Assembly (NCBI GenBank): GCA_000165425.1 | Contig: CT868036.1 | Span: forward strand, 124,001 to 188,000 | Source: Paramecium tetraurelia | Lineage: Eukaryota | Direction of reading: 5' to 3' | Length of the DNA: 64,000 nucleotides | Shown: positions 1 through 64,000 of the stretch, in pieces | How the letters are laid out: every line of letters starts with the position of its first letter | Position numbering within the stretch: position 1 is the first letter of the stretch | Notes under the pieces: generated by a model | What the model was told of the DNA's origin: nothing | Database searches by the model: none | What the model saw: only the letters and a program-made list of their open reading frames with translations | Program-made: the position numbers and the translations under genes

Positions 1-1526
1 ATAATAAATTGGATGATATCTCAATTCTTTGAGATCCTTCTATCCTTGATGCACAAACATTAATTAATCTGGAATATCATCGACATTGTTATTTTCATTC
101 TCGACAGCAAAATCCCAGATAGACAATTTGTGATCTTCTGAGGATACAGCAATACTAGAATCACTGTTGGGTTAAAATTAGATAGAAGTAATGGCTTTGT
201 TGTGGAATTAGATTTCAGAAATTGCATCATTTTTGGGATACTTCAAATCCCAAATTTTAAAGCAACCATCATCAGCTCCTGTAGCTACAAGAGTAGCTGA
301 TACTTGATTCCACGAGATAACATTCACATCACAATTATGTGCTTTAACTAAAATCTGAGCTTGCTTATGCTTTCCTTCTCTAGTATCAACAATGCATAGA
401 GATCCATCACTAGAACAAGAAGCAAACACAAAACTCTCGATTGGAGAGAACTATAAATCTTCGACACTTCCCTTATGATATTCATAAGCTTTATTCTCTC
501 GAATCCAATCATTGTTGTTTAATTGATATAAGTAAATCTTTCCATCTGATGAACCACTGATTAAATCACCTAATTTCAAACGACTCCAATCCAATGCAAA
601 TCCTTCATGTTAATTTTTGAATACTTTGTGGTGTAATTGTGACAAATTAAATTATGATTATTAATTTGTCAAAAGCTTTTTATATAATGGATTCAAATCT
701 AAAATGCTTACATCTCCATTTTCATTCCAATAGGCTGCAATGGCTTATCCATTCATAGTTTTAATTCTATTGACTCCACATTTAAGCCCTGTAACACTAC
801 TCAAATGCACTTATCCTTCTTCATCATTACTAAGATTGTCATCCTCACTATCATCTTCTGATAGAGAGGCGTCATCATCATCGTATTTAGTTTTGTGCAT
901 TTTAGACAATTTCAATAAGTATATTTAATTTTTGGTTGGCTATGCTGCTTGAGTTCCAGCTGCCATATACACAGTGTAAGGATACTTGTTCATCTTATGG
1001 TATTCCTTATTTTTGTATTGTAATTGTTCTTCTTCTGTCAACACAAAGTCACAAGACAAACAAGGCCATTCAGTTGTGACTCTATGTAACATATTATAAG
1101 CCCGATTATCGAAATCTAAATTTTCAGCTTCATCATAGAACCACACTCTCTTTTGATTCTCCTGAGTCTCCTATTCCATACCCTTCTTCTTTCTCACAAG
1201 TTTAGATTATTACTGTAAGGGTTACTATTATTATTATGTTTATTCTGATGGTTCTTGGGATTATTCTTCCTTTTACAACATTTCTTCATCTTCACTATCA
1301 ATATTGATTTCGCCTTCTTCACTCTCTAACTAAATTACTTTGATAATTTACCATATTCATCATCAAATTCATCTTCGTATTGAATATGCTCATCTTCCTC
1401 CATTTCACTTACATCCTCGTAATCAGAATCTATTTCCTGAGTTACATGTGCATTGTCTTCTATTTTACTCTTTTTTTGAATGCATTATTTCAATATTCTT
1501 CTTCTTCTTTATGAACGAGATTGCAT
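1..1526 (-). CDS. RRB1: Glutamate-rich WD40 ribosome biogenesis protein (RRB1/GRWD1-like); 3' end runs off the window
   Basis: Acidic N-terminus, then AYNMLHRVTTEWPCLSCDF, YMAAGTQA and WD40 repeats (FASCSSDGSLCIVD, AHNCDVNVISWN, ATGADDGCFKIWDL). One short intron near 1325-1353. Confidence 0.85.
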
Positions 1527-1800
1527 TTATAAATATTAATATCACACATTAAATTTTAATCTCTAAATTGCAAACATTCCCATCGCAATTAATTGATAAA
1601 TTAAATTTATATATCTAATTCATTTCCTTCATCATTCTATTGGTTGTATGCAACCTCCCTTGCAGTAGTAGGAATGCAATTAATTTATTGCAATCATCAC
1701 TTAAATTTAATCAATCACCATGACAATCCCCCTTACTAGAATTACCGTTTATATTTGATACAAATCAATCATTTCTAATATATTAATTTTCGACATTAAA

Positions 1801-2676
1801 ATGAATAGATTATTAATTACGGAATTGGGGGATGCAATGAGACACGAATTAATTAAATAAGAAGAACAAAAACTGAAAAAGACTGTTTTAGTAAGCAAAG
1901 ATTCATTACCTGAAATAAAATCACCAAGCATAATTAATTCATTACTCCTGGACGTGGACGATAATCCATTGTATCGCAAGAGCCTATCAGATGTGGCACT
2001 TATGAATCTCACTAAAGCTGCGAATATTTCTCTAAACGGATCTCAAAGCAAGGATGTCTTGGAATAACATATAAGAGAGGATTTGCAAATTCAAAAGAAG
2101 AACGACTATCTTAACAATTACCTGAATAAGCAGGTCGAAAAAATATTGGACGATAAAAGTAATTGTCTATGAGTTATTAAGCACTTAGACTTAATGACGA
2201 AGAGAAAGAGATATTTGTTAGGGGAATTGAGGAGAATTGAGATCAAAGAGAATAACCTCAACATCAAGAATAGAATTTCTACTGATTAGTCTTAGTTAAG
2301 CACTATTGTCGAGGATACAGATAGAGAAAACAAATTGATGGCCATCATCAACACAGAAGGCAAGTTGCTTTAATTGTAAAGGAGATACGAAAAAAAGAAA
2401 TAAGATGATGAAGCTCTAAAGCTGTAGGTTAAGAATAATTATTCCAAACATAAAGACATAGAAGATATGCACATTGAAGCTATGCCAATCCTAACTTAAG
2501 AACAGTTGGAACAAGGCATTCAAAATTTGTATCACAATTCCGATTTGTCAGAACACCGATTCTAATAGAGGTTGCTAGACAAACACAAGGAGATTGCCAC
2601 GAAAGTCTGGAAATAATATCATTACCCAAAAAGGCACAAGAAGTGGATATAAATCTAAAAGAAAGTTTTGATGTGA
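1801..2676 (+). CDS. Hypothetical coiled-coil protein (291 aa)
   Basis: Intronless ATG..TGA frame under the ciliate code (MNRLLITELGDAMRHE...KKVLM). Charged helical composition. Confidence 0.75.
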
Positions 2677-3001
2677 TTTTTGGAAAACTATGGAACTAAT
2701 TTAACATAAATTCTAATTTAAATTAAATAAAATTATTATTATAGTATGAATGATTGATCCATAATGAAAATAATGAGAATAAATTCATCATGGTCATTTT
2801 GTTGTTATAATTAAATATCATTATATAATGAATACTCTCTGATTACAAATAATAGTGATTTTCTTCATATTTCTATTTCTATTTGATTGAAATTTGAAGT
2901 AGATAATGTTGAAAATATCGTAAATTCATACTATAAAAATAGTAAGAGATTATTTTTAGTTAAATAAATTAAATAATTTCTCCCGCTCAATTGCAATTAA
3001 A

Positions 3002-3953
3002 ATGGAAGATATATATTCATTTATAAAACATGAGATTGGTTCAGAAAGAATGGTAAATTTAATTTAGATAATAGGTTACAAGAACTCATTTATTATAAAA
3101 ATTTCCGGATTAAAGACTTCAAGCTATTTAGTATTTAATGGGTTTCAATTTATTTTAGAGCATTTAATAAATATTATGAATAGAATGTCCAACAAGTGGA
3201 TGCTGTTTTCACAGTGTTGCAAGAAGCGAATGATGGATATGGATTAGTTAGTGCATTGTTATCTGCAGATCAAATAAATAAGAATATGAAGATTAAGGAT
3301 ATTTCATTATATGCCTTGGCAGATAAAAACCAGATTGTAGATGAAGACCTCTTTCCCCCTTCCTTTGGGTATGCTGCTCATCAATATTTTTTAGAGGACA
3401 AGCGCCTCTTAAAGTGACCGTTCATGAAGTGAATTTATCAAGTTTAGTGCAAGCTATGACAGTAGAGTCCCAAAAGGTAGTTGTAAATAAAAAGGTTGAC
3501 GGGTTGGATCATAAGAGAAAAAATGATTCATCCGATTTGAACACGTAAGTCAATGTGTCAAAGCAACTAAAATCCACAGATCCAGTCAAGAATGATTCTT
3601 TAAAAATCATTAATGAAAACAATACTATAGCTTAAGAAACAATTAATAAAGAATCGAAAGCATAATAAGATTCTGTAATGAAGAAGCCCAAAATTATATT
3701 GAAGAGCAAACAATCAGACTAATCTCAAAGTTAAAACTAGCCTAAAGAATAAAATCTATTACCAATCATTGAAGAGTTCGTCATAAAGAATGATCCAATA
3801 ATTGAAGAACCAGTCAAAGAAGTGTAAACAAAAAACCAAGAAGTTAAACCTTCTGAACCTGTAGTAAGTATACCAAATAAAACTTCAAAACCCAAAACTT
3901 CATCAACTGGGGCAGGCTCTATGAAATTAGATAACTTTTTTAAGAAAAAATGA
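3002..3953 (+). CDS. Divergent DNA polymerase delta subunit 3 (POLD3/Pol32/Cdc27)-like protein
   Basis: N-terminal domain (MEDIYSFIKHEIGSERMVTRTHLL...DISLYALA), long K/E/P-rich linker, and a C-terminal PIP-like motif SMKLDNFFKKK*. Three short introns. Gene model is solid; family assignment is inferred. Confidence 0.55.
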
Positions 3954-4302
3954 TTATTTATAATATTTTCTATGTTAAGACTTCCACCTCTAGATTTATT
4001 GTTACTTTTATAGCTCATTTATCAATTCTCTTATGCATTTTGAATAATCAAATGAGAACACTTTTGTCATGATTCTTTTAATGTATGTGTTTAATAAATT
4101 CTGATTATATTCTCTTTGTTTCTATTTAAATAATAAATATATTAATTATTATTAATTAAAAACTTCGATAGGGATTTTCGAATTTAATTTGTCTTATTTA
4201 TATTCACACAAAATTATTGGAATAAATCCATACTTCTGACTCCTTTGTGGCAAAGTCAATATTATAATAATCTGAGTTAATTTGAAGAAGACATAATTGG
4301 AG

Positions 4303-6915
4303 ATGGAAATTTTTAAGAATCCGTTAAAAGTTGAGATTTCATCTTTTTCTAAATTGCATACAACTAATATGTCTGAGCGTTAGATGGTCCATTTTTAATT
4401 GGAATCTGAAATTACAAATTAATTGTTATAATTATTATAAGCTATATTAATAGAATGAGCAAACCAAAATTCCTAATCTAATTTACTCGGAAAGAAGCAA
4501 GATAATAAGCCGATAAACTGATAGAAGTGGAAGCGATGAATAATGTTGAGTAAGAGATACAGCTCTTAGAGAACAATGAGTAAATTCAAATACATAAATA
4601 GCGTATGGAAACTGAAACCACTCAAGATTATTTAGAAAGTAGCCATTTTCATAACAAAAATGAAACATTTCTCAACGCAGTACAGGTTTAAAATTTTGAA
4701 CAAGGACATTTTCAATTTGATACACGACCTTAGTAGCTCATTTTAATACTATCTGTATAATGGCCTCTTGTAAACTAAATCTACTAGAGTATGATATAAT
4801 TTAAGTCGATATTAGTATGGTGAAGTTAAATACGAGCAGAAACAGAAAAATGAATTTTGGTGGAGAATATGGACTTTTCTTAAGAGTAATCAAACAGTTC
4901 TTTTGCCAGCAGATAAATTTCTATTTGTTTGGGATGTAATCTTGATGTTTGTAACAATTGTCAATATTCTCTACGTTCCCCTTCAGTTGTCATTTGATTT
5001 GAATAAGGAATAGATAGGAAATGCGTATCTATTATTCAGCACAATACCAAGTTGCGTATTCTTGATGGAGTTAATTCTCAACTTCTTCAAGGGTTATTAT
5101 GCAAGAGGAATCTTACACACTTCAAAGAAGGATATCTTTTGGCATTACATTAAAGGAGAGTTCTTCCTTGATTTAATAGTTGTGTTACCGTTTATAATTT
5201 CTTGGTTCGGATATTAATTTGCTAACTATTTAATGTTAATCAGAATGACTAAAGTCAGAAGGACGATGGTGGTGATAGAAGAAATCTCAAATTTCAAAGA
5301 AAAAACAGCTGTAATATACTCTTTATTTTGTTTAATCTACTCATTGTTGTTGATATCTCATTTTTGTGCTTGTTTATTTCATTACTTTGCCATTTTGGAA
5401 GTAGACTTTGGCTATTCACACACGTGGTTACATCAATAGGATATTTATGAAGCCAACGCATATGTGAAATATTTTACATCTCTTTATTGGGTGACCATAA
5501 CTTCTATGACAGTTGGATATGGAGACATCATACCAGTTACAACACCAGAGAAAATATTGGTAACTTGTTTTACATTTTTGGTCGTTGGAACGTTTGGTTA
5601 TGCGTTGGGGATGATTTAAAGCATCTTTTATAAGTTGGCGGAATAATAGAATATCAACAACTCTAAACTTAGGCTTGTGAGTAATCACATCAAGTAAAGA
5701 GGGTTGAATACTTAATTGTAATTTAGAGTAAGGAAATATATAGAGTACTACTTATAATTTAAGTAGGAGGAGGAATTGGATTTGGATGAATTGATGGGGT
5801 AATTGAACCCAAAATTAAAATAAGAGGTCCAAATAGCAATGTATTATAGTTATTTTAAGCAGTCTAAAATATTTGGATAAAACTTGTCAGATGAGACTCT
5901 GATGAAGTTATGCTTCTGCGTACATGAAAAGACTTATGCTCCAGAAGAATTCATAATTAAGAAGGATGATTATTCTGATAAGGTGTATATACTGTTGGCT
6001 GGGAAAGTGAAGTCAGTTTTGTTAGATAGAACAATAAAAACATATACAAGTGGAAAGTTATTTTGTGAAAGAGAGTTCTTTTTCTAGGATTACATGCAAT
6101 TCGATATTGTAGCTTAAACTTTTGTCTAGGTTGCATATATTACTTAGAATGAATTCTTATCAATCTTGTAGAAAGACAAAAGTCAGTATGAGAAGTACAG
6201 ACTTATTCTCGATAAGACTCAATTTGGAGATAATTCTACTCAAATAAAATGTGAGGCCTGTTCTAGTCATCATCAATTCAAGCATTGTCCACTATTATTC
6301 TTTAGAAAAAACAGAAACAAAGTCATATCAGCCTACAACTGCAACATTGATCACTCAAGAGAATAATTTATTCGATAAAGAAAAAGAAAGAGGGTCAAGT
6401 TGTTTCATGTTAGAGAAAAGGCCTTAGAGAAAATGCTGGATCTTCAAAAATCAATACTCTAGGTTGATACCAAACAATTAATAAGGTTAGGATTTCCAAA
6501 ATTGGAGGAAGAGGAGATCGAATAATCTGAGTAGATAATTGGATTGCATTCTCATCAGTAATCTCTCAATTAGCAAGATATCAAAAATTTATTTAGGAAT
6601 AAGTTATTCCCATAATTGAGTAATAGAAGTCTTTTAATATCGAATAATAATGTCAACAATTAATTTACTCCTAACAACAACTAAAATACTAATTTGGAAA
6701 TCCAGGAGGATCCTCATCCATAAATATCATATATTGATCTAAACATAGACAAGGTGTAAGTATTTGAAAAATACTATCCTCATTTCAACATAACCAAGGT
6801 GGCTAAGTTAATAAACAACTATCATATTTATGCCAAAGTCTTAAAGAAGATTAGAGGTCATAAGAATAAATTTGCTCATTACATAGCTCGTTAAATAATG
6901 TATAAAATAATATGA
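4303..6915 (+). CDS. Cyclic-nucleotide-binding-domain K+ channel (EAG/HCN-like, ciliate-expanded family)
   Basis: Six hydrophobic segments, pore SLYWVTITSMTVGYGDIIPVT, CNBD (YAPEEFIIKKDDYSDKVYILLAGKV). Intronless frame ending in TGA at 6913. Confidence 0.9.
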
Positions 6916-7358
6916 TTTTATTTTGATATGAAAAAATACATGGTTATAATATTTAATCTATAATCAGATTTAGATAAGTACTGTCTACTAAAAAAAAGTC
7001 TATTATTTATAATTAATAGAATCTCAAATTTATATATTTACATTATAATTCAATAGTATCTTTTTTATTTCAATTACCTCTGATATTAAGGTATCAATAA
7101 CCCTGTCTGGAGAATAATTCTTAAAAGACTGGAGGATAGAATGTTGATGGTTGAGAGCCAAAAAAAGGAGAATTTAGTTTAGGAACATAGGAAGGGCAAT
7201 TCAGTATAATGCTGATAAGAAAGAGACGAGGGTTTAATAAAGGGGAGGAATTCTATAGAATGCATTAATCAAATATGATAGAGATTGCTATTATTATGAA
7301 ATAAATTCATTTAACAAATTAGAAAAAGCAATTTCTATTATTAATAAAATTTGTAAAG

Positions 7359-9337
7359 ATGAACGCGCATGATATTTATAAGGTTAAATCCTATGAGATC
7401 AATAAGGGCCTAGAAATAGGCAGAGGATAATTTGGTATTGTCTATTAATGCACGGATTTATAAAACCCACATCTCAAATTGTGTGCAAAGGTTAAAGTTG
7501 ATAATAATATAGATCATTGAGGATAGTTTGGATGACCCAAAGGTTTAAAGGGAAATTGAATTAATGAAAATTATAATGACTAATGCTAAGGGAAACAAAA
7601 ATATTGTGAGAGTAGAATACGTAGAATATACTAAAGACAGAATTGTGATGATTATGGAGAAATGTGAATGTGATCTCTAATCAGTTATGGAAAAGAAGTA
7701 GAAGGGAGATGACAAATACTTCAAACCAAGTGAAGCTCTAAACATCCTTAAACAGCTAGTCAATGGTTACAAGATGCTTTATTTTAATAAAATCATCCAT
7801 AGAGATCTTAAGCCTGCAAACATATTAATTTTGAACGGAGTTTACAAGGTACATCATAGTTAGAGTTCTCTTAGATAGCCGACTTGGGTTTGGCGAGAGT
7901 GCTAGAAGAAAACACAGAATTCACAAAAGTGGGAACGCCAAAATATGTAGCTCCTTAACTATATTTTGAGAAATACTTCTCAAATTCTGCTGACATTTTT
8001 TCAGTAACATTTTTAATGAATAAGTATCTAGTTAGGAATCATCATTTATGAATTGATTTTTGGTAAATTGCCATATGTTGCACACAATCAAACATAAATA
8101 AAAAGGGCATTAAAAAATTTAGAAGCAAACCCAATAGTGGTGAATAGAGAATGGCCAGAGGTAAGAATATCGACATTTTTAGATGACTTCTGAGTTTGCT
8201 GATTTGATTGAATCGATGCTCAAATATAAGGAGGACAATAGAATAAGTTGGGAAAGATTATTAAAACATCCACTCATTTTAGAGGAATCTAATTTAGTAG
8301 TTAATCAATCAGGGTAAGCAATTTCATAATACCCTTAGACTTATCCAGAATACAGATTCCGATGATGAAAAGGAAGAAGAGACCGCTTAGATTCCAGACT
8401 AAAAGCAAGTTCAAACATAGAATATTGATTAATAAGTACCTCCTATTTGTTAAAATCTACCTAAACCAACATTTACTGCTCCTCTTCCTTAGGCTTAAAA
8501 GTAATTATGCCTTATAGATTCTAGGACACAACCAGTTCAATTCCCTCAAGGGAAAGTGTTTTCTACTCCTTTTCCTACTAATTTTCCTGTTCCACCCAAT
8601 ACTAATTCATTTATTGCACCTCAAATGAACTAATAACCCAAACAATTTATGAATCCATAACCTTAAAGATTCCCTACCATTTCTTAAATGCATATCTTAG
8701 GATAGCCACTTCAGTTTTAATAAGTCAAAGGAACTTCAGATTAACTATTTTAAACAGGATTTGTAATGGATTAAGCATTAGAGAATTTAGATAAATATTT
8801 GTAATTTAAAGTTAATATATTTTAGGAACATGTAATCATAATTGAAGGCTGAGTTCTTTGGAATCAAATTATATCTCCACTGTTTGGCATAGTGTTTCTT
8901 TGAACACTCGAGTGCTATGTAGAAATAAAATTAGAAAAACCCAAATAATTAAAGTTACTATTAACTTCAAGTAATCGATTAGGAACTTTAGAAAAAAATA
9001 AAATATCATTCAGTAATAGCACAGGAATTGGAGAGATACAATTTAACCGCCTACTACCCTGTGACTGACATTAATCCAGATTTTGGAAGTTACATCCTAA
9101 AACTAAATAGAATTACAGCAAACAAAGGGTTGTTTGCTTATTCTAGTGATACCAAGTATTACCCGGATTATCTATAGTAATAATATCATGATTAATTTTA
9201 GATTGTTATATTTTTTGGAGAAAGTCAAAGACATCAATCCTCAATCCTTTGGGGACATATATCTATAAATCGTGGATATATGTAAAAATTATAAAAACGA
9301 ATAAATCATGACAGATTATCTTGGCAAGAGGCTTTGA
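7359..9337 (+). CDS. Ser/Thr protein kinase (ULK/Atg1-like) with P/Q-rich linker
   Basis: IGRGQFGIVY, CAK, IHRDLKPANIL, IADLGLAR, VGTPKYVAPQ. Several ~21-28 nt introns. Confidence 0.85.
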
Positions 9338-9382
9338 AGTATTCAAAAATTATAAAAAGTTATTTATTAATTAATTAATTTT

Positions 9383-10485
9383 ATGATTCTCCAACCATTA
9401 TAGCAATTAGTCCAAACAAACAGAGACAAAAATAACTTTTAAGGACTCACTCCTCATCAGAGAAAGCGATATCTTGATCACCGATAGGCCTATAAACAAA
9501 ACAGGTACAAGCCACCAAAAAAGTTCCCTACACAATTCCCCTTAATTAAAAAAGATGATACCCAATATCAATTCAGATTGTTTCACCAAGTATAAAATAT
9601 GAAGAGTGCTCATTTTCAATCAAAATATACATTGTCTATGGGAAGCATTCCTAATCTATTATTGCACACTCATTTTGATTAGATTGTATTCTACGATGTG
9701 GCTAAGTTAAAATCTGACACAACCAGAATCCCAGTTGAGGCACTTGGACTCGATGTTATTGATAGCGTTTGCGCCGTAGCTGGAATGAGTGGAGACATAT
9801 TGATAATTAATTTGCTTAATGGAAAATTAGAAAAACACATTGTCAATCAAAAAAGAGATTTCATCAACCATGTTCACTTCTATCAAAACTATCTGGTTTC
9901 CAATGATAATGGAGGATTCATAAGGATATTTGATTATTAAAACGGACTCAAAGAGATCTTCTCCTATCAAGATAAGGCTTCAGTCAATCTAACTAGTGTA
10001 AATGACAGCAAATAAATTGCCTATTGTGGTGATAGACTAGGATTAAATGTATTGGATGTTCAATCGGGTACTATCATACATAGTTTGGAACCCCACACTG
10101 AATTTGGTTTTGCTGTGGCCTACCATCCCAGCAAGAGTTATCAACTTGCTTCATCTAGTGAGGATGGATCAGCTGTCATCTACGATTTGCGATCCCCCAA
10201 AGTCCCCATATAGTAGTTTATCGGATCAGAACACCCCATCTACAACATTAGTTTCTCAAAAAATGGATCCCACTTGTTCTTAGCTGAATCTAATTCCTAT
10301 TTGCACATCTTGAATACGTAACAATATTCTTATCATCTAGTTCTATGTATGATTCCGTCTAAAGTATTGAAATGCATGGAGAAATCTCAGGAATAGCGAA
10401 TGATACATACGATGAAAACCGATTCTACTTTGGTACCAGCTGCACTTTTGGGGATGGCATATGCGAATTTTTTAAAATGAATTGA
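9383..10485 (+). CDS. WD40-repeat protein (DUF2415-like)
   Basis: SAHFQSK, HTEFGFAVAYHP, LASSSEDGSAVIYDLR, FLAESNSYLHI and GEISGI resemble the DUF2415 WD40 family. One intron near 10348. Confidence 0.7.
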
Positions 10486-10710
10486 TTATTATATTTAATT
10501 AGATTAATTAATTTTAGTATTCTTTTTGGATTGATAATAAAAAGTTTAATTATTCTATTTTTAGAACATTGTTTTATTAAGTAATTAGACTTGTTGTAGA
10601 ATGGAAATCTAAAGTTAGTGAAAATATAATAAATTTTGTAACTCAATAAATAATTATATCAAATTTAGAGAATTGTTAATCTTTTAAAGTGATTTACATT
10701 AAAATTACAA

Positions 10711-11654
10711 TCAAAAGTGAAATTAAGTACCATAGAATACATGATTTAATTGTTCGACAAGAAGAAATGAAAGTGAATTGGCCAAAGGTTTTCTAACCAA
10801 TCTCGGACTGAGACCTTTAGTAAATCTAGGAATAGGAATAATAAGCAAACCCATAAAGTCCTTCGTTTTGATATGTGCTTCTGAATCTTTGCATGATGGT
10901 CATTTGATCGGTATAATAATTGGTTTGTAATCGGGCTCTCAAGATTTCGAAAGGGTGACTAGCACAAGTACCCACTAGACCTGCGACCATTCCAGAAAGG
11001 AAGGTGACTGAAGGGGAAAAGCCTGAATCAGCAGGTAAGAGCATCTCATGCATTTTACGATAAACCACATAATAGATCTAAAGATAAAGGGGATTAATAC
11101 TCCTGCGAATAGACTGTCTTTGATTGAGCAAGTGAGACCTCCTTTGAAGAAGCTCATTACACCTTCTTATTTTGCAATTGTACTCGCAGTCTTCCATAAG
11201 GATATGTATTAGTACCCAGGAACTTCAGCGCGAGTTTCAATTAGGAGAATTGGGTTAGTAATGAAATTGGACAGTCTTGAATATTAGATGAGTGATGTAC
11301 CCTCTGGCGAAAAAAGGAGGCAAGAAAGTCTTGGGAAACATTGCGATCTTCGCTTGTAACATAGGATAGCATTTGAAAATATAGGAAACCAGCACTCATA
11401 TTTCTTACTAATGCAGGGCCTTATGTAAAGAGAGAAAATGCTACGCAAACCGGGCGATAAAATCCATTGAGTCCTTCATTGATTAGTATGTATTCCACTG
11501 ATCCATATGCACTTGTTAATTTATAGTTTGTGGAATTGGACTTAACAATCATGACCATTTTAATAACCTCCAGAGGTTACACAGCAAGTGTGGAGATGAG
11601 AGAAGCAGCGGCTCCAAGTAATCCTTAGAAATGAACTCGTTGCTGCTCTACCAT
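10711..11654 (-). CDS. Mitochondrial carrier (SLC25A38/Hem25 glycine-carrier-like)
   Basis: Three carrier repeats (QPLEVIK, NPILLIETRAE, HPFEILRARLQ), KDSLFAGIYY, GLSPRLVRKPL. Four short introns. Confidence 0.85.
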
Positions 11655-11808
11655 CAATATTAAATTTAATAGTGATCATTTGAAATATACCCAATAATGT
11701 ATATTATGTTTGACGAGCTATTTTTAAATTAATTTCTAGAATGTGTGGGAACACGTGTTATTATATATATGTTGATGCAATTCTTGCGCAGAATCATAAA
11801 TATTTTTA

Positions 11809-14256
11809 ATGCATACGAAATAGAAAGGCCTTTGGGTTGTTGCTACTCTTTATGCTATCTGGGGTTTAGGTGATGACTCAAGATTTGACTGAAGAATAAA
11901 AGAAGTTATTGGAATAGTCTTAAGAAACACACGAATTTTAAGCAGAAACAGGTAGGTTGATGGATATTCTAATCAATTCTCTTTATACTTAAAAGGAGAT
12001 CTTTCTCAGAGAGTTAATCTCTAATGCAGCTGATGCACTAGATAAAATTCGATTTTTGAGTGTAAAGAATCCAGAAATTCTGGGAGATAAAACTGAATTG
12101 GCTATTAGAATTGAAATAAACACCGAAGAGAAGACAGTTTCTGTCACAGATAGCGGTATTGGTATGTCAAAGAATGATTTAATATCAAATTTGGGTACAA
12201 TTGCAAAATCAGGAACCACTTAATTCATTGAAGCAATCAAGGGAGGCAACGTTAACTTGATTGGTTAATTTGGTGTTGGTTTTTATTCATGTTTCTTGGC
12301 AGGTTAAAAGGTCACAGTTGCATCAAAAAATACAGATGATGATTAATACATTTGGGAATCTCAAGCAGCACATTCATTTGCAGTATCAAAAGATCCAAGA
12401 GGTAATACCTTAGGACGTGGTACTCAAGTCACTATTCATTTTGAAATAAGATGCTGTTGAATTTGCAGAGGAAAGCACAATTAAAGAATTAATCAAAAAA
12501 TATTCTGAATTTATCAATTTCCCCATCTATTTGAAGGTGACTAGAGAAATCTCAAAATAAGTAGAGGAAGAACCAGAATAATAATAGGATCAATAAGAGA
12601 ATACAGATGATGATGAAGTAAAAGGTTAAGGATGATGATGATGATGCAGATACAAACAAGAAAGCTACTAAGACAATTAAGGAGAAAGTGTCTGAGTGGG
12701 TTTAGATCAATGAGAACAAAGCTATTTGGTTGAGACCAAAGGAGGAGATCTCTGATGATGATTACAAGAAATTCTATAAAGTCTTATCAAAGAACTCTGG
12801 TGAAGATCCTTTCAATTGGGTGCATTTCAAAGCTGAAGGAGAAGTCGAATTTACATCTCTTATTTATATCCCTAAAAGAGCACCAAGTGATATGTTTGAT
12901 AATTATTATGGTAAATAAACTACAAGTTTGAAATTGTATGTGAGAAGAGTCTTAATCAGTGAAGAATTCGAAGATATACTTCCAAGATATTTGAGTTTTG
13001 TTAAAGGTGTTATTGATTCAGATGAATTGCCATTGAATGTCAACAGAGAAACACTTTAATAACTTAAGATGTTGAAGGTTATCAGTAGAAAGATTGTTAA
13101 GAAGATCTTAGAATTATTCTAAGATGCTGCTTCTTATGATGATGAAGATGAGGAAGATACTGAAGAAGGTGAAGAGGATGACAGCATGGCAGAAACAACG
13201 CCTGAAGAATAACAAAGATTGAAGGATGAGAAGAGAAAGAAGAAGATAGATGAGTATAATGAATTCTGGAAAGAGTATGGAAAGAATATCAAATTGGGTG
13301 TCATTGAAGATTCATCAAACAGATAGAAATTGGCTGAATTGACAAGGTACATTAATAGTTTATATCATTAGATGGTACTCAAGCAAGAATGCAACTGAAT
13401 TGACATCATTTGATGATTACATTGAAAGAGCTAAACCAGGATAAGACTCAATCTATTACTTAGCTGGTGAGAACAAGGAACAATTACTTTCTTCACCAAT
13501 TATCTAAGGATTATTGAAGAAAGGATATGAAGTACTTTTATTGGAAGATCCAGTTGATGAATTCACATTTTAACATTTAAATGAATACAAATAAAAGAAA
13601 TTAACTAATGTTGGAAAAGGTGATTTCAAATAACCAGAAGATAATGATGAACAAAGAAAGAAATAAAAGGCTTTGAAGAAAGTATTCTAACCATTGACTG
13701 ATTGGTGGAGAAAATTACTATCAGAAAATGTTGATTCAGTTATCATTTCTTAAAGATTAATTGATGATCCAATCATTGTAGTTTCTTCTGAATCAGGATA
13801 CTCTGCAAATATGGAAAGAATTTCAAAGGCTCAAGCTTATTCAAGCAAAGCTGGTTCCCAATAATTCGGTAAGAAGATCGTAGAAATCAATCCAAATCAC
13901 TAAGCCATTTAAGAATTATTATAAAGAGTGAAAGATGATCCAGATTAAGAAACAGAAGAAATGGCTAAGGTTTTGTATGAAGCTGCTTTAGTCAATTCAG
14001 GTATTAGAATATTCTAATTTTAGGTTACTCAATTCCAAATCCTGAGAAGTTTGCTAGTAGATTCTATAAATTATTTAATTCTGCTTTGGGTATTGATAGA
14101 GATGCTCCAGTCAAAGAATTTGAAGTAGAAATCGAAGAAGAACCAGAAGCATCATCAGAACCACCTCAAAGTGATGATGGAACTAAATGGGAAAAAGTAA
14201 ATACAGATGATGCTAAATGGGAAACTGTAAGTAATGATAAGAGAGACGACTTATGA
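11809..14256 (+). CDS. GRP94: ER Hsp90 (GRP94/endoplasmin); contains apparent +1 frameshift(s)
   Basis: Signal-like [76 protein letters not shown]-terminal RDDL*. Start is uncertain (11809 with a frameshift, or in-frame 11741). Confidence 0.92.
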
Positions 14257-14296
14257 TTCATTTATACATATGTATTGTATAATTTATATATCTATA

Positions 14297-15225
14297 TCAT
14301 TTACATTTGATTAATTCTTTGTAGACAATTGCAAAATCTTTCTTTCCAAGATGTTCATTCAGTTTATTATAGATCTAATAAGCATGCTATCCTAATTATG
14401 TATCAGTTCCACTTAACCTGGATGCTTCGATACCAATTCCAAGATCCTTGAGCATCAATTCAACCATGAATCCTCCATCGTAATCTTTATTGCTAGGAAC
14501 ATTAGGCATAACTCCTGGTGCTGGATTATAAGTATCCACAGTCCAGCATCTTGAAGAACTCACAGACATTATGGAACTCAACATGGCTGGATCCATTCCC
14601 ATGTTTTTTCCCAAGGCCAATGCTTCACAAACACTTATCATTTGAATAGCCAAAGCCATGTTGCCGCACATCTTAGCAATTTGTCCTTCTCCAATCTTTC
14701 CACAATTGAAAATATTTTTTCCCATTTCTTTGAGAATTGGAGATATTTTTTCATATAATTCCTTCTCTGCTCCAACCATGAATGTGATGGTTCCCAATTT
14801 AGCCTCACTAACACTGCCAGAGACTGGAGCATCTGCGTAAATGTTTTAAGTATCTTAAGCCATTTTGGCCAATTCATAGGAGGTATAGGGAGAGATTGTA
14901 GATGAATCAATCAATATCTTCTTTGACTTCTTGAAGATTTCTTAGGCCACACTTTTGACAATCTTGTCATTTGGCAACATTGTAATGATTGTATCTGCAT
15001 TTGCAGCGACATCTGCAACCTGATTCACAGGTTTAATATTGGATGATTCAATGTTTGATTGCCATGCAGGACTGACATCGTATGCATATACGACTCGAGT
15101 CTTGGCCAGATTATGTGCCATGCCAATCTATTTGGATCATACATTATAAATGATACTCCCATATTACCCAAACCAATGAATCCAATAGTGTTACTAAATC
15201 CAAATGCTGAAATAAACTTACGCAT
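14297..15225 (-). CDS. HIBADH: 3-hydroxyisobutyrate dehydrogenase, mitochondrial
   Basis: IGFIGLGNMG, IDSSTISP, ADAPVSG, GTITFMVG, GQIAKMCGN, FMVELMLKDL. One intron. Confidence 0.93.
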
Positions 15226-15271
15226 TATTTATTTAATTATTAACCGTAATAAATAAATATTTGAAATACAA

Positions 15272-16029
15272 ATGAACTCCAACTCTGATTAGTAAGATTT
15301 CTTTTATAATTTACTTAGTCATTTCCTATTCAAGGTTTTACTGATCGGAAATTCCGGTGTGGGCAAATCGTGTATGCTTATGCGTTATTCTGTACTATTT
15401 CTCATAATCTCAAGGAAAACTAATTCACAAACAACTTTTACAACACAATAGGAGTTGATTTCAAAACCAAAACTATTGCTTTGGGAGAGCACAATGTTAA
15501 ACTGCAAATTGTATTCAATTATTTCATTATCTTAGTGGGATACTGCAGGTCAAGATCGATTCAGAACAATCACATGCAGTTATTATAGAGGGGCTCAAGG
15601 AATCATAATCGTTTATGACATCACTGATAGAGAGTCCTTTGAAAATGTGAAAACTTGGATGGCAGAAATCGATAAGTAATTCTTTCAAAAAACCCTTAGA
15701 TATGCCTCAGAATCAGTAAATAGATTATTAGTTGGCAACAAAGCAGATATCACTGAGCGAAGAGAAGTATCATATGAAGAAGGACTAGAATTATGTACTG
15801 TTCCCTTAAAATCGTATTAGCGAGATTATATTAAATTCCATTTTATGAAACCAGCGCCAAATCGTCAATCAATATTGAAGCTGCCTTCACGCATATCACA
15901 AAAAACATATTGAATCGAGAACTTCATAATACGAGGGCTGTAGTTAGGAAGACATCGAATTTAAGACTCCAAAATAGATAATAACAATAACAACAAGAGA
16001 AGAAAAAGTAAGAGGATCTTTGCTGTTGA
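15272..16029 (+). CDS. RAB1: Rab1/Ypt1-family small GTPase
   Basis: [46 protein letters not shown]-terminal CC. Five short introns. Confidence 0.9.
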
Positions 16030-16082
16030 CTTTTATTATATTTTCAACCTATAGATGGATATATAAAAAAGTATATATTAAA

Positions 16083-17433
16083 TCAACATCTGGCATATTT
16101 TAATCCAGAATTTCCAATTCCATTCTTCTATTGGTGTACCAATTTCAGATGCAAATTTCTAAGTGATTATTCTGACAAGTTTTGAGTATCTGCACTCATT
16201 CTTCCTTATGCATCCTATTTTGAACCAGATTTGTGATATGATTTTATCTACTACTTGAATGTTGTAGTATTCAGAGATCGCTCATTTATCAAATCACCTA
16301 AACCTCCTCCACTCTTTCTCGCACTAATTGGAGTTCCATTTACATACTGTCTCATTCTGTCTATTGTGGAATCTACATATATTTATAAATTGCATACTGC
16401 TCTGAGCATTACTCTCCAAATTGATCACCACCTTAGGAGTGTCGTATTTACCTAAACCTAATTTACCCATGAAGCTTTGAAGTTCTTCCTTTCTCTTACT
16501 GGTCTTACTATGATCCTTGACATCAACTTAGAAGTTCATATTTTAAGTGACCTTCGAAGTTACTGATTAATCAGATCTATAGTTGAAATGATTGCCCAAA
16601 CTTGGACTTTAGAGTGGCTGCTTTTAGGCTGATGGTTTCTTTTAGAAGAATGAGGTTGTTCTGTTACCTGAACCGTATTCAAAGATCTCCTCTTATGATT
16701 TACTAGGTGTCTTGTACTATTGAATTTGAGTCTCAGCCTTCTTGTTTCTTCTGATATCAAGATTAGAGAACAGATCCTCTTACTACTATTATTAAGGAGC
16801 TGCTTAGTCGACTACCTTTCTTTATTAAACAGTATTGAATAATGTTGTCAAATCATCCAAGGATGAAGCACTTCTGAACTTTTCCAAAATGTTTTAATAA
16901 TTGGAATGTTATTACTCACCAACAATTGGCTTCTAAGGTTAATGAGATTATGGCAATTTTAAACCTGGCTCAATTCTCTGGTCTAATACACCCAAAATCA
17001 TTTGTCTATGTTAGGCAATTTATGCTTTGTGTTCCTATTCACTTACCATAGGATCTGGTACATGGACATCAAATTGAATTTAATTATTGGTTGTTGAAGC
17101 CTTTTTGGATCCCAATATATTCCAATCCCATTCTTTGGGAGATTTGAGAATTTCAGCATCGCTTCTCCAGATGTCAGATTTTTCAGATTTTTCAATGACT
17201 GATGGTTCCATGGCTAATGGTTGTTGATCATCCGACAATTGTTTGAAGGCATTAAATTTACTTTTGTATTATTCAATGAGGTCTTTGGATGATTGACCAA
17301 ATGAGGATTTGGGTTCATGTTTGATTTCATACTTGAGATCTTTACGAGGTTCAGGTTTAAAATCAGGGAGGGTTTCCTCAAATTTAGGTAGTTCAAGAGT
17401 ATTCTCTTGAGAGGTATTATCAATTTCAGACAT
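16083..17433 (-). CDS. Hypothetical coiled-coil protein
   Basis: Long frame MSEIDNTSQENTLELPKFEE...GLKYARC* with an E/K/Q-rich heptad region. One likely intron near 16375-16398. Confidence 0.7.
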
Positions 17434-17512
17434 GCACAGGCAATTTGTTATTTTTTTTATTGTTAATTTTATTCCCTATTTTCTGTTAAAATATAATATA
17501 AAAAGTATTAAA

Positions 17513-18736
17513 TCACGACCCCGTTGTTCTGATTTTGGACTCTAACAAAGCCAGCATCCCCTGCAGTTCTTTACTATTGTATCGAATATAGAGAGATACT
17601 GCAAGCACAAATGCATTTTGTGACTGATACATCCCTTCTTTAAACATCCAGTAAAATTAAGGATTATATTATTTCCAGCAAAAACATAACTTAAAAACAT
17701 ATAATTGGAACAGATCTTGCAAACACTTCTATCATACTTCTCCTACTAATTAGCAAATTAAATAGTTTTTACCTGATCATACAAATTTAGTATAAAATTA
17801 CGTTTGCTAATTTCTAAATCCATCATTTGTTTGAATTTTTCATACAACTTAGATGCAAATTTAAAATATATACTTTTTACCATGTTTATTTTGTGAACCC
17901 AATCTATTCAGCCATCAAGGCTACCTTACACAGCAACCATTCCAAGGGGAAACTCAAGAAAAATAGACAATTTCCACCAAAAATACCGTGTCTTTGCAGC
18001 TCCTGCATGCATATAGTTCACTGAATATAAATTAAGATTCTCTTTATGCCAACAGAAGTTAGCATATTTAATGCCCAAATACAACCAAAACACTGAGATT
18101 CCATTGATTTCATTCTTTTCCTGAAGTACTTAAATAATAGAATTCAAGTTTTTTTTTATACCATTAGGATTGCCTATCTACCCCTCCTAATAGCCTGTGG
18201 TATATTTGGATGCCAAAAGATCTTCTGCATATTCGACCTCAATACTACTTTGGATAATCTAAGATTGACCAGAACTCTATCTCGTTCTATCGAATTTGAT
18301 TAGAAACTTCTCTCACTCCTTGTAATCTATGAGCACAATCAAACTTATTAGCAAGATTCATATACTCCTACACTGTGAAGCCTTTAGTGTTAGATCCAAA
18401 AAAGTCTACTCTAAAACACGAAAATACCTCTCCAGCCCTTTTATTGTTTAGTGTTTAGATACGAGTTTGAATTCTCTTGCCCTAGAGTCTAGACCCTAAC
18501 TGAGAGAAAAATTTCTGGTTTGGAACCACTAGATCTGGTGGTGGAATCAGTTTTACAATTCCGAATGGATCATTGAAAAAGGTTTGATCTATGAGGAGTA
18601 CAGGAACATCTTTAAATTGAAAATCTCTTATGGTGTAGGGGAAACGTTCTAGTAATAATTTTAGATTAGGTTCAGTGAAATCATCACTGTTCTTTGACTT
18701 TCTAGCTTTTTTAGAATGCTTATTGGTATGTATCAT
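17513..18736 (-). pseudogene. Decayed JmjN/JmjC (KDM5/JARID-like) histone demethylase with C5HC2 finger
   Basis: JmjN-like FGIVKLIPP and first half of JmjC (GISVFWLYLGIKYANFCWHKENLNLYSVNYMHAGAAKTRY); the second half is deleted. Frameshift with in-frame TGA near 18240, further frameshifts and apparently mutated splice sites in the zinc-finger region. Confidence 0.8.
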
Positions 18737-18919
18737 AAAAACAGAAGATAATTTAATTTAATAATTTTACCTACACTTATATGTTCTGCTTTAATCCTAA
18801 TTTATTTAAAAAGATACATTTGTTTTAAATTCCCAAATATTATTATATAATAAAATTATACCCGTGTTCAGGTAGAGAATCCAATCAATACTATTAAAAA
18901 ATACATAAATATATATAAT

Positions 18920-21401
<2,482 letters not shown>

Positions 21402-21419
21402 CACAAATAAAAATAATTA

Positions 21420-21587
21420 ATGGACTATCGAGACCTAATCTCAGACAAAAAGGATGAAAAACAACTATTGAAAAAGCTTGTCCTGTATCCACTTCTTACA
21501 GGATTCGTGTATGGCACAGGTCACTTCCTAGCTTACCTAATTCTCAACCAGAAGTACTTCATTCCCTTGAAGAAAGCTGCAAAGTGA
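21420..21587 (+). CDS. 55-aa single-pass membrane microprotein (Mim1/Tom13-like motif)
   Basis: MDYRDLISDKKDEKQLLKKLVLYPLLTGFVYGTGHFLAYLILNQKYFIPLKKAAK*. Coding-like GC content against AT-rich flanks. Confidence 0.7.
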   Translation: MDYRDLISDKKDEKQLLKKLVLYPLLTGFVYGTGHFLAYLILNQKYFIPLKKAAK

Positions 21588-21654
21588 ATTGAATTATAAA
21601 TAATAATATTCATGCACTTTTCCTATTAATCTTGGATTACCCACATACCATAGG

Positions 21655-21989
21655 ATGTTATAGCTTAAGATCTCACAAAATTAGGGACTGCCCCTAAAAC
21701 AGAAAAGAAAAAGCGAGAAATAGAATCCCTTTTAGAATCTCAATAGCCAGGAATTGAAATTAACTAAGCAAATTGAAAATACTCTTGAAGGTGTATGTTA
21801 TTTACTGGTCTCTCAATAAAATAAGACAATTATTTGAAAGAAAACAACTACTAAGTGGATCAACTAGAAAAGTTGTGCCATGTATATATTATAATATAAT
21901 AGGAAGAAACTGATTATAAAGTTGAAGACAATGCTACCAATTATAATACCATTACTTATTGTTACGAAATCAACTATATAGATGGATGA
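21655..21989 (+). CDS. Small hypothetical protein
   Basis: MLQLKISQNQGLPLKQ...YEINYIDG*, requiring introns at 21791-21825 and about 21882-21902. Confidence 0.4.
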
Positions 21990-23307
21990 AATTTGAAATT
22001 AAAATTACTAAATTTATTCCCTTGTTCATCACACTCAGGCATCCATCTTTCCATAATATCTTAGGAATTGAGGACTAATTCTACATATCAGCACTCAATA
22101 TCTTACTCAATTGAGAATCATTAGCATTAATCTTTTTTGAAGAATTCTATTATATAGAATTGCCATTCTAGATTTCCTTCTTTTAGACTCAAAGATCGAT
22201 GATGTTTCCAGACGTTTTATATAAATATTCAGAAATAATGATAAAATATGATTAAACTAAGATTTTGTTTTGATGGAGCTATTTTCCTATAGAAAATAAT
22301 ATTATCCAAAATATGTAATTATAGTGAATCCATTTTGAATATCTGAAATAAAAGAAGTCTAAAAGATCTGAATTTATTCTCAAATACAAAGTTCGTAAAA
22401 CCTTAATGTATTAACTTAAAACTAATTAAATCAATGAAAGATTTTTTCATAGTTTTCTATGTTATATTGATAAGTATATTCTTCATAAATATAATTGTTA
22501 GCATCACTTAAAGAATTTTCTTATATATATTATCTATGCTAACAGATCAATTTTAAAGCGATAGTCTTACAACCTACTTTTCCTTTAATACGATAATGTG
22601 AATATTTGAAATACATTTAAAATACACCTATATTTTAGAGTATTAAATGAAATAATCCTTCAAATAAATTATATTTTTTTAAATTATCTTGTTTTTCTCT
22701 AGATTAACTTAGAATTTACTTTTTTAAGACTTGGTTGAAATGCAAACTTTTTCAATAAAAGTAGTATTTCGCTTAATGAGTTTATATCAAAATGATGAAA
22801 TAGGTATAAATACAAATTTATAAAACATTTTTCGATTATTAGGAATCAGAATTGAACAGATTGAGAATAGTTGATCGCGGCAATCTTGGCTTAAATTATT
22901 TTAACTTTAAAAATCTAATGAATAATAGTATTAAAGTCAGTTTAATTTAGTGATTATTTTAATGCTTCAATCCAGTAGGGAATGTATAATTTCAACAATA
23001 AGATATGTGATTAAATAGCGATTTAAATGGAGATGTGCAACATATGGTTTTCATGATTAAGCTAAATTCGATTAAGAACGAAACTGAGTTAAAAAAATAA
23101 TTAGTTAGGATATTACTTGAATTTGCCTCTAAAAGTTCTGTGGGGTGAGGAATAGTAAAAATACATTATTGATTTATAAATAATTTATAATTTTTACAAA
23201 ATTTATTGAAAATTCTTGAGTTCCTGGTATTTTAAATACAGAATTATAAAAATAAAGTATAAGTCAAGATAATTAATTAAAAGTTGATATAATATAATTA
23301 ATATAAA

Positions 23308-24478
23308 ATGCTACAAAATTTATAAGTAGAAGGCAGGGAAATTAGCCAGGATTATTCGTATGAGTGGGTGATGGGTTATCCTGAGTTGGCGAGCATAGAA
23401 AAAGGGATTCCCATCACTGAGTTTAGTGATTAGATTCAAAGTCGAGATCAAGAAATGGAATTCAGAGTAAAGCATAAATAATAATGCTCTTAGATTTTGA
23501 GACGTCTAACTGAAACACAATATCACAATGATAACCTATATGATTTTCACCCCGATATTCTAAAGTTGAATCGATATAACAACATCATTCCCTGTACCAT
23601 AATCAGTTATCGTAGTTAAACATTCAATAGTGAAGTTGAGATGCGATGAGGAAGAGAACCAAAGGGAATCATATATAAATGCTGATTACATTAATGTAGA
23701 GTAATGAATAAAGATGTTAGCTAATAAATGGAAAAGAGAAAATGATGATAGCCACTTAAGGTCCAGTAACTTAGACGATAGGACATTTTTGGAGAATGAT
23801 TTCATAAGAAAGTGCGTCAATGATAGTGATGCTTTGCAATTTGAAGGAAAATGGGAAGGTAATTGAAGTTTAGAATCTATGAAAGGTTTAATGTGAGTAA
23901 TACTGGCCTAGAAATATTGGAGACAATTTACTTATTGGAAATATTACCATAAATTTCGTTAGTCAAGAAGATTTAGGAAATAACATAATAAAAAGGACTC
24001 TAAAAATGCAGGAGTAAAATGGAGAGGAAAAATAAGTGACTCATTTGCAATGGTGTGGATGGCCAGATCAAGGAGTTCCAAATCACAATGACTTTAATAC
24101 AATAAAGGAATTGCTCACTCAAATTTTGGACAGAGTCTTGAATGATCAGAAGGTCGTATTCCATTGCAGGTACTCTCATATTGTTTAATCTATTACAGTG
24201 CAGGTGTAGGCAGGACAGGAACATTGATATCCTTGGCGAATCTGATGATCATTCTAACGATGTATCAATCCTATGTCGGAAATGACATTGCGAGTACAAT
24301 TATATTAATAAAGCAAGAAATATCTGAGAATCCAGAGGAGTTCCGCATTTCTATTTTTGGAGTGGTCAGAAGATTGAGAGAATAAAGATGGGGAATGGTG
24401 CACACATCAGAACAATACCAATACGTATACAAATTCATAGATGAAGCTATAAAATATATGTTTTCATAACAGTAATGA
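23308..24478 (+). CDS. Classical (tyrosine-specific-type) protein tyrosine phosphatase
   Basis: NRYNNIIP, YINADY, IATQGP, FWRMI, WPDQGVP, HCSAGVGRTG, REQRWGMVHTSEQY. About six short introns. Confidence 0.92.
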
Positions 24479-24501
24479 TATAATAATAATAATCCATATA
24501 A

Positions 24502-25918
24502 TCATTGAACAGGTCTGAACATACTTCCACTAACTTTATGTACTTGCTCATATTTTTTGTCAAGTTCTTGACTTTGGGGAATAGCAAACTATTAGACAAT
24601 GTGAGTAACAGGATTCTCATTGAGATATGTATAGTTGGTGGCAGTAGTGAAATTGGTGTGCTTAAACAAATGGTTCTGTTTTTGGATGTCAGCTATTTGC
24701 ACAGTCGATTGTGACTGATATAAAGGAATCTTCAATTTGCTACTTTGCATCATAATGTCACCATAGGATTATCTTTTGGTCTCGAATGGGAAGGGTCGAT
24801 TGTTGAGATGATTTGTGCTTATGGTGGTCAGTGTGTTGTTAGGCATAAGAGGTTAGAAGTAGATTTCTTAAGGAGTTAATTAAAGATTGGTTATAGTTTT
24901 GAAGCTTTTACTTTTAGCAATCAGTGTCATAATCTAGGAGACTGAAGATGAAACCTTCTGAGCACTTATACCAGTCAGACACTGTAATTGCTATGACCAT
25001 ATGTTTAGTAGTCCTGCCTTTTTTCTTAAATAGGCTACGCAAGAGAGTGCTAAGATCGTTTGATCTGTTCCAAAGTACAAATGATCATCTAATTATTACT
25101 TTGTTTTTGATACCTCTGATGATTTGCAATGCTACGTCTGCGTATTTATTTTCAACCTCTTTCACGTAAAGTAAGATTTGATTTTCTTGGAGATCTCTTA
25201 GTTTTACATGTTGTTAATGTGAACTCTCTTTGTTTTCCTTTTGTTGTTGCTATTATCCCAAACTATCATCGTCATCTATGACTCCAAAGGAAAGGATAGC
25301 TTCTATTCGATCAAGTAAAGTGACTCTTTACAATTTCCATTCCATTGTCTGAATCAAAGACCTCTCTGCAAATTTGTATTCTCTAGTTGAATATTGACTG
25401 ATTTCAGGATGATTTGTCATTGAAGCATATCTTTTCAGTTTACTAATGAAAGGCACTCGTTCATCTAGTTCTTAAGCCTTTGCTGCTAACATCAAAGCAG
25501 TTGCTACGAATAAATAGGTTTAATTTTCATTGATTGAAACCTTGCTCAAATATTCATCTATGTAATTAATTGCTAAAAATGATGTATTTAATGTTAGATT
25601 TAATCTTTCAGAAGCCTGTAATATGAATTCGATGATCTGTTAGCGTTGTTTAATAGGTTCTTTTGGGAAACCTTCAGATAAGATATTCTATAACACTTTG
25701 ATAGGATTGAAAAAGGCACTGAATTTCATTTTTAGAGTTTTGTATACTCTAGTATTTGGCTATCATAAATAAGGAATTGGAATTACATTATTTAAAAATA
25801 TTCCACATTCTTTGCAGATGACTTTATCAGAATAATAGTTTCGATTTTAATGACAACATCCGAATACCTCTTAATATTGATGACTGTAATGATGTTCAAA
25901 TGGTTCCAATTGACTCAT
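24502..25918 (-). CDS. Cyclin-domain protein with N-terminal Cys/His motif
   Basis: RQQIIEFILQASERLNLTLNTSFLAINYIDEYL...FVATALMLAAKAQELD cyclin box; CCH...CKECG near the N-terminus. One intron. Confidence 0.85.
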
Positions 25919-25982
25919 ATATACGTTAAATTTTTAATAAATATTTAATAATAAAATAATATCAAATTAATCGGATTTCTTC

Positions 25983-26824
25983 TCAGGACTAAAGTTTTCC
26001 AATTATTGGCTACAATTTCCAGTATTTCTATTCATTTCAATATATACTCTACTTCGTATTTATACTTCTGATAATCACGCAATCTTATTTGTTTTCTCTG
26101 TAAATATTTTGGATCCTTATAATATGATTCCTCAATTTCTTTATTGCGAGGCCTCTCAAAATTACTGTCGTACAATTCATTTTATCTTTGATTGTATAAC
26201 TTCTACTGTCTCAACACCTCTTGAATGTGCTTACAATTAGATCCACAATATCATACTTTTTGAGTCCACTCTCTTTTCTTCAATTCAATCTAATAATTTT
26301 CATGCAATTTGCCTAGTTTGGATTCAATTACAGCCAAAGTGGCCTCTTTATTGCTCTAATCGATGGTTTCCTCAAATCTCGTTATTCTTTTGTTGTTCTT
26401 GTCAAACTCATTGTATAATTCTTGTAATCTATTTGAGATAGTCTGAATCGGAGTTTCTGCTCTTAAGATCTTACTCGTTAATTTCTCCATCAATTTCTAA
26501 TCATAGGGCTTCTAGATTTGAGCCTTTAAATGACTACTATTTAAGAGGGGGTCTTTTTGTCTCATTTAAACACTTTACTTCTTACCTCCCTTGATAAAAC
26601 GATGAATTCCCAATCCTAAGAGCTCCACTCGTGAACTCTTTCGACTTGTCCATTCTAAGTGTTTTATTGCTCTCTTTCTTGGGAATCGGAGAGGCACTCC
26701 TAGTATCCTCCCGAATTTCAGTTCTGAACCGCATGCCTTCCTCGGAGACAACCACCAAATTGGGTCTGCTCAGCAACTCCTTTAATGTCAATGTGTATGG
26801 AGGTAATATTTATTATTATTACAT
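25983..26824 (-). CDS. Hypothetical protein
   Basis: MQQQQILPPYTLTLKELLSRPNL...KYEKYWKLQPIIGKLQS*, with a terminal intron at about 26028-26052. Confidence 0.7.
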
Positions 26825-26848
26825 TTGAAATAAAAATAATTGTTTATG

Positions 26849-29777
26849 TCATTCATCCTAATATCTAATTAAAGTTGTCCTTCTCTACTTCACTCTCTCC
26901 TTGAAGATTCGCTTATATTTTCGAATCACCTTCTCAGGGTTCTACTCCTAAAAGAAACATTCGTAATTGGCCATGTGATCGATGCTGAATTAGCTGTCCA
27001 CATCACTATTCTCATTCGCATCATCCTCAATCTTGGGAGGCTAATTGTTGCTTTAACTATTTGCGATGTAATTCCTAAAGTAATGATGGAGAATATAATA
27101 ATACCTTAATTCGTCGATTATTAAGGATACCTCCTTGTTTCTGGGCTGAGCTATCTGCAGAAATTTCATTTTCCGCAACAACTCCTATTTCTTCGATTCC
27201 TGACTTGTTTGTCTCTCAGGAGATGGCATCTTCTCCAGTTGTTTATCAGTAATCTCATTCCCTTGGAACAATTTGCTCTTCCTTCTTAGTATTTGAACAG
27301 TATTGGGAGTGACATTACTGTTCTATCCCTTAACAACCTTCTTAATCTATTCTTGAATCGGAGTTAAACTAGACATTGACGAAGTCCTCACTCTCTTCGG
27401 TTATGGCAATTTGACGAAACTCTAAAACTGTTTCTTCTTTTTCACTTTCTTCTATTCCTCCTCTGAATTCTTGAGATTCCCTTAAGATTTCAGCAAACCA
27501 TCTGACAACTCTAAACTCTAATTGTCTCTGTTCTCATCAATCTTCATCTCATAATTATCATCAGCCAACCATTTTCCTTTCTATCTCAATTATGCCTTCT
27601 CCTTCTCCTATTCAAGTATCTTCTTGATGTTCACAATCTCCTCCTCGTAATCGTCTACATCTGAACTGTATTCATCATCCTCATCATTGGAATCCAAATT
27701 GAAAGTTGTGATCTAAAAGTACTTCTTGATAGCCAAAGCATTCACTTAAACATCTCGAATATGAGACAGAGCTTTGAATTGCTATTTCACTATTCTTCGT
27801 CTGAAACTAGATTCTCTGTTATTTTGAATGTTGTAGGTTGATTGAATCACTTGATCCTTTACTGGAAGATAGAGAGTCCGTTTGCAATTGATGGCCAGAT
27901 GACTTCTGCTTTCACAAATATAACATCGCAACTTCAAGTGCTCATAATCGTTATTGAATAGTATGTTGTGTCTTATTTCATAGAATCTTTGTCTATCAGT
28001 TTCGTATTTGTCTAATAATTTAAGGAATGAAATTCTAGAGAGTTTGTAAATCACTGAATAAGTGAGACATCTAGCAGATGCTGTTCTCCTGTATCCAGTG
28101 ATGAATCCAATTATTCCAAAAATACCTTACTTAATGATATGTAATTTGATTCTTTTGTCACTATCCAAAAAGATTTCAACCTATCCTTTATCCAAAAAAT
28201 ATAAAGGGAAGTCATTCGTCTCCTCACTTTCAAGGAATATATTTTCTTCTTAGGAATAATATTGTTACTAAATTTCTTATGCCAATTCCATAAGCAAATC
28301 TTATGAGAAACAGGAGAAGAAATTATTCTGCTTGAGCATTTTACCTAAGGTTTGATATATCAACTCCTCTCGTAGGGCGGGGGCCAATTTAAGGATCATG
28401 GCCTACTCTAATTCATGATCTCGAGCCTTCTCAGTCTGCCACAAATGGAAGAGATAGGCTTCAATGCGCGCCTTCAATTTCCGATCCACGTTGTGTTCAA
28501 CCATGAATCTTTAGATGGCATTCACATACTTTCTAGAATGAAATAATTGGTATATACTGAAATTTGTCCTTGCTCTCATTCTACGAGTAGATCAGTTCCC
28601 ATATAGCATTGACTGAATAGGCAAAGACAATACAAGAGATAAATTATGTCATGACTGTCACCAGAACCTCCCAGAAATTCATTGGAGTAACATCACCATA
28701 TCCTACTGATATCATTGTTGTTACAGCCCAATAAAACGAGTACAGATGTAGTTCTGAGATTGGCATTTCCTCATACCCCCCATTCATAGTAACTATATCA
28801 CAATGATTCAACCATGACACATTCCCTAATTGTTTGTTGAGCTGTCGTCTTCCAACAAAAAAAAATAAACATGCAAATAAATGACATAACCATATGATTG
28901 TTAACATTACAGTGAGTAGTCGATACCTGGCTAGTTTGGAGGGTTCAAGTTGTAAGTATTCTTTTATCATATTACTAGTCTTATTCACCTCATACACTTT
29001 TAAAATAAAGAAAAACTGTTCAAATCCCAATTGTTTCTCCTCATATAATCGACATCTATATTCTACCAAACATAGTAAAGGAATTAAGTCTAAAAAGAAA
29101 TAGCTCTTGAAGTATTTGATGGCAATCTGTTTCCTACCATTGATTAGCTATCCTTGCTTGTAGAAGGCTGTATTGAAGGTTGCTATGATGTCGACGATAA
29201 AAATAGAGATTCCTACGTATAGGGACATTTCCTCGTATTTTTTGTAGTGGAAGGCGTACTTGTCGTCGATAAGTGGTTGGTAGGCGAGCATAAAAGGAAT
29301 TTGGAAGAAGAAGCCAAGTACCAAAATGCTGTTTAGAACCTACCAATATATGTAGAACTGGGAATCGGGTTCAAGGACTTTCACCTTATGAATGTATGAG
29401 GACATGCCTGTAAGGAATCCAGTCTTCTTGGTTTCATAGGCATAATCCTTAAATATCTCCTTTTGTCGTAGGTCTATGATTTAAGCCATTGTAACCTGAT
29501 TTGTGGATTTCTTACTTTTGAAGCATCTCTCGAAAAAGTTGAGCTCCTTGTTATTCTTTTCTAGTGTCCTACGATAGAAGATTGTTTCATTAGCAACAAA
29601 TGGAATCACCTTCACTTTGCTGCTGTCCTCCAAGAGTGATGTAGAACCCCATTCAAAAGCACTATCATTGACGATTTGTTCCATATTCATTTCTGTGGCT
29701 GAACGATCCTCCAAAAATATAGTTTTCGTCTCCTCCTCAAGTATTAGAGGTTATTGAAGGGAATCTTTTGAGCTCAT
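26849..29777 (-). CDS. Cyclic-nucleotide-binding-domain K+ channel (second copy)
   Basis: FNTAFYKQG, pore SFYWAVTTMISVGYGDVTP, CNBD (PLYFLDKGQVEIF), acidic C-terminal tail. Two introns. Confidence 0.9.
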
Positions 29778-29802
29778 TATTAAAATTTTATAAAAATTAA
29801 CA

Positions 29803-30220
29803 ATGGGTCCTACTCAAGGAAAGGAAGTAAATCAAATACAATCTACAATTAGTTGTCTCCCTAAATGCGAGATCGAGTGCTTAAGTTATTCGCAAGATTC
29901 GATGTTGATGGTTCCAAATCAATTGAAAAATCAGAGACAATTAAATATTGGTATGTTTGCCAATTTCAAACCTGAATAGGAAGAGCAATTTTGCCAAATT
30001 GAACACTGAAGAATTATTTAAATCTGTTGACACTGATAACAGTGGAACGATATCTGAGGAAGAATGGCTCAATTTTTGGACATCTGTGCTTAGAAGTGGT
30101 CATACAGAGGAAGATATTGCTGACGAAGTAAGTACGATCGATTGAATAATTTAGTTGGAAAGCATAGAGTCAGGGTCATCATGGGTTAAATTCGAGAATT
30201 TGGATAAAAAAAAAGGGTGA
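29803..30220 (+). CDS. Small two-EF-hand Ca2+-binding protein, possibly N-myristoylated
   Basis: MGPTQGKE start; EF loops DVDGSKSIEKSE and DTDNSGTISEEE. Three introns. Confidence 0.88.
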
Positions 30221-30510
30221 AGTAAATATATTATATAATTATATATATTATATAATAATATATTGAGAATAAATTTAAATTAGTTGATGATGTGTATCAT
30301 TCATTCAAGGACAGCATGGATGAGAGTTGTTCAGAGGAGTGGATTATTATTTTGAGTGAAAAGGGTTGGAGATAGATTGAAGACTAGATTTATTATTATT
30401 ATTAAAACTCACTTCAATTGCTGAACCTTTTTGTTTTACATAATTCTGATTAATGATGCGTATGTAAAGTATATAGATGAAATTGTTTATGTGAATGTAT
30501 AATTATAGAA

Positions 30511-30913
30511 TCACGCTGCCTTATTAAACACAATCTATTCTCTATACTTTTCAACGTGATCGAGTAATTCATCCAAATCTGCTCCTCCTACTTCCATGTC
30601 CTGTGCTATGTTTTTGAGATGCACCTTAAATTTATCGAACTGCTAATTTGATATGTTCAATTCTTTATGAACTTCAATCAAATCTCTAATTTTACATAAC
30701 AGTATCATACCTGCCTGTGTATTGAGTGTTTTTATCACCCATCATTTAAGAAAAGAATCTCTTCTATTGATATCTTACACGACTCATGTCAGCTTTGAGA
30801 AACTTATCTCTTAATAATTTATCGAAGAGGACTTTATAATAGAATTGATCAATGAGTTCAGAAACCTATTGATCGCCTCCAAATCTCTCAAATAAGCATT
30901 TCTTATTGTCCAT
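30511..30913 (-). CDS. Group I truncated (2/2) haemoglobin
   Basis: LFERFGG, IDQFYYKVLFD, QQKRFFSQMMG, YTGRDLIEVH (proximal His), ISNQQFD. One intron. Confidence 0.9.
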
Positions 30914-31096
30914 TTTTATTTATTAAAATCTTTTATTTATTTATATTTATTTGCAATCAGAATCTCAAAAAGGACTAAATTAAGTTAGTTTTGGGAGTTG
31001 TCCACTTTTTAATTCAGTCCCTAGTGAATTTCAGTGTTCCCCATTAAATTATAGGAAATATTAATTAAATTATATTTTTAATATAAAAATTAAGTA

Positions 31097-31517
31097 ATGT
31101 CTTTAGGAGTACCACTCAAAATTATGCATGAAGCAGTCCATCATATCGTCACAGTCGAGTTAAAAACTGGTGAAATGTTTACAGGATACATGGCAGAAGC
31201 AGAAGTAATCAATTATCCTAAATTCTAGGACACAATGAATGTAAGATTGGATGAAGTCTAAATGGTGACAAGAGATGGTAGACCCATGTCCCTTGAATAA
31301 GTATATTTGAGAGGAAGTCAAATCAGATTTGTTGTCATCCCAGATGTATTTAAATACGCTCCCATGTTCAAAAAAATTAGAGCAAATGCCAAAAGCAAAA
31401 ATATGCAATAAATCAGAGAAAAGGCTAGATAAGTTAGAGGTAATTCTTGCATTTATCAATTGCATAGAGGAATTAGTACCACGCATCAAACAGGGTTTAG
31501 AACAATAAAAAAAGTGA
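31097..31517 (+). CDS. SMD3: Small nuclear ribonucleoprotein Sm D3
   Basis: [26 protein letters not shown]...EAEDTMN...[24 protein letters not shown]. Two introns. Confidence 0.95.
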
Positions 31518-32673
31518 TACATATAAGCAAAATCATCTATGGATATATATATATTTATCTAATAAATTATTGTTAACTTAAAAATTTATATAATATCAAT
31601 TTGTTTCTAAATAATTAATATATCTTAATTTATTTTATTAATAGTCTTAGTCTATGCAATTATGAAACTTTCAATATATGATGATCCTTTAATATTTTTT
31701 ATTATTATCTCTATATCTACAGATTACGAATTATTATCTAACTTTGAACTAGTGAAAATTTGTGTTAATTTAGTGAAAACCCCTTTTATTTAATCGAATT
31801 ATATTTTGTCTTAGTTGCGACTTATGAAAAAGATAAACCAATTAATAATAGGGTATTTGTTGATTCTTACTCTAAAAGTGACTATATAAGAATCTATCCA
31901 AAAAATATATTAAAATACAGATGCAGATGAATTTCAACTACTTGTATTTTCTTTGTATCACAAAATGACCACTCTAAATTTATTAATGAATACTCTATAT
32001 CTCAATATTAATTAGGATGTTGCCTATCTTACAAATGATGATTATCTTAAAGAAATATAATATTGGATACATAAAAAGATATATACATTTAAAAACAATC
32101 TAAAGCTTTAACCGAAATTGATGTACCTACTGGTATATAAATCATTTATATACATTTATAGGTCTAAAATCTATATAGCTCTCATAAATAATATTTTAGA
32201 AGTAGATCTTAATGATAACATAGATGTATCAATCAATAATATAATTAGAATTATTAAGAATCAATAATTATAATATTTCTCAATTTATTTTTTGAACTTT
32301 ATATTGAATTTCAAACCTGAATCAAAATTAATAAACATTTTGATGAAGACAAATTATTGATTATTTCAACATTATGCTACATCTTTATTCATATGAAAAT
32401 TTGTATTTATCATATATTCCTGTTATAGGAATAGATATCTTTTGCAAATGCTATATTGCTAAACAAAAATTAACATTCAATGGTATAATTTAGCTGAATC
32501 CCAATTGGAAAGCATAATAATAATTATTACTTTTTCTTAATTCCGAATTTTTTTGTCTAAATAAGAAACCTTCGAAATGAATATACTTATAGATTTGAAA
32601 TCAATTCATCAGATTTTTCTTTTTTATATCTTTTTTAACAATTTAGCGATTTATTTATGTTCATATTTAATAT

Positions 32674-33678
32674 ATGAGTAATAAACAAAAAGACTATTGG
32701 ACTAGTTTTATCTCAGGTAACGATTCTTAATATTTCAAAAGGTGGTTGTGCTGGAGTTTGTGCCAAAACTGTCATCTCTCCGTTCGAAAGAATCAAATTG
32801 CTATATTTGGTATTGATGTGATATCATATCAATCCTAGACCAGATCGACCTAATTCACTTATAAAGCAGCTATCCAAGATGCAATATACGTGTATCAACA
32901 TCATGGTTTGATCAACTTCTGGAGAGGCAACCAGGCCAATGTATTAAGAATATTTCCGCAATCAGCCATAGTAATCAGTTTAAACAAATATTAGAATTTC
33001 TCAACCTTCGATTACTTAAGAAGAAGATTTGCTCCGGATAGGGAGGATAAGACAATTATGAGGAAAATTAGATTATTTTTATGCGGATTAACTTCAGGCA
33101 TCGTTGCACAAAGTATAGCCTATCCGTTTGATTTTTTACGAACAAGATTGGCAATGCAAAAAGATGCTTTTCTTTACAAAAACATATACGATGCAGCTTT
33201 GAAGATTTATAAAATTGAAGGATTCATGTCCTTCTATTCTGGATTGCCTATAGGAATTATAGGTGTAGGAATCTATCATGGGAGTGGTTTCTTCTCATTC
33301 ACATTGATGAAGGAATATCTGCTTGAATAATACCCATGGGTAGCCAAACACAAAAGCACAGATTTCGCCATAGGTGCAAGCGGAGCCATTATAGCTTAGG
33401 TTCTGGCCTATCCCTTTGATATTGTCAAGAAGAGAATGTAAGGATAGAACGTGTTGTTCTAACAGGGAGAGATTTAAGCAATGACGTACTTTTTATTTTA
33501 TAATAATTTAAGATCCACATGGATGCAGATAAAAACAATTTATAGAGTTGAGGGAATCATCAAAGGGTTTTATAAAGGAGTATCACTTAACTTCATTAAG
33601 GCTCCGTTGTCATCAGGCACCGCATGGACAGTCAAAAACTCAGTCAACAGGCTACTTAACAAAAATTATGATTTCTGA
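32674..33678 (+). CDS. Mitochondrial carrier (CoA / Graves-disease-carrier SLC25A42/A16-like)
   Basis: GGCAGVCAKTVISPFERIK, FWRGNQANVLRIFP, YPFDFLRTRLA, YPFDIVKKRMQ, FYKGVSLNFIKAP. Four introns. Confidence 0.88.
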
Positions 33679-33864
33679 CACAAATAATTTTATAAAAAAT
33701 ACTTATATTTATTATAAAATATTTATTAAATATTATGTCTGGTATCAATCTGCAAATTATTTCTAAAGTACTCAAAAGTTAGATACAGAATAGATATACT
33801 TTAAATATCATTGATTTAATACAGAATAAGGTTATAAATGAACTAACATCAAATTACTTAATAT

Positions 33865-33936
33865 GTCCGTGTGGCGTAATGGTAGCGCGACAGCCTCCTA
33901 AGCTGTAGGTTGCAGGTTCGACTCCTGCCTCGGATG
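33865..33936 (+). tRNA. tRNA-Arg(CCT)
   Basis: Cloverleaf: acceptor GTCCGTG/CTCGGAT (one T-T mismatch), D arm, anticodon stem ACAGC/GCTGT with loop CT-CCT-AA, T arm GCAGG-TTCGACT-CCTGC. Confidence 0.95.
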
Positions 33937-33937
33937 A

Positions 33938-33946
33938 TTTTTTTTT
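33938..33946 (+). terminator. RNA polymerase III oligo-T terminator
   Basis: T9 run immediately downstream of the tRNA. Confidence 0.8.
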
Positions 33947-35119
33947 AATTAATATTTATATTGAAAATAAAACTTATAACAAATTAATTATTTCAATTTT
34001 CATATAGACCTCATTAAATTGGCATCTCCCTTCACATAATTTGAGTAAAACATCAAAGTAAAATAAACAAGAAGTTGGAAGGATGTATAGATGAATAAAA
34101 AGAGAACCTATAAAATTTTACTATCTAAAATTATATCTAATAATGAAATCAGTTAAGAAGTATGTCAATTATATGAATAAATCTGTATTCAGTTAAATTG
34201 TTACCTTTACAGAGTGAAACTTCTCTATTCTCCTTCAAAAGACTATAGAAGAGGATGATTTATTATTTGAATTCAATGCTATTTTGAAAACTTATTTATA
34301 TCTTTGGAATATTCAGAACTAATTAGTACTTAAAGATGGATATTAACTATTGAGATTAATTATCTTAATTTTGATAACGAAAGGATTATTAAATCAAATC
34401 AAATTTATTTAAGAGAAGGCTTGACTAACAAAGATTACAATATATATAAATGAGGTATAAATGAAAAGCTCTTTAAAGAATATCAATAGATTGATTTATA
34501 TTGTAATTCATACCTTATTGATGGTAATATTATACTAATAAGACCAAAAGATTGAGAAAATATATACTAAGATTAATTGTCATTAGAATTAGAGACTAAA
34601 GAATTCAAATATCTTCAGATAGAATAAGATATAAACTTCACGATTCTTTTCATTTCAGAAAGGAGCTGACTAAATTCAATATGATCCATTATATTATTTA
34701 TTATTATACATCCTAATTTAAGAATGACTCTCGTAAGTAAATTTTCAGGTTGAAATAGTGAGAGAGATGAAGACTAAATTTACTGAGATTATGATTATGA
34801 TAAAATAAGGTTCGATTTAAATTGCAACTATTTAAGCGTAAATGTATTTATCATTTTGAGAATTAGAATAAGTGCATCGTAATTTGTGCACAGTAAAGTT
34901 GTTGAAATAATACGAAAATTCTTCTTTAATTCTCCCAAAAATAGCTCAAATAAATATATCGATTTATTAATGAAGGAACTTTACAGATTTAAATTTCAAG
35001 TTTTTTATTTTTGATTCTTTTCAACATTAGTGTCATAATGTGCTTTGTCAATATATATTATATTTGAGGATGCTTTGAAATATGTTCAAAATTTTTGATA
35101 ATTATTGTCAATTTTATAT

Positions 35120-35500
35120 TCACTTTAAAAAGTTTACTTTTTTTTTGATCTTTTCTTTTCCATTTGCTTCAGGCTGTGGAGATTCATATATAAATTCTTG
35201 CTGGTCGCTTTTAGAAGCCAAAATTCCTTGTAGAATTATGGGTTGATAATTTATCCTTTCATCGAACAAATCTTTTGGTTCTAAAAATACAATTTAATGT
35301 TATGATCTTGGAGACAATGGCTTAGTGGATGTAAGTGTGAGGCCATTTTAATATTGATACAATGAACTATGCTATTGGATTAATTCACTGAAGATATTAT
35401 CATTATCAACAGATTCCTGTCGTACTTTAGAGTGTTGTGTATTAACTTCTTAGTGATCGAGTTAGAGTTCTGGTTTTTGGCATTAGCACAAATTACCCAT
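35120..35500 (-). CDS. 126-aa hypothetical protein with dual-acylation N-terminus and C-terminal KVxF motif
   Basis: Intronless MGNLCQCQKPELQLDH...GKEKIKKKVNFLK*. Confidence 0.75.
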
Positions 35501-35753
35501 AATTTTATAATATCTTATTGCTTTTCAATATTTAAATATACAAATAATTCATGTTAAAAGTTTAATTTAGTATTATAATGATCATGTGAAATGATTGATT
35601 ACCGATTATACTAGGTTAAAATATTATGAGCAATAAGCAAAATGAATGTTTAATTTTAATTGGAGAATCTAAAATCCTTATAAGTTATTTTACTAGAAAA
35701 ATGAAACAATAAAATAATTTAAGCAAATATATAAAATGTAAGAATTCAAATCA

Positions 35754-37141
35754 TCAATATTTAGAATTTATATTTGGCTATTTGTTTGGCTTATAACTTT
35801 GTAAATGACTGAAGTCATAAATAGAATTATTGTCCTTCTTGTTTTATTCCTGCAATTAACTCGATTGTAGATTTCTAGTCTATCGATTCATAGGTTAGGT
35901 GGGAACATATTCACCAAAGTCCAGAGCCTTAGCACTTTAGGTGGATAATTTGGATGGCATTGGTTTGTTTTCTGTCGTTATGAAATCCAGGATGTCATCC
36001 AAATCATTGCTATCATCATCTTTGATTTATTATTAAAATTGTTGTTTTTGCTTGAACTGAGTATGAGGCTCATCCTTTTAACTGTAGGATTTGTTCTTGT
36101 GATCAGACTCAAAGAATTTTAACTCATCTTTTGATTTGACTTATTCTTCGAAAATCAAAGATGGCGCTATTTTCTCTATGTTATAAAAGAAGGGATGAGT
36201 CAACATTTACGCTGCAGTAATTCTCTTATTAGGATCCCATCTAATCATTTAGGTCAACAGATTGATGGCCTCCGTGCTCGCATTTGGTATCAATTATTAT
36301 AACTGTAATGGCTAAAACTAAGCAAGAGCCAAACCCATTTGAGATACTAATCTACATCCTTCTGGCCATTCAGTTTAAGTAAATGTTCTAATTGAATTAA
36401 GAAGTGTACCCAAGAGTCGAGAGAATCTTGTTAAACTATTCCAGTTCTGAATTTCCTTGAAAGAGAGGTCTGTTTAGAAATAGTTCAGCCATTATACAAC
36501 CTAATGCGAAAATATCAACAGGACTGTTGTAATTGACTTACTTCAACAGAATTTCTGGAGCCTAAAATTTTAATTGAAATTGTACTCGATACCACCTTGT
36601 GGCTATGTAATCGGTGTAAGGAGGTCTGGACCTTATCTCTCTTGCGCATCCAAGGTCAATAATTTTAACTACTCCATTGTTGGTGACTAACATATTCTCT
36701 GGCTTAAGATCACGATGAAAATATCCATGTTTATGCATGTAACTAAGACCATTGGCGACTTGATAAATAATGGATTTTATTTGATCCTCCGATATTATTT
36801 TCCCCTAATAATAGATAAATCTGTTGTACCATTTCTTTTTATTGAGTGTACATTTAGTAAATACTTTTTTCGACAAATTCAAACACTAAACATAAAGTAT
36901 CATTATCAAGGAAAACTACTTATTAATTATTTATACTTTCTTTAAGCTTAACAATATTGGGGTGATTTTGGAGTTTCAATAAAGCCTTAACTTCCCTCAA
37001 ATTTGTGCATTCATCAAAATTGTGATACTTTTATTTCATCTTCTTGATTGCAACTAAATCATGAGTTTAGGTGTCCTCAGCTTTTATAACAACCCCAAAT
37101 GTTCCATCACCTGTCTTCTTCAATTCCCTGAATTTTTTCAT
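35754..37141 (-). CDS. MAK/ICK (RCK-family) CMGC kinase
   Basis: [65 protein letters not shown]. Four introns. Confidence 0.93.
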
Positions 37142-37360
37142 ATGTATTTTTAGGAAATTTATTTTATATATTAAAACTTAATTTATCAAAAATAGTAAAC
37201 TTTAAGGTTTTTATAAACCCAATCATGTTGAACTTCCCTTATGATTATTTACCAATTTTAAAATACTATGGCCATTTTAATATATCAAAAATGGAATTCT
37301 TATATAAATAAGTTATTCAAAAGATGTAATAGTATATATATTAAACTATAGTATTATTCA

Positions 37361-37726
37361 TCACTTTTTTATCTTGTTGTCTTTTTTAATTAAGGGCTTC
37401 TTGTGTGATAAAATTTACTAAGATATTTACTGTTGATTAGGAAATCTGATCTCTAGGGTTAATTTACTGGCTTATTCGGCTTTCTTTTAAAGTTGAATTT
37501 TAGAAGTCTGGTTTCTATTGAATGCATCTATCATCTGATTTTCTTTATCATCAAGATTATTGTTGAGTTTAAGAGATATATTTGACTTTTTAGGTTCAAT
37601 TTGAATTGAATATGAATAATACCCAAGTTTCTTTTGAATATCTCTTTTTCGACAATGTTCACACATATATATCGTTTTCTAATTAATTGTTGAACTTATC
37701 ATATGGCTTATTTGATTTTGATCCAT
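37361..37726 (-). CDS. Hypothetical 121-aa protein
   Basis: Intronless MDQNQISHMISSTINQKTIYMCEHCRKR...KDNKIKK*. Confidence 0.6.
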
Positions 37727-38282
37727 TAACGTAACTATTAATTTTAATTTAGTTAATTAAATATCAATAATCAAAAATTCTGTTCATTATTAAGTAATCT
37801 TTATTATTATTAAAATAGAGTATTCAATCATTTGCAAAATACTTATTTAATGATAAAATCGAAATATGAAAAATATTAATAAATGTCTCAATATCATTTT
37901 ACTACAATTAAAATCAGATGACCATTGCTTTATCGTATAGGAATTTTTTGCTTAATATTATAAGAATTCTAGTTTATTTTACAAACTAAAGTGGTACTTT
38001 TTAAGAAACAAATAAATTCCTAAATAGCACTAGCATTCTAATGAATTTTATAAAAGATAGAAATATCCTTAAAACTAGATTTTGGATTAGTATTTGATTT
38101 CTTTTACACTCAAGTATAAAATGGTCGAAAGATATAATTAACTCCTCCAAACTAATTTGGATCATTCCATTTTTTCAAATAAAAAGAAAACTTCATAAAC
38201 AAAACATGAAAAACTATCTAATATCATGTTTTTTTCTACTTGTTATTGAAATATAATATTTGATATAAAAAATCTAAAATTA

Positions 38283-38932
38283 TCAATATTTTGAGCCTGG
38301 TGCTGTTGTAATAGTTAAATTACTTTGGAATAGTTTTTGAGAGGTAAATCTTTATCTTGTTAGGCCTTCTGTATGGGTTCTTTGATTAGAATAATTAGTA
38401 TCACTATTTTAAGTTTAAAGCTTTGTTGGTTCGCTATCAACTAAGATTTGTTTTATATTTATACATTGTAATTTCAATACAATCTCTGCCTATTTTTTTA
38501 ATTGTGCCTTCAGATTGCTTATCGTGTAATCTTTCTCTGAGCACAATTGGCATTTTTTCTGTTTTTGATAGTCATTTTAATACAAATTAAATTCCTTTAT
38601 TTCTGATACTCTACTTTTTATGTCTGTTATTAAATTAGACATCACAAATGCTTCATTTGACAAAGTGTAATGCTAGGTATTGTTCTTTAAATTAAACCAG
38701 ATCTTCTATTGCTCATTTAATTAAGCCCAGACATCGTTAAACTATCTTTTAAGTGAATTATATTAGTTTTCTTAAGTTTACAGATTCATTATTAATTGAT
38801 TGGAAAAGTTGGTTAATTTCTATATTTCTGCCATTAACTACTCTATCTTATAGAACAATTGTTAAATTATGACCTATTCTGAAAGTATTAATTAATATAA
38901 TTACAGTTCTATCCATAAACATAATTGTTCAT
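38283..38932 (-). CDS. Hypothetical coiled-coil protein
   Basis: MNNYVYGQN, a 26-nt intron, then an open frame with CQLC ending TAPGSKY*. Confidence 0.65.
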
Positions 38933-39364
38933 TTTTATTTCTAAACAAAATAATTTTATTTAAAGAATTAAGTTTGTTTATATTTTTAAACATAAAATAG
39001 TGATGTTTCTATTGAAAATTAAACCTAAATTATCAATTAAGTACCCAATGAACTATGTCTATCTTCCCAAAAAGCTTCAACCAATTAAATAAAGTATATT
39101 GTCTTTCAGCTGCTCAAAAACGGATAATTAAATAAGTAAAAAGAGATATATTTATTTGTATAAAATGAAAGTCTTAATCCTGTAACAGTACCATTTCTGT
39201 CAATCCTTAAATGTGGATGTGAATTAATATCATTTAAGATCATCTAAAATGATGAATTAATTCAACTGAAAATTATGAATAATTGTATCATTTAATAAAA
39301 ATTAACACAAATTACTTAAGAAGTTAATAAAACTTGAAATTTAAGGTTCTTTATTTTGCAATTC

Positions 39365-40380
39365 ATGACTTCATAACCACAACCATTAGGGCTTGTTTTA
39401 TTTGGTTTGAATTATAAATTCTATTTTTAGAGAATTTTATAGAGTTTTTAAAAACATTCAATTATTGATTGTTATCATTCGTTTATCTAAGCATTATTAA
39501 TATTAATTGATGAACTCTTTTAGTCTAGAAAAGAATAGATTTCATTAAAAAGCTTGTTAAAAAAAGAAAAAAGGGTAGAGCGAAAACTTAACCACGTTGT
39601 CGAAAAAGTAATAAATTGATACTTTCATTGAACAGAAGACTCAAACTCTGTATTTGGATGTCAATCAGTCCTATACAAAAGCTTCAGATCAGGAGAGTTT
39701 CAATCTAAACAAAATACCTAAATCCTTAAGAGCCAATTTAATTGGTTAGTTAAACAATAAATATAAAAGAAGATCTCCTCTATGAATGTATGAATATATG
39801 CTATGATTGTATTAATTAATTATTAACATTCATTCTTGTAAATAAAAATAGAAAGTAGAAATGGAAATTTACATGTTGTTTAAGCTCTTAAAATATAAAA
39901 TGAAAAGTCATATCAAAAATGTATAGTTAATGAAATATCAGATCAAAAATACTTAATTATAAAAATCAAAATTCCATAAGACAATTAACGATAATACTAT
40001 TTGTCTTAGAGACTTTAAATTATAAAATTAGAAATGTCATTAATAAAAAGGTAATAATTTATAATAATCTTAATACTGATGAAGATTTGATAAGATTTAA
40101 AAGGAGAAAATTTTATTAATATTTATATTAGATTTTTTTAATGGATGCCTTTAATCTCTTGAACAATAGGTTTATGCAATCAGCTAAGGAGAGAAAATCC
40201 TTGAGGTCGATAAACCTAAGTCAGAAAAATCTTGAAACTTAATCCAAATCTAGTGAATATGACCTTTGGGAAAAAAATGATGGTTTAGACTCACCTATGA
40301 CACCTAAAATTGAAATCCCAAATCAATTTTACCCTAAATTAATAAATACTGTAAGACTTTCTAATCAAAGACTCTTATGA
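39365..40380 (+). CDS. Hypothetical protein (exon structure uncertain)
   Basis: Open frame MTSQPQPLGLVLFG...KEDLLYE, with coding-like sequence continuing to LSNQRLL*. Introns not fully resolved. Confidence 0.4.
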
Positions 40381-40583
40381 AAGGAATTGAAATTATTTTC
40401 TTTATTTCAAGTATTATATTATTACTAAAAAGTCAATAATATATTTAATAAGTTCAAATATTCTCCCTCTTAAAGAAGATAAAAAATGGACATATTAAAA
40501 AACAGAAGTCAAGAAATAGGTTATTTTTAATTATATTGATTTGGAACTAATACGTTATTATAAAATTATATAAACATGTATTT

Positions 40584-43426
40584 TCAATTAATTTATTTTA
40601 ATTTTTCTTCTTCTATTTAAATATAGTCTGTGCAATCTTGGCAGATCTTTGATACTATTGGTTTATGTTCAAGACATCTTGGACATTGACTATCAGTAAC
40701 TTCATAAAATTTGACATGAAAGTTAATCTTCTAATGGTAAAATTGTTCCTTCACAAAAAATGAAGACATGCAAACATGATTTGGTCTCTTCTTATTCAAG
40801 AAATCAGTTTCAAAAGTGGTTTTACCACAGGAAAAAAATAATGCTAATTAATCAGGATCTATATCAATTAATTGTTATTCATAAGTATTAGGTTCGATGA
40901 TGAAAACTATTTCCAATTTTTTTGATATGCTTTTTTGTTTTATACGTTCTTAAACTTCATCAATCTAAGTATTAATCTCTTTTTGTAATTTGTGTAATAA
41001 ACTTAAAGTCACAATATTCTATTGTGCTTCCTCAAAGTGACTCACTGGAATCTTTGGCCATGCAGTAGGCAATTTAGTGTGTATGTCTCTAGAATTGAAA
41101 CACAATATAGGTTAAATAACATTTAATGTTATATCGTATATTTTGTAATAGATATACAAACTATTTTGATATTCGCTATGAAATGCTATAATTTTATTTC
41201 TAGTGCTAGCAACATATAAAGAAACATAATTTTGCATGAAATCAACATACAACTAATATGCCAATCCAAAATTGAAATCTTCATAAGCTTTAGTAATGTT
41301 GGCAACAAATAGGATTAATTGTTGATAAATATATGAATCACACTAAATATTAATAAGGTTATAAGTACAAATTCTAAATCCTTAAAGTCAACAGGTGTGA
41401 CAGATGCATTCTCTAAACAGCCGATAATCTACCAATAGATTTTTCTTATGTAATTTATTTATTCTTTCTTTTTGTCTAACATAAATTATGAAAATTCATC
41501 ATGTTCATTAATAGATGTGACAAGTGCTCTTAAAACATCAGCGCCACTCTAAAAATAATACAATATTATACTCCATATTATTTTTATTCATTTGCTTTGA
41601 GTTGTCCGTCAATAATATTTTCCAATGTAAAACAATTAGTCTTACTGATTTTATCTTTGTTGTATTATAAAACTGTATGTGTATGAATTTTTCTGTTGAA
41701 TTTCTTTTGGAATAAAATCATCATCATTTAACTACTAAATAGAAAGCTTTCATTCTAATCTATTCCCTCATAGATTAAATCACATTACTGAGGTATAATA
41801 AAGTTCCTGTTTAAGACACATGTATGTTTTTCCAAATCTTAAGCATAAGGCTTATATGTATCTGGTAATAAATCAACGATATTCCATTTCCAGTAGATGT
41901 CACTGCCATTTTTTTCAACTAAGTCAGCAAAATGTCTGACGACTTCTGCATTTAATAAGAATCCATTTTTTAATTTTTCAAATTTTTTAGGTACAGTGGC
42001 TCTAAATAATGGAATTGGAATGCCCCACACATTATGTTCAGTTATGCACCATTAACCACATAAAGCTTCCATTAATTCTATGTATGGAGTATAAATTTCA
42101 TCTTTGTTATTTTATTTTGTATCCTCCTCATTCAGATTGTACTTTTCTTTATAATTATCTATGAGTTGTTCATCAAAATGCACAAACCATGCTGGAACAC
42201 TTCTTAAAAGAAGTTGCTCTCCTGTAACTTTATGATGATAGAACACTTCTTAGGCAGAACTTACTACATCAAGAATTCTATTTCGTTCTCTAAGTTCTTT
42301 GAGTATTTATTAAGATGCTTCATTATTAAGTATATCAAATTCTTCGTCTTCATAAACTAATTGACCATTTTCATTCACCATTCCTGTTCTGTCAAGCTTA
42401 TATCTTTTTGCTATAGGTATGTCATCCATTTAATGAGCAGGACAAATTAAATTGTTTTCTTCACCTTCAATCATTCTCAAATCAATAAACTCATTTAAAC
42501 CATTATCAACAGTCAAATTTAAAAAATCAGATGTTACTATTGTTCCTACAAATTGATACATTGAAAATTCTTCTTTATGAGTATTAAAAAATTACTTGCT
42601 CATTATAAGAGCTTCCTTGTCTTTCATCACCAACCATTCTTGTTCCACTAATTTAATAGCCTTTGCACTAGGAATTTTCCAAGGGGAGGGCAATTCTAAT
42701 ACCAAATAAAAAGGGCATTTCAATTTCTTAAAACTTGGACTTAGTCTTGTAAATTTAAATTTAATTGCATGTGCTGGAACATCCCTTTGAGTAATAATAA
42801 CAGAATCAAGAGGCACTTCTGAAAATCTAGATTTAGACCATATCACGATCTTCTATTCCCTAAAAATCTAATCTAGTATAATATAAGATCTCTATAATAC
42901 TTTAATCGAGAAAGTGAGCCAATTAATATAACACTTACTTTTGGTATCTGGGATCAATTGTTAGGCTTATCTCTTATTCTAAAATGCCCCATCTTTAAAT
43001 TTATTCCAAATAAGATTTCAATTGTTCTTCAGCATATTTTGAACATATCTGTCTTATTGCTACTTCATTATACTCCATTTAGGTTGTTCCTTTTTAAATT
43101 AATTGTTAGAATGCAGCGTGTTCAATTTATGGTCCAAACAATTCAAATGACATAGAAGGTGTTATTTTGTATCCTCTAAGAAGTTTATACCTTTTAAGTA
43201 TATCCTTGTGCACTTTATTATAAAAATGTCCGAAATGCAATTTCCCATGAACACTCAAAGGACTTTCATGCAAAGTAAATGCCTAATTTCTTTTATGTAA
43301 TTTTACTTTGGAATCAACGTTTTACTCAAATTTTATAACTTAACTAAGCAATTCAATTTCTCTTGACGTTGGATGAAACCGTGGATTGAATTTGGTTTTT
43401 GGAATCATCAGAAGTTTGGATGTCAT
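40584..43426 (-). CDS. Isoleucyl-tRNA synthetase-like protein (bacterial/mitochondrial type) with degenerate catalytic motifs
   Basis: Colinear with IleRS: LHFGHFYNKVHKDI, RWGI, PWKIP, PAHQMDD, WCITEHNVWGIPIP, YEGIDQ, KISKT, GADVLR, C-terminal CPRC...CQDC. Frame is intact with three introns. Confidence 0.85.
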
Positions 43427-43524
43427 AATTAAAATTTAATAAATAAATTAATTTTTACTCACATCTTCAAAACACTCTTGTTTAAAACAAAATCTATAAA
43501 TATACTAAAGAATAAATAAAATTA

Positions 43525-45105
43525 TCAGGTTGATTGCTAAATGCGACGAATTTTAGATGGCTAATATTAAATGCTATTAAAGTAAAGCAACTTATCATAG
43601 AGACTACCTTTGATGAATTCCTTCTCTACCCTGTCTAGTTTGTCATCCTCTTTAGTAGATTAATACAATTAGGAATTTGATTAGTAATAGCTACATGTGT
43701 AATAATATCTATATACCTTTAAGTAATATCCACTGAATTTTCTATAATAGTTGACAGAGATTTTCCTCTTTAGACTTAAAGATATTGATTTCTTTAGTTC
43801 CTGGTTCCCATTTTTATGAACCAATGATGATTGAGTGCTTAAGCAGCTGACAATCTTTTAATTGGTTCTTTGTTCAATAATCCTTTTAGTAAATCCATGC
43901 CAGATATGGATATTTTTTTACATATTTTTTTTCTATTTTAATCAAATTATTATTTTACTCAAATTTAAAGTCGATATCACATTTTTCATTTGATCGAAGT
44001 ATTTCCTCTTAATCTTTGCCTTCGAATGGCAATTTTCCATAGACTAAAAGATAAAATATTATTCCCAATGAAAATAAATCCACCTTGCTTGTGTAATTTT
44101 TGGACCTAAAGATTTCAGGGGCTACAAATCCAGGAGTACCGCACTTCTTGTACTAGGTTGAATCTGTTGTTTCAGAATAGCAGAAATTGCCTAATACTAC
44201 AAATGGCAAACGCTTCTTTTCTGGTATAAACAAGTTTTCCATTTTTATATCTCGATGGAAAACCCCTTTAGAATGCATATGCTGTATTGCTTATAAAACT
44301 CCATATAGAATATCTGCAACCAATTTCTCGTCCAATCCTTGAGATGATTATTCAGCCATCTAATATATTTGGGATTCCTTGATGTATGTTCTTAGATCAA
44401 TTCCCAAGTAGTATTCATATAATATATAAACACTTTATTCGTCTTCGAATACCTCAACAATATAACATATTTATGTTTGGCTCAATTTTCGTAAATTACT
44501 TAATTCCCTATATAAATTTTGCTTTTATCCTGCAGTTATCACATTCTTATCTATCACCTTTACAACGTGATACTCTGCATCTTGCACTCTTACACAAGAA
44601 AACAAGCATTAACCAAACACAGGGTCACATTGCTTAATTTTACCTAAAACCTTATATTTTCTGGCAAATTTATCCATTATGCAGAATCTTCTTAAAAACT
44701 GAAACCATTTTTTGAAGACATCTGAATTCTCACACAATAAATGGCTTAGTTATTACCCAAATTGCAGTCTAATACCATATCTATAATTAGGCATTGTGGG
44801 ATCAAAATGAGTGAACTTTTTTAAAAAACATGCTTATAATTGACAATAGGAAGTATAATCATCAGATCCCACTCCTTTTCTATATAGTTTCTCAGGATGT
44901 AGATTGAGTTATACTGATTCCCATTGACTATCTACTTTTAAAAGTAACTTGCCTGAATATTTGATTCTTCTTTACCTTAAAATTAACTATTCCCATCAAT
45001 ATAATTTGATGATACCCACATTGAAGATTACTTCAAAGCCTCCACAAATATAGAAGTAAACGGGATAGTTTTTAAAAAAGTGTTTTTATGGTTTTATTGA
45101 CGCAT
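43525..45105 (-). CDS. PH-like + CAMK-type kinase-fold protein, probable pseudokinase
   Basis: VVK, FHRDIKMEN, CGTPGFVAPE, DLFSIG present; DFG replaced by NFC; no Gly loop. Three introns. Confidence 0.82.
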
Positions 45106-45897
45106 TTAATATAAAAAGTTCAATAAAAATAAAAAATACTTGACTAATTTGATTGATACATTTAAAATTACCTTTAAACAATGAAAACACTTGCTTTCAT
45201 TTCAAGATACAATTCCAATGTTGATTTGTAATGCTACCTATTATTAAGGGAGAAGATTTGTAAGTTGTATATAATTATTAAAAATAAAATAAAGTAAAAA
45301 TGAATTCTTTTAGTTTTTAATTGATAATCTAAAATCCATTATGAAAGCATTCTTAAATATAAGTATGTTTTATGTTTTAAATTTAATTATAATCATACAA
45401 TTGAATGTACTGTTCTTTTTATTTAAATTAATGACAAAAAGCCATATCAACAGTTGCTATAAATCAATATGAAGTTAAATATGTGTCTTTGGAATTTTTA
45501 TTGAATTTAATTGCAAGAGAAGTAAGATATTAATATATTAAAGATAAATAATCTTAAAGTAACTTTCTAGAAGCTAAAAAATACAAAAGGACAAAATGTT
45601 TAAACTAGTTTCTAAGTTAAAGTGGCAATTATTTTGATAAATTAATTTAGATCTTTACTTAGTAATTGTAAGCTTAAATCTATGAATAGATAAATTTAGC
45701 ATGCAAGATATTGACTAAGGCTAGCTATTTTTTATAGGAAGTTGTTGGTAGTTTGTTGTAGATATATACATAATACGATATTTGGCAAAGTGAAAGTGCT
45801 ATTTATAAAGGAATTAAAATGATTATAAAAATAATTAAAAAACGGGTTTTTTTAGTCTTCTGCTTGGATGTGATAATAATTCATTAATAATTTTAAT

Positions 45898-47061
45898 ATG
45901 GCTAGAATCATTCCTGTATTGACACTTATCTTGGCAGTGGCAACTGCTAGAGTAGCAAAGAGTGAAAGTCCAAAAGAAGTGTTGGCATAAATCAACAAAG
46001 ATTCATTTGGTAATTCTGTATTATCTGTCCTCCAACTCTAATTGGCAACAGGAGGACCAGTCGGAGAAATCTAAATCCTTTTAAACAACATTGCCTCATA
46101 ACTCAATGGAGATTAAAAGAAAGCTGACAAAGTTCACGAAAGTGACACAGTTGCCTTCGAGAAGGTATAGTTAAATATTACAATGTTAGATCATTGCTGA
46201 TTTAGAATAAGAAATCGCTTATCACTCAAACTTAAATCGTTGCTCTTTCAAACTTGAGAGATTCAACAACTGAAGCATTAGGAGAAGCTGAAGTTGAAGT
46301 TAGAGTTGTCACATCTGATATTGCCAATAACGAAAAGAGCTTCGCCGACGAATCTGCCACAAGACAATCATAACACGATACATGGGTTAGAAAGGATGCA
46401 GAACACGTTGACTAAATAGACGCCATTGATGAAGCTTCTAAGATCGTTTAACACTTATAAGCAGGTGTTGCATTTGCTCAACTCAAGAGCAGATTCGAGA
46501 AAGTCTAAGCTAAATTAATGGAAAGCAAACACGCTCTCTTCAAAGTATTAAATAACCATATGAATAGCCACTCATCAATGCTTTGACATAATTAGCCTCA
46601 AAGGTTGATAACAAGAGCATCATCAAAATCTTAGAACTCTTGGCTTAAATCAGATAATAATTGGTTGCCAGCAGAGCATCACTCCTTGCAACAGAAGAGA
46701 AATAAGCTGCCAACTGGGAAGTCTAAAGTGGTCACTTGACAGAGGAACACAAGAGATTAGCTGAGAGAAAGGCATTCTTAGAAAACTCAATTGTTCAATT
46801 CAAAGTCACCATCTAAGAAGCTGTTGAAGACTTGGAAGATTAAACTGTAAAATCATCAATTAAATGTAGTTATTCCTTGAAGATGCTGAAGACTCATTGG
46901 CTATCTAAGAAAGATGGGCTGCCGAATAAGAATCATAATATGAAGCTTAAACCTTTGAAAGAGAATAATAATTGGAAGTCGTTGAAAGATTATAAGAAGT
47001 TCTTACTCAAAAGGTGAGTGCTGCCTCAGAATTCCTTTAAGTTAGAGAAGAGGTCTTTTGA
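45898..47061 (+). CDS. TMP4: Trichocyst matrix protein T4 precursor; one apparent +1 frameshift near 46225
   Basis: MARIIPVLTLILAVATARVAKSESPKEVLAQINKDSFGNSVLSVLQLQLATGGPVGEIQ...AASEFLQVREEVF* matches the Paramecium T4 family as I recall it. Three introns. Confidence 0.93.
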
Positions 47062-47149
47062 TTAATGAATTATCAGCAATATTAATATCAATACAATTTC
47101 TACATTTTAATTGTAAAATAATCTGTTAAACAATATTTAATTTAAATTA

Positions 47150-49328
47150 ATGGAGAACATCTAAGTTGTAGTTAGAATTAGGCCCTCAAACGTTTAAGAG
47201 AAAGACAACAATGACCTTGAAATTTGGTCTGTTTAGAATCAAGACACAATAACAATTTCCAATGATAGATTTAATGATTTAGTTAGAATGCGTAAATTTG
47301 TACCAGGACAAAGAGTAGAGTTCACCTTCAGTAATATAATCAATTGATAATTCATAGATTAATGTTTCGATCCCAAACACACCACCAAATTTATTTACTA
47401 GTAATAGATCCAAAGAATCACATTATCATCATTGTAAGGTATAAATGGGACAGTGTTTATGTATGGTCAAACAGGAAGTGGTAAGACTTACACAATGATA
47501 GGGTATGATTAAGAAGAAGGAATATTAAAGTAAGGACTCAAGGACCTTTTTGGAGAAATTTAGAGACAATAAGATAAATAATTTTTCTTAAGATGCAGCT
47601 ATGTTGAAATCTATACTGATTAAGTTTATGATCTGCTGTCTACTCAAGAGAGATTGAGTGAAACTTTATTAATAAATGAGGATTACAATAGGGAATTTGT
47701 TATTAAGGGAGCAATTGAAGAAGTTGTCACAACAATAGATGAAATAATGGACATTCTTCAATTTGGAGAGAGCAACAGACATTATGCTTCAACTGTCATG
47801 AATCATTGCAGTAGTAGATCTCATACAATTTTCAGACTGTATGTCAGATGTGTTCCTAATACAATAGGACCAAACTCAGTGATAACTGAGTCTATTCTTA
47901 ATTTTGTTGATTTGGCAGGTTCTGAAAAAATTAATATTCATGATTCAATGCTTAAAAAAAGAGGGACCTCTGCAGGTGGAAGTGGCACTCAATATAAAGA
48001 TAGATAGAACGAATCTAAACACATCAATAAAAGTTTGTTTTTTTTAACTTAAGTAATATCTCTAAGGGCATAAGGAAGAAAGTAAGTACTTTACAATATT
48101 TAGTGATCAACATATTCCTTATAGAAACTCTCCTTTAACAAAGATTTTAAGGTCATCCTTAGGAGGTAATTCAAGAACTGCCATAATCCTTTGTGTTAAT
48201 CCTTGTTATAGTTAGTTTGAATAAACATTGTCTACTTTAAGATTTGGGACAAACGCTAAAAAAATAGAAAATAATGTCTCCAAAAATATTGTAGGATTTG
48301 ATAATGACGAAAGTTTGAATAGGGTAATAAAAGACTATGAAATACAAATCGAGGAGTTGCAAAGAGCTAGAGTAGATGATAAGTAGCAATAAGAAATGAT
48401 GCTAAGGATAATAGAAAAACTAGAAGAGCAAAGAAAAATATTTAAATCCTAGTTTAATACTTCTGATCATATTTAAGCAATGATAACCAAAAATGTTCCC
48501 TATTAATGGACTCATTTACACTATCACGATGTTGGAGTGCTATGGGTACCCGAAAAAGGAAGTAGGGATGTTGAGGTTAAATAGGAAATTATTGATTCTT
48601 TTGGAATGATTAAGAAATATTAAAATTTAGAAGAAGAATTCATTATCTTGAAATCAGAAAAATAAACAGTTGAAAATTAAGTTAATGAACTTAAACAAAA
48701 GTAACAAGAAGCCGTCATTTAAACTAAAAAGAGATATGCAAATCAAAAAGCAAAAACAAGAAAATATAAATAATTGAGCAAAGATTTATAGGATGAAAGA
48801 AATAAATTATAAAAGATTGCTTTATGTTATCACAATATGATTGATGTAGATGAGATGATGTTGTTAAATAATGAAACTTTAGATTAAATGTTAGATAATA
48901 TAACTATTATGATGCAAAATATATATAAAGTCAAATTAAGAAAAGAAATGAAACTTAAAGGGGAGAATATGGAAGCCTTAAAATTAAAAACCTCTAAACC
49001 AATTAAATATCCCATATATTTATTCGACACTTCTGCTATTAATGTTTAATTTTGGGATGCTAATGAAAATAAAAAGACTGAAGAGACTAGTAAAAGTGAA
49101 ATTGAATCCTTCTAAAGTTACTTTTAATCTTAATTAAATCAAAGTAGTCCTACTTATGCAGATATGCAAAGCAGTGTATAATAGTTTAAGGAACCGTTGA
49201 AGCATATTTGTTCTCATGAAAAAAATCCACAAAGTAAATGCGGAAAAGAGAACTTTGAACCCTTATTCAAAAAGAATCAAAGCATGGAAATAGCTGATGA
49301 ATTAAATTTCCGTAGTTATTTTAGATGA
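47150..49328 (+). CDS. Kinesin motor protein (kinesin-7/CENP-E-like) with coiled-coil tail
   Basis: [52 protein letters not shown]. Two introns. Confidence 0.92.
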
Positions 49329-49349
49329 AATGATTAATATTATAAAATT

Positions 49350-50246
49350 ATGTTTTCCTTATTGTTTTTAATCACCACGTCTTATGCTACAGATAAAAAT
49401 TGTCTGTGGCACGATTCTTTTGGATATACTTATGATATTTCAAAACTACACAACATAAATAACTATCAAGTACCTGATACTGATACAAGTAACTTTTTAG
49501 GCAAATTTATAAAGGCATGGGAATGTTTAATATGGTTTACGAGTTTAATTTTTGCACAGGAGCGGTGAAATGTTAAGGAAGAGATGTTGCTGCATTTGAA
49601 GCACTTGAAGTAATGGGAAAAGTGACTGAAAATTGCGATGTATATTTATGATTTAATAGTAAGGTTTTGGGATTAAAAGAAACTTAGGAATTTGGCTATG
49701 TTAATCCAGTTTATCCTGAATTAGGCATTTCTGTTACATACAAACAAGGTTGTTTCTGAAATTTATTATAAGGCGATATGTGTTTTGATGTTAAAGATGA
49801 TGGTGGATTACAAAAAATTATTGCAGACAATGAACAAATGTAAATGAGTCCAAGATCTGTTACTTTCGAAATCACATGTGGCAAAGATGAGCCTAACTTT
49901 AGAGTTATAGATTCTAGTAAATGCAATATCAGATTGGGTATTTAACACTCAGCTGGTTGTAGATCAGGATCCTCTCCAAGTAATTATTATTACTATCGAA
50001 GGCGGGGGAAGTCAGACAATGCTTTTATATATTATTTTAGGAGCTGGACTTTATTTTGGTGGTGGAATAGCATACAATAAAAAATAATATTAGCTAAGTG
50101 GAGTAGATGCACTACCGCATTCACACTTTTGGAAAGATTTTCCACATTTGGTTAAGGATGGGATTAATTTCACTGTTATTAAAGTTTTTGGCATAATAAA
50201 AAAGTTTAGAGGGTTATCAAGCGAAGGAGGATATGCTGTTATTTGA
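49350..50246 (+). CDS. ATG27 / cation-dependent mannose-6-phosphate-receptor-like type I membrane protein
   Basis: Signal peptide, Cys-containing MRH-like ectodomain (YEFNFC, VTFEITC), TM segment LYFGGGIAYN, DALPHSHFWKDFPHLVKDG, tail GGYAVI*. Four introns. Confidence 0.85.
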
Positions 50247-50507
50247 TGTAATTTTAGTAATATAAAATTTTATTGATATTTAGTAAGAAATTCTGGCTTT
50301 TTGAAAGAAATTTATTATTAATATAAATACTCAAGCTACTATTCTTATTTTGATAATTTTTTTCGATTTAATGTACATTTCTTCAAAAATAATATGATTT
50401 ATAAAAATTCACTTGGTTTGATTAATTTAATCATGAAAAAGTTCTTGCTTTCTCAAAGTTACCTATTAAATATTAATTTGCTTTATTAATTGTTCTTTAT
50501 TTATTTT

Positions 50508-50867
50508 ATGATATATATAATAGGCTTATTAGTTGTCGGAATAATTTGGGGAATTACAAATCCTTTTATGGAATCTGGAGTAGGTAATAAATAGTAAGAC
50601 CTATTTGGATTTAAATCTTTTATTCAAACAATACTTAATTACAAGTTTATTATTCCTTTTGGAATAAATCAAAGTGCATCAATATTTTATTACTACCTTT
50701 TGGGTCATACTCCATTAAGTCTAGGACCAGTTATAGTGAATTGTGTTAATTCAGCAACAACTGTAATCACAGAATCTCGTTTAAAGAAATAGTAATTGAA
50801 GTAAAAGACTTGGATTGGGTTAATTTTAATTTTTATTGGAACCTATTTGGTTTGCTCAAGCAAGTGA
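50508..50867 (+). CDS. TMEM234: TMEM234-family small membrane protein
   Basis: LLVVGIIWGITNPFM, YKFIIPFGINQSASIFYYYLLG, LSLGPVIVN. Confidence 0.88.
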
Positions 50868-52007
50868 AAATGATTATAGGCATAAAATATACACATAGTG
50901 TTTATGGAATTTATATTTTTTTTCATTCAATTCTTTTTTAATTCCTTTGATTGGCAAATATCAAATAATTTAACTTTACTATTATCAACCAAATTATCAT
51001 ATTGATATATTAATGTATTTACATTACTTATTTCAGATAAATTAAGTTCTATATAAACTATTATTAAATGTTAAATCTGAAACTCTGATTTTCAAAAGAA
51101 CACCTTTTTAGAGAATGTGGATAATCATAGATCTTACTTTATTGAATTTTTTTTTCATTAATAATTTAAATTAAGAATAATAAGAAACTAATGACTCATT
51201 ATAATGTCGAATTATAAAGGAGAATCAGTACCTTTTGTAATTCTAAAACAAACTATTTCAATAATAAAAATTATATTAAAAATTGAAGATATAAGAATTC
51301 GAATTTAATTAGATTACAATTAATATAATCAAATAATGTTTAAATAGTATTTTTCTTGTAGTTAATCGAGCTGAATTCTGGTTAATGCTCTAAACGATCC
51401 TAAGTTCAAATACTGAAAATTTATTATCAACTTTCAATCAATTATTGTTATATACTGAAATATTTTTAACAATTAATCTTATTTTTTAATTATCTTGTGC
51501 AAATATCCTTATTCTTTGATTTAAAAATAAATGTTATTTCCTTTATGAAGTTTAATTGAGAAATAGGTTTTATACAAGTAAAAAAACATTATTTGTTTAG
51601 CGAATTGAAATGAGAAAATATCAAGTTGACAAATCTAAACCATATAATTTTAATAAGGAAAACGAAAATTTAAATTGTAATAATATTTGCTTGTATTACA
51701 TTGAAAATTTTTAGAGAAGAGGACCTAATATTACTTAAAGTATTTTTTGACAAATGGTGGGTACTTGGTAATAATCTATTTAAATATCGTAAAAGAATAT
51801 TGAGATTCATCTTCATCGACAGATAACTGCGACTATCGATTTACATATTTAAAAAAAACATAAATTTTAAATATTCTTAAGTTGCTGTATTTAAAATAAA
51901 AAGATGAGTTATTTGGTTAAAATTAATTAATAAATATGTTTAGTAGGATTTAAAATTTTTTATATTAGATAGAAAAATTATGGTTTTATTAATGTTATTT
52001 GAATAAA

Positions 52008-53458
52008 TCATTCCAATTTTTTATTAGAATCATCCTATTTAATCTTATTTATGTCTTCTTTTAGTTTTTAAGACCAGTAATCTTATGATTGTGGCTACTA
52101 TTCGTCTACTAAAGCACTGTCAATATGGTTTTATTGTACAAATTCAGTACCATTCATTTAATGTTAAATGTTTTTTTTAATAGTTGAAACATCATTGGCA
52201 ATTTTTTACATCCATTCTTCATTTGATCTAGCTCTTCCATCAGCAACAACATTCTCCTCGACGAAAGCAATGTGGTCAGCATCTAATTATGATTTGATAT
52301 TTTGTTTAATTGTTGAAACATCATTGGCAATCTTTTACATCCATTCTTCATTTGATCTAGCTCTTCCATCAGCAACAACATTCTCCTCAACGAAAGCAAT
52401 ATGATCAGCATCTAATTATGATTTGATGTTCATTTTAATGGTAGCAACATCGTTAGCGATCTTTTACATCCATTCTTCGTTTGATCTAGCTCTTCCATCA
52501 GCAACAACATTCTCTTCAACAAAAGCAATGTGGTCAGCATCTAATTAAGACTTGATATTTTGTTTAATTGTTGAAACATCATTAGCAATCTTTTACATCC
52601 ATTCTTCATTTGATCTAGCTCTTCCATCAGCTACAACATTCTCCTCAACAAAAGCAATATGATCAGCATCTAATTATGATTTGATGTTTTGTTTAATTGT
52701 TGAAACATCATTAGCAATCTTTTACATCCATTCTTCGTTTGATCTAGCTCTTCCATCAGCAACAACATTCTCTTCAACAAAAGCAATATGATCAGCATCT
52801 AATTAGGATTTGATATTTTGTTTAATGGTAGCAACATCATTAGCGATCTTTTACATCCATTCTTCGTTTGATCTAGCTCTTCCATCAGCAACAACATTCT
52901 CCTCAACAAAAGCAATATGATCAGCATCTAATTATGATTTGATGTTCATTTTAATGGTAGCAACATCGTTAGCGATCTTTTGCATCCATTCTTCGTTTGA
53001 TCTAGCTCTTCCATCAGCTACAACATTTTCTTCTAATAATGTTTAGTGTTTTTTTTTATCTTCTTAATTATGAATAATAATTTACTTTATTTTTCAACAT
53101 TTGTATGTTTTTTAGTCTTCTTTTCATTTCCTTTTATTTACATTTCTTCAATCAATTGAATTTCTTCTCTGTCAACCTCTTTAATTGATTCTTCTTTTAC
53201 ATTCTTTTTATTTTATTTTTTAGAGCTTCCTTTTTATAATAAGCTGTCCTTTTCAAATTACCCTACTTAATTCTCTTCATTGTTTTCTAAATCACCTACT
53301 AAGTTCTTTTATTATTCATTTGATTTCTTAATGTTTTGTTTATTTTCTGCTAAAATTGATTACAACCCTTCCTAGCTTTTTATATTATTGTGGTGCCTTC
53401 TAATATTTGAACCCTATAACGATGTGATTAAAAATAAGACAAGAATAGCTTTAAGCAT
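52008..53458 (-). CDS. Secreted tandem-repeat polyprotein (7 x 43 aa)
   Basis: Signal peptide MLKAILVLFLITSLQG, charged pro-region, 43-aa repeats, degenerate last unit ending SNKKLE*. Two 23-nt introns. Confidence 0.85.
52168..53035 (-). repeat. Coding tandem repeat, 129-bp unit, about 6.7 copies
   Basis: GATCTAGCTCTTCCATCAGC recurs at 52225, 52354, 52483, 52612, 52741, 52870 and 52999 (129-bp period). Differences between units are mostly synonymous. Confidence 0.97.
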
Positions 53459-55172
53459 TTTTTTTATCGTTTTTGATTATTTTTGAAAATCATGATCACA
53501 CAATTCTTTTTATACTACATTTCGATGAACTAACAGATTAATTAATCGACTAGAATTAAAAAATTTTTAAATTTTTAAATCAATTACACCTTCCTTAGTT
53601 AGAATATCTCAGGTCTACTTTTATGTATAATGGTAATCTGACATGATAACTTTTTGGGAATAATTTGTTTCTTATCATAAAATGTTTCTATGTTTGTTAA
53701 TACATTGAACTTATCATTTTAAATTCATCAAGTGGCTTTTAGTTTTTGTCATCTAATTTTGTTATCATGAAGAGGAGATCAATTTATTATGTGTTATGTT
53801 CTAGTTTTCAATATCAATGTAACATTCATAACAAATTTTATGAATTATCATCTAAGCTTCAAATAAGTCCTTAAGATCATTTTACTTTAATTATTTGAAT
53901 AGTTGAAATGATTTTCTCTAACTATTACATATGCATCACGATGTTGCAAATAAAGGAAGAATATTTTTTACAGTGTACTTTACAATAGAAGATTTGTTAA
54001 TTTTATTACTGAGAATCCATCAAATGAATGTAGAGATGGTTTATAAAAAGCATTTTAAGACGATATTATAGCATTAAAACCATTACAGAGTAGGATTCTA
54101 ATTTTCAAGATTATTAGTAGTTGAGAAAAAATAATATATAGAAAAATATCATTTAGTAATAAGCTTAGTTTAGGATTGCTAAGAAGTGGTCATTAACTAC
54201 TTCCAAAGGATATCAAGATGAAAATCAAGAATTAACAATTTATTTCCTATTTAATTAAAATTAAAATATAATTAAATTTATAGAATAAATCCATAATTTT
54301 AATAAGAAAGAGAATGGAAGGTACATGTTGGTAATTGATATCAATTTTTTCAATTTTCTTACAGAAGAGTTTAGTTTCTATTAATTTATATGGATGATTT
54401 ATTAGTTTCAAAATATTGCTTTTTAATAAAAATAATTACTTCAGAAATGAGAAATACTTAATTCCTTAATTTATTAAATACCATCTTGCGACCTTAAATG
54501 AATAAACTAAACTTATATTCATTTATATAGGTTAAAATGATTTTTTTTTCTTTGCAAATATTATCAGAATTATTAGTGTGAGAGTTTAATTATTAAATTA
54601 AAAAGCGGTAAATTTTATTAATAAAATTTTAAATTCTGATTCCATCTAATTTTTATTATATCGTTTTATTACTATCAATTAAATAGAAAAATCTTATAAA
54701 GTACATTCAAAAACTGATGTGTGTAGGTATTCAAATAAAATTTAAAGATAACTTATACTTTAAATATTCTATCGATATATGTTTGAATATCTAACTCATA
54801 ATGACTGCTTAAAAATATATTTAAAACCTAACTTAAACTCTAAGTCCTTAATCTAAATATCAAAAGAAGTTCAAACTCCTTTTGATTTTCTTCTTCATTT
54901 TCGGTGACAGGCTCAATAGTTAACTGGTAATTAATAATTTAGGTTTAATTTTATTTTGTAATATCAAATAACATTAAGACAAATATTGAAAATAATGTTA
55001 TAATAACCAAAACCAAAATAATTTGTAAATTCTCAAGTCGAGAGCTCCAGTTAGTAAAAATATATTTAAAAAAATCTAGAAGATCATAAAACTAAACTTT
55101 ATAATCATAAAATAATAAAATGGCTCTTTGTTGAGAAAACAATTGGTAAATAAAAGGATTTAACTAAAATAA

Positions 55173-55984
55173 TCATTCCAATTCTTGCATCATATCTTAA
55201 CGAATTTATACTTCCATATTCTATTTATTCTTATCTTAGAGTTTGAATATTTTTTCAATTACAGTGATTTCAGTTGATGTTGTATCAAGACCTAATGGGA
55301 TTGATTTAATTGATACCACAAAAAGCTGCAATATCATTAACTACTAGCCCTGATGCAATAATGTCACTTCCTCTATTAACAGTTCCGGCACATAATGGAA
55401 TTTGCAGTAAATTGGCCAATTCATCTAATTCTTCAACTGTTGTTAATGGATGAACAAGTCCTCCTTAGTTATTAAAGCAACAATAGGTTCCAACTAAGAC
55501 TTATTATGCTACAGTAGTTCTGAAAACTTCAACTCCAAGAGTGTCAGCAATAATTTCCTCAGTTTCTTTATCCAAATCTGAGTGAATTAATGCAACATAG
55601 TCATTGCAAGCAACGCAATTCCCTAATGCTGATAATTTCTCTTCTACTCTTTTAACCTACATATGTTGATTAATTTTATTACTTTAACTTCATCAGGTAA
55701 TGAATTTCTAATTTATTTCAATTCTTAATCAGTGCAAGTATTTGGAACGAGAAGTCCATTTTTGTTTCCTAAATTTTTATATTTCAAATACCTGCTGTCA
55801 ACCTTCCAATAATTCTTGTACCTCCTATTGAACAATGAATTACTGGCATGCTCAATCCAAGTTCAGATTCAAACACAGAATAAAAGTTTTCACTTCCTCC
55901 TAGAGCAACTAAGCAATAAGAATTAGTAAGTTTGGAAAAAACACCAATATCATTGGAGTTTTCAAATTAACATCTATTGGCCAT
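55173..55984 (-). CDS. EIF6: Eukaryotic translation initiation factor 6
   Basis: [57 protein letters not shown]. Two introns. Confidence 0.96.
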
Positions 55985-56094
55985 AATGTGCTTAATAAAT
56001 ATTCTTTATTAAAATAACTAAAATCAATAAAAAGTGAACTGAATTTCACAGTGGGTATTATAAAAATTCTAGTTGGTCATATAATAAATTATTA

Positions 56095-59000
56095 ATGAAT
56101 TCAATTATTACCATTTTAACTACTTTACTTATTAAATCTTTAGCTTAAGTCATAATAGTTTATGATTAGAAGAATGACACAATTTAATAAACAGCTAATA
56201 CTATTACTTTCAATATTACTGCAACTTTTCCAACATCCTCAGATGTATAAGTGGATGTCTAATTGCCAAGTCAAATTATTGGCCAAGAAAACATTGTATG
56301 TGGTGTAACAGGTTTGACCAATGGAGCTTGTAATTTAGTTTACAGTAAATTTATAATTACTTTCAAATCTGCAACACCTACTTTCTAAATTATTTTTATC
56401 AATGTAAACAATCCGATAACTACATATACTGATCAAGTTCAATTAAATGCTTCAGTAATTGCTACAAAATCAGTGATCTTCACAAAGCTTGTACAACTGA
56501 AATTTCAGTTCAAAAATGTGCCTTTATCCATAATTTAACCACCTACAACCTACATTGCAGCTCCTTTAACAATAACTATAGATGGGACTTCTATTACATT
56601 CCCGACATAGTCTTAAATAATAATAACTACAAATGGTGTAATTGATAATTTAGTTAAATTGACTGGCATAGTGTTTGAATCAATAAAACTTTAAGATAGC
56701 ACAATAATCATCAATAATGTTTAACTACCATCTAATGCAAAAAGTACTTTTAGCATTTCCAAATTTATTATTAAATCTAATGAACCAATAAACTATAAAG
56801 TAGAAATATTAGACTCTAACAATGGATAAATTACCATGTTTTAAACTTCTCAAACAGTTTAAACAATCAATAATAACTATGATTACACATTGTCTGCAGA
56901 AAATTAAGTAGTTGGAATGCCAACTTCAATTAAAATCATTTTATGTAATCTAGATGAATAGAGTAAGTTTATATTTACCTCTTCAATTGCAAAACTTAAC
57001 TATGTTACTTCTTATGAATCTAGTTGTCATAGCACATTGATTTAATAATTTACTAATCCATTTTCGTTGAATTCCATTAGCTTTGATTTGTAGGTTACTC
57101 TAAATAATTTTAATAGCATCAAAAGATCTATTTCGTACACTCCAATTAAGGATTAAATATCAATGACTCTGACTTAGAACACAACTATAATGTTAAATTA
57201 TGCACTGGTTATATTATCTTTGTAATTGAATTAACAATATAGCAACTTTTTTATAGAATTGGCAAACTCCTACACAACAGATAGTTGTAAAATTTAGGAT
57301 GTAGATTGTTCTTAAATGAATAACATTTACAAATCTAATCTTTTGGAATAAAAGCTAAATAAAGTGATAATAAAACTGGAGATTTTATTACCTGGTTGCG
57401 ATTCTTATTATTTTTAGGCTAAACTCATCTATTAAAATTAAGAATTGGCCACATCTAATTAAATAACTCCATTATTAGTTAAATATAAATTAACATCAAC
57501 ATTAAGTACATCTTCATTTAATATCGGAGAAGAATCAGTTTTCACTATAAATGGTTTAGATTCAAAATAAATTACAAAATATTATGTCTCAACGACTTTA
57601 ACTGATTTAAAATGTTAAGACTGTATATAAAATGAAAATTAGTTATAATACGGTTAGGTGAACAGTATTCAATTTTCGGCCAATAATTTAAAAAATGTAA
57701 AGCCTTATACCATAACAATAATAGCATACAACGATTAATGTTTAATTGCAGAATAAATTTTTAGATAGTAAGCAATTGCACAAAAATTATAATTATCGGT
57801 AATTACTGATAATAATTATCAATAAGCCCAAGGTAATTGGCAAATAACCATTTCTCCTGATATACAGGATAAAGGTATAATGAAAACCCCATTTATTCTG
57901 CCAAATAATTAGGAAAATAAAATCAATGCCACCTCTATGTATATCAATTAGACAAAGTATACTTTAAATATGATTAATTGGTACTTTGATAAAGAAGAGA
58001 ATTATTGGGAAGTAGGATATTATAGAGAAGGATATTTATATGCATATGGCAATTTGACCTTGCCTTAATTGAATATTATGGATTTTAAGAATTTGAAGAT
58101 CACTAAACAAAATGCATAAATTAATGAAACAGATAAGGTCATTATAACTTTCGATACTTATTTCGATATCCCTGTAGATGGATAATTACAATTAGATGTA
58201 ACTGACGTGTAATTGAGCAATCTTACATTAAATGGAGTAGAAATCAATAATTAAGTTGTAATTCCTAAAGGAAATTAAGTATTAAATTTTTAAATATCGT
58301 TTATGAATCCAATTAGTAACTATTCAAAACAATTTACTCTTACTTCGTTTAATGAATTAGGAAGGATTTTATAAAAATCAAATTTTCAATATGCTTTTAA
58401 TTATGGATGCAGTATTGAATAATGTGGAGTTTGTAATTTAACTGATTGTATTTCTTGCAAATCCACATTTACATTAGTCAATAATACTTGTTAGTTAATC
58501 TGTGAAGAAAATCAGAATATTGTAAATAATACATGTGTAAATAATTAAAATAATAACACCCACAATGTAAACGATACTAATACAACAACTCCGAATAAGA
58601 CAGGCGACATAACAATTCAGCACGATGAAGATTCTTTTGTTTTTACTCCTCCAATAATTAGCCCAATCGTAGTTCTTATATACTTATTTGCTTTATCTAG
58701 GAAATGTTGGAGTAGTGAATCAGAAACTTTTATAATATTTTATTCTTTAGCATCTGTAATGGAACACATTATCCATATATTTCTTTTCATCTATTTCTTT
58801 GTTACTCTAGATTTGATTTATGGGTTTTGCATGATTTCAGTAATTGTGCTGCATTTTTCATCTCAGATTTACATAGTTTTCATGAATTTGTTTAAGATAG
58901 ATCCAGAGTATATTGGAATCCGCTAATAAAATAATTGGTTAAAGTTGCTCCATATTATTTCACTTACTTTTTGTGGAAGATTACTATTGTTATTAATAAG

Positions 59001-59262
59001 CAAATTTGACCAATCTTATGTTTGGTCTACTCCTTGGACCTTTAAAATATCTGTGCTTCAAAGGTTGTCTAACTATTTGAAATTTCAAATAATAGCTTAG
59101 ATTGGTGTATTGACTTTGGTAATATTGGCCATACTATAGAAATTATTCTTACTCTACATTGAGATTCTTAGTTTTCAAATTATACAAACCGTTGTTACAC
59201 TCTATACTTTCAACCATTTGAGAAATCAAAAAAATTAAGAAATTAGATACACATATGTATGA
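56095..59262 (+). CDS. Large surface protein: signal peptide, beta-rich ectodomain, furin-like Cys cluster, 6-7 C-terminal TM segments
   Basis: Intronless 1055-aa frame; CSIEQCGVCNLTDCISCKSTFTLVNNTC followed by multiple hydrophobic segments. Confidence 0.85.
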
Positions 59263-59377
59263 TTAAACATAGTTTTATATAAATTTATTACAGTTATTAT
59301 TTGATGATCCGAATATATTATATGATAAAAACATAAATCTTACTTTATATGTTATCTTATTCTTGATAATTATTAAA

Positions 59378-60503
59378 ATGCTGAACTAATCTAATCCCTC
59401 ACCAAAAAAAAGAATGTTATGGACAGAAAATGTATATTAGATGAATATAGTAGGAAGACAAACTCTTATAGTAGTTAGTCAATAAATTCTAAAATGAAAG
59501 ACTTGGCTGGAAAAAAATTTCTCAATCTCTCAGAAAACAAGGCTATGACAGAAATACCAAGGCTTGTAGAGAGAGATTTTTCAACCACCTTGATAATACA
59601 TTCAATAAAACAGAACTGACTACCCAGGAACTTGATAAGCTATTTGAACTCATTAAAATTCATGGTAACAAATGGGTAAAAGTTATTGATAATTAGACTT
59701 GTATTGCTGAGGAGCTCAATCATAGAACAGACTAAGATATTAAGAATAAATTTTATGCCCACATAAAAAAAGTGTTTAGGCGATTATTAAAAGCCACTTT
59801 TTAAACAACCGAAAGTATATATTTTGGCTTTATTGTAGGTTCTATAATGACAGCCAAATTACAACCATTATTGATCTCAAGCATATTTTGTTATGAAAAT
59901 GAACTGGATCAAAAATAAATTCTTATTCAAAATGATATGAAAGACCTTTTTCAGAGTCTAATAAGAAAAAATAAATCAATTTCTTAAGGAGAGCAAATAG
60001 ATGAGGAAACAAGAGAACAGGTTAAGCAAATTACTACATACTTGGATAAAGAAAAGTAATAAAAATTATAATTGTAGTTAATTATATCTCTAAAATAAAA
60101 TCACCAGAAAACAAAATAAACAAATAATTAAAACAAAACATATTATCAAAAAAACTTAATTTGCCCATAATTAATTTTAACAATAACAAATTTTAAAGAA
60201 GATCTAAATGAAGCAACCCATATTTGTGTGTTCATAAAAAAAGTTAGAATTCCCAATCATGGATTTGGATACAAAATTCTAGAATGATTTCAATTAATTT
60301 GAATTTGATAAAATATTGGAGAATGGATCTCTATTCTAACCATAACAAATTATTTCTAGTGTTCCATTCTAATGGCATTAGTCCTCTTATAAATTAGAAT
60401 TAAGCCACGTACACATTATTTTAACAACTTATAGTAATCTGAATTATCGTATATGGCCATTCAGTCAAATTCATACAATTATTCAACTATTTGGAATATT
60501 TGA
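59378..60503 (+). CDS. Two-repeat Myb DNA-binding protein
   Basis: WTENEDKLLQQLV...WKKIS...RNTKACRERFFNHL...HGNKWTCIAEELNHRTDQDIKNKFY. Five introns. Confidence 0.88.
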
Positions 60504-61358
60504 GAACTTATATTCATATTGTTATCAAATATTGACAAACTGTAGCCTCCAAAAATTTTATTTTTTATTTATCATTAATTATAAATTTGAAACTCTGAAT
60601 AAATAATTTAATTGTTTCTCCTTCATGGTTTAAATTTTAACATAAAGCAATTATTCTTGATCATGGGATGTAGATGTAAAGGACCGTAGTTCAAAAGTCT
60701 GTAAGTTATGAAAGCTTGTAGGAGTTTCAGAATTAATAATTAAAGTTGATTTTTATATTGAAATTTTGCCAAGCATATAATAAATCCCTTCCCATATTGA
60801 TTCTACTTTAATATATTATTTAAAGCATCATAAGTAGCTACAGGGAATTTATTTCGTTTAAGAGAAAAATTATTGTTCATTTTATTGAAATTCAAACCAG
60901 TCAAAATTATGTTGATGAACTTATCCATAAAATTTTAAGTCAATTCTGAATTAAATAAAAACTAATAATTGAATAACCACTAAATATTTTTTTTTAATTT
61001 CACTCCTTATATATAAGTTTTCTTGACAAAATTATAAATAAATAATATAAAAAAGGGATGAAAAATAAATTTTAAATAACACGAATAACTATTCTCAAAA
61101 AATATTTTTCATTTAACTAAACTTGATCAATATCAATAAATTTATTCATAATAGCATATAGAAATATATAGAAATTAAAATTAATGGGTAAGTTTGATTT
61201 ATTGTATTTAAAGAAATACTCTAAAGAATATTTATTTAATATTACTAGGACAATTTATTTTCTGAAATTTTTAACTATGTGTAATAAAAGGAATAAATTA
61301 AAAAAAATTGTATTTATAATTCATAAATAAAAATAACAAAATCACATTTATTTTTTCT

Positions 61359-62903
61359 TCATTTTTTTGATTTATCTCTAGAACCACTGTGATATGATTA
61401 TTTTTTGTCATATTTCTAATTTTTATATTCTTTTCTGCTCTTTAGTTTGTCCTCTTAGAATTTTTATTTATAACTACTTCTCCATTTCTTTTATTTTTTT
61501 TCTCTTTTAGAACATGAATATTTTTTTTCTTTACTTTATTTGTTATTAAGCATTTCCTTTTTTTTTGATGAGGAAATAACAGACTTATTACTAGAATTGC
61601 TAGAACTATTTGAACTATTAGAGCTACTTGAACTACTTGAACTGCTGGAGCTGCTTCTAGAATATTTTCGTTTTTTGAATTAATTCTTATTATTTTTATT
61701 TAATAGTGTATTTGAAAGAAGATTATAACATAATTATTTTACAATTGGATGAGTATATTTATTATCACCTTTGATTCCTGGTATCTATCCATTATTAATT
61801 TTATCAAATAACACTTATGTGGTCTGAAGGATCTGAACAATATTGCTTAGATTATTAGTATTCTTAGCATAATCTTCTTATTTAGTTGTCTCTTTATCTT
61901 CCTATTTAGTTGTTTCTTTATCCTCTTATTTAGATGTTTCTTTATCTTCTTATTTAGATATTTCTTTTACTTCTTGTTTAGACTAACAAAAGTCAGAAGT
62001 CTTGATTTGATTATTCTGAATTTATTCATCTTTTTTTACAGTTTCTTCTTAATCTCTAAAAATTTCATCAATATCCCATTCATCAGCTGTACTTGATTAT
62101 TATTTAACTTCAACTTGCATTTGTCCAATGGGAAAGGTTTGACAGATGGCTTTTGCAATGCTATGTTGAATTTTGAATCCCTCATACAATTCAAAAGATG
62201 GAAAATCATAAATAGTTTTGATGGATGACTATCTTCTTAGCCATTGAATTTTAAAGGTCTTAAGTTTAGGGAATTATTAATCATATACGACAAGTTGATT
62301 GATCATTTTAGCACAACCAACAAATTCATCATTATTAATAAAAATCAAAATAACATTTGCAGGGATATTGCATTCTTGCGCTAATTTAAAGTACGTGATT
62401 TCTTTGACTGTCCAAACTGAGAATCTTTTGGCATGAGCTAAATTATTTTTATTTGATTTCATGAGGTAGAAGACAGAATTGAATGTAATGAATTCATTAC
62501 AGGGAGGCTCTGGTACAAATGTTTGAAATGATTCTGTGTATTTATAATGACATTGGGAATTGATATTGAAGAAACATTTGGATTTCTGACAAAATATATT
62601 CTCACAAGTGGAGCAGATGAATTTTTAACAACAAGGAGTTGAAATTTCAAAATCTCTAGAGAAACAGGAAAGACATATATTTCTTCTTTTTGGAACTCGA
62701 ACTAATATTATCATTTGCTTGTTTCTAATTTCATCACTAATATTCAAAATCTTTTCTTCATAAAGCATTTGGATATCGTCTTTCTTGGATGTGAACATTT
62801 ATTCAATTTTGACTCTTAGGTCTCTTACTTAGATTTTGATTCCTTAAATTGGTATAGTTTAGACTTCTGAGCTGTTTTCCCATTTAAAAGTTATTGAATT
62901 CAT
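61359..62903 (-). CDS. DWNN (ubiquitin-like) + RING + YTH domain protein with Ser/Lys/Arg-rich tail (RBBP6/Mpe1-like YTH fusion)
   Basis: Intronless 514-aa frame: MNSITFKW...IILVRVP; CLSC...PCCQKFICSTC...C; FYLMKSNKNNLAHAKRFSVWT...VILIF...FVGCAKM...FKIQWL. Confidence 0.8.
61875..61985 (-). repeat. Short coding tandem repeat, 24-bp unit (KQEDKET[T/S]), about 4.5 copies
   Basis: SKQEVKEI SKQEDKET SKQEDKET TKQEDKET TKQED within the YTH-fusion gene. Confidence 0.8.
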
Positions 62904-62998
62904 TTTAAATTAATTATTAGGTAATTATTCAATTTTATTTGAATTAAATAAATGAAAAAAATGTATGTAATATTTTGTACAACACCTTTGAAATATAA

Positions 62999-64000
62999 TC
63001 AATTATAAATAAAATTGAAAGAACGTTTTTCTGTCATACCTACTGATGGACTCTTGACAGAGTTGAAACTCTTTTCGCTTGGAATGAAACTAGGATGAAC
63101 AGTCAATTAGTGAGGATTCTTTTTCTAAGATAAACCTCTACTAGATTCAAAACTATAAGATGATTGTCTTTCTTTAGATAGTGTAGGTTATCTTTCTTTG
63201 GAATGAGTGGTGGTGTGTCGTTCATTTTTGGTAAGAATTCTATCAACTTTAAAAAACTGAGGTTCTCTTTGTTTGGCTTAAGCATTTGTAGTAGTGAAAT
63301 AACTAGGTTTTGGAATGATAGCCTAAGTTAAGAATATGAATACTTTAGTATTATTTTATTTGGAGTTGTTTTTAAGATGAGAGAAATCAAAATAAAACTG
63401 TTGCTTAATCTAACTAGTAGGAGTAATATAGGACATATTTTTGGTGATTGTATTGAGATCTTCAATTAAATCTTCAGGCAATTTATGTTTCTTCTTGAGT
63501 TCTTCTGTTTCCAAATTTTATTGATATTTTTTAAACCATGGATAATTCAGCAATTCCACAACAGTTGGTCTTTCATCTGGATCAATGGTCAACATCCCAT
63601 ACAATAATGCAATAGCTTCTTTGGATATATCATGAATGATGGTAAATTCTCCTGATTGGATTCTACTATACAATTCTTAATCAGTGTCCCCTTTAAATGG
63701 AAATACTCCTTAGAGCATAGTGAATAGCACAACTCCTAATGCCCAGACATCTGACTTGTCTCCTCTGTATTCTTATCTTGTAACTATTTCTGGAGCCATG
63801 TAACTTGGAGTGCCACAAAACATTTTGACTTTCTTATCAATGGGAAAAGAAGTTGAAAATCCAAAATCTATCAATTTAGGAGTAAGTCCGTCTAACAAGA
63901 TATTTTCTAATTTGATGTCTCTATGTGCAATGTTCTTGGAATGACAATATTGAATTGCATCTAGAATTTATTTGAATATTCCTTTGGCAATTTCCTCTTC
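62999..64000 (-). CDS. CAMK-group (MARK/AMPK-like) Ser/Thr kinase; 5' end outside the window
   Basis: IAHRDIKLENILL, LIDFGFS, FCGTPSYMAPE, DVWALGV, with the tail ending SFNFIYN*. Confidence 0.9.

Follow-up and report, generated by a model that had tools for sequence, protein, structure and literature searches.

The window considered here is a 64,000-nt stretch of the Paramecium tetraurelia genome, and the gene GSPATT00034602001 occupies positions 40584-43426 of its minus strand, which are exactly the limits that a preliminary description, made from the sequence alone, had assigned to a full-length homologue of isoleucyl-tRNA synthetase (IleRS). The same description assumed an uninterrupted genomic frame of ~920 amino acids, whereas the gene consists of five exons and four introns of 23–28 nt. 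Three of the introns (28, 23 and 26 nt) shift the frame and a further intron of 24 nt is in frame, and the mature open reading frame, which extends from the ATG at 43426-43424 to the TGA stop at 40586-40584, encodes 913 amino acids. The public 921-aa model (P0008) is the three-intron translation, in which the 24-nt in-frame intron is read through. The gene contains 41 in-frame TAA or TAG codons, decoded as glutamine; TGA is the sole stop in the Paramecium code.

Exon 1 (43307..43426, aa 1–40) starts with the ATG at 43426 and holds the N-terminal IPKTKFNPRF motif. It is followed by the in-frame intron (intron 1, 43283..43306), a sequence that is missing in the 913-aa orthologues; the cut was reported at 43282 with 24 letters and can slide by one base. 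Exon 2 (42901..43282, aa 41–167) contains SPLSVHG and HFGH (43226-43264) as well as MSFELFGPQIE (43121-43153), and the translation of 42901-43426, that is, exons 1 and 2 with the in-frame intron read through, matches PF00133. After intron 2 (42873..42900, 28 nt), exon 3 (41572..42872, aa 168–601) covers the CP1 'editing' domain and continues through KISKT, with the motifs ELPSPWK at 42676-42696, CPAHQMDD at 42421-42444, WCITEHN..WGIPIP at 42010-42051, NRNF at 41800-41811, EGIDQNESFL at 41740-41769 and KISKT at 41638-41652. Exon 4 (41369..41548, aa 602–661), flanked by intron 3 (41549..41571, 23 nt) and intron 4 (41343..41368, 26 nt), carries GADVLR and the beginning of the helical anticodon-binding region, and exon 5 (40584..41342, aa 662–913 and the TGA at 40584-40586) encodes PF08264, the anticodon-binding domain, and, at the C-terminus, the zinc-finger pair CPRC...CQDC (40632-40685). 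All of these features are on the minus strand, and all four introns begin with GTA and end with TAG.

The introns are omitted from the contigs of two sequencing runs, X3 (40540..43451, minus strand) and X6 (40585-43429), each of which has 101 gap letters corresponding to the four introns. We take the X3 contig as the mature transcript; both contigs are putative RNA, the kind of the runs having been guessed by the tool. Oligo-dT RNA-seq placed 130 and 260 reads on a 6-kb stretch, with all bins of the gene covered on one strand. The index of sequencing runs returned 12 runs with a share of 0.92 and six with a share of 1.00, none of them recorded as RNA and their kind being guessed as RNA or unknown.

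Family membership and loss of synthetase motifs

The protein is colinear end to end with IleRS of the bacterial/mitochondrial type (IleRS1), including the split Rossmann fold with CP1, the anticodon-binding domain and the C-terminal CxxC...CxxC, and in this respect the preliminary description was correct. Pfam detects PF00133 (108.6 bits) and PF08264 (36 bits) in the Paramecium entry P0001; zf-FPG_IleRS was not detected by Pfam, although the CPRC...CQDC cysteines are retained (aa 881–898). A profile of the Paramecium proteins retrieves the solved IleRS1 structures from PDB with E = 5e-52, the top match being 8C9E (180 bits, positions 5–811) and the best matches all being IleRS1, and BLASTP aligns the protein with an oomycete-like mitochondrial IleRS from residue 4 to residue 904. 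Judged from these alignments, the homology to IleRS far exceeds what would be expected by chance. At the same time the identity to the nearest canonical IleRS is ~24%, and the scores for the ileS equivalog model TIGR00392 (P0001, 188.1 bits; P0004, 183.1; P0014, 237) are all below the cut-off of 621.4 bits, compared to 875.9 bits for the canonical control, the oomycete-like mitochondrial IleRS P0013.

Searches for other relationships gave no additional leads. The ESM Atlas returned generic IleRS clusters alone, and extra fused domains were absent in the longer members examined of the divergent clade described below. When the profile was compared with all PDB chains at E ≤ 0.01, 27 of the 27 matches were free aminoacyl-tRNA synthetases and none was a chain of a solved ciliate complex; consequently, a stable subunit of the mitoribosome gets no support. 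The preliminary description had offered this role as an example, next to a partner subunit of the true mitochondrial IleRS and a tRNA-import factor.

Every motif change listed in the preliminary description is present in alignments with canonical IleRS (numbering according to the 913-aa protein), and so is the retention of HIGH as HFGH (aa 56–59), which reads HLGH in one P. sonneborni copy. GPPYANG is changed to SPLSVHG (aa 47–53), PGWDCHGLPIE to (P)SMSFELFGPQIE (aa 84–94), WCISRQR to WCITEHN (aa 442–448), DVWFDSG to (VL)NRNF with a deletion (aa 522–525) and DQHRGWF to DQNESFL (aa 539–545). KMSKS is changed to KISKT (aa 575–579), and both lysines and the serine are retained in the equivalents KISKT and KLSKD. 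As to CP1, WTTTPWT is replaced with ELPSPWK (aa 227–233), and GTGxVH is replaced or deleted, with CPAHQMDD (aa 311–318) as the remnant. We take WTTTPWT and GTGxVH...HGxxD to be the editing motifs, with the residue roles generally assumed for them; the threonine-rich peptide and the histidine are absent in all eight clade rows shown, and P-W and the aspartate alone survive.

The residues expected to contact the substrates are affected in a lineage-dependent way. The aspartate that binds the amino group of isoleucine corresponds to Asp92 in C. albicans IleRS, according to an excerpt of PMC7191050, and this column contains E, Q, Q, N, N, T, E or D in members of the clade, that is, a polar hydrogen-bond acceptor (E/Q/N/T/D) in 13 of the 13 clade rows that have a residue there. 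In Paramecium the aspartate of GWDxHG is changed to E or Q, the tryptophan of WFDSG to N and the tryptophan of GWF to F, SRQR is replaced by TEHN or SNKY, and the probable equivalent of the CP-core arginine, which was mapped by motif only, is V or I. The clade nevertheless has a pocket consensus of its own (W to F in 7/7 rows with a residue, N to H in 4/7), and the skeleton of the pocket motifs (xPhxhHG, GFxC(H/F)G, EGxDQ) is recognizable across it. One clade member, P0074, lacks both signatures, with HFTQ in place of HIGH and EISEK in place of KMSKS.

For a quantitative comparison we used as a reference the 98 columns that are at least 95% conserved among 92 canonical IleRS1 sequences. Paramecium retains 40–44 of these near-invariant columns, compared to at least 90 (median 97) in canonical enzymes and 96–98 in three animal mitochondrial IleRS. 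Positions assigned to ATP or adenylate binding (HxGH, EGxDQ, the histidine of THGF, and KxSK) are retained at 17/18, while those of the amino-acid pocket are retained at 6/23 in P. octaurelia and 8/23 in P. bursaria, and the editing positions at 3/17 and 5/17. Loss is unequal among the position classes (Fisher p = 2e-7 for P0001, with classes that were set post hoc, after seeing the data). Erosion as read from the alignments is selective, in that the putative ATP-binding residues survive and the predicted isoleucine pocket and proofreading site are rewritten. The proposal that catalytic and editing sites are both eroded therefore holds for the isoleucine pocket and the editing site and fails for the ATP/adenylate half, whose 17 retained positions leave room for a working enzyme or an ATP-binding protein.

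P. bursaria and the aurelia species have 43 lost columns in common and carry the same residue at 15 of them (35%), compared to a background identity of 44%, so that columns once invariant now drift within Paramecium at least as fast as the background. New constraints are evident at 26 columns, where at least five of the six lineages in the clade share a state found in <20% of canonical enzymes. The relative conservation of the C-terminal domain is 0.47, compared to 0.17–0.24 in canonical pairs, and that of the second Rossmann half is 0.46, compared to 0.56–0.59.

Evolutionary placement and mitochondrial context

Alignments to five sequences from four other species of the aurelia complex are free of gaps, with identities at 886, 847, 849, 794 and 791 of 913 positions, and neither of the two P. 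sonneborni duplicates is disrupted. The orthologue in P. bursaria is 45% identical. Protein identities and the gap-free alignment indicate that the gene is under purifying selection, and the homologues in P. bursaria and Ichthyophthirius, the latter in the same fast-evolving clade as Paramecium, indicate that the degenerate state is ancient. Among ciliates, the degenerate form is established for Paramecium and Ichthyophthirius.

In a tree of 43 rows (IQ-TREE, LG+C20), the divergent clade, which comprises nine rows (Paramecium, Ichthyophthirius and further sequences), has SH-aLRT support of 100 and a branch ~4–5 times longer. It shares one side of a short branch (SH-aLRT 82, length 0.04) with four rows of oomycete-type mitochondrial IleRS, namely three named oomycetes and P0013, a placement that is unsure due to the very long clade rows. 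The top named matches of the profile are animal mitochondrial IleRS and an oomycete-like protein. Owing to the position of the clade beside oomycete mitochondrial IleRS, the Paramecium gene looks like an orthologue of mitochondrial IleRS and not an extra paralogue, and the term 'paralog' used in the preliminary description is not supported. Among the best 150 of 2588 profile matches, no canonical sequence with ciliate-like composition was noticed; this composition, defined as Q ≥ 5% together with N+K+I+Y+F ≥ 30%, is found in three of the 150, two of which are clade members and the third P0144. P0081, one of ten degenerate matches looked up, falls in a cluster of bacterial MAGs. A metagenome scan with P0312 returned solely an ordinary bacterial ileS (L001, 25% identity), followed by genes that we take to be lspA and rluD.

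The N-terminus differs among members of the clade. The number of residues before the PKTxF motif is 7 in the aurelia species and 1 in P. bursaria, compared to 10 in a bacterium and 41 in frog mitochondrial IleRS, while P0014, P0168, P0314 and the Ichthyophthirius protein have presequence-like N-terminal extensions of 46–53 aa (presequences being judged by N-terminal length alone). By this comparison of lengths, an extension of presequence size is absent in Paramecium, where 7 residues precede IPKTKFNPRF. There is no upstream in-frame ATG; the X3 contig begins at 43451, 25 nt upstream of the start.

The mitochondrial genome of P. tetraurelia contains only the tRNA genes trnF, trnM, trnW and trnY (PMC3318907; PMC2779199), and trnI is absent from every ciliate mitochondrial genome listed, those of Oxytricha, Euplotes, Nyctotherus, Tetrahymena and Paramecium (Table 2 of PMC3318907; PMC2779199). 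Going by these published genomes, the ancestral substrate, a tRNA-Ile encoded in the mitochondrion, was lost in ciliates. Our search of the literature found no description of this ciliate protein; synthetases are unmentioned in the Tetrahymena genome paper, and the Andalucia paper and the paper on aminoacyl-tRNA synthetases of amitochondriates contain nothing on ciliate IleRS.

Possible roles of a putatively orphaned synthetase

The Paramecium protein is probably no longer an ordinary synthetase, and the reading that we tentatively prefer, with a probability of roughly 0.45, is that of an orphaned and repurposed ATP- and tRNA-binding protein. The gene would descend from a nucleus-encoded mitochondrial IleRS of the bacterial type, which presumably lost its original substrate when the mitochondrial tRNA-Ile genes disappeared from ciliates; it would then have been retained instead of lost, under altered constraints. 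Selection would still act on the ATP/adenylate residues and on the whole multidomain architecture that binds tRNA, with its anticodon-binding domain and zinc finger, while the pocket for isoleucine, the arginines of the CP core and of SRQR and the site of post-transfer editing would have been rewritten and would now be drifting. Such a protein most likely binds ATP and tRNA(Ile)-like RNA and, going by the residues replaced, would have lost faithful synthesis of Ile-tRNA. Its role would instead be one of binding, escort or regulation, directed at tRNA-Ile from nuclear genes or at organellar translation. We infer ATP binding, tRNA binding, the loss of aminoacylation, its link to the loss of trnI and the cellular role all from sequence. 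A narrower version, in which an ATP-dependent, non-charging tRNA-Ile-binding protein would escort or gate nucleus-encoded tRNA-Ile for the organelle, on the cytosolic side in Paramecium, whose presequence would have been lost, strikes us as unlikely; if true, this would be a dedicated mitochondrial tRNA import factor, born of a synthetase that imported tRNA had made redundant.

Several observations count against repurposing. The kept ATP half-site and the pocket skeleton would also fit a site that is remodeled and still active, the always-polar aspartate column may hint that the amino group is still bound, and the 46–53-aa extensions in four clade members fit a job in mitochondria, a compartment for which something has to make Ile-tRNA. 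Editing loss alone does not amount to loss of charging, as editing-defective natural synthetases are known, and the protein may be the only organellar-type IleRS of the cell. The main alternative is a ciliate mitochondrial IleRS that still works, a fast-evolving, non-editing enzyme rebuilt for imported eukaryote-type tRNA-Ile, whose low fidelity would be tolerated by the small organellar proteome. We consider this possible but doubtful. The 17/18 adenylate positions, the consistent W to F change and the partial N to H change in the pocket all favor it, the place of the clade next to oomycete mitochondrial IleRS is that of the expected orthologue, and the composition survey of the best 150 of 2588 matches, in which no canonical ciliate-like sequence was noticed, argues weakly in the same direction. 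Mitochondrial synthetases also evolve faster under relaxed selection, according to an excerpt of PMC4558845. On the other hand, no canonical enzyme in the set, the three animal mitochondrial IleRS included, falls below 90 of the 98 invariant columns, of which Paramecium keeps 40–44; the amino-group aspartate, the pocket tryptophan, the probable CP-core arginine and the SRQR residues are altered in a lineage-dependent manner; columns that used to be invariant change no more slowly than the background within Paramecium; Paramecium itself has no N-terminal extension; and P0074 has lost both signature motifs, which suggests that the function shared by the clade need not involve catalysis.

Two other explanations appear less probable. 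A neofunctionalized adenylate-forming enzyme, with a kept ATP site and a pocket rebuilt to activate or transfer some different substrate, be it a further amino acid or an acceptor other than tRNA, as is the case for some synthetase paralogues, would account for the selective retention of the adenylate half-site beside a rewritten specificity pocket, and several of the 26 clade-specific columns lie in or near pocket motifs (F86, H52-like, Y379, K382, E386). Precedents in Table 1 of PMC9437257 are LeuRS-I and SbzA, the latter an IleRS homologue that transfers isoleucine to a metabolite. We regard this explanation as improbable: the pocket residues vary among clade members, as would hardly be expected with a single new substrate common to all, neither fused nor neighboring domains hint at a pathway, and the complete anticodon-binding and zinc-finger domains make tRNA still the likely partner. 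Least credible is a recently inactivated pseudogene with a frame still open and heading for loss, the decay against which the preliminary description had already argued, on this point with justification. Many invariant residues are indeed gone, and a code with TGA as the only stop lets long frames survive longer; however, all four introns are missing from the putative RNA contigs, oligo-dT reads cover the gene, 913 aa are free of indels against five aurelia-complex sequences with both P. sonneborni duplicates intact, the P. bursaria and Ichthyophthirius homologues point to an ancient degenerate state, and the ATP site is kept at 17/18.

The preferred reading, a repurposed binding protein, can be compared with known systems. 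With the IleRS1 enzymes (8C9E/8C9F, S. aureus 1FFY/1QU2, 8WNF, and animal and oomycete mitochondrial IleRS) the protein shares colinearity, HxGH, EGxDQ and KxSK, and it differs from them in the 40–44/98 columns kept, the replaced pocket, probable CP-core arginine, SRQR and threonine-rich and histidine editing motifs, the ~24% identity, 188 bits against the 621-bit cut-off, the ~4–5 times longer branch and the lack of a presequence-length extension. A closer parallel in evolutionary outcome is SLIMP, the seryl-tRNA-synthetase-like insect mitochondrial protein, likewise a derivative of a mitochondrial-type synthetase, which kept tRNA binding, lacks aminoacylation and acquired a new role (PMC9437257, excerpt). 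SLIMP, however, belongs to class II, is a duplicate and forms dimers with the canonical mitochondrial SerRS present alongside it, whereas the Paramecium protein belongs to class Ia and is apparently the orthologue itself. Class Ia synthetases are normally monomeric. Moreover, the activity loss of SLIMP is experimental and that of the Paramecium protein is predicted from sequence. The precursor of yeast mitochondrial lysyl-tRNA synthetase reportedly acts as a tRNA import carrier, escorting a tRNA it does not charge, and could by analogy be a model for an orphaned mitochondrial IleRS that serves imported tRNA-Ile; yeast LysRS, however, is also fully active on its own substrate, and the Paramecium copy is without an obvious presequence. 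Archaeal LeuRS-I, which 'produces leucyl-adenylates' according to Table 1 of PMC9437257, is a class Ia relative that kept adenylate chemistry and not normal tRNA charging, which matches the retained ATP half-site, but its amino-acid pocket is preserved and a canonical enzyme exists in addition to it, whereas in the Paramecium protein the pocket itself is rewritten.

When mitochondria lose a tRNA gene, the matching organellar synthetase usually either disappears as well or persists as an ordinary enzyme, as stated in an excerpt of PMC4558845, and the same question of the fate of the synthetase has been raised for plants (PMC10375062, excerpt). The ciliate gene represents a third outcome, in which the gene is retained under selection with the ATP site intact and with the pocket and proofreading site rewritten, and which extends beyond Paramecium to one or more further oligohymenophorean ciliates. 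Should the protein be inactive as a synthetase, it would be a class I pseudo-synthetase of organellar derivation and may bear on the poorly understood import and handling of cytosolic tRNAs in ciliates. If it is active, no working IleRS known would be more divergent, and it would show, as an experiment of nature, how far the active site of a class Ia enzyme can be remodeled in the absence of editing.

Structure, expression and surroundings of the gene

The gene GSPATT00034602001 (40584–43426, reverse strand) is not the uninterrupted frame of ~920 codons proposed in the preliminary description, as its genomic reading frame shifts three times from 43426 to 40584. Removal of three GTA...TAG introns (28, 23 and 26 nt) yields a joined product of 921 aa, letter for letter the public P. 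tetraurelia model P0008 (CAK65124 / A0C2V7), which identifies the window as macronuclear DNA of this species. The orthologues in P. octaurelia, P. pentaurelia and P. primaurelia and the two P. sonneborni copies are 913 aa long and lack eight residues that match a fourth GTA...TAG intron, in-frame and 24 nt in length (43283–43306, reverse strand), which the public model reads through. Contigs from two sequencing runs whose kind is only guessed as RNA, namely X3 (40540–43451) and X6 (40585–43429), miss exactly the four intron stretches, 101 letters in total. Since these contigs and all 913-aa orthologues are without the 24-nt intron, the annotated protein contains eight spurious residues and the true product consists of 913 aa encoded in five exons, with 41 TAA/TAG glutamine codons and one TGA stop.

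The earlier view that this is not a pseudogene is borne out by transcription, by the matching intron-free contigs and by intact orthologues. Two oligo-dT RNA-seq runs have 130 and 260 reads on a 6-kb stretch, occupying every bin of the gene in constant orientation. The 913-aa product aligns with five aurelia-complex orthologues with zero gaps and 87–97% identity, both P. sonneborni duplicates are intact, and the P. bursaria orthologue, 45% identical, has the same motif states. It is very unlikely that the gene is dying, en route to loss.

Upstream lies a protein kinase gene (43492–44872, reverse strand; PF00069, 151 bits), two 26-nt stretches of which, presumably introns, are missing from the contigs. 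Some 40 nt separate the end of its contig from the start of the IleRS-like one, which indicates very tight gene packing. No second synthetase gene was found within the 64-kb window. Its single tRNA gene, a tRNA-Arg (CCT) detected by ARAGORN and Rfam (33864–33937, forward strand), directly follows a mitochondrial-carrier gene (32599–33675). The window also contains a gene for an FtsH-type AAA + peptidase M41 protease (18871–21119, reverse strand), which an intron divides between two frames, as well as two cyclic-nucleotide-binding ion-channel genes, Hsp90, kinesin and a YTH-domain gene. Within the ORF at 52011–53093 (reverse strand), a 129-nt tandem repeat (52171–53027; 6.6 copies, 92% matches) codes in open frame for about seven repeats of a 43-residue unit, with weak, sub-threshold Pfam matches.

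Divergence from canonical enzymes and origin

The product is colinear with bacterial/mitochondrial-type isoleucyl-tRNA synthetase (IleRS) from IPKTKFNPRF at the N-terminus (LPKTxFPMR in canonical enzymes) to the CxxC...CxxC pair at the C-terminus and matches PF00133 and PF08264. A profile of six Paramecium proteins matches solved IleRS1 structures (8C9E, 180 bits, positions 5–811). The closest canonical protein is an oomycete-like mitochondrial IleRS (P0013), 24% identical over the whole length by BLASTP and itself 50–56% identical to the Lagenidium, Pythium and Phytophthora enzymes. All of the motif replacements listed in the preliminary description are present in the alignments. Searched against 1.84 billion representative proteins, the profile produced 2588 matches at E <= 0.001, with a top score of only 264 bits; the Paramecium proteins themselves are absent among the matches listed. 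The best 150 of the 2588 matches and some named relatives were combined in an alignment of 153 sequences. The 92 sequences with all eight canonical motifs served as the canonical set, among which 98 columns are at least 95% conserved; this motif-based choice is partly circular, and the columns extend well beyond the motifs. The canonical sequences keep at least 90 of the 98 columns (median 97), three animal mitochondrial IleRS keep 96–98, and five Paramecium proteins keep 40–44. Under the NCBIfam ileS equivalog model, whose cut-off is 621 bits, Paramecium scores 188 and the oomycete-like mitochondrial enzyme 876.

The degenerate-motif sequences among the best profile matches form one clade with Paramecium, comprising 16 of 161 rows in FastTree (support 100) and 9 of 43 rows in IQ-TREE under LG+C20 (SH-aLRT 100). 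Outside Paramecium, the best matches include only one named member of the clade, annotated in Ichthyophthirius multifiliis as "isoleucyl-tRNA synthetase, putative"; the claim of a family therefore covers Paramecium and a single further oligohymenophorean ciliate and does not extend to ciliates in general. In the IQ-TREE analysis, a short branch (SH-aLRT 82) sets the clade and the oomycete-type mitochondrial IleRS apart from the remaining rows; the branches of the clade are several times longer. The tree agrees with vertical inheritance from the mitochondrial enzyme of the stramenopile-alveolate ancestor, a placement that the long branches make unsure. Such descent would make the gene an orthologue of the mitochondrial enzyme rather than an added copy, the paralogue it had been taken for.

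A second branch of the clade (P0035, P0312, P0074, P0313, P0124, P0111) has LPxPWK, LRSxPxWF and WCISExN in common with Paramecium, and its members are predicted as long uninterrupted frames on contigs of 4–44 kb. In one of them, P0074 (1439 aa), HIGH and KMSKS are both gone, with HFTQ and EISEK in their place. Residues ~650–1059 of the Ichthyophthirius copy (P0016, XP_004032257) do not align with IleRS and weakly match leucine-rich repeats; the gene model here is likely a fusion or a misprediction.

Selectivity of the erosion and possible functions

Invariant columns were classed by motif, post hoc and after the data had been seen, guided by the Ile-AMP contacts of Candida albicans IleRS given in PMC7191050. 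The ATP/adenylate block (HIGH helix, EGxDQ, His of THGF, KMSKS) keeps 17 of 18 columns in both P. octaurelia and P. bursaria, the amino-acid pocket block 6 and 8 of 23, and the editing block 3 and 5 of 17, respectively (Fisher p for these post hoc classes, 2e-7 and 9e-6). At the Asp that holds the isoleucine amino group, the aurelia species have Glu, P. bursaria has Gln, and relatives carry Q, N, N, T, E and D. Phe takes the place of the pocket Trp and TEHN that of SRQR; the residue that probably corresponds to the CP-core Arg, located by motif, is Val or Ile. Aurelia and P. bursaria have both lost 43 former invariants and have the same residue at only 15 of these (35%), no better than their background identity of 44%; conservation of 26 columns rare in canonical enzymes extends to five or more of the six clade lineages. 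Relative conservation is 0.47 in the C-terminal domain (0.17–0.24 in canonical pairs), 0.46 in the second Rossmann-fold half (0.56–0.59 in canonical pairs) and lowest, 0.31, in CP1.

The ATP half-site is intact and the tRNA-binding domains are preserved, but the pocket has been rewritten and varies between lineages and the editing site is destroyed, a combination that speaks against an ordinary IleRS. From the sequence comparisons, our preferred reading is that the product may be a repurposed ATP- and tRNA-binding protein, with a probability of about 0.45. The signature motifs that are retained, an amino-group position that is always polar and relatives with presequence-like extensions speak for a remodelled, non-editing but working IleRS, the main and somewhat less probable alternative. 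An enzyme with a new adenylating specificity is possible but improbable. Full-text literature searches brought up no paper that describes this family.

Localization and loss of mitochondrial tRNA-Ile

In the clade members P0014, P0168, P0314 and P0016, the PKTxF motif is preceded by 46–53 residues that begin in a basic, presequence-like manner; the corresponding number is 7 in aurelia, 1 in P. bursaria, 10 in a bacterial enzyme and 41 in the frog mitochondrial enzyme. The Paramecium copies (P0001 of P. octaurelia, P0004 of P. bursaria) have lost this extension; there is no in-frame ATG upstream of the gene start, and the X3 contig begins 25 nt before the ATG. The absence of the extension raises the possibility, judged from the protein sequences, that the Paramecium protein has left the mitochondrion.

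In the mitochondrial tRNA gene sets given in PMC3318907 (Table 2) and PMC2779199, trnI is absent from Oxytricha, Euplotes, Nyctotherus, Tetrahymena and Paramecium, and those of P. tetraurelia are only trnF, trnM, trnW and trnY. The bacterial-type tRNA-Ile once charged by the enzyme is thus gone in ciliates, and tRNA-Ile must be imported. In animals, according to PMC4558845, losing mitochondrial tRNA genes can bring about the loss of their cognate synthetases as well, whereas the gene described here has been kept; the loss of trnI from ciliate mitochondria would explain the released constraint on its product.

Follow-up and report, generated by a model that had tools for sequence, protein, structure and literature searches.

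The cargo known from ciliate secretory granules is of two kinds, lattice proteins that are processed and tip proteins that are not (PMC3824020, PMC4142616), and the activities of granule contents after release are described as poorly understood (PMC4142616). In Tetrahymena, the proteases CTH1-3 group with aspartyl proteases of apicomplexans, processing of every Grl proprotein depends on CTH3, and a cathepsin C and a carboxypeptidase are co-regulated (PMC4142616). For the sites of ciliate TMP and Grl proproteins, the available part of that paper gives conserved motifs only, and it states that ciliates have no prohormone-convertase homolog (PMC4142616). PMIX, PMX and TgASP3 cut SF*h[QED] between the Phe and the hydrophobic residue (PMC13637054); IALE and SSIE sites are also described (PMC9352755), and rhoptry proteins carry S-phi-X-E, although the ASP3 study could discern no clear consensus among the sites it had itself examined (PMC5595437). 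Subcellular proteomics has outlined a trichocyst cluster of 206 proteins (bioRxiv 10.1101/2025.04.24.650466). The literature searched, in which older Paramecium work that may describe the junction motif considered below is little covered, contained no ciliate repeat-peptide precursor, and the available portions of four further papers (PMC13096750, PMC13739732, PMC9159632, PMC9670195) held nothing bearing on the gene analysed here.

That gene lies in a stretch of 64,000 nucleotides of Paramecium tetraurelia DNA (GCA_000165425.1 CT868036.1:124001-188000), referred to as the window. The feature is real; it probably belongs to the trichocyst pathway and probably encodes a multi-peptide precursor, a type familiar from fungi and animals. 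From its sequence, the product is read, with rather more confidence than doubt, as a trichocyst-pathway polyprotein that a granule aspartyl protease would cut within AFVE, between Phe and Val, to free eight acidic helical peptides of 41-43 residues.

Gene, transcript and repeat units

The genes of the window use ciliate code 6 and contain tiny introns, in DNA that is AT-rich; taken with the TMP gene at 45898, this would fit a macronuclear genome of Paramecium. The target gene runs from 53458 to 52008 on the minus strand and encodes a product of 475 aa (about 53 kDa). Its first exon (53086..53458, aa 1-124) begins close to the point at which RNA coverage stops, near 53460-53468, and its second (52008..53062) is an open reading frame that includes the TGA stop. 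A preliminary description of this DNA had not mentioned the 23-nt intron between these exons (53063..53085), whose removal from the donor at 53085 restores the frame and is needed for 475 intact codons. The intron is supported by 13 raw reads that join 53086 to 53062, their unaligned ends at 53086 agreeing with exon 2 sequence, and by 10/10 reads at 53063; one RNA contig uses an alternative acceptor, giving an intron of 26 nt (53060-53085) and leaving the frame unchanged. Where RNA reads were mapped (53010-56010 only), raw-read depth over the 5' part of the gene was 83-146 in the orientation of minus-strand RNA, compared with at most 0.56 in the opposite one. The gene is transcribed and spliced. 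RNA contig depth relative to the neighbouring gene spreads 150-fold between runs and, as a poor measure, carries no weight here.

The N-terminus resembles TMP signal peptides and passes a hydropathy filter, the basis for the signal peptide predicted at about aa 1-16 (53411..53458, minus strand). It is followed by a charged pro-region (aa 17-133; 53037..53410, minus strand). As reported earlier, SLLQ, QLIE and TLLE are all present in the 475-aa product. SLLQ (53234..53245, minus strand) fits a loose form of the junction motif and is a candidate maturase site; were it cut, the pro-region would fall into a 57-aa part with a net charge of -1 and a 60-aa part with a net charge of +7.

The remainder of the product consists of repeat units; a tandem array with a period of 129 nt, 6.6 copies and 92% matches lies at 52171-53027. 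Seven 43-aa repeats and a divergent final unit had been described; the repeats and the DYWSQKLKEDINKIKQ unit are present, but in the assembled sequence only six units are complete, the seventh diverges after 27 codons, and the divergent unit is the eighth. Taken in the predicted cut register, the six complete units occupy 52263..53036 (52908-53036, 52779-52907 and 52650-52778 for units 1-3; 52521-52649, 52392-52520 and 52263-52391 for units 4-6), each with 43 aa, an AFVE junction at its end and a net charge of -3. The seventh unit (52140..52262, 41 aa) ends in EFVQ (52134-52145), and the eighth (52011..52139, 43 aa) is 24% identical. Within it the pattern W-x-Q-K-h-x-x-D-h-x-x-I-K persists (52038-52076): of the helix it keeps W, Q, K, D, I and K, and the linker is not retained. 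That the polar Q, K, D and K are kept in so divergent a unit suggests a binding surface.

The peptide sequence of the units is under purifying selection. Among the 19 codon columns that vary between units, 17 vary only synonymously, and synonymous changes make up about 21 of the 24, where 20.5% would be expected (binomial p 4e-12, or 1e-9 if the count is taken as 19/24); across units 1-6, 2/43 protein columns vary. The earlier statement that differences are mostly synonymous therefore stands, except in its inclusion of TAG among the Gln codons: units 1-7 use CAA and TAA, and TAG encodes Gln only in the tail and pro-region of the gene. Each of the 21 pairs of units differs at two or more sites, and the array is therefore not a simple assembly duplication. 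Three unit types (A/M, A/Q and S/Q) alternate in a mosaic order that suggests exchange between copies.

Elsewhere in the window, short tandem repeats with periods of 9, 27 and 24 nt occupy 61589-61982, within a minus-strand frame that contains a Ser run and charged repeats.

Junctions and their predicted cleavage

The TMP sequences used for comparison are 45 loci (L117-L161) collected with the T4 exon of the window, representing about five subfamilies with identities of 29-100%. Where the acidic first half borders on the basic linker, 44 of these loci carry [AST][FL][AVI][QE], in variants such as AFAQ, SFAQ, SFVQ, TFAE, SFIQ and SLAQ, and the single exception looks frameshifted. The target has this conserved motif as AFVE, which occurs six times in the array, whereas the strict motif has a background of 8 in 21,522 residues and a chance of 1.6-2.5% per unit (2.5% of shuffled units). 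A looser form stands in register at both diverged flanks, as EFVQ and as the TLLE ahead of unit 1 (53031..53042, minus strand), where HQTLLEEN aligns with HIAFVEEN, and SLLQ provides one further instance in the pro-region. The proposal of an alveolate-type maturation motif is partly supported: AFVE and TLLE match TMP junctions, but QLIE has no fit to the TMP motif.

Two other T4 motifs fared less well. The N-terminal SVLQ was rejected as a conserved motif, its strict form not being retained across TMP subfamilies, and the C-terminal EFLQ was limited to the T4 subfamily among the 33/45 loci mapped. The labels TMP and T4, for the gene of the window at 45898, and eIF6 are working labels, in part taken from the preliminary description; Pfam returned no TMP name. 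This T4 gene has a one-base frameshift early in exon 2 (at about 46225), either an assembly error or the mark of a pseudogene, and apparent frameshifts occur in L149 and in some further TMP loci as well.

AFVE resembles the plasmepsin IX/X/ASP3 consensus SF*h[QED], matching it at three of four positions with Ala in place of Ser. By analogy with that consensus, the cut is predicted to fall inside the motif, as AF/VE, and not after it; the TMP junction motif is itself a putative cut site. GRAR, previously proposed as a basic processing site, is not supported in that role. The units contain no KR, RR or RxxR and a search of the organism's own genome for the convertase P-domain (PF01483) gave 0 candidates, a miss that is not proof for this domain or for an organism-encoded kexin or convertase; together these make GRAR unlikely as a convertase site, in agreement with the available part of PMC4142616.

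In the favoured scheme the signal peptide would route the precursor, made together with the TMPs and granule proteases, into the ER. In the maturing trichocyst, a pepsin-family protease of the CTH3 type would then split the pair of hydrophobic residues in each junction (TL/LE, AF/VE six times and EF/VQ), removing the partly basic pro-region and releasing eight acidic peptides. Cathepsin C and a carboxypeptidase may afterwards shorten these down to their helical core. The predicted peptides have 43, 43, 43, 43, 43, 43, 41 and 43 residues, a net charge of -2 or -3 and masses of about 4.7-5.1 kDa, and the combination of acidic products with a basic pro-piece repeats the layout around a TMP junction. 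Through repetition, each transcript would supply several doses of a single peptide.

The core WMQKIANDVATIKQNIKSQL reads as an amphipathic helix, as described earlier, with a narrow Ile/Val stripe in heptad spacing, a moment of 0.45-0.50 and a mean hydrophobicity near 0. A low-confidence model of three units, built from a single sequence, predicts separate helices that do not pack together (mean pLDDT 52, pTM 0.21), and in it the helix runs through AFVE at two junctions. This last feature, which could hide the site, is among the points in favour of a different reading, namely that the chain is trichocyst cargo that stays uncut, or loses only its pro-region, and that a string of eight helices cross-links or spaces the matrix, tip or sheath. 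The promoter element and signal peptide fit such a protein equally well, unit length is held at 41-43 aa, and unprocessed granule cargo is known in Grt1p and Igr1p (PMC3824020). Against this, the motif is kept at every junction, including the two at which the DNA has diverged, in a form that fits the TMP and plasmepsin consensus, and the absence of predicted packing between units argues weakly in the same direction. An uncut string of helices is considered unlikely.

Promoter element and candidate maturases

Immediately upstream of the target gene, 16 nt before its ATG, lies the element AAAAACGA (53467..53474, minus strand), the reverse complement of YCGTTTTT. Its CGTTTT core was first picked out by K-mer counting on TMP upstream regions, and YCGTTTT/AAAACGR is found within 80 nt of the ATG in all 40 TMP upstream regions extracted; with one of the remaining five loci carrying it, one lacking it and three not recovered, the total is 41/42. 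Among AT-rich windows of 80 nt the background is 50/2729 (1.8%), a count that includes the TMP promoters. The element also precedes 6/6 cathepsin C starts found (7 loci) and 13/23 aspartyl-protease starts found, mostly at -11 to -33, the latter from 30 loci of which 7 gave no start, and with two of the ten element-negative starts probably false. Overall it occurs in either orientation, 11-67 nt before the ATG. The literature searched, which covers little of the older Paramecium work that may describe it, contained no TMP promoter element. YCGTTTT/AAAACGR is a candidate mark of a trichocyst-biogenesis regulon, and by association it would tie the target to the TMPs and to candidate maturases. 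Of the three options raised earlier for the peptide (extrusome cargo, a signalling peptide or a defence peptide), extrusome cargo is now the best, because the target, TMPs and candidate maturases have this element in common. It also lies at 45839-45845 of the window. The TMP gene L144 lacks it, unlike the closely related paralog L145, and the pair forms a natural test of what the element does for expression.

In the orientation of the target, the element lies 12-22 nt ahead of an M-x-K start at 96 places in the genome, all of which were examined; control counts for this pattern equal the test counts and are uninformative. With the target excluded, a signal peptide follows 5/15 crude starts with the element as against 6/101 without it (p 0.005, with paralogs counted although they are not independent); those with both include three TMP relatives, an H-lectin pair and a pair of giant secreted proteins, and with the target included 10/16 element-bearing starts lack a signal peptide. 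For the opposite orientation, 70/119 matches were examined (the first 30 by contig and 40 chosen for AT-rich spacers, leaving out six known protease loci). Of the 26 crude starts there, 16 show a signal peptide, a group to which TMP-like genes and five small proteins that open with SFLEE belong. Protein motifs accompany the element in 29/62 cases against 2/16, a figure that is descriptive, since the loci were selected and several element-less starts are false. Neither the 96 matches nor the 70/119 of the other pattern contained a second repeat precursor.

Among the 13 element-bearing aspartyl proteases, seven (L265, L270, L272, L273, L274, L279 and L283) continue past the signal peptide with SFLE or SFLQ, as ASFLEEQ or GSFLQEK, which is like the self-processing sites of plasmepsin X; these seven are candidate trichocyst maturases. 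Among solved relatives, it is cathepsin D/E and not plasmepsin X that gives the top scores for element-bearing proteases. For two of them plasmepsin X nonetheless ranks above plasmepsins I-IV, compared with one element-less protease that matched plasmepsins I-IV (E 1e-12) and not plasmepsin X, a ranking that offers no more than a hint.

A less probable alternative to trichocyst cargo of either kind is that the protein leaves by another secretory route, be it constitutive, through the food vacuole or to the surface, and that any cutting happens at other sites such as the basic GRAR, with both motifs arising by chance. Taken singly, each motif has a chance of about 2% and was spotted post hoc, some starts of non-secreted products have the element as well, and the singleton status of the target is unlike that of TMP genes. 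On the other side, a single gene with a predicted signal peptide combines two independent motifs, each of about 2%, the units and the genome respectively lack convertase-type sites and a P-domain, and ten of the 23 signal-peptide-like aspartyl-protease starts have no element, which is therefore not a general secretory mark.

More improbable still is that the array serves as a decoy or timing substrate, its eight maturase sites tuning the sequence in which TMPs are processed during trichocyst assembly. The presence of eight motifs on a single chain, an element common to the candidate proteases and the resemblance of HQTLLEEN, before unit 1, to HAELLEEN in the pro-region of the L266 protease (about 498 nt ahead of where its Asp domain matches) would all suit this role. 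A decoy needs only sites, however, and selection spans the whole unit, as the near-invariance of units 1-6 shows, while the eighth unit preserves its helix residues and not its linker.

The element also led to a number of further secreted proteins. Five of them, small proteins with SFLEE after the signal peptide (L298, L299, L303, L327 and L360), have a Cys-bearing stretch that we take to resemble a beta/gamma-crystallin domain, and these are possible trichocyst cargo of the Grt/Igr type. A secreted pair (L198, L228) has an H-type lectin domain (E 2e-15) and SFLQ near the C-terminus. Two giant secreted proteins (L258 and L259, more than 2,200 aa in L259) have Ser-rich and charged repeats, after which aromatic-rich domains recur that have no Pfam match, and two very acidic ones of about 500-600 aa (L333, L361) are, on our assumption, chromogranin-like in composition. 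TMP-like genes that the T4 search had missed were likewise found via the element: L164, L195 and L229, with TMP profile scores of 12-15 bits, and L177, L186, L208, L304, L321, L337 and L345.

Singleton status, possible roles and comparison with known systems

The target gene is single-copy in its own genome: searches of 72.1 Mb in 697 contigs by DNA, by C-terminal protein and by N-terminal protein returned the target locus only, and a unit profile run against 801 kb of this DNA gave nothing above threshold. The paralogous blocks C61 (about 85-90% DNA identity to the window), C45 and C678 (about 80%) keep the T4 and kinesin neighbours, and the target gene is absent from all three by profile search. 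The C61 sister block is without most of a 9-kb interval, 50300-59300 (compared with L009:701-4468), which it lost or never had; the gene at 55130-55980 is missing on C61 and kept on C45 and C678.

Beyond the genome, a word-index protein search (73-233, 192-613 and 614-2000 aa) found no homolog, and three alternative ORFs are absent from the protein collection; such misses are weak, in that the target protein itself was not returned although that of its neighbour is present. A phmmer search of 1.84 billion representatives produced 5 matches, all unrelated repeat or long proteins whose scores are sums over 4-9 short stretches. A 27-place helix pattern, run against the organism's own genome, matched 8 times in the gene and 6 times elsewhere, against 5 for a control, none of them in a similar context. 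Metagenome patterns gave 0 and then 82 stretches, and none of the 80 loci among the matches listed was like the unit beyond the pattern itself. Although 22 Pfam families matched the unit, none had a stretch that passed alone, and DUF7693 and the other matches were rejected as artefacts of summing over repeats; sequences from the PDB gave one match, at E 0.51. In these Pfam and solved-structure searches the repeat matched no known structural repeat family. Within the collections searched the target is thus an orphan, a weak conclusion where sister species are concerned.

Membership of the TMP family by homology to its helical halves or pro-helix was not found. The unit scores 4.4 bits against the TMP profile, a value reached by 14/200 shuffles, and -0.3 bits in a second comparison (16/300 shuffles), whereas distant TMP relatives score 12-15 bits in the same profile. 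An origin from a TMP helix or pro-helix (QLDADH vs EIDADN) was rejected as not significant.

The lack of homologs in protein collections, metagenomes and the organism's own genome, and the failure of protein searches to return the target, might suggest a minisatellite or an artefact of assembly that codes for no functional protein; this reading is already largely refuted and extremely improbable, given spliced stranded RNA, an intact 475-codon frame, the excess of synonymous changes, and 19/24 runs, among those listed, that hold at least half of the sampled words.

For the polyprotein as favoured, several jobs may be considered. The singleton status of the target, absent from three blocks that keep T4, is unlike that of core matrix genes, and genes that change after exocytosis, 432 of which are induced in the recovery series, keep paralogs at 68% compared with 61% genome-wide (PMC3091696); because of this status, an accessory or effector reading is favoured over a core lattice one. 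The most likely job, put forward tentatively, is that of an accessory component whose three-heptad helix would bind to, or co-assemble with, the helical matrix. Next comes activity outside the cell after discharge, as a deterrent or signal, which is doubtful; equally doubtful is the wider notion of a discharged peptide payload carried beside the crystalline matrix and acting on predators, prey or neighbouring cells. Cationic membrane-lytic peptides combine a net positive charge with a broad hydrophobic face. The unit, by comparison, is acidic (net charge -3, pI 4.75, GRAVY about -0.6), and a cationic lytic peptide, and with it that form of the defence-peptide option raised earlier, is therefore unlikely.

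A precursor of short repeated peptides, if confirmed as such, would constitute a third type of ciliate granule cargo. The defined 43-mer is open to synthesis and assay, and eight near-identical sites make a clean reporter for the trichocyst maturase, one that would test whether ciliates and apicomplexans have a common SF*h[QE] maturation code. The promoter element, for its part, names candidate Paramecium maturases (a subset of the aspartyl proteases, and cathepsin C) as well as further cargo genes. Should the payload reading prove true, ciliates would have in this gene an equivalent of the repeat-peptide precursors of fungi and animals, one that relies on the alveolate signal for aspartyl maturases present in apicomplexan rhoptry and microneme proteins, and YCGTTTT would list the rest of its regulon.

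The described systems are each approached by the target in some respects and not in others. The Tetrahymena Grt/Igr granule-tip family provides a precedent for non-lattice cargo of the same type of organelle, but the target is without the beta/gamma-crystallin end of these unprocessed proteins (PMC3824020). With the TMPs (T1/T2/T4) and Tetrahymena Grl proteins it has in common a predicted signal peptide and, as predicted for it, acidic helical products and a basic piece that is removed (PMC4142616, PMC3091696), and with those of Paramecium also the junction motif [AST][FL][AVI][QE] and the promoter element. TMPs, however, give two large products and are encoded by 176 annotated genes (PMC3091696), whereas the target is single-copy, is predicted to give eight peptides of 41-43 aa and has a unit with no significant match to the TMP profile. 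The substrates of PMIX, PMX and ASP3 likewise present a small residue, Phe, a hydrophobic residue and Glu in proproteins of alveolate secretory organelles (PMC13637054, PMC5595437, PMC9352755); they undergo loss of a pro-domain or a few cuts, none being seen in the available portions of these papers as a tandem array of one peptide, and the P2 residue of the target is Ala, Thr or Glu, not the Ser of their sites. Closest in overall logic are the fungal Kex2-processed repeat proteins (KEPs), of the alpha-factor and ustiloxin type (PMC6339444, PMC7329392), which have an ER signal peptide and at least three tandem, near-identical cores of less than 100 aa, are often species-specific and convert one precursor into many copies of one peptide, as is proposed here. 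The fungal analogy drawn in the preliminary description holds for the tandem cores and would extend to the predicted signal peptide, the six full 43-aa units and two variants lying within the KEP range of three or more tandem repeats of 8-100 aa, but it failed the test for Kex2 sites: by inspection, no KR, KK, RK or RR lies between units 1-6, and the definition in the available part of PMC7329392 requires them. In their place the target has a hydrophobic predicted site, AF/VE, a predicted enzyme of the pepsin family, a regulated extrusome as its predicted route and a ciliate as its host.

Follow-up and report, generated by a model that had tools for sequence, protein, structure and literature searches.

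RBBP6 in human and Mpe1 in yeast are activators of the CPSF73/Ysh1 endonuclease, and the DWNN domain is not known from any family other than RBBP6/Mpe1. In plants and apicomplexans, a YTH domain is fused to CPSF30, and in this way m6A steers poly(A)-site choice and guards against read-through between close-packed genes. Mmi1 of Schizosaccharomyces pombe is a YTH protein that acts without m6A, and the pocket of YTHDC1 is formed by the residues W377, W428 and L439. The ubiquitin-like (Ubl) domain of Mpe1 binds Ysh1 with F9 at the interface (PMC6436931), and through its PSR, residues 209-218 with P215, Mpe1 touches both Pfs2/WDR33 and the poly(A) signal (PMC9380774). Our literature search found no description of a DWNN-YTH fusion or of a ciliate RBBP6. 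Here we describe a transcribed gene of Paramecium tetraurelia that carries a YTH domain behind a likely DWNN-type Ubl domain and an eight-cysteine module.

The gene lies on the reverse strand of the analyzed window, a stretch of 64,000 nucleotides, where it occupies positions 61359..62903 as a single exon of 514 codons plus TGA in the ciliate code. Translation with table 6 places the start ATG at 62903 and the stop TGA at 61359-61361, in agreement with the intronless 514-aa frame of a preliminary description made from the sequence. Because only TGA acts as a stop here, a long open frame is little evidence of coding; 27 in-frame TAA or TAG codons are read as glutamine across the frame, and a 383-aa open reading frame in another phase overlaps it. 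The 514-aa frame is nevertheless coding, given the conservation of the P. sonneborni orthologue P0002 (71% identity to the window protein over 514 columns), a Pfam YTH match above the cut-off, and RNA reads.

The evidence of transcription consists of raw reads. For the oligo-dT RNA run X21, 248 reads were placed on positions 61100-63200, and the in-gene depth comes almost wholly from pairs with the first mate on the forward strand, which is consistent with RNA from the reverse strand. Coverage is continuous from the bin 61313-61383 through the bin 62875-62945, no splice joints were found among the X21 reads across the gene (61100-63200), and an empty bin (62946-63016) separates it from the upstream kinase gene, whose stop codon lies about 95 bases from the start of the DWNN-YTH gene. 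This unbroken and unspliced coverage, which drops to a depth below 1 in several 3' bins, together with the empty upstream bin, therefore indicates an intronless gene with one transcript rather than the two separate transcripts that the preliminary description had considered. A contig of run X5 also extends over 61343-62904. Three RNA runs from one study, similar in depth, gave 248, 38 and 18 reads, a 6- to 14-fold spread, and tblastn revealed no further copy of the gene within the window (next best E 0.51).

One X5 contig carries an in-frame, TA-bounded insertion of 27 nt at 62513..62514, between codons 130 and 131. The forward strand at this site reads GG before and TAC after the insertion point, and the insert begins with TA. 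These bases suggest a germline IES that was retained; an intron was ruled out, as a GT..AG placement is impossible and the insert is bounded by TA.

The N-terminal domain (62691..62894, reverse strand; aa 4-71) is likely of the DWNN type. Against Pfam DWNN (PF08783) the window protein scores 17.6 bits (E 0.0044; cut-off 26) over profile positions 1-74 of 74, and the whole profile is likewise matched in 10 of the 12 family members scanned, namely all ten that have an N-terminus. The DWNN domain of the preliminary description holds in that this is the sole Ubl family that Pfam matches in all ten full-length relatives, and over its full length; it falls short in that the match stays below the Pfam cut-off in every member (best E 7.4e-4; 17.6-18.9 bits in three of them) and that, up to E 10, an N-terminal profile retrieved no solved chain of DWNN, RBBP6 or Mpe1. 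The residues F6, D28-L29-R30, R69 and P71 are shared by the two paralogue lines of the family, and F6, R69 and P71 stand where DWNN has its motifs YKF and R-x-P. When the ESM Atlas was searched with the Ubl domain of the paralogue P0004, with ubiquitin families excluded, the top three clusters were all DWNN, the first of them sharing 176 features at a score of 0.87; an Atlas score under 0.9 counts as a lead and no more, and these results concern P0004 and not the window protein. AlphaFold2 models of aa 1-135 (12-row alignment, pLDDT 37.6) and of the whole protein (6-row alignment, mean pLDDT 41.3) are unusable for the N-terminus.

Only five residues separate the Ubl domain from the eight-cysteine module (62550..62675, reverse strand; aa 77-118), which has the pattern C77-x2-C80-x10-C91C92-x4-C97-x2-C100-x9-C110-x7-C118. 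All eight cysteines are invariant in five of five sequences, with P-C-C-x4-C-x2-C as the core, and the module probably binds two zinc ions. It is RING-like by pattern only; it has no conserved histidine ligand, and its last pair is spaced x7. No RING family was matched in the window protein (P0001) by Pfam at E <=10, the best RING found by the N-terminal profile among solved structures was that of RNF123 (E 2.3, not significant), and a profile of the cysteine module alone found no RING there, its one match being a viral polyprotein (E 0.56). Of the PCC-type RING proposed earlier, the module shows eight invariant cysteines, but neither a RING profile nor a solved RING matched it. The RBBP6 zinc knuckle, already reported as absent, was indeed not found: there is no zf-CCHC or zf-CCHC_2 match at E <=10 and no C-x2-C-x4-H-x4-C pattern in the sequence.

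The YTH domain (62118..62486, reverse strand; aa 140-262) is a reduced one. Pfam YTH (PF04146) matches aa 144-225 only, covering profile positions 2-93 of 135, and reaches 32 bits where the cut-off is 22.1 (E 1.2e-07), and it matches 12 of 12 family members. Foldseek with the whole-protein model, whose pLDDT is about 60 in this region, gave 151 matches at E <=0.001, and all the rows listed are YTH structures with Mmi1 at the top. In sequence searches against solved structures, the best non-compositional match of the window protein is the CPSF30 YTH (E 0.027), and nine of the best 11 matches are YTH chains of Mmi1 (E 0.03-0.07). The YTH domain that had been read from the sequence is accordingly borne out, and the sub-regions had been placed correctly within a few codons (Ubl aa 4-71, cysteine-rich aa 77-118, YTH from aa 144).

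An alignment with the second paralogue line (line B) and a YTHDC1-like protein reveals that the window's copy, which belongs to line A, keeps N151, N154 and W164, all invariant, as the first half of the pocket. The pocket loop of line A, corresponding to human YTHDC1 residues 428-439 (PMC8313237), is eight residues shorter than that of line B, lacks a tryptophan and contains the aromatic F211 as well as L214, and a second deletion precedes YEGFK, the segment aligned to GRDGQE. Because of the eight-residue deletion two pocket positions are missing in line A, which keeps one of the three YTHDC1 positions (W164) and has K or a gap in the other two columns; the loop of the more distant orthologue L001 is likewise without a tryptophan. 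To judge from this alignment, the three-residue m6A-reading pocket is incomplete in the window's YTH domain. The preliminary description had pointed to the kept first cage tryptophan, the divergent second one and YEGFK in place of RDGQE; its label of an m6A-coupled factor, with two of three pocket positions lost here, fits the line B paralogue better.

Further downstream, an acidic repeat KQEDKET(S/T) is encoded by 4.6 tandem copies of a 24-nt unit (61872..61982, reverse strand). Copy number varies by species: P0002, P0010 and P0012 have a shorter array or none. It is followed by the motif K-x-N-x-G-x-IPG-x-x-G-x-x-x-Y-x-HP (61734..61808, reverse strand; aa 366-390, with G-x-IPG at aa 372-376), which is common to both paralogue lines, has 14 invariant columns in five sequences, and is identical at 35-36 of 40 residues among line A orthologues. 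Among solved structures the motif profile gave only chance C5a matches (E at least 1.2) and no Mpe1/RBBP6 chain, the carriers of the PSR. The low-complexity tail (61362..61682, reverse strand; aa 408-514) is Ser-rich and then Lys/Arg-rich, RS-type-like, and contains an NLS-like KKRK; its only match, to PPIG in the RS region (E 0.0054), is compositional. Such a tail may direct the protein to the nucleus.

Relatives were found only in Paramecium, where they form two old paralogue lines, and not in ciliates at large, to which the fusion had earlier been attributed. A HMMER scan of 1.84 billion representatives yielded six proteins at E <=0.001. One of these six, P0007, is a repeat protein of 1179 aa in which the match is confined to aa 208-249, and it was taken as spurious. 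Three word-indexed searches, with 1 match among 216 candidates, 2 among 8000 (a search swamped by low-complexity words) and 2 among 3438, yielded P0002, P0004 and a single YTHDC1-like protein of amphioxus and nothing else, and a metagenome scan gave one locus out of 109 candidate stretches. The architecture had been described as unfamiliar from other organisms, yet the ESM Atlas records a 94-member cluster with the automatic name 'DWNN/YT521-B-like domain-containing protein', 100% of which have YTH and 96% DWNN.

The YTH domain of the line B protein P0004 scores 101.8 bits over the full Pfam profile, each of the three pocket positions of YTHDC1 has an aligned counterpart in line B, and its closest solved relatives are the YTH domains of Arabidopsis CPSF30 (5.8e-19) and Toxoplasma CPSF4 (7.8e-17). 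It is plausible from these alignments that line B is an m6A reader with a complete YTHDC1-type pocket. Line A has changed faster than line B. Within line A, orthologues agree best in the reduced YTH domain (110-116 of 123 residues identical), which argues for function. We suppose that line A probably binds RNA independently of m6A, in the manner of Mmi1, or has an altered ligand.

We consider it the best explanation, with a probability of about 0.42, that this is a functional Paramecium gene encoding a modular nuclear RNA-processing adaptor, in which the front end derives from RBBP6/Mpe1 and a YTH domain occupies the RNA-contacting place. Like RBBP6/Mpe1, the window protein has a Ubl domain, likely of the DWNN type, at its very start, then a putative all-cysteine zinc module with the P-C-C-x4-C-x2-C core, and, as in long RBBP6, a basic Ser-rich tail. 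Unlike them, it has neither a CCHC knuckle nor a detectable PSR, its zinc module stands five residues after the Ubl domain and ends with a C-x7-C pair, and a YTH domain is inserted where the RNA-contacting parts of RBBP6/Mpe1 would be, before the short conserved motif and the RS/K-rich tail. In the proposed mechanism, the DWNN domain would dock on the nuclease CPSF73 in the way that Mpe1 engages Ysh1, the transcript would be held by the YTH domain, and the tail and motif would recruit further processing factors. Several observations count against this explanation: the DWNN match is below the cut-off in every member with no solved RBBP6/Mpe1 chain matched at E <=10, the cysteine module is without a RING match and has the x7 last pair, the zinc knuckle and the PSR as two defining parts of RBBP6/Mpe1 were not found, and the AlphaFold2 models of the N-terminus are unusable, so that the Ubl domain and zinc module are read from sequence.

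It is doubtful, although worth serious attention, that the protein is instead a YTHDC1/Mmi1-like nuclear factor of RNA surveillance or silencing, in which the Ubl domain and zinc module serve as a ubiquitin ligase or adaptor unrelated to the cleavage and polyadenylation machinery, perhaps with a role in developmental RNA or genome rearrangement. The YTH domains of the window protein and of Mmi1 are both divergent and would not be expected to read m6A; Mmi1 is among the closest matches in sequence (nine of the best 11) and fold (the top Foldseek row), and it has no need for m6A; however, these matches are weak, no better than that of the CPSF30 YTH, and Mmi1 is without a Ubl or zinc module. YTHDC1 shares a YTH domain with charged low-complexity tails, and the RS/K tail would suit a protein of the nuclear speckle type, but YTHDC1 lacks the N-terminal Ubl/zinc module and line A lacks counterparts of W428 and L439. 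The strong difference between 248, 38 and 18 reads, in runs of unspecified sampling conditions, might fit stage-specific use; the DWNN domain, on the other side, is not known outside RBBP6/Mpe1. We also think it improbable that the preliminary description holds literally, with this very protein recognizing m6A in pre-mRNA and tying it to the activation of CPSF73 and the choice of poly(A) site. N151, N154 and W164 are invariant, F211 and L214 in the shortened loop might substitute for what is lost, the paralogue has a CPSF30-like YTH domain, and PMC12695648 (supplementary file 7) lists two METTL3 and two METTL14 writers for P. tetraurelia. In the published table, METTL3/METTL14 are recorded for Paramecium and Ichthyophthirius but missing from Tetrahymena and Oxytricha. 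Against this stand the loop that gives two of the three pocket residues, eight shorter than in line B and without a tryptophan both here and in L001, the Pfam match limited to profile positions 2-93 of 135, and YEGFK in the place of GRDGQE behind a second deletion.

N6-methyladenine is abundant in ciliate macronuclear DNA, and the YTH domain might read it there, for example where transcription leaves the non-template strand single-stranded, while the Ubl domain and zinc module would act on chromatin. Complexes of YTHDC1 and YTHDC2 with 6mA DNA (6wea, 7l4y, 9szp) matched the model in Foldseek, and PMC12695648 reports four AMT1-type DNA methyltransferase genes in P. tetraurelia and 6mA readers still awaiting identification. 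We regard this as very unlikely, as the loss of the pocket counts equally against 6mA and m6A reading, the RS-type tail and DWNN domain point toward RNA processing, and RNA writers are also present in Paramecium, so that DNA need not be the ligand. Scarcely credible, finally, is that line A is a duplicate in decay that does nothing by itself. Its faster evolution and truncated YTH domain would agree with decay, and in P. pentaurelia and P. primaurelia the same contigs also bear short fragment models of this gene type; on the other hand, the 514 codons are intact and transcribed, the domains are 81-94% identical between species as against 54-59% for linker and tail in the most distant orthologue, and a more distant organism has a syntenic orthologue that is 55% identical.

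Returning to the adaptor explanation, close parallels are CPSF30-L of Arabidopsis (PDB 5zuu) and CPSF4 of Toxoplasma (PDB 7ng2), in which a DC-type YTH domain is likewise fused to a cleavage and polyadenylation, or related, protein. There, however, the partner consists of CCCH zinc fingers, for which Pfam gave no match N-terminal to the YTH domain of the window protein, here of the DWNN domain and cysteine module, and both keep the two pocket residues that the window's copy has lost. Intergenic spacers of Paramecium are extremely short. A bolder and rather unlikely extension is that Paramecium has a second, independent coupling of adenine methylation to 3'-end cleavage, in which a YTH domain on an RBBP6/Mpe1-type CPSF73 activator replaces the knuckle and PSR as RNA sensor, the duplicate lines having since diverged, with line B an m6A-dependent activator and the pocket-less line A an m6A-independent one. 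If this were true, poly(A)-site licensing would have both methylation-gated and ungated routes.

Should the link to CPSF73 fail, the family would still represent an unstudied architecture of a reader with Ubl and zinc modules. Should it hold, the family would be a convergent wiring of the CPSF30-YTH regulatory idea on another protein, and the lines with and without the pocket would provide a natural experiment on the contribution of m6A reading. Candidate readers would also be named in an organism with RNA m6A writers and abundant DNA 6mA.

The coding frame lies at 61359..62903 on the minus strand and runs from ATG to TGA over 514 aa when translated with NCBI table 6, with 27 TAA/TAG codons read as glutamine. 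Given that TGA is the sole stop in the surrounding DNA of 25% GC, long open frames are common and frame length alone is no proof of coding. A second frame of 383 aa in another phase (61133-62284, minus strand) overlaps it, and the stop-to-stop version of the 514-aa frame extends to 63146, adding an open in-frame stretch (62904-63146, minus strand) 5' of the ATG; both are by-products of the TGA-only code, and the RNA coverage, which ends before 62946, places the latter outside the message. The 514-aa frame is coding, as judged from a Pfam YTH match above the curated cut-off, RNA reads, and identity to the P. sonneborni orthologue P0002 (490 aa), which is 71% over 514 alignment columns, both proteins beginning with MNSITFKWENSSE.

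Three oligo-dT RNA-seq runs carrying the same species label were mapped on 61100-63200 and yielded 248 (X21), 38 (X22) and 18 (X23) reads. Nearly all X21 depth within the gene comes from pairs with the first mate on the plus strand, which fits minus-strand RNA in a usual stranded library. The X21 coverage is gapless from bin 61313-61383 through bin 62875-62945, contains no joints, and falls to zero in bin 62946-63016, ahead of the upstream kinase gene. The gene is therefore expressed as a single message that is unspliced and has very short UTRs, although depth is below 1 in several bins of its low-complexity 3' part. This agrees with the intronless frame of the preliminary description, and the RNA forms one continuous unit rather than two separate transcripts. 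The 6- to 14-fold spread in reads among these three runs of one study, from which similar amounts were read, suggests condition- or stage-dependent expression.

A 1589-nt contig from sequencing run X5 spans 61343-62904 and is identical to the window except for a 27-nt insertion at 62513/62514. The insertion is TA-bounded, in frame and free of TGA, and separates codon 130 from codon 131, within the linker that joins the cysteine module to the YTH domain. It was rejected as an intron because no GT..AG placement is possible; none of the four X21 RNA reads at 62513/62514 contains it, and it resembles a germline IES, of the most frequent size class, that has been retained.

All named relatives of the protein belong to the Paramecium aurelia complex, and the exact 514-aa sequence is absent from the protein collection searched. 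When aa 1-270 were compared by HMMER with the full set of 1.84 billion representatives, just six proteins reached E <= 0.001. Cluster look-up of the relatives resolved two paralogue lines with identical module order and 33-34% overall identity. Line A, the window's type with a reduced YTH domain, includes P0002, P0010 (P. pentaurelia, 493 aa), P0012 (P. primaurelia, 493 aa) and some fragment models; line B, with a full YTH pocket, includes P0004 (P. sonneborni, 502 aa), P0017 (P. pentaurelia), P0018 and P0019 (P. octaurelia), and P0020 and P0021 (P. tetraurelia). Their sources use no name more specific than "YTH domain-containing protein" or "unnamed protein product". No second copy was found in the 64-kb window, the next best tblastn match having an E of 0.51. 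Two short gene models, P0005 (P. pentaurelia, 111 aa) and P0011 (P. primaurelia, 127 aa), hold parts of the cysteine module and the first half of YTH followed by divergent sequence; each shares a contig with a full-length line A gene (P0010 and P0012, respectively), and they could represent pseudogenes or partial tandem duplications.

The same-strand upstream neighbour is a protein kinase gene (Pkinase, 159 bits); the downstream neighbours, a Myb-domain gene and a 1074-aa frame that matches no family, are on the opposite strand. A metagenome scan gave, out of 109 candidate stretches, a single locus, L001 (1916 nt, 39% GC), in which the same kinase is followed by a line A-type gene, in the order seen in the window; this gene is 55% identical to the window protein and 36% to P0004. 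Both L001 genes contain many frame breaks, plus an in-frame TGA, which we read as homopolymer sequencing errors (indels), the alternative being a pseudogenised locus. Line A and its kinase synteny therefore predate the species compared. No sign of a functional link to the window's gene was seen among the neighbours, only the kinase being conserved, in L001. The 1074-aa frame (56038-59262, plus strand) has no Pfam match, is N/T/S/I-rich, is hydrophobic in its C-terminal part, and may encode a large surface or membrane protein. In the 3' portion of the kinase gene, X21 RNA reads carry A>G at 63140 (10/13) and T>C at 63146 (11/14); the probable cause is that the strain or allele differs, or that some reads stem from a duplicate gene, and not editing.

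The window protein is a member of the YTH family. Its YTH domain (aa about 140-262) scores 32 bits against the Pfam cut-off of 22.1, over profile positions 2-93 of 135 only. With the whole-protein model, whose pLDDT is about 60 over YTH, Foldseek reported 151 structures at E <= 0.001, and every match listed is a YTH structure (Mmi1, YTHDF2, YTHDC1, CPSF4, Pho92, YTHDC2), in keeping with the fold initially recognized. The line B domain is canonical (101.8 bits, profile 2-135), and the solved structures that it matches at E <= 0.001 are YTH chains in 39/39 cases, the best being Arabidopsis CPSF30 (5zuu, 5.8e-19) and 7ng2 (7.8e-17), followed by YTHDC1 at about 1e-14; 7NG2 is the Toxoplasma CPSF4 YTH (PMC8313237).

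The m6A pocket was compared in an alignment of both lines and one YTHDC1-like protein. Line A retains the K-S-N...N and V-W-T part (N151, N154, W164). Its pocket loop, reading YDQQFPKLKT, is 8 residues shorter than that of line B through a deletion and lacks Trp; Trp is also missing from this loop in L001. A second deletion precedes YEGFK, the segment that aligns to GRDGQE. The preliminary description had noted the first cage Trp as present and the second Trp and RDGQE motif as divergent. At the pocket positions W377, W428 and L439 of YTHDC1, the aligned line B residues are W, W and L, whereas line A keeps one of the three and is thus without this three-residue pocket. Residues 428-439 of YTHDC1 belong to the aromatic cage (PMC8313237). 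Among line A orthologues, no other part is nonetheless conserved as well as the YTH domain (110-116 of 123 residues identical vs 42-63 of 71-75 in the linker that follows); the reduced domain is under constraint and not in decay.

The ubiquitin-like domain (aa 4-71) is quite probably of the DWNN type, as first proposed. It scores 17.6 bits (E 0.0044) against Pfam DWNN, short of the cut-off of 26, with the whole profile covered (1-74 of 74). A full-profile match, always below cut-off, recurs in 10/10 full-length members (best E 7.4e-4), and the other two of the 12 scanned are fragments missing the N-terminus. No other ubiquitin-type family was matched in the Pfam scans. In the ESM Atlas, with ubiquitin families excluded, the best three named clusters for aa 1-95 of the paralogue P0004 are DWNN (0.87, 0.85, 0.84), the first having 176 features in common with the query; aa 1-165 of P0004 rank fourth a 94-member cluster named "DWNN/YT521-B-like domain-containing protein" (0.77), with YTH in 100% and DWNN in 96% of members and Ciliophora as the commonest phylum among the three members of known phylum. 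These scores, obtained for P0004 rather than the window protein, are leads only by the tool's calibration. On the other side, none of the solved structures that the N-terminal profile matched at E <= 10 was a chain of DWNN, RBBP6 or Mpe1, and two AlphaFold models gave no usable fold over this domain.

Five residues separate the ubiquitin-like domain from a cysteine module (aa 77-118, C-x2-C-x10-CC-x4-C-x2-C-x9-C-x7-C), and the CCHC knuckle of RBBP6 is missing from the protein, just as had been stated. All eight cysteines are invariant in 5/5 aligned sequences (both lines and an unnamed fragment), and the T-P-C-C-x4-C-x2-C core resembles the all-cysteine RBBP6 finger. The name RING is a suggestion at the level of pattern and not a result, given that Pfam gave no RING family for the window protein at E <= 10, the N-terminal profile had the RNF123 RING as its best solved match (E 2.3), and the cysteine-only profile matched no solved RING.

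Beyond YTH, the two lines have in common a short motif (aa 366-390, K-x-N-x-G-x-IPG-x-x-G-x-x-x-Y-x-HP), in which 14 columns are invariant across five sequences and 35-36 of 40 residues are identical among line A orthologues; its profile found nothing informative among solved structures. The Mpe1 segment PSR comprises conserved residues 209-218, of which P215 contacts the poly(A) signal, and it senses RNA bound to the polymerase module (PMC9380774). An acidic repeat, KQEDKET(S/T), is encoded by a 24-nt tandem array at 61872-61982 (minus strand; 4.6 copies, 88% matches); it is shorter or absent in other Paramecium species, and orthologues differ in length largely because their copy numbers differ. 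The C-terminal tail is Ser-rich and then Lys/Arg-rich, with a single, compositional match to an RS-type region.

Given the sub-threshold though leaning positive DWNN match, the absent knuckle, and a RING and PSR that are not established, the protein is filed as a putative RBBP6/Mpe1-derived or RBBP6/Mpe1-like architecture and not as an orthologue of that CPSF73/Ysh1 activator. The preliminary description knew of no other organism with this architecture; no published description of a DWNN-YTH fusion or a ciliate RBBP6 was found in the literature searched. Automatic annotation had already captured the combination in the name of the 94-member Atlas cluster.

The window's gene thus encodes an expressed four-module protein with conserved modules and a depleted YTH pocket, and its sister line has the pocket intact. 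We propose, at a probability of roughly 0.4, that DWNN would dock on Paramecium CPSF73, a link that we infer, and that YTH would take over the RNA contact supplied elsewhere by knuckle and PSR, while the short motif and tail might recruit further factors. Line B would act m6A-dependently, and line A without m6A or on another ligand. CPSF30-YTH ties m6A to polyadenylation in Toxoplasma and plants (PMC8313237, PMC6117058). An m6A-dependent line B is plausible because METTL3/METTL14 are listed for P. tetraurelia (2/2; Ichthyophthirius 1/1, Tetrahymena 0/0, Oxytricha 0/0; PMC12695648, supplementary table 1).

The main rival, a YTHDC1/Mmi1-like surveillance factor acting outside CPSF, is a less probable alternative to the CPSF73-docking proposal. 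Literal m6A reading by the window's copy, as originally suggested, is improbable given the 8-residue loop deletion; the suggestion fits line B better, and the window's copy is the less likely of the two paralogue types to read m6A. A reader of DNA 6mA is more doubtful still, and a dying duplicate, against which the constraint on the reduced YTH domain speaks, is the least probable. The original observation is therefore confirmed, and its interpretation is supported in part. We contend that this architecture, together with a pocket-plus/pocket-minus paralogue pair, is worth an experiment for specialists in 3'-end processing or m6A.
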